48,693 nucleotides of DNA from an uncultured Devosia sp. Lineage in GTDB: Bacteria > Pseudomonadota > Alphaproteobacteria > Rhizobiales > Devosiaceae. Every line of letters starts with the position of its first letter. The stretch's first letter is position 1. Under the pieces are notes generated by a model. It searched no databases. It was given only the letters and a program-made list of their open reading frames with translations, and was not told the origin of the DNA. Shown in pieces: positions 1 to 48,693 of this stretch. The stretch lies in NCBI GenBank assembly GCA_964569865.1, contig CAZMVQ010000005.1, positions 1 through 48,693 of the forward strand. Reading direction: 5' to 3'. A program made the position numbers and the translations under genes.

Positions 1-139
1 TAAACACTCTCTTTCAAACAGAATTGTATGAATTTAATAGGTCCTGACCCTAGGTGGCACCTAAAACTTTGCATTGCTTGACCTGTGCTGAGCGATGGTT
101 AAAACAGGCCAATAATCATCAGGGAGCTTTATTTAAAAA

Positions 140-745
140 ATGGAAAAATTCACCAGTCTGACAGGTGTTGGCGCGCCATTGCCGATTATCAATATCGACA
201 CCGATATGATTATTCCAAAGCAATATCTTAAAACCATCAAGCGCACCGGGCTGGGAACGGCCCTGTTTTCTGAAATGCGCTATAATGAAGATGGTAGTGA
301 AAATGTTGATTTTGTCTTGAATAAACCCGCTTATCGCGACGCGTCAATAATCGTTGCCGGTGATAATTTTGGCTGTGGCTCATCTCGCGAGCATGCGCCG
401 TGGGCATTAAAGGATTTTGGCATCAGGTGCATTATCTCCACCAGCTTTGCCGATATTTTTTATAATAATTGTTTCAAGAATTCCATTTTACCGATTGTAG
501 TTACTCCCGAACAGCTTGAGGCTTTGATGGATGATGCCCAGCGCGGCTCCAACGCGACACTTAGTGTCGATCTTGAAGCTCAAACCATAAAAGGTCCGGA
601 TGGCGGGACAATTGAATTTGATATTGATCCGGCCAGAAAAAATGCCTTGCTCGAAGGGTTGGATGACATCGGGCTGACGCTTGGTAAGGTTGACCAGATT
701 TCAGATTTTGAAAACCGGGTTAGTTCTGCCCGCCCATGGGTGTAG
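140..745 (+). CDS. leuD: 3-isopropylmalate dehydratase small subunit
   Basis: 201-aa ORF. It has the LeuD-type N-terminus ([19 protein letters not shown]) and the [17 protein letters not shown] motif of the aconitase swivel domain. Confidence 0.95.
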
Positions 746-752
746 CGGGCTG

Positions 753-1142
753 ATGGTCAAGCATATTTCTTCAGGCTCATCGTTTGAAAAGGCCTTTGGC
801 TATTCACGGGCGGTGATTGATGGTGATATGATTTATGTTGCCGGAACCACTGGCTATGATTACGAGACTATGGCCCTGCCCGAGGATGTGGCGGAGCAGA
901 CCAGAAATACTCTGGCAACAATTTCCAAAACTCTTGAAGAGGCGGGTTCGTCACTTAATGATGTGGTTCGGGTGCGCTATTATTTGTGTGACATTGATGA
1001 TCTTGAAGCAGTTCAGCCATTGTTTGCGGCGGCCTTTGATAAAGCAAAACCGGCGGCCACTTTGATAATTGCAAACCTTATCAAGCCAGAAATGAAAATT
1101 GAAATCGAAGTAACGGCGCGCATCGGCGCTTCTAAATCTTAG
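753..1142 (+). CDS. RidA/YjgF/L-PSP family enamine/imine deaminase-like protein
   Basis: The track ORF is 681..1142, but its first 72 nt overlap leuD. The ATG at 753 lies just after the leuD stop at 745. The protein has a YjgF-like core (GYSRAVIDGDMIYVAGTTG ... KIEIEVTA). Confidence 0.85.
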   Translation: MVKHISSGSSFEKAFGYSRAVIDGDMIYVAGTTGYDYETMALPEDVAEQTRNTLATISKTLEEAGSSLNDVVRVRYYLCDIDDLEAVQPLFAAAFDKAKPAATLIIANLIKPEMKIEIEVTARIGASKS

Positions 1143-1144
1143 GG

Positions 1145-1186
1145 ACTTGACCCAAGGGTCTTAACCCAAGGGCCTCGACCCAAAAT
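1145..1186. repeat. 14-bp tandem repeat, 3 copies (acttgacccaaggg / tcttaacccaaggg / cctcgacccaaaat)
   Basis: Read directly from the sequence. It starts 3 nt after the TAG stop at 1140-1142. The stop context tcttag is echoed by tcttaa in copy 2. Confidence 0.8.
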
Positions 1187-1203
1187 ACAGGAACTTATAT
1201 CCA

Positions 1204-2295
1204 ATGGTTAAAAAACTTCTGCTTTTGCCTGGTGATGGCATTGGAATTGAAATCATGGCTGAGGTTGAAAAACTGATCAGCCAGTTAAATAAGAGCGGCA
1301 AAACCGATTTTTCCTTCGAAACCGGTTTGGTCGGGGGAGCTGCCTATGACGCTCATGGGGATGCAATTTCTGACGCTGATATGGAAAAGGCTTTAGCTGC
1401 CGATGCGGTGATTTTTGGCGCTGTCGGTGGTGAAAAGTGGAATGATGTCCCCTATGAAAAACGCCCTGAGGCTGGATTGCTTCGCCTCAGGAAAGATTTG
1501 CAACTGTTCGCCAATCTGCGGCCTGCCATCTGTTATCCGGCACTAGCTGATGCCTCAGCGCTTAAGAAACATCTGGTTGAAGGGTTGGATATTTTGATCG
1601 TACGTGAGCTTACCGGCGGAGTTTATTTTGGCGAGCCCAAGGAAATTACTGACCTTGGAAACGGGCAAAAGCGTGCCGTTGATACTCAGGTTTATGAAAG
1701 TTATGAGATAGATCGCATTTGTCGGGTGGCTTTTGATCTGGCGCGGACCCGTTCAAATCTGGTGCATTCGGCTGATAAGAAAAATGTCATGAAATCGGGA
1801 GTTCTGTGGGATGAAGTTGCCCATCAGGTCGCGGCGGATTTTAAGGATGTGAAGTTCGAGCATATTCTGGCTGATAATTGCGCCATGCAATTAGTGCGCA
1901 ATCCCAAGCAATTTGATGTGATTGTTACAGATAATCTTTTTGGTGATATTTTATCCGATGCAGCGGCCATGCTTACCGGATCGTTGGGCATGCTGCCCTC
2001 CGCTTCGCTTGGTGCGCCTGACCCGGAAACGGGTGACCGCAAAGCCCTTTATGAGCCTGTTCATGGTTCGGCCCCCGATATTGCGGGCAAGGGAATGGCA
2101 AATCCAATTGCGATGATTGCCAGTTTTGCCATGGCGTTGCGATATTCGTTTGAGATGGTTGATCTGGCCGACGAAGTTGAAGCAGCTATTGCCCATGTGC
2201 TGGATGAAGGTCTTAGAACAGCCGATATTATGCAGGATGGATGCACCAAAGTCAGCACAGAAGAAATGGGTGCTGCAATTTTGGCTCGTTTGTGA
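1204..2295 (+). CDS. leuB: 3-isopropylmalate dehydrogenase
   Basis: 363-aa ORF. It carries [27 protein letters not shown] and [10 protein letters not shown] motifs of the isopropylmalate/isocitrate dehydrogenase family. Confidence 0.95.
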
Positions 2296-2397
2296 GAATA
2301 TAGAAGATCGGGCATAAGATAAAAAGCGTTATATAGATTCTTGACTCTGTGGAACCATTGTGATGGTTTCACGAATTATAGGCTGGCGGAGAAATGT

Positions 2398-2988
2398 TTG
2401 AGTAATTTGCGCAAAATCGTTAGAAATTTAACAGCATTTGCGGTGCTGATGCTGACGGTTGCTTTCAGCAATATTGCGCAGGCGCAAAGTTTTGACGTGT
2501 CAGAAATTCGTGCCGGGATTTTGGCCCACAAGGTCACCAGTGGTTTCTTGCCTTTTAATCCAGATCGCTGGATTGGGCTTGGGCAGGTTGAAGACATTAA
2601 TGTGGAAATATTGTTTTCTTCTCCTGACGATGAATTTTTTCGCTGGATGGGTTCGCCGCGCCCAAGGTTGGGTGCGTCCTTTAATATCAAGGGCGTTGAA
2701 AGCATGGTCAATCTCGGGTTGACCTGGCAGGTCAGTATTTTTGATACGCCTTTGTTTGTTGAAGGAACCATTGGAGCAGCCTTGCATAATGGGGCGTTGA
2801 GCGGAGTTGTTGCCCCATTGAGTAATTTTGGTTGTCCGGTGGGTTTTTATACAGCTGCCAGCGCTGGAGTGAACGTTGGTGACAAGGCCACAATCTTGCT
2901 AACCTACGAGCATGTTTCAAACCTTAGATTATGCTCGCCAAATGAAGGTTTAAGCAATCTGGGTATAAGGTTTGGTTACAAATTCTGA
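2398..2988 (+). CDS. Outer-membrane acyloxyacyl hydrolase / lipid A deacylase (PagL-like) family protein
   Basis: The maximal ORF is 2341..2988. The likely start is TTG 2398, which has GGAG 6 nt upstream and yields a signal peptide (MSNLRKIVRNLTAFAVLMLTVAFSNIAQA|Q). It has a PagL-like H-x-S-N catalytic motif (YEHVSN) and a beta-barrel C-terminus (IRFGYKF). Confidence 0.7.
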   Translation: MSNLRKIVRNLTAFAVLMLTVAFSNIAQAQSFDVSEIRAGILAHKVTSGFLPFNPDRWIGLGQVEDINVEILFSSPDDEFFRWMGSPRPRLGASFNIKGVESMVNLGLTWQVSIFDTPLFVEGTIGAALHNGALSGVVAPLSNFGCPVGFYTAASAGVNVGDKATILLTYEHVSNLRLCSPNEGLSNLGIRFGYKF

Positions 2989-3035
2989 CCATACATATAT
3001 TGACTTGCGTTCAAATCATCGGCATTTAGGACCCC

Positions 3036-3206
3036 ATGACCCATTGGAACAAAAATTTTGTTTTTGACCTAGTTGCTTTTGCTCCAGATGTATTTGTTTG
3101 GCGCGAAGGCGGATTACGGGTGAATCCTTCTTTTTGGACTTTTGCGGCCAAGATCATCACCATCACCAAGATTATCACCAAAAAAACCACCACCAAAACC
3201 GTTTAG
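3036..3206 (+). promoter_or_regulatory. Candidate leader peptide ORF upstream of asd, ending in an Ile/Thr/Lys run
   Basis: This is a frame-3 ORF below the track's size cut-off. It starts at ATG 3036 (or GTG 3120) and ends ...AAKIITITKIITKKTTTKTV* at TAG 3204-3206. A hairpin follows (3207-3217 pairs with 3230-3241). No U-tract terminator is visible. Confidence 0.3.
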
Positions 3207-3295
3207 CCATTTCCCGGTGCCACTCCCGGCCGGGGGAATGGCCGAACAGGATTGGCCGCGAGAAAAATCTCGTGCGGGAGAACCGGAATAAAAAA

Positions 3296-4336
3296 ATGAA
3301 ATATCGTGTTGCAGTTGTTGGCGCTACAGGAAATGTAGGCCGTGAAATTTTAAATGTACTGGCGGAAAGAGATTTTCCGGCCAGCGAAGTCATTGCCCTT
3401 GCCTCTTCAAGATCGGTCGGCAAAGAGGTGTCTTTTGGTGATAGAATCCTGAAAACCAAGAACCTTGAAAACTTTGATTTTTCAGGTGTGGATATCTGTT
3501 TGATGTCGGCGGGGTCGGCGGTTTCCAAGTCCCTTGCACCAAAAATCGGCGCGCAAAATTGCATGGTGATCGATAATTCAAGTTTTTGGCGTTATCATTC
3601 AGATGTGCCGTTGATAGTTCCTGAAGTAAATGGCGATGTGCTGGCAGATTATATGGCCAGAAATAAACGGCTGAATATTATTGCCAACCCAAATTGCTCA
3701 ACTGCCCAACTGGTCGTTGCCTTAAAGCCTTTGCATGATGCGGCAAAAATTATCAGGGTGGTGGTTTCCACCTATCAATCAGTTTCTGGCGCCGGAAAAG
3801 CGGGGAGCGATGAATTGTGGCATCAGACCCGTGGGATTATTGTCTCTGATTCACCGGAGACAAGTACATTTACCAAGCAGATTGCTTTTAATGTCATTCC
3901 GCACATCGATACTTTTATGGAAGATGGATACACTAAGGAAGAATGGAAAGTTCTTGCAGAAACAAAAAAAATTCTGGATCCAAAAATCAAAGTGACATGC
4001 ACAGCCGTAAGAGTTCCGGTGTTTGTGGGGCATTCAGAAGCGGTTAATATTGAATTTGAAGAAGAAATAAGTGCTGACGAGGCCCGAGATATATTGCGCG
4101 AGGCACCCGGAATAATGGTGGTGGATAAGCGTGAAGATGGAGGCTATGTCACTCCGATTGAAGCGGTTGGAGAATATGCAACCTATGTGTCCCGGATAAG
4201 GGAGGACGCTACGGTTGAAAATGGCCTTAATATCTGGGTGGTTTCTGACAATTTGCTAAAAGGGGCGGCTTTAAATTCAGTGCAGATTGCAGAAAGCCTG
4301 ATTGAGCACGGATTGAAACCAGTCGGAAACAGCTAG
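3296..4336 (+). CDS. asd: Aspartate-semialdehyde dehydrogenase
   Basis: The track ORF is 3098..4336. Homology begins at ATG 3296 (MKYRVAVVGATGNVGREIL, a Rossmann motif). It also has NPNCSTAQ with the active-site Cys and SGAG motifs. Confidence 0.93.
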   Translation: MKYRVAVVGATGNVGREILNVLAERDFPASEVIALASSRSVGKEVSFGDRILKTKNLENFDFSGVDICLMSAGSAVSKSLAPKIGAQNCMVIDNSSFWRYHSDVPLIVPEVNGDVLADYMARNKRLNIIANPNCSTAQLVVALKPLHDAAKIIRVVVSTYQSVSGAGKAGSDELWHQTRGIIVSDSPETSTFTKQIAFNVIPHIDTFMEDGYTKEEWKVLAETKKILDPKIKVTCTAVRVPVFVGHSEAVNIEFEEEISADEARDILREAPGIMVVDKREDGGYVTPIEAVGEYATYVSRIREDATVENGLNIWVVSDNLLKGAALNSVQIAESLIEHGLKPVGNS

Positions 4337-4349
4337 AAAAATTGTATTT

Positions 4350-6443
4350 TTGTATGAAGGAAACTACATCCGGTTAGCGGATTTGCCTTTTAAATCAAAA
4401 ATTTACAAATCCAAGGTATTTTCATCCGTCGATAATTTCAGGGTGAGAATTTTGTATCCACTGGGTTTTTTTTCTAAAATATTTAGAATTGAGAAAGACA
4501 ATCATTTGCTGTGTGTTGCACAGTACAATTCAATTTCCCTGCTGGCTCCCCTGTTTTTCCTTATTGTCAGTTCGTCACTGGCGGCACTAGCATTTATCAG
4601 TATGGGGTTCGCCCCTGTATTTTTAACTATTGTTATTCCGTTGGTGCTGTTGGTTGGTGATCTGGTAATTTTTAATGGATTTCTTATCCCGCGCTCGGAT
4701 AGTTCGGTTGCTTATCCGCAACTGATTGTGAGCAGATTGCACATGACCATTTGGGGAGTGGCAGGGCTGGGAATGGCGCGAATTTTTTGGGCCACCAGTC
4801 TTTTGGCTTATGCTGACAGAGAAACCCAAGAGCTGATTGTGACCTTATTGGCAACGTCAACACTTGGGGCATCTTTATGTCTAATTCATTTGCGTGTAGC
4901 CGCTTTGGCTTTTGTTGCAATTGTAATGGTGCCCATGATTGCGTTTTTATGGCTGAGCGATGTTACCGTTTTGGTGGTATTGGCCTTTGTGTTGGCTTTA
5001 ATTACGGCTGTCGTAATTTTTGTGGCCAACCGTTATGGCATTGATTTTGCACGAATGACAATGCAGCGCCAGGAAATGGAAATAAAAAAGGCTGAAGCTG
5101 AACATTTGAGCAAATTAAATTTGAGCATCGCCAATCAGGATAGCTTGACCGGATTGGCCAATCGTCGTGCATTTATGACCCATTTGCAGGATTTGGTTCA
5201 AAAAGGAAACGCTTCATGTGAAGAGGGACTAGCTGTTGGTATTCTTGATCTGGACGGATTTAAGCAGATCAATGATATATATGGTCATATGGCCGGTGAC
5301 CGATTGTTGCAGGAGGTGAGCAAGCGGTTGACCTCCATTCTTTTTGGGAAGGTTTTTGTGGCGCGTATGGGGGGAGATGAATTTGGCATAATCGTCAATG
5401 ACGCCCGTTGTGATGAAAAACTTATGGCTCTTGGAGAGCGTATCTGTCAGGCAATGCAGTTGCCCTATACAGTTGGTGGATTTAGCGCAAATCTTGGTGG
5501 GTCTTTGGGATTTGCCCGTTGGGACAGTATTAAAGACAATGCGGAAAAGCTGTTTGAAAAGGCAGATTATGCGCTGTATCACGCCAAGAGTAACTCGCGC
5601 GGCGGAGTGATGATTTTTAATGAAAAGCACGCACACGCAATTAAACAAAATTCCAATGTTGACCGCAGGCTGCAAAATGCTGATCTGGACGATGAGATGT
5701 CTTTGGTATTTCAGCCAATCGTTGCCTCAGAAAATGCCTATACAATAGGTTTTGAAGCACTTGCGCGTTGGCGCAGTCCGATTCTTGGCTCGGTTCCACC
5801 TGATATATTTATTGGAGCTGCTGAAAGATTGGGCATAATTAATCGTCTGACCAGCGTATTATTGAAAAAAGCACTGCATGAAGCAAAAAAATGGCCGGAT
5901 AGTTTCTATCTCTCGTTTAATCTTTCCATGCAGGATATTTCCTCGCCTGAAGCGATGCTTAAACTTGTATCCATTATTAAAGCTTCAGGATTTGATCCCA
6001 AGAGAATTACCTTTGAAGTGACGGAAACTTCAATCATGAGCGATTGTGAACGAGCTACGGAATCCTTGAATTTTCTAAAAAGCCTTGGGGCAAAAATTGC
6101 TTTGGATGATTTTGGAACAGGTTATTCCTCTTTGGCCTACATCCGGGATATGCCGCTGGACAAGCTAAAGTTGGATCGGGCGTTTGTAGGGGGGATCGAT
6201 GCTGATGAAAATGCAGCAGCGATTGTGCAGGCGATGATAAACATGTGTTGGAACCTTAAAATTGACTGTATTGTTGAGGGAGTTGAAACCAGATCACAGT
6301 TCAAGGCGCTTGGGGCGATGGGGTGCAATATTTTTCAGGGATATTATTTTTCCAGACCGTTAGAGAGCGATGATGCGCTGGCATATGCTTTGACACAAAG
6401 GGCAATTGAAGAGGTAAGTGGCGAAAAATTTCATGTTTTGTAA
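4350..6443 (+). CDS. Membrane-anchored GGDEF-EAL protein (diguanylate cyclase/phosphodiesterase)
   Basis: 697-aa ORF with a TTG start, so the start is uncertain. The N-terminal ~230 aa are hydrophobic and multi-TM. It has a GGDEF motif (ARMGGDEFGII), an EAL motif (GFEALARW), and DDFGTGYSSL and EGVET. Confidence 0.9.
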   Translation: MYEGNYIRLADLPFKSKIYKSKVFSSVDNFRVRILYPLGFFSKIFRIEKDNHLLCVAQYNSISLLAPLFFLIVSSSLAALAFISMGFAPVFLTIVIPLVLLVGDLVIFNGFLIPRSDSSVAYPQLIVSRLHMTIWGVAGLGMARIFWATSLLAYADRETQELIVTLLATSTLGASLCLIHLRVAALAFVAIVMVPMIAFLWLSDVTVLVVLAFVLALITAVVIFVANRYGIDFARMTMQRQEMEIKKAEAEHLSKLNLSIANQDSLTGLANRRAFMTHLQDLVQKGNASCEEGLAVGILDLDGFKQINDIYGHMAGDRLLQEVSKRLTSILFGKVFVARMGGDEFGIIVNDARCDEKLMALGERICQAMQLPYTVGGFSANLGGSLGFARWDSIKDNAEKLFEKADYALYHAKSNSRGGVMIFNEKHAHAIKQNSNVDRRLQNADLDDEMSLVFQPIVASENAYTIGFEALARWRSPILGSVPPDIFIGAAERLGIINRLTSVLLKKALHEAKKWPDSFYLSFNLSMQDISSPEAMLKLVSIIKASGFDPKRITFEVTETSIMSDCERATESLNFLKSLGAKIALDDFGTGYSSLAYIRDMPLDKLKLDRAFVGGIDADENAAAIVQAMINMCWNLKIDCIVEGVETRSQFKALGAMGCNIFQGYYFSRPLESDDALAYALTQRAIEEVSGEKFHVL

Positions 6444-6563
6444 TTAAGTGGGATATGTCTGTAGTTGTTTTGAAATGTTGCACTTGCTCGTTGATTGAGT
6501 TAGCACCGAAAAAATATTTACTTTGCGCTTTAATCAAGCCGGGTAAAAACAAGGGCAGGGCGC

Positions 6564-6854
6564 ATGCGCTGGATAGCAATTTTTACCAATAAACCAGATA
6601 CTAAAAAATTGTTTGAAGAGCATTTTCAGGCTCATTTGAGCTATTTTGCAAATTGCCCCGAAATAAGTCTGGCCGGGTCAATTACTCCCAAAGGGGCAGA
6701 GCACAGCACTGGCGGCGTTTGGGTTATCAAAGGGTTGGATTATGATAGTGCAATGGTTCTCATAAAAAAGGACCCGTTTTTCAAAGCAGGAATGCGTGAA
6801 AAGATTGATCTTTATTCTTATCAAGTAGCCCCGCAATTTGAAGACCTGGTTTAA
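6564..6854 (+). CDS. YciI-like (YCII-related) small protein
   Basis: 96 aa. It shows a YciI-like pattern (H..HL.Y....., GG.WVIKGLDYDSAMVLIKKDPFFKAG). Confidence 0.75.
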   Translation: MRWIAIFTNKPDTKKLFEEHFQAHLSYFANCPEISLAGSITPKGAEHSTGGVWVIKGLDYDSAMVLIKKDPFFKAGMREKIDLYSYQVAPQFEDLV

Positions 6855-6859
6855 AGAAA

Positions 6860-7729
6860 ATGCCAGTCAGGCATATTCTTCTTGCCCTTTTGATAGTTGC
6901 GATCTGGGGCTTTAACTTTGTTATCATCAAATTATCAATCGATGAGTTTTCGCCCTTTTTAGCGGCGGCTTTAAGGTTTTTGCTGGCAGTGGTTCCGGCG
7001 GTATTTTTTATACGTCCGCCAAAGGTGTCGTGGGTATTGGTGGCGGCATTTGGTTTGGCGTTTGCGTTTGCGCTTTATGGATTTCTCAATTTGGCGTTGG
7101 AATTTGGCATGCCTGCCGGTCTGGCGTCTGTTGTATTGCAATTTCAGGTGTTTTTTACCTTTCTGCTTGCCTATTTCTTTCTTGGAGAAAGACCGCGCAG
7201 GGCGCAGATAATTGGAGCTGCTATCGCGTTTGACGGGATTGCATTTATTGCATTAGAGCGTTTTGAGGGCATATCCCTGTGGCCATTCGCTCTGACATTA
7301 CTGGCGGCTCTTTTTTGGGGGGTGGCCAATATTTTAACCAAGGTGGCAGGCAAGGTCGACCCGGTTGCTTTTATTGTCTGGGGGGCTTTTTGGTCGGTTC
7401 CTCCACTGTTCGCCCTGTCGTATTTTGTGGAAGGGCCCCAAGTTTTGGTGGCGTTTTTATTGGCGCCTAGTCTTTATCAATTGTCCCTATTGATATTTTT
7501 GTCATACGTGGCGACTTTGTTTGGCATGGCGGCATGGACATGGCTGCTGACAAAGCACCCGGCCTCGGTTGTTGCTCCCTTTACTCTGTTGGTGCCGATT
7601 ACCGGACTGGCCTCAGGCTGGCTGGTGTTGGGGGAGCAGGTTTCGCCCCTCGAGGTGGTTGGGGGAGGTTTGGTGGTGTTGGGGTTGTGGGTAAGTGTAT
7701 ATCGGCGCAGATCGCAACAGGGCCACTGA
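6860..7729 (+). CDS. EamA/DMT-family permease
   Basis: 289 aa with about 10 hydrophobic segments. It shows a duplicated EamA pattern (WGFNFVIIK ... WGVANILTK). Confidence 0.85.
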   Translation: MPVRHILLALLIVAIWGFNFVIIKLSIDEFSPFLAAALRFLLAVVPAVFFIRPPKVSWVLVAAFGLAFAFALYGFLNLALEFGMPAGLASVVLQFQVFFTFLLAYFFLGERPRRAQIIGAAIAFDGIAFIALERFEGISLWPFALTLLAALFWGVANILTKVAGKVDPVAFIVWGAFWSVPPLFALSYFVEGPQVLVAFLLAPSLYQLSLLIFLSYVATLFGMAAWTWLLTKHPASVVAPFTLLVPITGLASGWLVLGEQVSPLEVVGGGLVVLGLWVSVYRRRSQQGH

Positions 7730-7799
7730 CCTTAATAGCTAGAGGGCTGATAACCTAAATGGTAAACTGATAGGCAAGTGGAATTTGCTATTTGAGCAA

Positions 7800-8438
7800 T
7801 TATTCCGGACGGCTGAATTCACCAGATTTTTGATCCATGATCCATAATTCACCGGTTTTGATGTCAAACCATGCTCCGTGAAGTGCGATTTTTTTATTTT
7901 GCTCCAAGTTAGCAATATAGGGAAAACTTCTAAGGTTTTGAATTGAATGGCGAATTGAAATTCTTTCAAATGCCGTCTGGCGCTCACCGTCGGTCATCAA
8001 ACCATTATCGACAAATTGCTCGCTTACGGGTTTGAGCAAACTTAGCCATTTGCCAATGAAATCACCGGGGGCCAAAGGTTCTTTTAATGGATTGAGGGTG
8101 GCGTTTATGCCTCCGCAGCGGCCGTGGCCCATAACCACAATATTTTGCACTTTTAATGCCTGTACGCCAAATTCAATGGCGGCAGATGTGCCGTGCTGAC
8201 CGGCATCAGGTTCAAACGGGGGTACGAGATTGGCAACATTTCTAAGCACGAACAGTTCACCGGGACCGCAGGAGAATATGGTTTCAGGGGCGGCCCGGCT
8301 ATCGCAACAGGCGATGATCATCGTGGCGGGCTTTTGACCCTTTTCAGCCAGTTCGAGATAGCGCAAACGCTCATCTTCGTGACGATGTTCAATGAAGCCT
8401 TTATAGCCGTTCAATAAATGTTTTGGAAAATTTTGCAT
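7800..8438 (-). CDS. Beta-class carbonic anhydrase
   Basis: 212 aa. It has the zinc-ligand motifs CCDSR and HGRCGG and the FVLRNVANLVPP segment. Confidence 0.9.
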   Translation of the reverse strand: MQNFPKHLLNGYKGFIEHRHEDERLRYLELAEKGQKPATMIIACCDSRAAPETIFSCGPGELFVLRNVANLVPPFEPDAGQHGTSAAIEFGVQALKVQNIVVMGHGRCGGINATLNPLKEPLAPGDFIGKWLSLLKPVSEQFVDNGLMTDGERQTAFERISIRHSIQNLRSFPYIANLEQNKKIALHGAWFDIKTGELWIMDQKSGEFSRPE

Positions 8439-8522
8439 GGTTTGATTGAATAATGAAAAGCGGTAAAAAAATCAACATGCAGAAAATCGCATGTGGAAAA
8501 ATAATTTGATATTTGAGCCAAT

Positions 8523-9713
8523 TTATTTAGTCGATTGTACAGACGAAGCAATCTTAACCAGCGCTAACAATATGGCCCCAACCAGAATTATAATGCCCCA
8601 ATATAGAAAATAATCGCTGGATGAGGGAAGTTTTATCAAGGATGGAGAAAGACTCATAATCATGGCAATAACTGCAAAGGCAATTTGAATAAAGGCCTTG
8701 GTCCTTCCAACATCTTGCGGTGCAGCCATTTGTAGAATACGTCCGTCAATTATAATACCGCACATCCAAACGCCAAATCCAAGGGCGGCGTGAACTAAAG
8801 CCAGTGGTATAATGGCGTTCATGAAAGAAAAAATTATCGTCACAATACCAACCAGAAAACACAAAAAATATTCGATGTTTGGCAAGGTTAGTTTTTTTAT
8901 CCCAAGGCTCAAGAGCGCAGCTGCGAGCATGCCTCCGATTGGCCAGGCAGCGTCCACAAAACCAAAATCGTCAGCACCTAATCCAAGATCATCGCGCATA
9001 AAAGAAGACAAAACAGCGTTGGATAGTTGGCCAACCGGGGTTGCTATGGCGGTGATGATAATGAGGGTCCGCAGGGAAGCACTGGAGCGGAACAGTTTTA
9101 GACCACTAATGAAATCCTTATAAAACCCGGCCAGGCCGGGGGCATTTTCTTTGCTCACAACTCCTTTGACAAACGAAGAAGTCAAGAAAATCAAAATGGA
9201 AATAAAAGCTGCAAACAAAAAACCCGATGATGCACCCATGGAATTGATGATTATACCGGTCAGTGCGGTTCCAACAGCTGTTGCCAAAAGGTGGGTTGTT
9301 CTGAAACGGGCTATGGAGTGAAGTATTTTCTCTTTTGTCACATTTGCTTGAATGAGTGCGTCCATGCAGCTTTGAAAAAGCATACGTGATGCGCTAACCA
9401 CTATCACGGTGATGAAAAACCAGATACTTGGCAATTCAGCGTCAATTGCCAGGGCTAACCCCATGATTGCCATGGCAACTGCAATGCCAATATGAGCAGC
9501 AATGGCCAGTGTTTTGCGGTTATGACGATCAACTATTGTTCCCAGTATTGGGCTCAGTACAATAGTTGTTAGCATGGCTACCACAAAAACCTGGCCAACT
9601 ACGGCAACGTCACCGGTAATGATAAGCGTTGTCCAGCCAATACAAACAAGATAGGCCCCGCGCGAAAGGCCAGCAAAAAATTCAATCAAATAAAGAAATG
9701 TCAGGTTGCGCAT
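8523..9713 (-). CDS. MFS transporter
   Basis: 396 aa with about 12 predicted TM segments. It has the MFS loop motif (GTIVDRHNRK). Confidence 0.85.
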   Translation of the reverse strand: MRNLTFLYLIEFFAGLSRGAYLVCIGWTTLIITGDVAVVGQVFVVAMLTTIVLSPILGTIVDRHNRKTLAIAAHIGIAVAMAIMGLALAIDAELPSIWFFITVIVVSASRMLFQSCMDALIQANVTKEKILHSIARFRTTHLLATAVGTALTGIIINSMGASSGFLFAAFISILIFLTSSFVKGVVSKENAPGLAGFYKDFISGLKLFRSSASLRTLIIITAIATPVGQLSNAVLSSFMRDDLGLGADDFGFVDAAWPIGGMLAAALLSLGIKKLTLPNIEYFLCFLVGIVTIIFSFMNAIIPLALVHAALGFGVWMCGIIIDGRILQMAAPQDVGRTKAFIQIAFAVIAMIMSLSPSLIKLPSSSDYFLYWGIIILVGAILLALVKIASSVQSTK

Positions 9714-9855
9714 TATTTAAGGTCTGAATGGTTTGGAGGTCATTGGCCAGGGTGAATTTGAACCTTAAGATTTTTATTCCGACTGTAAACATAAAACGAA
9801 GACAGCTCGGAGGGTCAAATGTGTAATCATGTATTATCTGGCAGTTTGGTTGAAA

Positions 9856-9871
9856 ATGCAGAGAAGTGCAT
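9856..9871. promoter_or_regulatory. Palindrome ATGCA-N6-TGCAT in the divergent MFS/LysR intergenic region
   Basis: Read directly from the sequence. It lies 76 bp upstream of the LysR ATG. It is a candidate LysR-type operator only by position. Confidence 0.25.
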
Positions 9872-9946
9872 CAAATCAGGCAATTTTGCTGCGTGCTTTG
9901 CAGGTAATATTTGATTTTTTGGGTTTTTAGTGCAAAAAACTCACTA

Positions 9947-10888
9947 ATGCAGATTTTATCGTTACAAATGTTTATTGCGGTTGCGCAGTGCGGCAGCTTC
10001 GCTGAAGTCGCTCGTTCGCTTAATAAAGACGCTTCGAGCATATCGCGGGCCATTGGCTCGCTTGAGCGTCAATTAAATGCAAAACTTTTTTCAAGAACCA
10101 CGCGCAAGGTTGAGCTGACGGCAGCAGGCGAAGTGTTTTTTGATCAGGTGGAACCGTTATTGCTGGGATTTGACGAGGCGCAAAAACTGATCCGCAAGGA
10201 TAAGCATATGGAGGCCGGCAGCTCTGTAAGCAAAGGGCATGTGCGCTTGTTCACTTCATCGGCGATGGGACAAAAAATTATTGTTCCTTTGTTGGCCAAG
10301 TTCAAAAAATCATTTCCCTCGCTTTCAATCGAGCTGGTGCTGGGTGAGGGCAATGTTGATCCTGGAGAAGAAAAATTTGATCTGGTGATCAGCTCGAACC
10401 AATTTTCGTCCTCCAAATTCATTTCGCAAAAGCTGGGTACTTCCAGCTCCATTATTTGCGCCAGCCCTGACTATCTTAAGGATTGTCCGCCATTGCGATC
10501 TCCGCAAAATCTCACCCAACATAAATGCCTGTTACAGCCCTTTACATGGCTTCAGACAGAATGGAAATTTTTTAGCAGGCTTGGTGATGCATCTGAACAA
10601 GCTCAGCAATCAGTTGTACCAACCGGGGAGGTTTTTATTTCAAATGATCTGGCGCGGCTAGAAGCCTGTATCCAAGGGTTGGGACCATCTTTGTTTGAGG
10701 ACTGGATGGTAAAAGAGCAAATTGAAAGCGGTGAGCTGGTCAATGTTTTTCCATTTCACCGGGTAACCTGTGGGGAGATTGAAGGTGATATCTGGTTGAT
10801 TTTCTCTCGCAGAAAATTTTTGCCTGAAAAAACCCGACTTGCCATCAGTTTTTTTAAGCACCATTTAGAAGCTGGACAGGAATACTAA
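9947..10888 (+). CDS. LysR-family transcriptional regulator
   Basis: The track ORF starts at 9911. The ATG at 9947 gives the canonical LysR N-terminus (MQILSLQMFIAVAQCGSFAEVARSLNKDASSISRAIGSLE). It is divergent from the MFS gene. Confidence 0.9.
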   Translation: MQILSLQMFIAVAQCGSFAEVARSLNKDASSISRAIGSLERQLNAKLFSRTTRKVELTAAGEVFFDQVEPLLLGFDEAQKLIRKDKHMEAGSSVSKGHVRLFTSSAMGQKIIVPLLAKFKKSFPSLSIELVLGEGNVDPGEEKFDLVISSNQFSSSKFISQKLGTSSSIICASPDYLKDCPPLRSPQNLTQHKCLLQPFTWLQTEWKFFSRLGDASEQAQQSVVPTGEVFISNDLARLEACIQGLGPSLFEDWMVKEQIESGELVNVFPFHRVTCGEIEGDIWLIFSRRKFLPEKTRLAISFFKHHLEAGQEY

Positions 10889-10907
10889 TTTTCACGAGGA
10901 GAAAAAA

Positions 10908-11126
10908 ATGATTATCTACAGGTTTTTAACCGGCGATGATGATGCGAAATTTTGTCACAAAGTGACAAAGGCCCTAAGTGAGGGCTGGCAGTTACAAGGG
11001 GATCCGCAATATACGGGAAGCCCGATATCAGGCCTTAGGTGCGGGCAGGCGGTGATTAAAAAAGTTGAAGATCAGCCCTATGACAAAGATAAAAAGCTTA
11101 CCGATTATCAGGATCACGATCTTTAA
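10908..11126 (+). CDS. Small DUF1737-like protein
   Basis: 72 aa with a strong SD (cacGAGGAGaaaaaaATG). The YRFLTGDDDAKFCHKVTKALSEGWQL pattern resembles the DUF1737 family, recalled from memory. Confidence 0.65.
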   Translation: MIIYRFLTGDDDAKFCHKVTKALSEGWQLQGDPQYTGSPISGLRCGQAVIKKVEDQPYDKDKKLTDYQDHDL

Positions 11127-11165
11127 TCGTGTTGACAGTTTGAATTCCATTTTGCATTTTTGGGT

Positions 11166-11732
11166 ATGATTACAAAATTCAACATCGCAGAACGGTTGGC
11201 TTTACGCCTTAAAGAAGCCCGCAAAAGCAAGGGGCTAAATCTTGAAGCCCTGAGCAATCTGTCGGGGGTTTCACGCTCTATGCTTTCACAAATTGAGCGG
11301 GGGGAGAGCAGTCCGACCGTGGCAACGCTGTGGAATTTAACGCGAGCATTGCAGGTTGATTTTGCCGGGTTGCTGGACGAGGGCGATGGGGAAAGCACCA
11401 TAAAAGAGATTATGCGGGCCAGCCGCACGCCCTCAATTGATAGTCAGGGCGAGGGGTGTCAAATTCATATTCTTAGTCCGCCGGATCAGGCAGGCGAGCT
11501 TGAAGTATATGAAATTACGTTTTCTGCCAACGGAAAGCTGATCAGCGAGCCGCACAGGCAGGGCTGTGTCGAGCATATGAGCGTGCTTGAGGGAACGCTA
11601 AAAGTTATTGCAGGCGATGAGGAGGCTGAACTATTTAAGGGTGATACCATTAGATATTGTGCCGATTGCCCCCATTCAATCCATGCAAATGCAAAGCCGG
11701 CCAAAGCTCTGCTGCTTGTTTACAATTCTTAG
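11166..11732 (+). CDS. XRE-family HTH regulator with C-terminal cupin domain
   Basis: It has an HTH_3 motif (LSNLSGVSRSMLSQIERGESSPTVATLWNLTRAL) plus a cupin-like C-terminus (VLEGTLKVIAGDEE..GDTIRY..PHSI). ATG 11166 is preferred over TTG 11160. Confidence 0.85.
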   Translation: MITKFNIAERLALRLKEARKSKGLNLEALSNLSGVSRSMLSQIERGESSPTVATLWNLTRALQVDFAGLLDEGDGESTIKEIMRASRTPSIDSQGEGCQIHILSPPDQAGELEVYEITFSANGKLISEPHRQGCVEHMSVLEGTLKVIAGDEEAELFKGDTIRYCADCPHSIHANAKPAKALLLVYNS

Positions 11733-11735
11733 AAA

Positions 11736-11768
11736 ATCCATTATATTGGATTAATATCCAGTATATTG
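11736..11768. promoter_or_regulatory. Operator-like repeats: ATCCAnTATATTG twice with 20-bp period, plus interlocking inverted repeats ATCCA/TGGAT
   Basis: Read directly from the sequence. It lies between the stop of the XRE-cupin gene and the kbl ATG at 11816. Confidence 0.35.
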
Positions 11769-11815
11769 AAAGCGCTCGCCAATGAAAATCGCGAGTGTGA
11801 AAGCTGAGGGTTTCC

Positions 11816-13021
11816 ATGACAAAATCATTCCATGATCACATCAGTGCCAGTTTACACGAAATTGAAACCGCAGGGCTTTATAAGCGCGAGCGTCAGATTG
11901 CTTCGCCTCAGGCCGGGCGCATTGATGTGCGGGTCGATGGCAAGATCCATGAGCGGGTCGTTAATCTTTGTGCCAATAATTATCTTGGCCTTGCTGATAA
12001 TCCCCGATTGATTAAGGCCGCAAAAACCGCCCTTGAAACAAAAGGTCTGGGTTTGGCGTCGGTAAGATTTATTTGTGGCACGCAGGAAGAGCATAAAGAG
12101 CTTGAGCAAAAGCTGGCCGGATTTTTAGGCAAAGACGATGCTATTTTGTTTGCCGCCTGTTTTGATGCCAATGGGGGATTATTTGAGCCTTTATTGAATG
12201 GCGAAGATGCGATTATTTCAGATGCGCTCAACCATGCCTCGATTATTGATGGAATTAGATTGTGTAAGGCCAAGCGCTATCGTTATGCAAATTCTGACAT
12301 GGCGGATCTTGAAGCGCGTTTGATTGAGGCCAAAGAAGCCGGGGCGCGATATATTATGATTGCCACCGACGGGGTATTCTCCATGGATGGGCATCTGGCC
12401 AAACTGCCTCAGATTACGCAATTGGCAAAAAAATATGATGCAATCGTAATGGTGGATGATTGCCATGCCACGGGTTTTATGGGGCCTGAGGGAAGGGGAA
12501 CGCCTGCCCATTTTAATGTGGCAGAGGGAGTGGATATTCTCACAGGCACGCTTGGCAAGGCGCTGGGCGGATCTATGGGCGGATATATTGCAGGCTCCCA
12601 ACCGGTAATTGATATGTTGCGGCAGCGGGCGCGGCCATATTTGTTTTCCAATTCCCTTCCGCCCATGATCGTGGCAGCCGGGCTGGAGGCCCTTGATCTG
12701 GTTGAAGAAAGTGATGACCTGCGAACCAAATTGTTTGAAAATACCAGGTTCTGGCGTGCCGGGCTTGAAAAATTGGGATTTGACCTGCCGTCAGGGGAGC
12801 ACCCGATTGTACCGGTTATGCTGGGGGATGCAAAACTGGCTCAGGCGATGGCGGCGCAGTTGTTTGAGCAGGGTATTTTTGTCGCCGGGTTCTTTTTTCC
12901 CGTGGTGCCCAAGGGCACTGCACGTATTCGTACCCAGATGAGCGCCGCTTTAAGCACAAATGATCTTGAATTTGCGCTGGCAGCGTTTGAAAAGTGCGGT
13001 AAAGCACTGGAGGTGATCTGA
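11816..13021 (+). CDS. kbl: 2-amino-3-ketobutyrate CoA ligase (glycine C-acetyltransferase)
   Basis: 401 aa. It has alpha-oxoamine synthase motifs ([22 protein letters not shown] with the PLP lysine). Confidence 0.93.
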
Positions 13022-14067
13022 TGGGTCTCTCCAATGGCATGAAGGCGCTTGTTAAGGCTAAGCCGGTTGAAGGGTTGTGGATGCAACACGAGCCGGTGCC
13101 GGAAATCGGTTTGGATGATGTTCTTATCAAGATCAAAAAAACCGGAATTTGCGGCACAGATATTCATATATGGAACTGGGATGAATGGTCGCAAAAAACC
13201 GTTCCGGTTCCTTTGATAACCGGCCATGAATTTGCCGGTGAAATTGTTGCAATGGGCAGCAATGTTACAGATTTGAGCATTGGCCAGCGGGTAACCGGAG
13301 AGGGGCATCTCATCGGCAACAAGAGCCGGGCCAGTCGGTCCGGTAAGTTTCATCTTGACCCGCAAACCCGCGGGATCGGAGTAAATGAAAATGGTGCCTT
13401 TGCGCAATATTTGCGCCTGCCAGCTTTTAATGTGGTGCCATTGCCTGACAATATCAGTGATGAAATCGGTGCAATTTTAGATCCGTTGGGCAATGCTGTT
13501 CATACGGCACTGTCGTTTGATCTGGTGGGCGAGGATGTTTTGATAACTGGTGCCGGACCGATTGGAATAATGGCGGCTGCGGTGGCCAAGCATATCGGGG
13601 CGCGCAATGTTGTGATTACCGATATCAATCAGGACAGGCTGGATCTGGCGCGCAAAGTTGCCAATGTCACCGCCGTCAATGTCTCCACATCCGATCTGAA
13701 TGATATTTCGAGCGAGTTGGGGATTGTTGAAGGTTTTGATGTGGGGCTGGAGATGAGCGGTTCGCAAATCGCGCTGGATCAGATGATCGAGGAGATGATC
13801 ATCGGGGGGCGCATCGCCATGCTGGGCATTCCGCCGGGCAAATCAGCCGTTGACTGGTCAAAGATTGTTCTAAAGTCCATCACCATCAAAGGGGTTTATG
13901 GGCGCGAGATATTTGAGACATGGTATAAAATGTTGGCCATGTTGCAAAATGGTCTGGATGTCAGCGCTGTCATAACCCACCGCTTCAAAGTTGATGAATT
14001 TGAAGCAGGGTTTGCCGCGATGAAATCCGGCTCCAGCGGCAAAGTAGTGTTGGACTGGATGGAGTAA
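13021..14067 (+). CDS. tdh: L-threonine 3-dehydrogenase
   Basis: It has Zn-ADH motifs ([33 protein letters not shown]). ATG 13021 overlaps the kbl stop (TGATG). ATG 13039 (MKALVK...) is an alternative start. Confidence 0.93.
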
Positions 14068-14113
14068 ATCTCGTCAGAACCCGATAATGCATATTAGTCA
14101 GTCTGTTAGTGTT

Positions 14114-14530
14114 TTAAGGGCTGACTTTCCACCTTCCCCAAAATACAAACAGGGACAATGCCAGCAAAATTGAATTTATCTGTATGGTCGAGCTGGTTTC
14201 CCCAAGATTGGCGTGGACAATAATCGCTAAAACCTGAATGGTGGCAAAGCCAATGGCGGCCAGTGGTGTCAGCCAGGGCAAAATTTTTGTTGCTGTGGGC
14301 AGTATAACTGCCAGTGCACCGATTATTTCAATGGCGCCGATCAGTCTTGGCAACCAAGCAGGGGAAGCGGCGACAAAGCGCATTGTTTCTGTAAGATCTG
14401 AAATCGGCATGGTCAATTTCACGGCCCCAAACATTCCAAATATCAATGCCAGCAGAATTTGAGCGCACCAGATTACGATGGATTTGCCATTTGATTTTGG
14501 GCTATCTACAATTTCGTTGCTGTTTGTCAT
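14114..14530 (-). CDS. DoxX-family membrane protein
   Basis: The track ORF extends to 14683. ATG 14530 (MTNSNEIV...) gives a 138-aa four-TM protein with a DoxX-like LLALIFGMFGAVKL motif. Confidence 0.8.
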   Translation of the reverse strand: MTNSNEIVDSPKSNGKSIVIWCAQILLALIFGMFGAVKLTMPISDLTETMRFVAASPAWLPRLIGAIEIIGALAVILPTATKILPWLTPLAAIGFATIQVLAIIVHANLGETSSTIQINSILLALSLFVFWGRWKVSP

Positions 14531-14817
14531 GTGGTCCAGTTCCGTAAGTTTTCCTGATTTTTGTGGCCATATATATGTTTGAAACACCATATTACACAAG
14601 AAGATTTGTTGTGTTCTCATGGGATTTTGAACACATAAAGCAGGTTTGGTGCAACGGGATGGTAAATAACGAGCCGGATCCATTCCGACCTAGCCTTTGA
14701 CGAATCTTTTGAAGCCGGTTAATAAGACTGGAGCGCCCAATTTCTCCGTTCAAAAATTTGTAATTTCATTGGTTTTTTGGAAATTAAGGCACTATATTCT
14801 TCTAGCGAGGTTTTGGC

Positions 14818-15246
14818 ATGAGCCAATCACAAAGGCCCCATTCAGTAAGTTCCGATTCCGAGCGATCTCAATCGGGGCGGCCATTATCTCCGCATCTGGA
14901 GATTTATCAGTTTTCATTGACTATGGCGCTTTCGATTTTGCATCGGATAACCGGGGTGGGTCTTTATATGGGCACTGCTCTTTTGGCCTTTTGGCTAATT
15001 GCAGCGGCCATGGGACCAACTCAGCTTGATCTGGTTTATATGATTATGGGCAACTGGTTTGGGCAATTGATCATGCTTGGATTTACCTGGGCACTGTTTC
15101 AGCACATGCTTGGCGGTATTAAACATTTCATTTGGGATGTGGGGGCTGGGCTGGAGCCAGATCAGCGCAAAGCTCTTTCGTGGTTCACCATTATTGGGGG
15201 AGTGATTTTAACCGCTCTTACGTGGACGTTTTTTGTATGGATTTAG
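14818..15246 (+). CDS. sdhC: Succinate dehydrogenase cytochrome b556 subunit
   Basis: 142 aa. It has the RPLSPHLEIYQFSLTMALSILHRITG motif. Confidence 0.9.
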   Translation: MSQSQRPHSVSSDSERSQSGRPLSPHLEIYQFSLTMALSILHRITGVGLYMGTALLAFWLIAAAMGPTQLDLVYMIMGNWFGQLIMLGFTWALFQHMLGGIKHFIWDVGAGLEPDQRKALSWFTIIGGVILTALTWTFFVWI

Positions 15247-15257
15247 GAATTTAAAGC

Positions 15258-15638
15258 ATGGGCATGCGCACTCCATTTGCAATCATTTCGGGCAGTGGCT
15301 CTATAAAACAGGGTACCACGCATTTTTGGCATCAGCGACTAACCGCGCTGGCCAATGTTCCCCTGACCCTGTTTCTGGTCTGGCTGGTGGCTCGGCTGGC
15401 AGGCGCAGACCGGGCTGAAATGATTGAAGTAATTTCCAACCCTGTTATTGCCGGGGTGATTGTTTTGGCAATAATCGGGATATTCTGGCACATGGCGCTT
15501 GGCATGCAGGTGGTCATTGAAGATTATGTACATTCAGAAGGCATGAAAATATTTCTTATTATTTTCAATAATTTTTTTGCGTTTGCAATTGGTGCCTTAA
15601 GCATAGTTGCCGTGTTAATGCTGGGTTTTGGGGGCTGA
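15258..15638 (+). CDS. sdhD: Succinate dehydrogenase hydrophobic membrane anchor subunit
   Basis: 126 aa with three TM segments. It has HFWHQRLTA and sits between sdhC and sdhA. Confidence 0.9.
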
Positions 15639-15642
15639 TCAA

Positions 15643-17448
15643 ATGGCAATGAAAGATGGATATGAAATCATTGACCATGAATTTGATGTGGTTGTTGTCG
15701 GGGCTGGTGGGGCAGGTCTTCGCGCGACCCTTGGCATGGCTGAGCAGGGGCTAAAAACCGCCTGCATTACAAAAGTATTTCCCACCCGCTCCCATACCGT
15801 GGCAGCTCAAGGGGGCATTGCGGCCTCTCTTTCCAACATGGGCGAAGATAGCTGGCAGTGGCATATGTATGACACAGTCAAGGGATCTGACTGGCTGGGT
15901 GATAATGATGCCATGGAGTATCTGGCTCGCGAGGCGCCAAAAGCTGTTTATGAGCTTGAGCATTACGGAGTGCCGTTTTCGCGCACTGAAGAGGGCAAGA
16001 TTTATCAGCGTCCGTTTGGTGGACATATGCAAAATTATGGGGATGGGCCGCCCGTGCAGCGTACCTGTGCAGCGGCCGATCGTACGGGACATGCGATTTT
16101 GCACACGCTTTATGGGCAGTCTCTAAGGCATAACGCGCAGTTTTTTATCGAGTATTTCGCTCTTGATCTATTGATGGGCGAAGATGGGACCTGTCAGGGC
16201 ATTGTCGCCTGGAAATTGGACGATGGCACTATTCATCGTTTCCGCGCCAAAATGGTGGTGCTTGCTACCGGGGGATATGGGCGCACGTATTTTTCAGCCA
16301 CTTCTGCCCATACCTGCACCGGGGACGGTAATGGCATGGTGGCACGGGCCGGTCTGCCCTTGCAGGATATGGAATTTGTGCAATTTCATCCCACCGGAGT
16401 TTATGGGGCCGGAGTTCTGATCACCGAGGGCGCTCGCGGCGAGGGGGGCTATCTGACTAATTCTGAGGGTGAGCGCTTTATGGAGCGCTATGCGCCTAAC
16501 GCCAAAGATTTGGCTTCAAGAGATGTGGTTAGTCGCTGCATGACTTTGGAAATTCGCGAGGGGCGCGGGGTTGGTCCCAAAAAAGATCATATACATTTGC
16601 ATCTTGATCATCTGGACCCCAAAGTTCTGGCGGAGAGATTGCCCGGAATTTCCGAGAGTGCAAAAATCTTTGCCGGGGTCGATCTTACCCGTGAGCCAAT
16701 TCCGGTTATTCCAACAGCCCATTATAATATGGGCGGCATCCCCACCAATTATCATGGGGAAGCATTAAACCCGACGCCACAAAATCCGGACGCAATTGTT
16801 GATGGCCTGATGGCGGTTGGCGAAGCGGGCTGTGCATCGGTTCACGGGGCAAATCGCCTAGGCTCAAATTCGCTGATTGATCTGGTGGTTTTTGGACGGG
16901 CGGCAGCTATCAGGGCTGGAAAAACCATCGACAGAAATGCGGCAATTCCCGAAGTTAATCAAAAATCATTTGATAAAATCCTTGGCCATTTTGATAATAT
17001 GCGCAATGCGAGCGGCAAATATTCAACAGCGCAATTGCGTGATAGAATGCAGGTCACCATGCAGGAGGATGCGGCGGTATTTAGAACTGAAGAAACCCTA
17101 AAACAAGGGGTTTCACGCATGCGCGATATCCAGCGGGACATGGATGAAATTAAAGTTTCTGACCGCTCGATGATCTGGAATTCAGATCTTGTGGAGGCAT
17201 TGGAGCTGGAAAACCTGATGGCCAATGCTTTAACCACTGTGGTTAGTGCAGAGGCGCGCCATGAAAGCAGGGGCGCTCATGCGCGGGAAGATTATTCCGA
17301 GCGGGATGATAAAAACTGGCGCAAGCACACTTTGGCGCGCATGGATGAAAAGGGAAATGTTGCTCTTGACTACCGTCCGGTGCATGTTGAACTTTTAAGC
17401 GATGGCATAGATATTGCAAAAATTGCTCCAAAAAAGCGGGTGTACTAA
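15643..17448 (+). CDS. sdhA: Succinate dehydrogenase flavoprotein subunit
   Basis: ATG 15643 follows the sdhD stop. It has [27 protein letters not shown] (FAD-linking His) and HYNMGG motifs. Confidence 0.97.
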
Positions 17449-17580
17449 AAAGCAGACCTGTTGAGAGAGATAAAATTTTAAGCCCTGTTTGGTGGCTTTA
17501 TTTGACTTTAGAGGGGATTTGCGGCGAGTTCCACAAAGGAGAAAACTCCTAAAGGGACTAAAATGAAGGAGAGAAGTAAA

Positions 17581-17850
17581 ATGAAGAAAATTATTGTAGC
17601 GGGATTTGTAGCAACGGGCATGCTGCTTTCTGTAACCTCAATTGCATCTGCCCATACATTACGTGAGTGCATGGTTGACAAGGCGGCGGTCGAGTTAACC
17701 GCCGGGCAGCTTGCTTTGTTCAAGGCCCATGGGGATGGCGAAATCAACATCCTTTCCACAGCGGTGGATAATAATATGAATCCGCTGGACAGTGCCAGAG
17801 TGCATGCGATGCTTTGGGCAACCGGTGCCTCCTGCTCTTTGGGCGGATAG
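17581..17850 (+). CDS. Small secreted hypothetical protein inserted between sdhA and sdhB
   Basis: It has an SD (AAGGAGAgaagtaaaATG) and a signal peptide (MKKIIVAGFVATGMLLSVTSIASA|HT). The mature part is ~65 aa with 2 Cys. I recognise no homolog. Confidence 0.55.
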   Translation: MKKIIVAGFVATGMLLSVTSIASAHTLRECMVDKAAVELTAGQLALFKAHGDGEINILSTAVDNNMNPLDSARVHAMLWATGASCSLGG

Positions 17851-17871
17851 GCAATCTGACCAATCAAAAGA

Positions 17872-17898
17872 TGCGGCTGTCGTTAACCGGCAGCCGCA
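17872..17898 (+). other. Perfect 8-bp stem hairpin (tgcggctg-N11-cagccgca) after the small ORF
   Basis: Read directly from the sequence. No U-tract follows, so it is more likely an mRNA-structure element than an intrinsic terminator. Confidence 0.35.
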
Positions 17899-17929
17899 CC
17901 TCATTTAATCAAAAAACAGAATTGATCTT

Positions 17930-18706
17930 ATGGTCGAATTAAAACTTCCACAAAAATCACGGCCGACAGAAGGCAAAATCTGGCCAAAGCCAGAGGGTGG
18001 TAAAATTCAGGAATATCGGGTTTACCGTTATAACCCGGATGATAACCAAAATCCGCGCATTGACACTTTTTATGTGAATATTGATGAATGCGGGCCTATG
18101 GTTCTGGATGGTTTGTTATGGATTAAAAACAATGTTGATCCAAAACTGGCCCTAAGACGCTCTTGCCGGGAGGGGGTTTGTGGCTCGTGTGCCATGAATG
18201 TGGATGGATTAAACACCCTTGCCTGCACTAAAAGTGCTGACGAAATTTCGGGAACGGTCAAAATATTTCCCTTGCCCCATCTGCAGGTGATCAAGGATCT
18301 GGTGCCTGATCTGGATAATTTTTTTGCTCAACATCGCTCCATTGAGCCGTGGTTGAAAACCACTACTCCGGCCCCGGGAGATGAATGGAAGCAATCAGAA
18401 GCTGCCCGGATGAAACTTGACGGGCTTTATGAATGTATTCTTTGTGCGTGCTGTTCAACTTCTTGTCCCAGTTATTGGTGGAACGGGGATCGCTATCTGG
18501 GACCAGCGGTTTTATTGCAGGCCTATCGCTGGCTGATTGATAGCAGGGACGAGGCAACCGGGGAGAGGCTGGATAATCTGGAAGACCCTTTTCGGCTATA
18601 TCGTTGTCATACCATCATGAATTGCTCCAACACCTGCCCCAAGGGATTAAATCCGGCCAAGGCGATTGTTGAAATTAAAAAAATGATGGTTGAAAGACGG
18701 ATTTGA
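17930..18706 (+). CDS. sdhB: Succinate dehydrogenase iron-sulfur subunit
   Basis: 258 aa. It has three Fe-S Cys clusters ([36 protein letters not shown]). Confidence 0.97.
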
Positions 18707-18712
18707 AAATAG

Positions 18713-18940
18713 ATGGCAATGGATAGTTTTGAAACCATTTTAACCCATCATGACCCCGATATATTACGGGTGATTATTGTTGCGTTGAAGGCTCACGGGT
18801 TTCACCCCCATGAGGGTGGTTCGAGCGGATTGCCGGGATTAACAACACCAAACGGGGCCGGAATAATGGTGCCCAAAGGGGAGGCTGATGATGCAAAGAT
18901 ATTGGCTGGGGCCCTGCTTGAAGAAATGAGCAATCAATAA
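18713..18940 (+). CDS. Small hypothetical protein (possibly DUF2007-like)
   Basis: 75-aa ORF starting 7 nt after the sdhB stop. The family assignment is only a weak impression. Confidence 0.45.
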   Translation: MAMDSFETILTHHDPDILRVIIVALKAHGFHPHEGGSSGLPGLTTPNGAGIMVPKGEADDAKILAGALLEEMSNQ

Positions 18941-19185
18941 GTTTTTAGATATTTCCCTAAAGGCGCCACATTAGGGGCTTTTAAGGATGGACGGCGTATT
19001 GAGCTTGAATGCTTAAAAGGCAATTTGACCGGTCTGAAATGCAATAAAATGCGGGCTGGTGAAAACCAAAGAATTGAGCTAATAGGCCGTGCGGTGGGCA
19101 AAACATTTTGGGGCGTCAAATTGATGCAAGTTTTTGCTGATACTCTATGGGGTGTCAGATATCCCCGAATTCATGGGCAGATGAA

Positions 19186-19851
19186 ATGAATATTAGTCAA
19201 CAATCTTTCTTAAAACTAGTCGCAGCGATTGGCCTTACCGGAGTAATTTCGGCTTGTGCCAGTTCGTCACCTTTTTCTGATTCCAGACGATTTTCCAGTC
19301 CGCCGCCGCCATTGGCACCGGTTGCCGGATCAAACGTGCAAAATTCCGAATTGCCTCCATTGGGCGAAGAATTGACAGCTGATCCCTTGCTGGCACAGCA
19401 AAACGGCTCTCAAACTCTGGGCTTTCCCGTTGATGGGCTAGTGTCCAGAGATCCGCTTTTAGCTTCAAATCAGGTTGGTAATGATATTAACGGGGGTGAA
19501 GGATCGTTTGTGGCAATTGACCCAAGCGGCATCCCGACAAACGTGCAGGCGCGCGATATTGGCGGTAGTTTAACCGTTCAGAGCATGCTTGGGGTGTGGA
19601 CGGCGATCTCCGGTGCAAATACATGTCGTGTCAATCTCACCCAGACTTCGAAGCAGGGAACGGATCGCAACCGGGCCTCGGCGCCCAATTGCCCGATAAG
19701 CGTTCTGGCCTCGCTGGCGTCATGGAAACTCGTTGGTTCACAAGTGCAGTTTTTCAACGATAATGGACAGATCATTGGAACAATGCTGCGCAGCGGAAAT
19801 CGTTTTCTTGGAACTCTGGCCGGCGGTCAGGGCATCTCTATGGCCGGCTAG
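19186..19851 (+). CDS. Omp19-like outer-membrane lipoprotein (Inh/AprI protease-inhibitor family)
   Basis: ATG 19186 gives a lipobox (LTGVISAC). It has a Pro-rich linker (SPPPPLAP). Its C-terminal domain resembles Brucella Omp19 (GVWTA..C.V.L.Q....C.....LASW...G.Q...). Confidence 0.8.
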   Translation: MNISQQSFLKLVAAIGLTGVISACASSSPFSDSRRFSSPPPPLAPVAGSNVQNSELPPLGEELTADPLLAQQNGSQTLGFPVDGLVSRDPLLASNQVGNDINGGEGSFVAIDPSGIPTNVQARDIGGSLTVQSMLGVWTAISGANTCRVNLTQTSKQGTDRNRASAPNCPISVLASLASWKLVGSQVQFFNDNGQIIGTMLRSGNRFLGTLAGGQGISMAG

Positions 19852-19880
19852 GATCTGGGCCGGTTAGAATCTGGGCCGGT
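19849..19880. repeat. 16-bp tandem duplication (taggatctgggccggt / tagaatctgggccggt) starting with the stop codon
   Basis: Read directly from the sequence; 15 of 16 positions are identical. Copy 1 begins with the TAG stop of the Omp19-like gene. A degenerate third copy follows. Confidence 0.8.
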
Positions 19881-19954
19881 AATGTCTAGGTCAGGGCCAG
19901 AAATCGGCTTGTTTTGGGGGAAAAATTGAGCGGATATCGGGTTTGAAAGCAAGT

Positions 19955-21088
19955 ATGCCTGAAAATTCCAGGGGGTTGTTGTCTGCCTATGATCAGATGA
20001 TCGCAAGTGGCGCTTTAACCATTGATCCCGCTCAACGCGAGGCTGCGGTTTTGCTTGAAAAACTCTTAATTGAGTTGGAGCAAAATCCGCGACGTAAAAA
20101 AAGTTTTCCAAATTTTTTGAGCCAGAAAACACATCACCAAAAAGGGTTTTATATCTGGGGAGATGTGGGTCGGGGTAAAACCCTGCTGATGGATATGTTT
20201 TTTGAGCGGGTGGAAATCACCGCAAAAAGGCGGGTGCATTTTCATGAATTCATGGACGAATTACACCAGAATATTGCGATAATTCGGCAAACTTACAGTA
20301 CAAATTACAGCAAAACCCGCCCAGTTTCAGATCCGATCGCAGAAGTGGTAAAACCGATTATCAAATCCACTTCTCTTTTGTGTTTTGATGAATTTCACGT
20401 CTCAGATATTACCAATGCAATGTTGTTGGGGCGGCTGTTCGAAAAATTGTTTGATGGTGGAGTGGTGATGGTGGCCACATCAAATATAGAACCGGACGGG
20501 CTTTATCATAACGGACTAAATCGCCAGTTGTTTTTGCCGTTTATCGAGCTTTTGAAAAGCCGGTGCGAGGTTTTGCATCTAAAAGCTCAAAAAGACTATC
20601 GGCTCGATAAGTTGAGTAGTCAGCCGGTGTTTCATTTTGGTGTCGGGGAAGAAACTAAAAATCAAATTGAGCAACATTGGCAAATGTTGATTGGCCACCA
20701 AACATCCAAGCCGGGAACGGTTAGTGTTTTAGGGCGTGAAATTATTGTTCCAGCCATGGCAATGGGATGTGCAAAGTTTGAGTTTGCTGATCTGTGCGAA
20801 CAACCTCTTGGCGCGCGCGATTATCTGGCCGTTTCCCATGCGTTTCATACAATAGTGATCAAGGGCATACCGCAATTTGATAAGAACAACTCCAATGCCG
20901 CAAAACGCTTTATTATTTTGATTGATACTCTTTATGACCGGGGGGTGAAACTGGTGGCAAGTTTTGACGTTAATTTTGAAAACCTGACCAGTGATAAAAA
21001 TACGGCATTTGAGTTCAAGCGATGTGTTTCGCGATTAAACGAGATGGCCTCGATCGACTATCTGGCCAAAGGGAAAAATCCAGATTGA
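19955..21088 (+). CDS. zapE: AFG1/ZapE-family ATPase
   Basis: It has a Walker A motif (GDVGRGKT) and a Walker B motif (LLCFDEFHV). Its position between sdh and mdh is typical. Confidence 0.9.
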   Translation: MPENSRGLLSAYDQMIASGALTIDPAQREAAVLLEKLLIELEQNPRRKKSFPNFLSQKTHHQKGFYIWGDVGRGKTLLMDMFFERVEITAKRRVHFHEFMDELHQNIAIIRQTYSTNYSKTRPVSDPIAEVVKPIIKSTSLLCFDEFHVSDITNAMLLGRLFEKLFDGGVVMVATSNIEPDGLYHNGLNRQLFLPFIELLKSRCEVLHLKAQKDYRLDKLSSQPVFHFGVGEETKNQIEQHWQMLIGHQTSKPGTVSVLGREIIVPAMAMGCAKFEFADLCEQPLGARDYLAVSHAFHTIVIKGIPQFDKNNSNAAKRFIILIDTLYDRGVKLVASFDVNFENLTSDKNTAFEFKRCVSRLNEMASIDYLAKGKNPD

Positions 21089-21288
21089 TTTGTGAGGGCT
21101 TGGCTGGCGCTGGCGGCAAGGTCTCGTAAATTTTGTGAGCAACAGCGTTATATGAGTGAAATTGCGGATCAAAACAAAGAAATCGGCACTTAAGTGGCAG
21201 CAATTGGCCGTTGTAACTCGGTTTTTGTTGCACCAAAGGGGGCAGGGGTTTAATGATTCGTATTAGAAATTCAAACAAATAAATATAG

Positions 21289-22263
<975 letters not shown>

Positions 22264-22267
22264 CCGG

Positions 22268-22303
22268 TTTTTATATGTGGTATTTTTATACGTGGTATTT
22301 TTT
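22268..22303. repeat. 15-bp tandem repeat, 2.4 copies (tttttatatgtggta / tttttatacgtggta / tttttt)
   Basis: Read directly from the sequence. It starts 5 nt after the mdh TAA stop. Confidence 0.8.
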
Positions 22304-22358
22304 GTAAAGGCTTGTCCTTTAATAAGGGACGGCAATTTAATAAAGGGCTGACAGGCAA

Positions 22359-23555
22359 ATGAATATTCACGAACATCAGGCAAAAGCCTTACTGAAAGAA
22401 TTTGGCGCACCGGTGGCAAACGGGGTGGCAATTTTTTCTCCCGAAGATGCGGCCAAAGCGGCCAATTCTCTGCCCGGTCCCGTATATGTGGTTAAAAGCC
22501 AGATTCATGCGGGTGGCAGGGGCAAGGGTCGGTTTAAGGAATTGGCCAGCGATGCAGAGGGTGGGGTTCGTCTGGCTCGTTCGGTGGATGAGGTCGTTTC
22601 CCACGCCAATGAAATGCTGGGCAATATTCTTGTTACCAAGCAGACCGGGCCGTCAGGCAAACAGGTTAATCGCATATATATTGAAGATGGAGCGGATATT
22701 GCAAAAGAGCTTTATCTTTCTATTCTGGTCAACCGGGAAAGTGGAAAGGTAAGTTTTGTTGCCTCCACCGAAGGGGGAATGGATATTGAAGGGGTTGCCG
22801 AGCAAACACCTGAAAAAATTCATACTCTGGATATCGAGCCAGAAGATGGGGTCACCAGTGAAAAGGCCAGTGCCCTTTGTGATGCTTTGCAGCTTGATGG
22901 GACAGCGCGAAGTGATGGCATGGAGCTGTTTGTGCAGCTTTATGAAGCATTTATCGGCAAGGATATGAGTCTGTTGGAAATTAACCCGCTGGTGGTTTTG
23001 GGCAATGGGCATCTGGTGGTTTTGGATGCCAAAGTATCGTTTGATAACAATGCCCTGTTCAAGCACCCGGATATCGAGGGCTTGCGCGATTTAAGCGAAG
23101 AAGATGAAAAAGAAATCGAAGCTGGCAAATATGATTTGGCCTATATCGCCCTTGAGGGGTCGATCGGGTGCATGGTCAATGGTGCCGGTCTGGCCATGGC
23201 CACCATGGATATTATTAAATTATATGGTGAGCAACCGGCCAACTTTTTGGATGTGGGCGGTGGGGCTACGGCTGAAAAGGTTACGGCTGCTTTCAAAATC
23301 ATAACTTCTGACCCTAGCGTAAAAGGAATTCTGGTAAATATATTTGGCGGTATCATGCGTTGTGATGTCATTGCTGAGGGTGTTTTGCAGGCGGTCAAGG
23401 AAATGGGGCTGAATGTGCCTTTGGTTGTTCGACTGGAGGGGACTAAAGTTGCCGAGGGTAAAAAACTGATTGATGAAAGTGATCTTGATGTGATCTCGGC
23501 CAATGATCTGGATGATGCAGCGCAAAAAATTGTAGCGGCTGTTAAAGGGGGATAA
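22359..23555 (+). CDS. sucC: Succinyl-CoA synthetase beta subunit
   Basis: 398 aa. It has [16 protein letters not shown], an ATP-grasp domain, and GGIMRCD. Confidence 0.97.
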
Positions 23556-23557
23556 AA

Positions 23558-24217
23558 ATGGCACATGAAGCAACGGCAATGATAAAAACAGCAATTGTCT
23601 CTTTGGGACTGATTGGGGTTTTTGGTCAGCCGGTTTTGGCAAAACATGCAAAAACTTCTCAGGAGCCAGCCACAACTCAAAGCGCGCCTTTGGCAACTGA
23701 CCCGGCTGGAACTCCAGCAGTTCCGACGGTGACAATTAATGATCCGGGTGAGCAAAATTTAGAAATAACCGCCAAAATATTAAGTGATGCCATTGAGCTT
23801 TGCCAGTTGGCTGCGGACAATAGGCGCGAAGTTCTGGATGCACTGCAAGCGGGTGGGTGGAGCAGTGATGTTGATTACAATGCCGGCAACGCGCCTTTTT
23901 ATAAGGAAATATCGGCCGAGTTAACCTATGAAGGGGTTGGCGAAGCACAAATCTGGGGATTTATAGAAGATTATCCCGGCTACCAGATGGGATATTGCTC
24001 CCTTACCATCTCTTCTCCGACTGGGTTTTTTGACCTGTCTCCCATTGATGAAATCGAGGGGATGACTGGAGAGTTGATTTTGGAGGATGGACAATCCTAT
24101 GGAGCATGGCGCTCTGATACCGGGGATGATGAAACCGCAACAAAATTCATTCATGCCTATCAGAACCTTGATACTTTTTTATATCAGGTAAGCACGGTCA
24201 GAAATCTTAACCGCTAG
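23558..24217 (+). CDS. Secreted hypothetical protein inserted between sucC and sucD
   Basis: The ORF fills the gap exactly. Its ATG is 3 nt after the sucC stop, with GGGGGA upstream. It has a signal peptide (..MIKTAIVSLGLIGVFGQPVLA|KH; alternative start 23579). I recognise no family. Confidence 0.65.
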   Translation: MAHEATAMIKTAIVSLGLIGVFGQPVLAKHAKTSQEPATTQSAPLATDPAGTPAVPTVTINDPGEQNLEITAKILSDAIELCQLAADNRREVLDALQAGGWSSDVDYNAGNAPFYKEISAELTYEGVGEAQIWGFIEDYPGYQMGYCSLTISSPTGFFDLSPIDEIEGMTGELILEDGQSYGAWRSDTGDDETATKFIHAYQNLDTFLYQVSTVRNLNR

Positions 24218-24311
24218 TTTTTTTTAAGTCTTGAATTCAATATGAGTGGGTTTGGTGATCCGTTAAAGAAAACGGCGAACAAAACACCCACGCAACGGAG
24301 CTTTTTAACCC

Positions 24312-25214
24312 ATGTCAATTCTTGTCGATAAAGACACCAAAATACTGGTGCAGGGCCTAACCGGGAAAACCGGCACATTCCACACAGAACAGGCATTGGC
24401 CTATTTCGGCACAAAAATGGTTGGTGGAACCCATCCCAAAAAAGGCGGACAAAAATGGACTGGGGCCGAGGGCCATGTTCTGCCGATTTTTACCACCGTG
24501 GCAGAAGGAAAAGAGGCCACAGGGGCCAATGCCAGCGTTATATATGTGCCGCCAGCTGGAGCTGCGGCGGCAATAATTGAAGCCATTGATGCTGAAATTC
24601 CTTTGATTGTTGCCATTACCGAAGGGGTGCCGGTTTTGGATATGGTCAAAGTCAAAGCACGGCTGGCCAAATCCAATTCTCGCCTGATCGGGCCAAATTG
24701 CCCCGGAATCATGACTCCGGATGAGTGCAAAATCGGCATTATGCCGGGTAATATTTTCAAAAAAGGTTCGGTGGGGATCGTATCGCGCTCTGGAACCTTG
24801 ACCTATGAGGCGGTTTTTCAAACCAGTAATGAAGGTCTGGGTCAAACCACAGCCATTGGCATTGGTGGTGATCCGGTAAAGGGCACAGAATTTATTGACG
24901 TTTTGGAATTGTTCTTGGCTGATGAAGATACTAAATCCATGGTGATGATCGGGGAAATTGGTGGCTCGGCAGAAGAAGAGGCAGCGCAGTTTTTGATCGA
25001 TGAGGCCAAGCGCGGGCGCTCCAAACCCGTAGCAGGTTTCATTGCCGGTCTTACCGCACCACCGGGGCGCACAATGGGCCATGCGGGCGCTGTTATTTCC
25101 GGGGGTAAAGGGGGCGCAGAAGACAAGATTGAGGCAATGGAAGCGGCGGGAATTGCCGTGTCGCGCTCTCCGGCAAAAATCGGCGAAGCGTTGGTGGAAT
25201 TGTTGAAGGGCTAG
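24312..25214 (+). CDS. sucD: Succinyl-CoA synthetase alpha subunit
   Basis: 300 aa. It has [21 protein letters not shown] and GHAGA (phospho-His) motifs. Confidence 0.97.
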
Positions 25215-25399
25215 GTTTTTTTTCAGGATTGTTCAATTAAAAATTGATGATGAATATCAGTGCATAATACGGGCTAATTTTCAGTGTTAACAAAATACTA
25301 ACGGATGCCTGAAAAAAGAGAAGCAATAGAATTTTTCTAACCGGCACTTTTTTTGGCCTGAACAGGGAAGAGGCGGGGTAGCTCGCCTGCGCAAATAAT

Positions 25400-28390
25400 A
25401 TGACACGAAAAGAAGAAAACCTGGCGTTCTTAGCTACTTCTTTCCTCTATGGGGGCAATGCAACCTATGTGGAAGAGCTTTACTCCCAATTCAAAGAGGA
25501 CCCCAATTCAGTCGATCAAACCTGGGCGGATTTTTTTAATTCTCTGGGAGATGCTCCGGATGAGGCGATCGCTGCTGCAAACGGAGCCAGTTGGGGACGG
25601 GGCGATTGGCCCATGCCAGCCAGCGGCGAGATGATTTCCGCCTTTGACGGAGACTGGGGGAGCCTTGCTGAAAAATCAGGTGTTACGGCAATTAAAAAAG
25701 CCAAGGCCGATGACAAAACAATAAATATGGAACAGGTGGCTCAGGCCAGTAGGGATTCCATTAGAGCGGCCATGATGATCCGTGCCTATCGGATGCGCGG
25801 CCATTTGCATGCGGATCTGGATCCGCTGAAATTGCAGGAGAAGGCCGACGCACCAGAGCTTGACCCGCGCTCATACGGATTTGTCGAGGCGGATTTTTCA
25901 CGCCAGATATTTATCGACAATATGCTGGGGCTTGAATATGCAAGCATTTCCCAAATGGTGGAAATATTGCAGCGCACCTATTGCTCAACTCTTGGAGTTG
26001 AGTTTATGCATATTTCAGACCCGGTCTCCAAAGGCTGGATACAGGAGCGGATTGAGGGACCGGATAAAGAAATTTCCTTCACTCCCGAGGGCAAAAAGGC
26101 CATTTTGAATAAGCTGATTGAAGCTGAAGGCTTTGAGAAATTCCTCGACGTTAAATATACCGGCACCAAGCGCTTTGGCCTGGATGGTTCCGAAAGCCTC
26201 ATTCCGGCCATGGAGCAAATTATCAAGCGTGGCGGAGCGCTGGGGGTTAAAGACATTGTGCTTGGCATGCCCCATCGTGGACGCTTGAATGTTTTGACCC
26301 AGGTTATGGGCAAGCCCCACCGGGCTTTGTTTCACGAGTTTAAGGGCGGTGCATATTATCCGGATGATGTGGAGGGTTCTGGCGATGTGAAATATCATTT
26401 AGGGGCCTCATCCGATAGGGTATTTGACGAAAATGTCGTGCATTTATCCCTGACCGCTAATCCGTCCCATCTGGAAATTGTTAATCCCGTTGTGCTTGGA
26501 AAAGCGCGGGCAAAACAGGATCAGCATTCAGAAGTTAATGATCGCTTTGTCAAAGATACAACTATGACTGACCGACAGGTGGTTCTGCCCCTGTTGCTGC
26601 ACGGGGATGCAGCCTTTGCCGGACAGGGAGTGGTGGCTGAATGTTTCGGGCTTTCGGGCCTTAAGGGCCATAGAACCGGCGGGTCAATTCACTTTGTGGT
26701 CAATAACCAGATCGGTTTTACCACTTCTCCCATCTATTCGCGTTCTTCGCCTTATCCCACAGATGTGGCAAAGATGATTGAAGCGCCGGTGTTTCATGTG
26801 AACGGAGATGACCCGGAAGCTGTGGTATTTGCTGCAAAAGTGGCAACCGAATATAGACAAAAATTTGGCAAGCCGGTGGTTGTTGACATGTTCTGCTATC
26901 GTCGATTTGGGCATAATGAGGGGGATGAGCCTTCCTTTACCCAGCCATTGATGTATCAGCAGATCAGGGCCCATAAAACCACCCTTGAGCTTTATTCGAC
27001 AAAACTCATCGACGAGGGTGTTGTCGGTGCCACTGAGGTTGAAACCATGAAGCTGGACTGGCGGGCCAAGCTGGAAGTGGAATTTGCCGGTGGTGAAAAT
27101 TATCGTCCCAATAAAGCTGATTGGCTGGATGGAGCTTGGAAAAAGCTCAAAGCTGCCGAACTTGAAGGGGCAAGACGGGGCAATACCGGGGTTGAAATTA
27201 AAGACCTTAAAACAATCGGGCAATCCATTACCACAATTCCACAAGAATTTAGTGCCCATAAAACGATTTTGAGGTTTTTGAAAAACCGAAAAAATGCCAT
27301 CGACAAGGGCGAAGGCATTGACTGGGCAACCGGTGAGGCCTTGGCTTTTGGCAGCATGGTAGCTGAGGGGCATCCGGTGCGCCTTAGCGGACAGGATTGC
27401 GAACGGGGCACGTTTTCTCAGCGCCACACGGTATTATCGGATCAAAAAACCGGAGAAACTTTTACGCCTTTAAATCATATTACGCCCGATCAAGGGCGTT
27501 ATGAGGTGATTAATTCCATGCTATCGGAAGAGGCGGTATTGGGATTTGAATATGGTTATTCACTGGCAGAACCTAATGCGCTAACCCTCTGGGAAGGGCA
27601 GTTTGGCGATTTTGTCAACGGCGCTCAGGTGGTGATCGATCAGTTTATTTCTTCTGGAGAGCAAAAATGGTTCCGCATGAGCGGTCTGGTTTTGTTGTTG
27701 CCTCATGGTTATGAGGGGCAGGGGCCTGAGCATTCTTCGGCACGGCTTGAAAGATTTTTGCAGCTTTGTGCCGAAGATAATATGCAGGTGGCCAATTGCA
27801 CGACACCGGCCAATTATTTTCATATTCTGCGCCGCCAATTATTGCGTGAGTTTAGAAAACCGTTGATTTTGATGACGCCAAAATCGCTGCTAAGGCACAA
27901 AAAAGCCGTTTCAACACTAGCGGAATTTGGGCCGGATTCTTGTTTTCATCGCCTGTTATGGGATGATGCGCAGGCTCCTGGACCGCAAAAAACCTCAATT
28001 AAACTGGTGGAAGACGACAAGATCCGCCGGGTGGTGTTGTGCAGCGGCAAAGTTTATTTTGACCTGCTGGAAGATAGAGAAAAACGCGGTGTAAATGATG
28101 TATATCTAATGCGTTTAGAGCAATTATACCCGTTTCCTGCCAAGGCATTGCATTCAGAATTATCCCGATTTGAAAATGCACAGATTGTCTGGTGTCAGGA
28201 AGAGCCAAAAAACATGGGAGCATGGGCCTTTATTCAGCCCTATGTGGAGTGGGTTCTGGGCCAATTGGGACGGACTGGCGAGCGGCCTATCTATGTGGGT
28301 CGGGCCTCAGCCGCATCGCCTGCCACCGGCATGATGAGCAAACATCTTTATGAATTGAAAGCCTTTCTTGACGAAGCATTCGCGGAATGA
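25400..28390 (+). CDS. sucA: 2-oxoglutarate dehydrogenase E1 component
   Basis: 996 aa. It shows family similarity throughout (MIRAYRMRGH, GDAAFAGQGVV, HGYEGQGPEHSSARLERFLQ). Confidence 0.97.
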   Translation: MTRKEENLAFLATSFLYGGNATYVEELYSQFKEDPNSVDQTWADFFNSLGDAPDEAIAAANGASWGRGDWPMPASGEMISAFDGDWGSLAEKSGVTAIKKAKADDKTINMEQVAQASRDSIRAAMMIRAYRMRGHLHADLDPLKLQEKADAPELDPRSYGFVEADFSRQIFIDNMLGLEYASISQMVEILQRTYCSTLGVEFMHISDPVSKGWIQERIEGPDKEISFTPEGKKAILNKLIEAEGFEKFLDVKYTGTKRFGLDGSESLIPAMEQIIKRGGALGVKDIVLGMPHRGRLNVLTQVMGKPHRALFHEFKGGAYYPDDVEGSGDVKYHLGASSDRVFDENVVHLSLTANPSHLEIVNPVVLGKARAKQDQHSEVNDRFVKDTTMTDRQVVLPLLLHGDAAFAGQGVVAECFGLSGLKGHRTGGSIHFVVNNQIGFTTSPIYSRSSPYPTDVAKMIEAPVFHVNGDDPEAVVFAAKVATEYRQKFGKPVVVDMFCYRRFGHNEGDEPSFTQPLMYQQIRAHKTTLELYSTKLIDEGVVGATEVETMKLDWRAKLEVEFAGGENYRPNKADWLDGAWKKLKAAELEGARRGNTGVEIKDLKTIGQSITTIPQEFSAHKTILRFLKNRKNAIDKGEGIDWATGEALAFGSMVAEGHPVRLSGQDCERGTFSQRHTVLSDQKTGETFTPLNHITPDQGRYEVINSMLSEEAVLGFEYGYSLAEPNALTLWEGQFGDFVNGAQVVIDQFISSGEQKWFRMSGLVLLLPHGYEGQGPEHSSARLERFLQLCAEDNMQVANCTTPANYFHILRRQLLREFRKPLILMTPKSLLRHKKAVSTLAEFGPDSCFHRLLWDDAQAPGPQKTSIKLVEDDKIRRVVLCSGKVYFDLLEDREKRGVNDVYLMRLEQLYPFPAKALHSELSRFENAQIVWCQEEPKNMGAWAFIQPYVEWVLGQLGRTGERPIYVGRASAASPATGMMSKHLYELKAFLDEAFAE

Positions 28391-28445
28391 GGCTTTTGCA
28401 GAACAAAACATTCATAGAATGAAGCATTCGTAGAATGAACATTTT
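28377..28445. repeat. Three copies of cattcNNNgaatga; the first is the 3' end plus stop codon of sucA
   Basis: The copies are cattcgcggaatga (28377-28390, including the TGA stop), cattcatagaatga (28409-28422) and cattcgtagaatga (28425-28438). A partial copy, catttt, follows. Confidence 0.8.
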
Positions 28446-28479
28446 AAATAATTGCAGCAAACTTTAAGGACCAAACCTG

Positions 28480-29709
28480 ATGTCCACAGAAATCAAAGTA
28501 CCAACCCTTGGCGAAAGCGTCACCGAAGCAACCATTGGCCAATGGTATAAAAAAGTAGGTGATGCGGTAAGCGTTGATGAAGCGCTGGTAGAACTGGAAA
28601 CCGACAAAGTTGCGGTGGAAGTGCCCTCGCCCGTTGCTGGTGTGCTGGAAAAAATTGTAGCCCCGGAAGGGGAAAATGTAGAAGTGGGGGCCTTGATAGC
28701 CGTCGTTAAAGAAGGGGCAGTAGCTGCCGCCGGCGCTGCACCTGCCAGTGCCGCTTCTGCAGACGATAAAAAACCGGAAGCTGCCAAAGTTGCTGCGCCT
28801 GCCGCATCATCTGGCATTCCGGCTTCTCCTTCAGCGCAAAAAATGATGAAGGAAAAAATGATCACGCCGGAACAGGTTTCAGGATCGGGCAAGCGTGGTC
28901 AGGTATTAAAAGAAGATGTGATGGCAGCTGCAGCAAATCCTGGAACTCCTGCGGCGGCAAAATCCGCAGTTCCTGCAGCCCCAAGAACACCAGTAGCTGC
29001 CGGTGATGAGGGACGTGAGGAGCGGGTTCGCATGACCCGCCTGCGTCAAACCATTGCTAGGCGCTTAAAAGATGCTCAGAATGCTGCCGCCATGCTGACC
29101 ACCTTTAACGAGGTTGATATGGGTCCGGTTATGGAATTGCGCAAGCAATATAAAGAGCTATTTGAGAAAAAACACGGGGTTAAACTTGGCTTTATGGGCT
29201 TTTTCTGCAAGGCGGTAACCCATGCCTTAAAAGAAATTCCAAGTGTAAATGCCGAGATTGACGGCACCGATATTGTCTATAAAAACTTCGCCCATATCGG
29301 GGTTGCGGTTGGTACGGAAAAAGGGCTGGTGGTGCCGGTGGTGCGCGATGCCGATCAGATGTCGATTGCTGAAATCGAGCAGGATATTGGCCGTTTGGGT
29401 CGTGCAGCCAGAGACGGCAAACTGACCATGGCTGACATGCAGGGGGGCACGTTCACCCTTTCGAATGGCGGGGTCTATGGCTCTTTGATGTCCACACCTA
29501 TTCTCAATGCTCCGCAGTCGGGAATTTTGGGCATGCATAAAATTCAGCAGCGCCCGATGGCCATTGACGGGGAAGTGGTTATCCGTCCGATGATGTATTT
29601 GGCGCTTTCCTATGATCACAGGATTGTTGATGGCAAAGAGGCTGTGACATTTCTTGTGCGGGTAAAAGAAAGTCTTGAAGATCCGCAACGTCTGGTGTTG
29701 GATTTATAG
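28480..29709 (+). CDS. sucB: Dihydrolipoyllysine-residue succinyltransferase (E2 of 2-oxoglutarate dehydrogenase)
   Basis: It has a lipoyl domain (ELETDKV), an Ala/Pro linker, a subunit-binding domain, and the catalytic SYDHRIVDG motif. Confidence 0.97.
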
Positions 29710-29771
29710 GCTTTAATTTAAGATCGCCATCCAAAATAAGCACAGAAAAGAAAACACACAGGAATAAAATA

Positions 29772-30383
29772 ATGTCGCCAGAGTTTTTCATCACCGCATT
29801 GATAGTTGTGCTTATTCCGGGAACCGGCGTGGTTTATACCATCGCCACCGGGCTGGCGCGGGGGCGGATGGCTTCAATTTTTGCGGCCACAGGCTGCACT
29901 CTTGGCATCGTGCCCCATATTCTTGCTTCCGTGTTGGGATTGGCGGCAATTTTGCACACCAGCGCGCTGTTGTTTCAGGGATTGAAATATGCCGGAGCTG
30001 CCTATCTGATCTATCTGGCTTGGCAGACTTTAAGAGAAAAAGGCCCCATCAGCTTCAAAAGCGATGATGTACGTCGCTCAAATATTGGTGTGGTGTGGAC
30101 AGGTTTTTTGATCAATATTCTCAACCCCAAACTCTCGATATTTTTTCTGGCCTTTCTGCCCCAGTTCGTGCCCGTTGATGCAGGCAATTCCATTGCGCAA
30201 ATGCTGATGTTGGGTTCAATATTTATGGCTATGACGTTCGGGGTATTTGTAATTTATGGTGCTTTTGCTGCATGGGCCGGGCAAAAAGTGCTCGGTAGTG
30301 CCTCGATTATGGGCTGGATGCGTAAAACCACAGCGCTGGTTTTTGGTGGACTTGGCCTGAGGCTGGCGCTGGCGGAGCGTTAA
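29772..30383 (+). CDS. LysE/RhtB-family amino-acid exporter
   Basis: 203 aa with six TM segments. It has the LysE N-terminal motif (LIPGTGVVYT) and NILNPK. Confidence 0.85.
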   Translation: MSPEFFITALIVVLIPGTGVVYTIATGLARGRMASIFAATGCTLGIVPHILASVLGLAAILHTSALLFQGLKYAGAAYLIYLAWQTLREKGPISFKSDDVRRSNIGVVWTGFLINILNPKLSIFFLAFLPQFVPVDAGNSIAQMLMLGSIFMAMTFGVFVIYGAFAAWAGQKVLGSASIMGWMRKTTALVFGGLGLRLALAER

Positions 30384-30387
30384 ACTC

Positions 30388-31023
30388 TTGGCGTTTCCTT
30401 TAGTTGAATTTTTAACAATTCTTGGCGCGTTTGGCATAGGGGCTATTTCGCCGGGGCCGGATTTTGCCATGGTATTGCGCCAGTCAATTGCCCATGGACG
30501 CAGTACCGCCATTATGACCAGCGCCGGGATTGCCAGCGCAATTTTAGTGCATGGAACCTATACGGTATTGGGGCTTGGGCTGATTGTAGCCCAGTCTTTG
30601 ATATTGTTCACAATACTCAAGTTTGCCGGGGCTGCCTATCTCATATGGCTGGGCATTAGCGCTCTAAGGGCGCCGGCACTCAAAGAAGTCGCAAATTTTG
30701 ATAGTGAGCAAGAGGTCGGCCAAGGCTGGTTCAAGGCGTTTTCAATTGGATTTTTGACCAACCTGCTAAACCCCAAGGCAGTGCTGTTTTTTGTGGCTTT
30801 GTTTTCGGTTCTGGTTAGCGCCCAAACGGCAATAATATGGCAGGGGGTCTATATAATTTCTATGGCGGTAATGTTGCTGATCTGGTTTGTTCTTGTGTCG
30901 CTGTTTTTCACCGCTCCCAACATTAGAGCCAAATTTTATCGCATGGGTAAATGGTTTAACCGGATCAGCGGATTGGCGTTGATTTTGTTGGCTCTGAGGC
31001 TTTTGGTCTCTCAGCGCCAATAG
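30388..31023 (+). CDS. LysE/RhtB-family amino-acid exporter (second, tandem)
   Basis: 211 aa with a TTG start. It has ISPGPDF and NLLNPKA motifs. It starts 5 nt after the preceding LysE gene. Confidence 0.8.
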   Translation: MAFPLVEFLTILGAFGIGAISPGPDFAMVLRQSIAHGRSTAIMTSAGIASAILVHGTYTVLGLGLIVAQSLILFTILKFAGAAYLIWLGISALRAPALKEVANFDSEQEVGQGWFKAFSIGFLTNLLNPKAVLFFVALFSVLVSAQTAIIWQGVYIISMAVMLLIWFVLVSLFFTAPNIRAKFYRMGKWFNRISGLALILLALRLLVSQRQ

Positions 31024-31122
31024 AAAATTTATCGGGAGCAAGGGGAGATTTGTTGACCCTTTTGCTTATTCATGGTCGATTGAGCAATAGATGATCAAGG
31101 ATCAAAAAAAGGCATTTTTAAA

Positions 31123-32529
31123 ATGGCGGAACAGTTTGACGTAACAATTATTGGCACAGGGCCGGGGGGCTATGTTTGTGCCATTCGAGCAGCGCAATTG
31201 GGCATGAAAGTTGCGGTAGTGGAAAAATGGGCCAATCACGGGGGTACCTGTTTGAATGTGGGCTGCATACCATCCAAGGCCTTGTTGCATGCCAGTGAAA
31301 TGTTTGCCGAAGCCGGGCATAATTTTGATGAACTTGGTATTGATATTGATGGCCCGCGCTTAAATTTGCCCCAGATGCTGGCCCATAAAGACAAGGTGGT
31401 TGAGGGCAATGTGACCGGGATCACCTATCTGTTCAAGAAGAACAAGATATCCGTCTTTAAGGGTATCGGTTCCATTGCCGGAGCTGGGCAAGTGATTGTC
31501 ACGCCGGAAAAAGGGGCGGCTAAAACCATATCCAGCAAAAACATCATCATCGCCACCGGTTCTGTCAGTGCCAATCTCAAGGGCATTGAAATTGATGAAA
31601 AACAGGTGGTTTCTTCAACCGGGGCGCTCGAGCTTTCAAAAGTTCCCGAGCATCTTTTGGTGGTTGGTGCCGGAGTGATCGGGCTGGAGCTTGGCTCGGT
31701 CTGGGCGCGTCTTGGGGCAAAAGTTACGGTGGTGGAATATCTGGATCACATCCTTCCCGGTATTGATGGGGAGGTAGCCAAGCAATTCAAGCGCATGCTG
31801 GGCAAGCAGGGCTTTACCTTCAAGCTGGGTAGTAAAGTTACTGGAATTGAAAAAAATGCCAAGGGTCTAAAAGTTTCTGTGGAACCGGCAGCGGGTGGTG
31901 AAAACCAGGTTTTGGAATGCGATATCGCATTGGTGGCCATCGGTCGGGTTCCCTTTACGCAAGGGCTGGGGCTCGAGATTGTCGGGGTGGAAACCGATGA
32001 GCGCGGACGGGTTAAGACTGATGGTAATTATCAGAGCAATGTGGCCGGAATTTATGCAATTGGCGATGTGATTAAAGGCCCGATGCTGGCCCACAAGGCT
32101 GAAGATGAGGGCATTGCACTGGCCGAAATTCTGGCCGGTCAGGCCGGGCATGTAAATTATGATGTCATTCCGGGGGTGGTTTATACTAGTCCTGAAATTG
32201 CCTCGGTGGGCAAAACCGAAGAAGAGCTGAAACAAGCGGGGATTGAATATAAAATTGGCAAATTCCCCTTTTCTGCCAACGGGCGGGCCAAGGCTATGCT
32301 GGCCCCTCAGGGCTTCGTAAAAATTCTTGCGGATGTTAAAACCGACAGAGTGCTTGGCGGGCATATTGTTGGCAAGGGGGCCGGTGAAATGATCCACGAA
32401 ATCGCCGTTCTGATGGAATTTTCAGGCGCTGCGGAAGATCTGGTGCGCACCTGTCATGCCCATCCCAATATGTCAGAGGCCGTGCGCGAAGCGGCAATGG
32501 CCTGTGGCGATGGCGCAATTCATATGTAG
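31123..32529 (+). CDS. lpdA: Dihydrolipoyl dehydrogenase (E3)
   Basis: 468 aa. It has GTGPGGY, the redox disulfide [13 protein letters not shown], and a C-terminal HAHPNMSE motif. Confidence 0.97.
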
Positions 32530-32562
32530 TTGGTTCAATCAAAACATAAAACGCTCTGGAAT

Positions 32563-32603
32563 AAAAAAAGCCGGAACCTTTTAGCAAGGTTCCGGCTTTT
32601 TTG
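32563..32603. terminator. Bidirectional rho-independent terminator
   Basis: It reads aaaaaaAGCCGGAACCTTttagcAAGGTTCCGGCTttttt. The stem is a perfect 12-13 bp, flanked by an A-run and a T-run. It lies between the convergent lpdA and repeat-protein genes. Confidence 0.88.
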
Positions 32604-32621
32604 TGATTATTATAACTGGTG

Positions 32622-35600
32622 CTAAATCAGAGTTATATTACCGTTTTCAAACAGGGTTTGACAATCTGTAGCATCCTTTAAGAGGTTAAGCGGCGATAGA
32701 GGAGAAGGGGCTGATCCTGGTCCGGCAAAGCGGGGGTCGTCACATTCCCCATCATTGGCCCAGACGCTTGTATCATCGCCAAAATTCAATTCTCCCTCGG
32801 TAGAAGTGGAGGGTAGAGTTGTAGTTTCAACTGCGGGTTGGTCAGTTTCTAATTGTCCACTACCCTGTACCAGTCGAATTTGACCCTGCTGAAAAAGTGC
32901 TGAGCAATCCGTGGCATCGCGGCCCAGATCGTCGTCAAGTAAAGTGCTCGCTACGCCCGGCCCGGCAAAGCGAGGGTCATCGCACTCGCCATCATTGGCC
33001 CAGCTGCTGGAATCATCGCCAAAGTCGATTGCCGAAGTCGAAGGAGCAGGCGATGAAGATCCAGCCTTTGGTTTTCCGGTTGCTACAATTTCGGTGCCGA
33101 ATTCTATCTGGCCAATTTCAAAAAGCATGCGACAATCCACGGCGTCGTGGCCCAGATCATCGTCTAAAAGGATTTCAGCTGAACCCAGCCCAAAAAAGCG
33201 GGGGTCATCACATTCCCCATCATTGGCCCACTCTGAGGAATTGTCGCCATAGGCAATGGCGGCCAGTGTTGTATCAACGGGAAGCAAATAGAGTTGACCG
33301 GTGCGATATAGGGAGCTGCAATCGGCAGCGTCCTTGAACAAATTTTCTTCAGTGGAGCTGCCCGCTGCACCCGGCCCTGCAAATCTAAGATCATCACACT
33401 CGTTATCATTGGCCCATTCGGAGGTGTTTTCTCCAAAATCTAACTGCCCATCCGCCACGAAAAATACCTTGCCACGCTCAAATGCTGTGCGACAGTCGGT
33501 GGCGTCTTTGAACATGTCTTCATCCAAAAGTACGTCGGCCATAGCTTTGCCGCCAAATCGTGGATCATCACATTCATCATCATTGGCCCATTCAGAGCTG
33601 TCATCGCCAAAGCTGACAACCAAATCGCCGACAAAAGAAATTTCAGCGCTTGCAAATAGGGCGCGGCAATCAGTGGCATCGCGTCCAATATCTTCAGTTA
33701 GCAAAACCGGATCGGTTCCCGGCCCGCCAAATCTTTGGTCGTCACAAATACCATTATTGGCATAGTCAGAGCTGTCATCACCAAAATCGAAACTATTGGC
33801 ATGAACAGCTTTTATGGAGGATATGGATTTAAGCGAAGAACTTTCGGCTAACTCCAACTGCCCGGCTTCAAAAAGGGTGCGGCAATCGGTGGCATCGCGT
33901 TCACGATCTGCAACATCCATATTGTCGGCGGCACCCGGCCCGGCAAAGCGGGGATCGTCACATTCCCCGTCATTGGCCCAGCGCGAACTATCGTTGCCCC
34001 AGACAATTCCCGAGGAACCGGCACTGTCAGAGGGATTGTTTTCTACATTTCCCTGGTCGGGGGCGGCATCATATTGCACAGAAGCCGGATCAATTATGCC
34101 CAAAACTCCACCAACATAATCAATTTGTCCTGATTGCACCAACATCTGACAATCGGAAGCGTCACGGCCAAAATTCCTGGGATCCAGTTTGATTGCAGAG
34201 CCCGGTCCGGCAAATCGTGGATCGTCACACTCCCCGTCATTGGCCCACTCGGAACTGTCATCACCATAATCCACGTTGGCGCCGGTTATGATTTCAACCT
34301 TGCCTTCATCAACCAGATTTTTACAGTCGGTGGCATCACGGCCCAGATCTGTTGCGTCTAACTGAGAGGCCATACCAATGCCCATAAAGCGTGGATCGTC
34401 GCATTCTCCGTCATTGGCCCAGCGGCTGGTATTATTGCCAAAATAGGTATCCTGTTGCGCGGGCGTTGAATCGGTAGAGGCAATCAAATAGATTTCACCG
34501 CTTTCAAATAGTTGGCGACAATCGGTTGCATCACGGCCCAGATCTTCGTCAAGCAGAACTGATGCAACTCCGGGTCCGGCAAAGCGGGGGTCATCACACT
34601 CCCCGTCATTGGCATATTGATTACTGTCATCCCCAAAATCTATGGAAGCGGAATTCAAGCCAGTTGAAACGGTTTGGTCCTGGGGCTGGTAATCGGCCGC
34701 CAGATAGATTTGTCCACTCTGATAAAGGGTAAGACAATCAGTGGCATCGCGAGCCAGATCCTCGTCAAGCAATAATGAAGCTGTACCCTCGCCGGCAAAG
34801 CGTGGATCATCACATTCCCCATCATTGGCCCATTCGGAGCTGTCATCACCAAAATCGACGGAAGCAACGGCGGTGGTTTCGGTGCTTTTTACCAGGGAAA
34901 TGGATCCGGCCTGATAAAGGGTAACACAATCGGTGGCGTCATGCTCCAGATCATCATCAACAAGTTCTGTTGCCATGCCGGTGCCTGCAAAGCGGGGATC
35001 ATCACATTCTTCATCATTGGCCCACTGGCTGGTATTATCACCAAATAATATGCCATCGAAATCTATGATTTCCATGTTCGGGTCATCGCCCAAATATTGA
35101 ACTTGTCCAGCCAGAAACAGGGATTTGCAATCGTTGGCGTCACGGCCAATATCTTCATCCAGTAATAATTCATCGGTGCCCGATCCGCCAAAGCGCGGGT
35201 CGTCACAAATGTCATTATCTGCCCAGTCGCTGGTATTGGAGCCGAAATTAATATCGTCCACAATATCGGCCGGATCAGGCTTTAGAATTATATCACCAGC
35301 CAGAAAAAGCGTGGAACAATCCTGAGCATCGCGCCCCGTATCACCTTCCACCATATCAACTGCGGTGCCTATGCCAATAAATCGCGTGTCATCACATTCA
35401 CCATCATTGGCCCATGCGGAGGTATTGCTGCCAAAATCAATGCCTTCAACAATCAGGCTTTGTTGCTGGTCTTTTATACCTTTTATCTGGGCCGTCGCCG
35501 GACCTATAAAAAATGCAAGAGAGGCAATCAAACCAGCAATTACAGGGGCAGTAATTCGAGCGGCGGTAAATCTAGCGGGTATTGAAGTTTTCCCGCGCCT

Positions 35601-35666
35601 AAATCTATTGAACAAGCTCACAGACATTTCCTCCGGGTTGACTTTGTTTTTTAGTAGCCTGGCCAA
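32622..35666 (-). CDS. Large secreted acidic repeat protein (14 copies of a Cys-pair repeat of unknown family)
   Basis: 1014-aa ORF. The start is TTG 35666 or ATG 35627. It has a hydrophobic signal segment (APVIAGLIASLAFFIGPATA|Q). Fourteen repeats follow, with consensus [IV]DFGDDSSEWANDGECDDPRFAGPG.A..LLDEDLGRDATDC..L...G.I. Confidence 0.85.
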   Translation of the reverse strand: MARLLKNKVNPEEMSVSLFNRFRRGKTSIPARFTAARITAPVIAGLIASLAFFIGPATAQIKGIKDQQQSLIVEGIDFGSNTSAWANDGECDDTRFIGIGTAVDMVEGDTGRDAQDCSTLFLAGDIILKPDPADIVDDINFGSNTSDWADNDICDDPRFGGSGTDELLLDEDIGRDANDCKSLFLAGQVQYLGDDPNMEIIDFDGILFGDNTSQWANDEECDDPRFAGTGMATELVDDDLEHDATDCVTLYQAGSISLVKSTETTAVASVDFGDDSSEWANDGECDDPRFAGEGTASLLLDEDLARDATDCLTLYQSGQIYLAADYQPQDQTVSTGLNSASIDFGDDSNQYANDGECDDPRFAGPGVASVLLDEDLGRDATDCRQLFESGEIYLIASTDSTPAQQDTYFGNNTSRWANDGECDDPRFMGIGMASQLDATDLGRDATDCKNLVDEGKVEIITGANVDYGDDSSEWANDGECDDPRFAGPGSAIKLDPRNFGRDASDCQMLVQSGQIDYVGGVLGIIDPASVQYDAAPDQGNVENNPSDSAGSSGIVWGNDSSRWANDGECDDPRFAGPGAADNMDVADRERDATDCRTLFEAGQLELAESSSLKSISSIKAVHANSFDFGDDSSDYANNGICDDQRFGGPGTDPVLLTEDIGRDATDCRALFASAEISFVGDLVVSFGDDSSEWANDDECDDPRFGGKAMADVLLDEDMFKDATDCRTAFERGKVFFVADGQLDFGENTSEWANDNECDDLRFAGPGAAGSSTEENLFKDAADCSSLYRTGQLYLLPVDTTLAAIAYGDNSSEWANDGECDDPRFFGLGSAEILLDDDLGHDAVDCRMLFEIGQIEFGTEIVATGKPKAGSSSPAPSTSAIDFGDDSSSWANDGECDDPRFAGPGVASTLLDDDLGRDATDCSALFQQGQIRLVQGSGQLETDQPAVETTTLPSTSTEGELNFGDDTSVWANDGECDDPRFAGPGSAPSPLSPLNLLKDATDCQTLFENGNITLI
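32625..35441 (-). repeat. Intragenic array of 14 diverged ~58-90-codon repeats
   Basis: The DNA core ggrtcrtcacaytcnccrtcattggccca recurs along the + strand. Protein repeat boundaries were assigned by eye, from aa 76 to the C-terminus. Confidence 0.85.
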
Positions 35667-35817
35667 TTGCCACTGGTTTTTGTCAAATTGTTGTCGTGTA
35701 TGTATTTATCGAAATTACAATGTCAAAAAAAAATATAGATGACAATGGCAACAGTTCATTTGAAGTTATGCAACACGGTAATATCAATGGCTTTTGATGC
35801 AAGTGAATAATGAATTG

Positions 35818-36783
35818 TTAATGCCGTGTTGATGCTGATTTGCCTGTTTTGTTTGCGGCTGCCTCTATGCGAGTGAATGCAAAAATTCCAATCAGGACCA
35901 TGGCAGCTCCCATTGCGTGCCAGATGCTAAAAACCTCTCCAAGAATGCCCACTGCCAAAGCAATGGTGACAAGGGGGGAAATATTGCCAATAACCGCAGT
36001 GGCCTGCGCCCCGATCATGCCGATGGCAGTGGCAATCAGGTAGGCGGGTAAAACCGTTGAAACAGTGCCCATGGCCAGCATCAGCCACATGGCGTATTGA
36101 GAAACCATCAGTTCGCTTACGGGGTTGGTGAGGGCAAACTGGATCATAACAACTATTCCGGCCGCGCTCATGGCAATTGAGGTAAACAGTCTTGCCCCCA
36201 TCTCATCAATCAGCGGTTTGGCAAGAATTTGATAGATCGCATAGGCAATGGCCGCGCCAAGCACCAGCAGTGACCCGATGATTACCCCCGACCCGTCAAT
36301 GCCCAGATCGCGCCAAAAAATCAGACCAAGTCCAAAATAACTCAACAGCAGCGAGGCGATAAGTTTTACGCTTAAGGGACGTCGATAAATGGCAGCACTT
36401 ATTAGCACCACGAAAATTGGCGAAGTCATCAAAATCAGCCGGTCGAGCTGGGCGGTGATATATTCAAGCCCTGCGAAATCCAGATACGAGGCCAGATAAT
36501 AACCGATGGTTCCCACCCCGATGGTTTTGAGAATTGAAGCTCGCGGCACATGAAAATCAGGGTTTTTAAGTTTTCTGCTGCGATAACCAAGCCAGCCGAT
36601 CAGTGCAAAAACCGGAACCGCAATAATCATGCGCCATGTAAGCGTGGTTAATGCGCCAACCCCCTCCATCAGGGCAAGTTTGATTACTATGCCTTTGGTG
36701 GCGAAAAACGAAGCACCAAGAGCGCCAACAAAATATCCCGCAAGGGGATGAATAGTGGCTGATTTTATCAGCGATTTTAACAT
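35818..36783 (-). CDS. EamA/DMT-family permease
   Basis: About 321 aa from ATG 36783 (the track ORF starts at TTG 36795). It has ten hydrophobic segments and a duplicated EamA architecture. Confidence 0.85.
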   Translation of the reverse strand: MLKSLIKSATIHPLAGYFVGALGASFFATKGIVIKLALMEGVGALTTLTWRMIIAVPVFALIGWLGYRSRKLKNPDFHVPRASILKTIGVGTIGYYLASYLDFAGLEYITAQLDRLILMTSPIFVVLISAAIYRRPLSVKLIASLLLSYFGLGLIFWRDLGIDGSGVIIGSLLVLGAAIAYAIYQILAKPLIDEMGARLFTSIAMSAAGIVVMIQFALTNPVSELMVSQYAMWLMLAMGTVSTVLPAYLIATAIGMIGAQATAVIGNISPLVTIALAVGILGEVFSIWHAMGAAMVLIGIFAFTRIEAAANKTGKSASTRH

Positions 36784-36938
36784 GATTTGTGGCAATTCAG
36801 CTGGCTTATAAAAGATCAGGCAAGCATATTTGCTTTTAAAAAAAAGCCTGTGGGCATTGGCGTTGTAGTCAGGCCGAATTAACTTAACAATTACAACGCC
36901 AAAGCCGCTATAATGGCCAAGGCTATGCCCTTAGATCT

Positions 36939-37373
36939 CTATCGCAGATATATAGATCCCGCCTGATAAAGCGAGCGACAATCAGAAGCGTCACGATGTC
37001 TGTCCTCGTCCAGCAGCACATCAGCCATTCCTCTTCCGCCAAAACGTGGATCGTCACATTCCCCGTCATAGGCCCACTCTGACGAATTGTTGCCAAAATC
37101 AATTCCGCCTTTAGAATTGCCGCCAAGCTGATAAATCATCCCTTTGTTAAGAAGGTTACGGCAGTCTTGAGCATCGCGGCCAATATCTTCATCTAGAAGC
37201 ACATCAGCCATTCCTCTTCCACCAAAGCGTGGATCGTCACATTCCCCGTCATAGGCCCATTCTGATGAATTGTTGCCAAAATTGATATCAGAGGCGAAAG
37301 AATAGGGGGTAGCGAAAGAAATAATTGCCAGAATCAGCAAAGCGGCGCGAACCGGATTTTTCCACATATACAT
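36939..37373 (-). CDS. Small secreted two-repeat paralog of the large repeat protein
   Basis: ATG 37373 has GGGAGA 10 nt upstream. It has a signal peptide (MYMWKNPVRAALLILAIISFATPYSFA|SD). Two copies of FGNNSSEWAYDGECDDPRFGGRGMADVLLDED..RDA.DC follow. The track ORF (to 37832) runs into xerC and was trimmed. Confidence 0.75.
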   Translation of the reverse strand: MYMWKNPVRAALLILAIISFATPYSFASDINFGNNSSEWAYDGECDDPRFGGRGMADVLLDEDIGRDAQDCRNLLNKGMIYQLGGNSKGGIDFGNNSSEWAYDGECDDPRFGGRGMADVLLDEDRHRDASDCRSLYQAGSIYLR

Positions 37374-37491
37374 AATATGTTGGTCTCCCAAACTGTTTTG
37401 CCCCACGCATTCTTCAAAAGATAACACATTGGTGTGGAGCCGGTCCAGTCGTATAAAACTCAGACAATCGCCCGGCTTAAGTCTGTGTAAT

Positions 37492-38421
37492 TTAAGCTCT
37501 TGGGTGAGCTTTTTGAAACTCTGCCAACAGATGCTCTGTGTCAACCTGAGTATAGATCTGGGTGCTTGAAAGTGAAGAGTGTCCCAAAAGTTCCTGAATG
37601 GTGCGCAAGTCGCCGCCATTGCCCAAAAGATGGGTGGCAAAAGAATGGCGCAAAGCATGGGGAGATGCCGATGGGGGCAGGCCGAGAGCCGAGCGCAATT
37701 GCACCATGCGCTGCTGAATAAGTCTTGGGGAAAGAGGGCCGCCGCGTACTCCGCGAAATATGGGGTCAGACGGTTTAAGATCAAAAGGACAGGCTTTGAG
37801 ATATTCTTCAATTGCGTTTTGAACCGAGGCAATTATGGGCACTATGCGGATTTTTGAGCCCTTGCCGCTAACCCTGATTGAAGCGCTATCAAGGTCGTTT
37901 GCTGAAATGGCAAGCGCCTCGGCAATGCGCAAACCTGCCCCATAACATAAGGCAAGCACCGCCATATCGCGGGCGGCAACCCAGGGGCGCTGTTCCAGAT
38001 TTTTGGTCATCGTGATGGTATCAAGCGCCTCGTTAGCGGTTAAGGGTTTGGGCAGGGAACGGGGGATTTTTGGTGAATTTATCAGATATAAAACCTGATT
38101 TGAAAGCAATCCAAGTCGCTCCAGATGAGAGAAGAAATTTTTCATGGCACTTAACTGACGAGCAAGCGAGCGGGTGCCAACACCATTATTGCGGCGCATG
38201 GCCATGAAAGCACGAACATCGCTTGTTTGGAGGTTCTCCAATGCATCAATGCTTACCACATCTCCTAGATGGGTAGCTAAAAACGAAGTGAACTGGGCCA
38301 GATCGCGCCGGTAAGAAACAAGGGTTTTGGGCGATAAACGCCGTTGACTGCCCAGAGTTTCAAGCCAGTCAATAATCCGGGTTTTGCAATTATCATCACA
38401 GGAAAAGTTAAAATCAGCCAT
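37492..38421 (-). CDS. xerC: Tyrosine recombinase XerC/XerD family (site-specific chromosome dimer resolution)
   Basis: ATG 38421 gives 309 aa. It has the catalytic residues in context (ARD..., HALRHSFATHLL, LGHSSLSSTQIYTQV) and a C-terminal HPRA. The xerC call rests on its position next to priA/atp, as in Rhizobiales (from memory). XerD is not excluded. Confidence 0.85.
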   Translation of the reverse strand: MADFNFSCDDNCKTRIIDWLETLGSQRRLSPKTLVSYRRDLAQFTSFLATHLGDVVSIDALENLQTSDVRAFMAMRRNNGVGTRSLARQLSAMKNFFSHLERLGLLSNQVLYLINSPKIPRSLPKPLTANEALDTITMTKNLEQRPWVAARDMAVLALCYGAGLRIAEALAISANDLDSASIRVSGKGSKIRIVPIIASVQNAIEEYLKACPFDLKPSDPIFRGVRGGPLSPRLIQQRMVQLRSALGLPPSASPHALRHSFATHLLGNGGDLRTIQELLGHSSLSSTQIYTQVDTEHLLAEFQKAHPRA

Positions 38422-38548
38422 GCTGAAAGTATAGAGCAAAAGTTTTAAGGAAAGTTTTTTGAATTGGTCGATCTGAGTTTTGAGCAGGTCAAGATGGTCT
38501 GCCAGAATCGCCCTTGCCAGAATCGCCCCAATACCTAAGTTTAAAAAC

Positions 38549-40750
38549 ATGAATTATACGGCAATAAAATTTGTGCCCGGTGACATAGTAAGTGTGATGG
38601 TGGCGGTGGCGGTTGATCGGGCCTATTCCTACAAGGTGCCTTTGGGCATGGAGGTCAAGCGTGGCTCAATCGTTATGGTTGCTTTGGGACCAAGACCAAC
38701 TCTTGGAGTGGTCTGGGGAGCGCCTGAAGATCAGCAGGCCCATAATCGGCTCAAGGATATTGAGCATTGTTTTGATGTTAATCCCCTAAGCGAAGAATTG
38801 ATGAAACTGGTCGATTGGGTGGCGCGCTATACATTGGCCAAGCCGGGCATGGTGCTGCGAGGGGTATTGCGCTCAAAAGAGGCGCTTGATCCACCCAAAC
38901 CAATTATTGGCTATACCTATAGCGGCATTACCCCCGAGAGAATGAGCAATGCCCGCTCACGAGTGCTGGAGATTTTTACCCGCGATGAAGGGGCCGCCAA
39001 TATCGCATGGCCAAAATCAGCTTTAATCGGGGAAAGCTCGGTTTCGGCCTCGGTAATTGAGGGACTGGTTAAAGTTGGCTCGTTGAGCAAAGTTGAATTG
39101 CCACCTGCAAGGGCATATGAGGCTCCTGATGTTGATTTCTCCAGTTCAGACCTCAACCCCCATCAAAAAAAGGCACTTGCAGAAATCAGGGCGGCTAATA
39201 AAGAGGGGAAAAATACCGTACTTTTGGACGGGGTAACTGGCTCTGGCAAAACCCGGATATTTTTTGAAGCCGTTGCTGATGTTTTGGATCAAAACAAACA
39301 GATATTGATCCTGTTGCCTGAAATCGCCTTAACCCAGTCTTTTGTCGACAGGTTCGCCGAGCGCTTTGGCACCAAGCCGGCCCAATGGCATTCCGATGTT
39401 ACGCCGGCCCAGCGGGCAAAAGTTTGGCGCGGGGTGTTAAATGGTGATGTCAGGGCCGTGCTTGGCGCGCGCTCAGCGCTGTTTTTGCCCTTTAGTGAGC
39501 TTGGCCTGATAGTGCTGGATGAAGAGCATGACGGGGCATTCAAGCAATCAGACGGGGTGAATTATCATGCCCGAGACATGGCCGTGGTCAGGGCATCTTT
39601 GGCCGGGGCCAAGGTTATTCTTTCTTCAGCCACCCCGTCGGTGGAAAGTCGCAACAATGCCAATGAGGGGCGCTATGGCCATGTGTTGATAAAACAGCGC
39701 CATAAGGATGCCAAACTACCCGATATTAAAACCATAGACATGCGTAGCGAGGGGCCGGAAAAAGGCTCATGGATTGCTCCGGAACTGGCGCGGGAGATTT
39801 TTGCCACCATCGATAAGGGCGAGCAGGTTTTGCTGTTTCTCAACCGGCGCGGATATGCACCGCTAACCGTGTGTCGCTCGTGCGGGCATCAATATCAATG
39901 CGCTGATTGCTCGGCATGGCTGGTGGAGCACAGATTTTTGGGCAAGCTGGCCTGTCATTATTGCGGGCATGAGATTGCCACACCATCAGCCTGCGCCAAT
40001 TGCCATGTTGAGGGGTCATTAACGGCAGTTGGACCGGGCATTGAAAGGGTTGCAGAAGAGGCAGCCACTAGATTTCCCGAGGCGCGGCAGGTGATACTTT
40101 CTTCGGACATGGGCAGCAGTGCCCAGATCAGGCAGCGGTTTGGTGAAATTTCCAACGGGGATTATGATCTGATCATCGGCACGCAATTGGTAGCCAAGGG
40201 GCACCATTTTGAAAAACTCACTCTGGTCGGGGTGCTAGATGCCGACCTTGGTTTGGCCCATGGGGACCCGCGAGCGGCAGAAAAAACCTTTCAGCTTTTA
40301 ACTCAGGTAACCGGGAGGGCCGGAAGAGCGGCAAAATCAGGACGGGCATATTTACAGACCTATAATCCCGAGCATGCGGTGATAAAAACCATGATTAATG
40401 GCGATCGCGAGGGGTTTTATGCCCATGAGCTGGAGGTGCGAAAATCCAGCTCCCTGCCTCCCTTTGGGCGTTTGGCGGCGTTGATTATTTCAGCCAGTGA
40501 GCATAGCGAGGCAAAAGCCTATGCACGGCATCTGTTAAGTGCAGCGCCACAAGCAGAAGGGGTGCGGCTTTTTGGACCGGCCGATGCGCCGGTATTATTG
40601 GTACGGGGACGCTATCGGGTTAGAATTCTGGCCCAGAGCGCAAAGCAGTTCGATCTTTCAGGATATGTAAGGTTTTGGCTTGAAGGAGCCAACAAGGCAA
40701 AGGGCAACCTTAGAGTGCAGGTGGATATTGATCCAGTGAGTTTTTATTAG
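38549..40750 (+). CDS. priA: Primosomal protein N' (replication restart helicase)
   Basis: ATG 38549 gives 733 aa. It has a Walker A motif (GVTGSGKT), DEEH, and a Cys-rich zinc region (CRSCGHQYQCADCSAWLVEH...CHYCGH...CANC). Confidence 0.95.
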   Translation: MNYTAIKFVPGDIVSVMVAVAVDRAYSYKVPLGMEVKRGSIVMVALGPRPTLGVVWGAPEDQQAHNRLKDIEHCFDVNPLSEELMKLVDWVARYTLAKPGMVLRGVLRSKEALDPPKPIIGYTYSGITPERMSNARSRVLEIFTRDEGAANIAWPKSALIGESSVSASVIEGLVKVGSLSKVELPPARAYEAPDVDFSSSDLNPHQKKALAEIRAANKEGKNTVLLDGVTGSGKTRIFFEAVADVLDQNKQILILLPEIALTQSFVDRFAERFGTKPAQWHSDVTPAQRAKVWRGVLNGDVRAVLGARSALFLPFSELGLIVLDEEHDGAFKQSDGVNYHARDMAVVRASLAGAKVILSSATPSVESRNNANEGRYGHVLIKQRHKDAKLPDIKTIDMRSEGPEKGSWIAPELAREIFATIDKGEQVLLFLNRRGYAPLTVCRSCGHQYQCADCSAWLVEHRFLGKLACHYCGHEIATPSACANCHVEGSLTAVGPGIERVAEEAATRFPEARQVILSSDMGSSAQIRQRFGEISNGDYDLIIGTQLVAKGHHFEKLTLVGVLDADLGLAHGDPRAAEKTFQLLTQVTGRAGRAAKSGRAYLQTYNPEHAVIKTMINGDREGFYAHELEVRKSSSLPPFGRLAALIISASEHSEAKAYARHLLSAAPQAEGVRLFGPADAPVLLVRGRYRVRILAQSAKQFDLSGYVRFWLEGANKAKGNLRVQVDIDPVSFY

Positions 40751-40806
40751 AGCCTAGGCAAGAGAGCTTAGGCAAGAGAGCTTAGGCAAGAGAGCTTAGG
40801 CTCTTG
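40751..40806. repeat. 14-bp tandem repeat, ~3.7 copies (agcYtaggcaagag)
   Basis: Read directly from the sequence. It starts at the nucleotide after the priA TAG stop. Copies 2 and 3 are identical. Confidence 0.85.
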
Positions 40807-40863
40807 GGCCTAAATCCAAAGGTCAATCAGCTCCCATTTTGCAGCCCTTTTTTTGTTCGAAAA

Positions 40864-40887
40864 CTTGGTTAATGGATATTAACCAAG
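40864..40887. other. Perfect 10-bp inverted repeat (cttggttaat-ggat-attaaccaag)
   Basis: Read directly from the sequence. It is AT-rich and followed by tgtttatt. It could be a weak priA terminator or a protein-binding palindrome. Confidence 0.4.
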
Positions 40888-40940
40888 TGTTTATTAATTT
40901 ATGTTAATTTTCACCTGATGTCAGACGAAGGATTTCAGAT

Positions 40941-41303
40941 GTGCTTGCTTCAAAGTCACTTGCTCCTAACGAGGATACCTGCCCGATAAATGAAACTGAA
41001 CTGATTAGTCTTAGTTCAGAAGCGCCAAGCCATGCGGTGGCTGTGGTTTCCGGGTTGCCCGAAATGCAAAAGGCCAGAATTTGTAAATTTTGCTATGGCA
41101 AAACCCATTTGCATGAACTTGCTTTACATATCGCATCGACCTGCGACCAACAAACGCTGGTAACGGTGTTCGGAGAAGCCGGAAGGGTGATTTATAAACA
41201 GTCACGCGATACCAAATCCACGCTAAAAAGCCTCAACGCTTCCGATAACTCCATGCGGCCAAAACCGGTAATGCTGGCTGGTGATCTGAATAAATCACAG
41301 TAA
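40941..41303 (+). CDS. Hypothetical ORF in the priA-atpH gap (doubtful)
   Basis: 120-aa ORF with a GTG start. I see no clear SD and recognise no motif. Confidence 0.2.
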   Translation: MLASKSLAPNEDTCPINETELISLSSEAPSHAVAVVSGLPEMQKARICKFCYGKTHLHELALHIASTCDQQTLVTVFGEAGRVIYKQSRDTKSTLKSLNASDNSMRPKPVMLAGDLNKSQ

Positions 41304-41678
41304 GCACAGCAAAACCTCTTTGTTTTCAACCTATTAGAGGAAGAAATATTTAGTGGTTTTGGTTTTTTTGCCATGCAGGAAATGAAAACTGCCCATAAGT
41401 ATTTTTTTTGCCTTATGGTCTCTTTCCCACCATTTTTGAGCTGATTTGTCCGACAAAATTTCTAATGGCGCTCACCTATTGGCTTTCTTAAAATAAAAAC
41501 CTTGTGCTTGTGCTTGCGTGTGCTTGGAAAGCCGTGTTAGAGGGAGCGCGGATTTTACCGCAAGGCGTTGGCGATTAACCCTTGCATATTGACGAAAGTC
41601 CCCAATTTGCTGAGTTTTTGGGTTATGCTCACGAAGCTGGCTATTATTGAGGCTAACAGGTTTGAAGGGTTTTCCAGT

Positions 41679-42238
41679 TTGAGCGCATCAAGTTCGGTTT
41701 TTGCCAATATTGCCAAACCTTATGCATCGGCATTATTTGATTTGGCGAATGAGACAAAATCAGTTGCAGAGGTTGAGAAAAACCTGTCCGAAATGGGAGC
41801 CCTTATAAGCTCCAGCGAGGATTTTTCTCAGGTGCTTTCCAGCCCGGTTATTTCTGCTGAAGCTAAAACAATTGTTATTGAGAAAATTCTGGCCAAAGCA
41901 AAATTTCATAAGATTGTAGCAAATTTTATTCGCGCCGTTGCGCGCAACGGGCGCCTGTTTGTGCTGCCCACCATGATTGATGCTTTTGGTGATCTTTGTG
42001 CCAAGGCCCGGGGCGAAATTTCTGCTGAAGTTATATCGGCCGCGCCCTTGAGCAAAAAACAACTTGGTGATCTTGCTAAAACTCTAAAAACCAAAACCGG
42101 CAAAACGGTTACGCTTGATGCAAGCGTTGATCCCTCCCTAATCGGGGGGCTGGTGGTAAGAGTTGGTTCGCAGATGATCGATTCTTCTTTAAAAACAAAA
42201 TTGAGCGCGATGAAAATTGCCATGAAAGAGGTTAGATA

Positions 42239-42239
<1 letters not shown>
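41679..42239 (+). CDS. atpH: F1 ATP synthase delta (OSCP) subunit
   Basis: The track ORF starts at 41568. TTG 41679 has GAAGGG 9 nt upstream and gives 186 aa, which aligns in length with rhizobial AtpH as I recall it. ATG 41625 is an alternative. The C-terminus [25 protein letters not shown] is typical. Confidence 0.88.
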
Positions 42240-43769
<1,530 letters not shown>

Positions 43770-43774
<5 letters not shown>

Positions 43775-43820
43775 ATCAAAATTGGTGCAATCTAAATTGG
43801 TGCAATCTAAATTGGTAAAA
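43770..43820. repeat. 15-bp tandem repeat (tctaaattggtgcaa), ~3 copies, the first overlapping the atpA stop codon
   Basis: It reads gCTAAATcaaaATTGGTGCAA / tCTAAATTGGTGCAA / tCTAAATTGGTaaaa. The TAA stop at 43772-43774 lies inside copy 1. Confidence 0.85.
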
Positions 43821-43854
43821 ACCAAAAACGCATAAAAAGGAACAGAGGACCAAA

Positions 43855-46303
<2,449 letters not shown>

Positions 46304-46349
46304 AGTTTAAAGCAGCCTGTGATTTGTTGAAATTAAGAAGGGATGATAA

Positions 46350-46784
46350 TTGGCCCAGGATGATAAACAAGAGATAAAAATCGAAATTGTCTCGCCGGAG
46401 AATCTGGTATTTTCTAAATCGGTTGCTTCGGTGACGGTTCCGGGAGCGGAGGGATATTTTACTGTTATGGGTGAACATGCCCCGGTAATGACTACCCTAA
46501 AGCCCGGCTTTATCAGTGTTGAAAGTGCAGGGGAAACCCAGACATTTTATGTGCAGGGCGGGTTTGCCGATATTTCTCCTGATGGAGTGACAATTCTTGC
46601 TGAGGAAGCCAAGGGAAGTGCTGATTTTGCGGTTTCAGAAGTGGAAGCGGCAATTGTTCAGGCCCAGGCTGTGTTAGATAAGGCTGAGGAATTGGCCGAC
46701 AAGGATAACGCACAAAATACTCTGGATGGTTGGAAAAACCTGTTGCTGGAAGCAGCGCAAATCGGCAGTTCCGGCTCTCATTAA
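46350..46784 (+). CDS. atpC: F1 ATP synthase epsilon subunit
   Basis: 144 aa with a TTG start and GAAGGGA upstream. It has IVSPE...VPGAEGYFTVMGEHAP..T.L.PG and GGFADI motifs. Confidence 0.9.
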   Translation: MAQDDKQEIKIEIVSPENLVFSKSVASVTVPGAEGYFTVMGEHAPVMTTLKPGFISVESAGETQTFYVQGGFADISPDGVTILAEEAKGSADFAVSEVEAAIVQAQAVLDKAEELADKDNAQNTLDGWKNLLLEAAQIGSSGSH

Positions 46785-46812
46785 TCTAATAAAGCAGTTT
46801 CATAAATTATGC

Positions 46813-46857
46813 GGGTCAGCTTTGGGTTATAACCTGATAGCTGGCCCTTTTTACTTT
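46813..46857 (+). terminator. Likely intrinsic terminator of the atp operon
   Basis: The stem gggtcagct / agctggccc is 9 bp with one G-U pair. It is followed by tttttactttt. It overlaps the 3' end of the convergent rppH. Confidence 0.55.
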
Positions 46858-47411
46858 TGGTCGATAGAAATTTCACCCAGCCGGATTTTTTGCGGAATAT
46901 CTGCAAACCATTGGGCAAGCTGTACATAGATTTCATGTTTGAACGGGATTACCAGATCGGGAAGATTTTCCAGTTTCTCCCATCGCCATTCATAAAATTC
47001 AGGCTTATGTGCCCCGCCATCGGGCGCAAGGATATTGATTTCACTGTCATCACCGGTAAACAGCATGGCAAACCACATTTGACGTTGCCCCCTAAATTTT
47101 CCTTTCATCAATTTTTTGGCAACTTCTGGTGGAAAATCGTAGGTAAGCCAACTTTCAGCCTCGGTAATTAATTGGGCGGAAACAACTGAAGTTTCTTCCC
47201 TTAGTTCGCGAATAGCGGCTGTTAAAGCATCTTCATTGCGATCAATTCCACCCTGGGGCATTTGCCAGGGATATTGTATTTTTTGGCCGGCCAATTCGGA
47301 GGCGGGCAAATCATTGCGTCGTCCAACAAACACTTTCCCCTCCTTGTTAAACAGGGCAACTCCTGCACATGGACGATAGGGCTTGTAGGAAATTTTATTA
47401 GAACTTGGCAT
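46851..47411 (-). CDS. rppH: RNA pyrophosphohydrolase (Nudix)
   Basis: It has a Nudix box (GGIDRNEDALTAAIRELREETSV). ATG 47411 overlaps the stop of the upstream gene (TGATG). Confidence 0.88.
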   Translation of the reverse strand: MPSSNKISYKPYRPCAGVALFNKEGKVFVGRRNDLPASELAGQKIQYPWQMPQGGIDRNEDALTAAIRELREETSVVSAQLITEAESWLTYDFPPEVAKKLMKGKFRGQRQMWFAMLFTGDDSEINILAPDGGAHKPEFYEWRWEKLENLPDLVIPFKHEIYVQLAQWFADIPQKIRLGEISIDQK

Positions 47412-48583
47412 CAATTTGCTGCATTCATCAATGCGCTTACCGGAACCAGTTCAATGGATTGATCCTGTAGTTGAGCAGTCCATGAAACAATGGTGTTTAT
47501 GGAAACGGGCAGGGCTGAAATAATGCCAATTGCCTGCCCGTCGCGACGGGCGGTTTCAACCAGTATTTGCAATTGAGCAAGAATTGCGGCGCGGGATGGA
47601 TTTTGATCCAGCAACAAGGAGGCGCGGGCGAAGGGAACCTGATTTGCTGTAGCCAACTGTCTTGAAAGCGAGCGGTTGGAAGAGCCATCATCAAGATAGG
47701 CGATACCTCTGGTTCCCAATTCTTCCATAAACGGGGCCATATCATTGGCTGACGAGGTAAATTGTGCACCTAGATTGTTGACCATTCCCATATAGCCGCC
47801 GGTTCGTGCCATCAGCCAGAACAGGCGCTCCAGATTTACCCGGGCGGTAAATCCGGTCAGCAATGTATGGGGGCCCGGATCAGAATTGGGATAGTCAAAA
47901 GGCTCCATGGGAATTTCAAGCAGATATTCATGTCCTCCGGCTCGGGCGGCAGCGGTTGTGCGATCAATCGACCTGCCATAGGGGGCAAATGCCAGAGTAA
48001 TATTGTCGGGCAAGGACGAAATAGCCTCCATGGTAGCTCCCTCGTTAATTCCCATGCCGGTTACAACAATTGCCACCAGAGATTTGCCGGAGGCGGATTG
48101 GGGGGTTATTGAGGGGCGCGAATAGGAATTAAAAGGGGTTAAGCCATTGGGACCAATGCGCGGAATTGGTCCATTTTCGGTTTCTTCTATGAGTTCAGAA
48201 AGATTGCCAAATTCATCGCGTTGATTGGCGGCTAATTCTAGCGGTTGAGCAGCATTTTCAACATTTATGATTTGCGGCGTTTGTAGTTCGCTGGAGATTA
48301 TAACGGGTGAGTTTTGTTCGGGGGTAGAAATTTGAACCGGAGTGGAAATTTCTTGAGCAATTTCATTGGAATTTATATTGGTGCTGATGGGTACTTCAAT
48401 TGTTGGTTGCCCGCCAGTTGGGTCATCAACAATTAGAATACGGGCTAAAAAGCCAATCACAATAAGCCCGGAAAGCCCAAATAATATTCGCCCCAGCGGC
48501 AATTCGCGAGCACCATAGGCAAGGTTTATGCTGAATTTGGGGCGCTTTTTTTTCCCCAAAGGTGAGCTAAGATCGTCGGCCAT
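47411..48583 (-). CDS. Divergent polysaccharide deacetylase (YibQ-like) family protein with N-terminal membrane anchor
   Basis: 390 aa with one TM segment near the N-terminus. The C-terminal domain is YibQ-like (IAIVVTGMG...LAFAPYG...HEYLLEIPMEP.DYP). Its position upstream of rppH is typical of Rhizobiales, from memory. Confidence 0.85.
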   Translation of the reverse strand: MADDLSSPLGKKKRPKFSINLAYGARELPLGRILFGLSGLIVIGFLARILIVDDPTGGQPTIEVPISTNINSNEIAQEISTPVQISTPEQNSPVIISSELQTPQIINVENAAQPLELAANQRDEFGNLSELIEETENGPIPRIGPNGLTPFNSYSRPSITPQSASGKSLVAIVVTGMGINEGATMEAISSLPDNITLAFAPYGRSIDRTTAAARAGGHEYLLEIPMEPFDYPNSDPGPHTLLTGFTARVNLERLFWLMARTGGYMGMVNNLGAQFTSSANDMAPFMEELGTRGIAYLDDGSSNRSLSRQLATANQVPFARASLLLDQNPSRAAILAQLQILVETARRDGQAIGIISALPVSINTIVSWTAQLQDQSIELVPVSALMNAAN

Positions 48584-48645
48584 TTAATTTTACCTCAAAC
48601 GAATCACCTTCTAACCAGTAGTTTTTAACACAGGTTTAGAGCATT

Positions 48646-48674
48646 TTTTGGTTTTGATTGAATCAAAACCAAAA
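48646..48674. other. 29-bp near-perfect palindrome (ttttggttttgatt-g-aatcaaaaccaaaa)
   Basis: Read directly from the sequence; the arms are 14 bp each. It lies 63 bp upstream (minus-strand sense) of the deacetylase start. Confidence 0.4.
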
Positions 48675-48693
48675 CTCAAAGTCGTTGTTTTTG

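Follow-up and report, generated by a model that had tools for sequence, protein, structure and literature searches.

The LDL-receptor class A (LA) module is small (~40–50 aa), extracytoplasmic and disulfide-stabilised, and it has little regular secondary structure. A conserved Asp/Glu cluster lies by a conserved aromatic residue, the cluster cages one Ca2+, and the modules are strung as tandem beads on flexible linkers. Apart from the caged ion, these traits appear to be shared by a Cys-pair module that we describe here from an uncultured Devosia sp. The two differ in that an LA module has six Cys in three disulfides whereas ours has two Cys, and a helix at residues 44–52 and an invariant R-F are features of our module and not of LA. 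There was no match to PF00057 at E ≤ 10, and neither profile searches nor Foldseek recovered an LA module from the PDB.

Three other families invite comparison. Thrombospondin type 3 (TSP3) repeats are Asp-rich, Cys-containing and extracellular, and they fold around Ca2+, as our module may. They occur in bacterial OmpA-like proteins, and our module likewise occurs in proteins with OmpA and PG_binding_1 domains. However, TSP3 units are 13–23 aa long, follow the pattern DxDxDGxxDxxD and are joined by inter-repeat disulfides, whereas our module has ~53 aa and an intradomain Cys pair. The TSP3 motif is absent from our consensus, and PF02412 gave no match (Pfam, E ≤ 10). Excalibur is a bacterial extracellular module with an acidic Asp-Gly-x-Cys motif for which Ca2+ binding has been proposed, much as we propose it here. 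Its DxDxDGxxCE is in a different register from our W-A-N-D-G-E-C-D-D, its length and conservation pattern also differ, and no match to PF05901 was found (Pfam, E ≤ 10). RTX repeats are acidic, Gly/Asp-rich bacterial repeats linked to Ca2+-dependent extracytoplasmic folding, which our module would share. In contrast to our protein, with its N-terminal Sec-type signal-like sequence and 53-aa units, they are built of 9-aa GGxGxDxUx units that form a Cys-free beta-roll and leave the cell by type I secretion through a C-terminal signal. We found neither nonapeptide periodicity nor a match to PF00353 (HemolysinCabind).

In its use, the module resembles PPC, PKD and PG_binding_1, which flank unrelated catalytic domains of exported proteins in variable copy number; it co-occurs with PPC and PG_binding_1. 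PPC and PKD are 70–90-aa beta-sandwiches that lack a conserved Cys pair, whereas our module is smaller, loop-rich and very acidic. Moreover, the Cys-pair module forms long repeat-only proteins, which accessory domains of the PPC/PKD type do not.

Results

Gene, start codon and N-terminus

The window, by which we mean the whole 48,693-nucleotide stretch analysed, contains a mechanical ORF of 1014 aa at 32622..35666 on the reverse strand, opening at TTG 35666. The start codon is probably ATG 35627 or GTG 35621 instead. GGAGG lies immediately 5′ of ATG 35627, GTG 35621 is the start in the collection's own 999-aa gene call (P0001), and orthologs begin at an M or V equivalent to the proposed start. 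We therefore place the gene for a putatively exported 14-repeat protein at 32622..35627 (reverse strand), with a product of ~999–1001 aa.

The signal-peptide-like N-terminus that the first-pass annotation had described (ending IASLAFFIGPATA before Q) is indeed present, as judged by a crude heuristic. It is encoded at 35490..35627 on the reverse strand (MSVSLFNRFRRGKTS through ITAPVIAGLIASLAFFIGPATA, followed by Q). Its n-region is basic, its hydrophobic stretch is 19 aa long and A-T-A comes ahead of Q60; the mature protein would have ~955 aa. By the same crude heuristic, 204 of 250 relatives have comparable N-termini, usually ending in A-x-A right before repeat 1. Export by the Tat pathway is unlikely; orthologs do not keep the RR of the n-region, which sits ~15 residues ahead of the hydrophobic stretch. 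Because every Cys of the protein sits in the repeats, a lipoprotein anchor can be excluded. We found no secretion-system genes near the gene and no C-terminal secretion signal in the protein. The reported lack of autotransporter, RTX or sortase-type features was also borne out, with the protein stopping one residue past its last repeat core.

Repeat array and small paralog

The protein contains 28 Cys, all of them within repeats and forming 14 pairs, as had been reported. Thirteen pairs are spaced C-x25-C and the last one C-x26-C, again in agreement with the earlier description, and the consensus quoted there was reproduced. When the repeat profile was run against a six-frame translation of the whole window, it found exactly 16 copies, whose independent E-values ranged from 1e-22 to 1e-28, and no further copies elsewhere. 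Fourteen of these lie in the ORF at 32622-35666 and two at 36939-37373. In order from the N-terminus, and all on the reverse strand, the profile matches place cores 1 to 4 at 35283..35441, 35094..35252, 34893..35051 and 34701..34859. Core 5, the copy that was modelled with AlphaFold2, is at 34485..34643. Cores 6 to 9 follow at 34290..34448, 34116..34274, 33849..34007 and 33633..33791, and cores 10 to 13 at 33459..33617, 33285..33443, 33099..33257 and 32871..33029. Core 14, the C-x26-C copy, is at 32628..32789, one residue before the protein end.

The linkers between cores are variable, as the first-pass annotation had said, at 5–36 aa; its description of them as Ser/Thr/Pro/Gln-rich was too strict, the actual mix being S/A/D/G/T/V/Q/P. 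The net charge of the protein is about −152, with −6 to −12 per core. Tandem Repeats Finder detected no DNA-level tandem array, and pairwise identity among the repeat copies is 38–79% for protein and 47–72% for DNA. The copies are therefore old and diverged rather than an assembly artefact or a recent amplification.

The small paralog, at 36939..37373 on the reverse strand, has 144 aa, comprising a signal-peptide-like N-terminus and two repeats (37131-37292 and 36939-37112). These two repeats are 82% identical in protein and 75% in DNA.

Genomic context

Directly upstream of the 14-repeat gene, on the same strand, is a gene for an EamA-family transporter (35818..36795, reverse strand), which is a conserved neighbour of the repeat gene in Devosiaceae. 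Downstream, a hairpin with a 17-bp stem between an A-run and a T-run (32564..32602) separates the repeat gene from the convergent lpdA and is likely a bidirectional terminator. The order atp-priA-xerC-(small paralog)-EamA-repeat gene-lpdA-LysE-sucBA is kept in three other Devosiaceae loci. One of these, L003, has a 144-aa ortholog of the small paralog at the same position. Repeat number in the three Devosiaceae loci inspected is 8, 8 and 13. The neighbours in this family are housekeeping genes and uninformative on function, and there is no protease gene near the Devosiaceae repeat locus. Outside Devosiaceae the repeat gene has no conserved context, and we saw no secretion system there.

Family size and conservation

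A word-indexed search returned 381 homologs. Among 1.84 billion representatives clustered at 50% identity, 745 clusters matched at E ≤ 1e-3 and 301 at E ≤ 1e-30; in a set holding one genome each of 185,579 species, 493 stretches were confirmed. The module is found mainly in Devosiaceae, plus scattered Proteobacteria, and the samples behind many relatives are marine or saline. Repeat-only proteins with no protease neighbour make up most of the family, and close repeat-only relatives of the 14-repeat protein have 8 to 17 copies.

The module spans ~53 aa and has the signature F-G-D-[DN]-x-[SG]-x-[WFY]-A-x-D-G-E-C-D-D-P-R-F-x-G-x-G ... D-A-x-D-C ... G-x-[IV]-x-L. The looser form F-G-D-[DN] ... D-G-x-C-D-D-x-R-F-x-G ... 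D-A-x-D-C, with two Cys ~25 residues apart, is matched by all 16 copies in the window. The first-pass annotation had staked its disulfide loop on conservation of the Cys pair in homologs, and of 1449 copies, 1429 have exactly two Cys. The x25 spacing occurs in 723 of 900. Among 103 diverse copies, G9, C21, D23, R25, F26, D43, D46 and C47 are invariant. In the 900 copies, position 11 is exclusively D (64%) or N (36%), position 18 is D in 90% and N in 9%, and position 22 is D in 95% and N in 3%. Positions restricted to D and N are typical of Ca2+ oxygen ligands, as known from EF-hand and LDL-A sites, and on this pattern the module probably binds Ca2+. APC-corrected mutual information links the FGD[DN] pair with the R-D-A-x-D-C segment, although the signal is weak (Neff 189). 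Indirectly, a Ca2+ site is hinted at by this coupling, by the D/N-only columns and by the structural model below, which is confident although rich in loops. The 53-aa core is so broadly conserved that few positions remain to mark a ligand-binding surface. These data establish that the family of CDDPRF-type Cys-pair modules is real.

Predicted structure

The AlphaFold2 model of a single repeat had a pLDDT of 93 and a pTM of 0.79. Its one helix spans residues 44–52, and the rest is chiefly loops and short bridges. In a two-repeat model each domain scored above 90 pLDDT while the linker scored below 50 and pTM fell to 0.53, and the modules are therefore predicted to fold independently.

Searches for known families

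Neither curated families nor structures gave the module an identity. The whole protein, the small paralog, single repeats and the consensus had no match in NCBIfam at E ≤ 10. In Pfam, at the same threshold, the same queries matched only PF24142 (E 0.1, 13.8 bits against a cut-off of 27). PADLOC at E ≤ 1 had no match to the module. Sequence searches of the PDB with two profiles at E ≤ 10 returned only a chance CDDPRF in hCG-beta (E 0.45). Foldseek searches of PDB and BFVD with the one- and two-repeat models yielded nothing at E ≤ 0.001, the best E-values being 2.5–6 with TM-scores of ~0.3 or lower. Full-text literature searches for the motif strings found no paper, and the module is not described in what general searches returned on secreted Ca-binding repeats of Devosia and on domain architectures of prokaryotic caspase homologs. 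The earlier statement that the repeat matches no family the annotator knew thus extends to curated families, credible PDB matches and Foldseek neighbours. None of the findings that the first-pass annotation had said would overturn its description was obtained.

Two explanations would make the module less than a new family. If the long ORF had arisen by chance from a non-coding or misassembled repetitive stretch, the repetitive character of the sequence, which is the sole point in favour, would be accounted for. That is refuted by syntenic orthologs in independent genomes and metagenomes, by hundreds of homologs, by the lack of a DNA-level tandem repeat, and by the small-paralog copies, whose higher identity in protein than in DNA is expected under purifying selection. 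The module might otherwise be a very diverged copy of a known Ca2+ or Cys repeat (LDL-A, thrombospondin type 3, Excalibur, RTX, dockerin or PF17648), which we consider very improbable. W-A-N-D-G-E-C-D-D does look loosely like W..CDG..DC.DGSDE, which we take to be the acidic cage motif of LDL-A, but two Cys per module stand against six, and no Ca2+-binding-repeat family in Pfam or NCBIfam was matched at E ≤ 10. The PDB profiles gave nothing beyond the hCG-beta coincidence, and Foldseek found nothing even with a model at pLDDT 93. For two homologs (P0035 and P0036) the Pfam scores against PF17648, "Luciferase", do sum to 48 bits. However, that signal spans 21 of 63 profile positions and falls in a lineage-specific C-terminal stretch (RDAADCRSLFEEGRIRLHPLF), single repeats score 14–19 bits, under the 23.7-bit cut-off, and neither the window repeats nor the family consensus match PF17648 at E ≤ 10. 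We rejected the copepod luciferase domain as an identity, the match being partial (positions 19–39), sub-threshold per repeat, restricted to one lineage and absent from the window protein. By these comparisons, the Cys-pair module is an uncatalogued domain family.

Fusions to other domains

The module is mobile among proteins. It is fused to four classes of protease, namely C14 caspase-like (with PPC), Trypsin_2, Peptidase_S8 and M48, and can stand on either side of the catalytic domain. Other partners are OmpA with PG_binding_1, SH3_3, Ank, Pkinase, LCCL and DUF4189. Fusions to proteases, OmpA/PG-binding domains, a kinase and ankyrin repeats have 3–10 copies. In one case a repeat-only gene lies 124 bp downstream of a gene for a trypsin-like protease that has no repeats itself, and the non-repeat parts of two fusion proteins have weak matches to the inhibitor families I78 and I36. 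Fusion to four protease classes and to cell-wall-binding domains speaks for the module as a binder, anchor or spacer rather than for a function specific to the 14-mer.

Discussion

Our preferred reading, to which we give a probability of about 0.6, is that this new family consists of disulfide-locked, probably Ca2+-stabilised, bead-like modules of the periplasm or the extracellular space that serve to bind, anchor or space. The 14-mer would be a Sec-exported, soluble and strongly polyanionic protein, in which 14 independently folding modules of ~53 aa are held as beads on a string by flexible linkers of 5–36 aa. After export, the two invariant Cys would form one intradomain disulfide, joining the N-terminal acidic loop (FGDD...DGECDD) to the C-terminal D-A-x-D-C segment and the helix. 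Invariant or D/N-only positions may then make up one or two Ca2+ sites that rigidify a module otherwise poor in secondary structure, though it lacks the canonical DxDxDG, EF-hand, LDL-A and TSP3 patterns. We infer the intradomain disulfide, Ca2+ binding, where the protein finally resides (in the periplasm or outside the cell) and its role as a binder or scaffold. As a reusable extracytoplasmic accessory unit, the module would bind, anchor or space whatever it is attached to. Repeat-only proteins with 3–17 copies might act as polyvalent scaffolds of the envelope or extracellular space, and modules on proteases, OmpA/PG-binding domains or a kinase may position or target those domains.

It is distinctly unlikely, in our judgement, that the proteins do nothing but hold large amounts of Ca2+, Mg2+ or other metals in the periplasm or at the surface, in the manner of calsequestrin. 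A net charge of −152, with every core between −6 and −12, conserved acidic and D/N-only positions, the marine or saline origin of many relatives, and a copy number that varies from 8 to 17 among close repeat-only relatives, as if capacity were what counts, would all suit such a sink. However, bulk buffering is implausible for 3–10 copies attached to a protease, an OmpA/PG-binding domain, a kinase or ankyrin repeats. High-capacity buffers of the calsequestrin type rely on low-complexity acidic surfaces and not on conserved folded modules with invariant Arg, Phe and Gly. The same fusions raise another explanation, unlikely as we see it, that periplasmic or secreted proteases use the module for docking or regulation, or as an inhibitor or decoy substrate, with the repeat-only proteins as scaffolds or regulators of proteases that bear the module or are encoded nearby. 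Attachment to four unrelated classes (C14, S1, S8 and M48), on either side of the catalytic domain, would suit such a partner, and the repeat-only gene 124 bp from a repeat-less trypsin-like protease gene and the weak I78/I36 matches point the same way. Yet repeat-only proteins that lack a protease neighbour form the majority of the family, the Devosiaceae locus has no protease nearby, OmpA, SH3, Ank and kinase domains carry the module too, and the repeat itself has no similarity to any known inhibitor family. A more elaborate proposal, improbable as it stands, is that the module is a new Ca2+-cage docking fold, and that polyvalent repeat-only scaffolds such as the 14-mer recruit or restrain module-bearing proteases and cell-wall-binding proteins, as a periplasmic or extracellular counterpart of the cohesin-dockerin system. 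In that arrangement a single self-associating or partner-binding module would serve caspase-like, HtrA/trypsin-like, subtilisin and M48 targets in the envelope of Devosiaceae and other Proteobacteria.

The gain, should the reading as disulfide-locked accessory modules be confirmed, would be a new domain family rather than a new biological principle. It would add a small, confidently foldable member to the extracytoplasmic, disulfide-locked, probably Ca2+-dependent modules, and with 53 aa and a predicted pLDDT of 93 the module lends itself easily to NMR, crystallography and Ca2+-binding assays. Confirmation would also provide ~750 protein clusters, which at present carry the label "hypothetical", with a name and a hypothesis to test; among these clusters are exported proteases of the caspase-like, trypsin-like and subtilisin types from marine and soil Proteobacteria. 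For the Devosiaceae it would identify a conserved, syntenic envelope protein.

Repeat copies in the window

The mechanical ORF of the repeat gene (32622..35666, minus strand) encodes 1014 aa with 28 Cys residues and none outside the repeats. These form 14 pairs, spaced C-x25-C in 13 modules and C-x26-C in the last, as the first-pass annotation had counted, and its repeat consensus was reproduced as well. When a repeat profile was searched against the whole 48.7-kb window translated in all six frames, exactly 16 module copies were recovered (independent E values 1e-22 to 1e-28), 14 in this ORF and two in the 144-aa small paralog at 36939-37373, the same total and split proposed earlier. Identity between copies is 38-79% at the protein level and 47-72% at the DNA level, and Tandem Repeats Finder detected no DNA-level array. 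This divergence and the missing array exclude an assembly or amplification artefact; the copies are old.

TTG 35666, with which the mechanical ORF begins, is probably not the true start. Translation probably begins at ATG 35627, right after a GGAGG, or at GTG 35621, the start used by the collection's gene call (P0001, 999 aa). lpdA and the repeat gene converge on a perfect-looking hairpin (32564-32602) that has a 17-bp stem, with an A-run and a T-run on its flanks, and is likely a bidirectional intrinsic terminator.

A conserved family absent from catalogues

A word-indexed search yielded 381 homologs. An exhaustive HMMER search of 1.84 billion representatives with a 103-copy profile retrieved 745 clusters (50% identity, E<=1e-3). 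In 185,579 species, each represented by a single genome, 493 stretches were confirmed. Most of those stretches belong to Devosia and other Devosiaceae, including Pelagibacterium. The remainder are from Hyphomicrobiaceae, Hyphomonas, Oceanicaulis, the Erythrobacter group, Rhodobacterales, Pseudohongiella, Woeseiaceae and other Gammaproteobacteria, with sporadic stretches in Vicinamibacterales, Kofleriaceae and Flavobacteriaceae. Several dozen gammaproteobacterial clusters (P0081-P0113 and relatives, e.g., locus L006 7001-8839) are proteins of ~610 aa with four module copies. In P0081 and P0172, the two members that were scanned, the ~200-aa N-terminal region matched nothing in Pfam, and in loci L006 and L007 the gene is flanked by FAD_binding_3 and DUF945 genes.

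Across 900 copies from 120 proteins, core positions G9, C21, D23, F26, D43, D46 and C47 each round to 100% and R25 reaches 99%; in the 103 copies of alignment A2, none of the eight varies. Position 11 is D (64%) or N (36%) and nothing else, position 18 is 90% D and 9% N, and position 22 is 95% D and 3% N. Exactly two Cys residues occur in 1429 of 1449 copies, spaced by 25 residues in 723 of 900. The module is a real, conserved family.

Scans of the protein, the paralog, single repeats and the consensus against Pfam-A (models to 2025) and NCBIfam release 20 found no family at E<=10, and PADLOC gave no match at E<=1. At E<=10, profile searches against every PDB chain sequence returned a sole match, which we rejected: repeat positions 20-34 hit the C-terminal CDDPRF of human chorionic gonadotropin beta (1hcn_B, 7fig_Y; E 0.45), a chance six-residue identity. 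Two relatives, P0035 and P0036, score 48 bits on PF17648 'Luciferase'. This lead was also rejected, since nine partial hits to profile positions 19-39, all from a lineage-specific tail, add up to that score; single repeats fall under the cut-off and the window repeats have no match. Source records annotate relatives as 'hypothetical protein' or after their other domains, and full-text searching found no paper on the motif. The family appears undescribed in the libraries searched here. What the first-pass annotation observed is confirmed. It had put forward a new domain as a hypothesis only, and nothing recovered spoke against it: no confident match to a described family, no loss of the Cys pair in homologs and no lack of a signal-peptide-like N-terminus.

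Locus and repeat number

In the window the genes run sucB, LysE (two genes), lpdA, repeat gene, EamA, small paralog, xerC, priA, atpH. Two metagenomic Devosiaceae contigs and Devosia nitrariae keep this order, with 13, 8 and 8 repeats in their repeat genes (927, 603 and 560 aa). The gene has therefore been passed on vertically within Devosiaceae, with drift in its number of repeats. Close repeat-only relatives have 8-17 copies, and the full set of 251 proteins spans 3-17. Outside Devosiaceae, gene context was not conserved in the loci examined, and no secretion system lay nearby.

The small paralog combines a signal-peptide-like N-terminus with two repeats (window 36939-37373, minus strand); its counterparts lie at L003 6200-6634 and L001 6516-6704. 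Among three related loci it has two repeats in one, one in another, and is absent from Devosia nitrariae. Its two window repeats share 82% identity in protein but only 75% in DNA, a difference suggestive of purifying selection, not of a recent duplication. The 297-aa ORF listed at 36939-37832 runs into xerC and is a mere listing artefact.

The two adjacent LysE-family translocator genes (29772-31023, plus strand) lie between sucB and lpdA; that position holds one such gene in two related Devosiaceae loci and an unrelated 156-aa gene in Devosia nitrariae. In Devosia nitrariae, priA and atpH are separated by a BrnT/BrnA toxin-antitoxin pair (L004 2902-3388) that is absent at the equivalent place in the window.

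Export, predicted structure and fusion partners

The N-terminus is signal-peptide-like (ITAPVIAGLIASLAFFIGPATA, then Q), as proposed earlier. A crude hydrophobicity/charge/AXA heuristic assigned such N-termini to 204 of 250 relatives; they typically finish A-x-A just ahead of repeat 1. The mature chain (~955 aa) is 15.7% Asp; its net charge is about -152, with -6 to -12 per 53-aa core, and its pI is computed at near 4. The chain ends one residue past the last core, and linkers between cores are 5-36 aa of mixed S/A/D/G/T/V/Q/P. No autotransporter, RTX or other anchoring or secretion domain was matched in Pfam, in line with the first-pass reading. A lipoprotein is impossible because no Cys lies outside the repeats to form a lipobox.

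AlphaFold2 predicted repeat 5 confidently from an alignment of 103 diverse copies (pLDDT 93, pTM 0.79; all five models at least 90). The model consists of loops, short β bridges and one helix (residues 44-52) that begins directly after the D-A-x-D-C motif. For the two-repeat paralog, each domain exceeded pLDDT 90, with a linker below 50 and a pTM no higher than 0.53; the prediction is therefore one of separate, independent beads. Foldseek found no neighbor of either model in PDB or BFVD at E<=0.001, although the method is weak at this domain size and this is not proof of a new fold.

Repeat-only proteins make up most of the family. In a minority, 3-10 copies are joined, on either side, to further domains: Peptidase_C14 (caspase-like, usually with PPC), Trypsin_2 (S1, often with PG_binding_1), Peptidase_S8, Peptidase_M48, OmpA with PG_binding_1, SH3_3, ankyrin repeats, LCCL, DUF4189 and, in one case, a Ser/Thr kinase. 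In that protein (P0227, 1388 aa), the kinase domain spans residues 310-487 and five module copies lie near residue 926; the modules would be an extracytoplasmic sensor part if a membrane span separates the two. At locus L008 (5435-9124), a gene for a trypsin-like protease without repeats has a repeat-only gene (707 aa) 124 bp downstream of it; the pair may represent the protease fusions in unfused form. Genes for a 284-aa protein (no Pfam match on record) and an HATPase_c protein follow. As read from these architectures, the fusions and the L008 pair are the behavior of a mobile extracytoplasmic accessory module.

Possible function

Since the Cys pair is conserved in exported proteins, we infer that it would form one intradomain disulfide after export. 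LDL-A and TSP3 are small Ca2+-cage modules. The pattern here matches theirs: this module is loop-rich, though modelled with high confidence, and about seven oxygen-donor positions that are invariant or D/N-only lie in two segments, FGD[DN]...DGECDD and DAxDC. Mutual information weakly couples these segments (Neff 189). Together with the putative disulfide, this pattern points to stabilization of the module by Ca2+, at a probability of about 0.6.

What the 14-mer does is a more tentative matter; our best guess is a polyvalent envelope or extracellular scaffold or binder. One rival is bulk cation buffering. The other is a role as a protease partner, which recalls the protease fusions in a family that is mostly repeat-only. 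Small disulfide-stabilized acidic extracytoplasmic repeat modules are a well-known kind. As a new domain family, this one is a solid candidate, and its structure and biochemistry should be easy to study.
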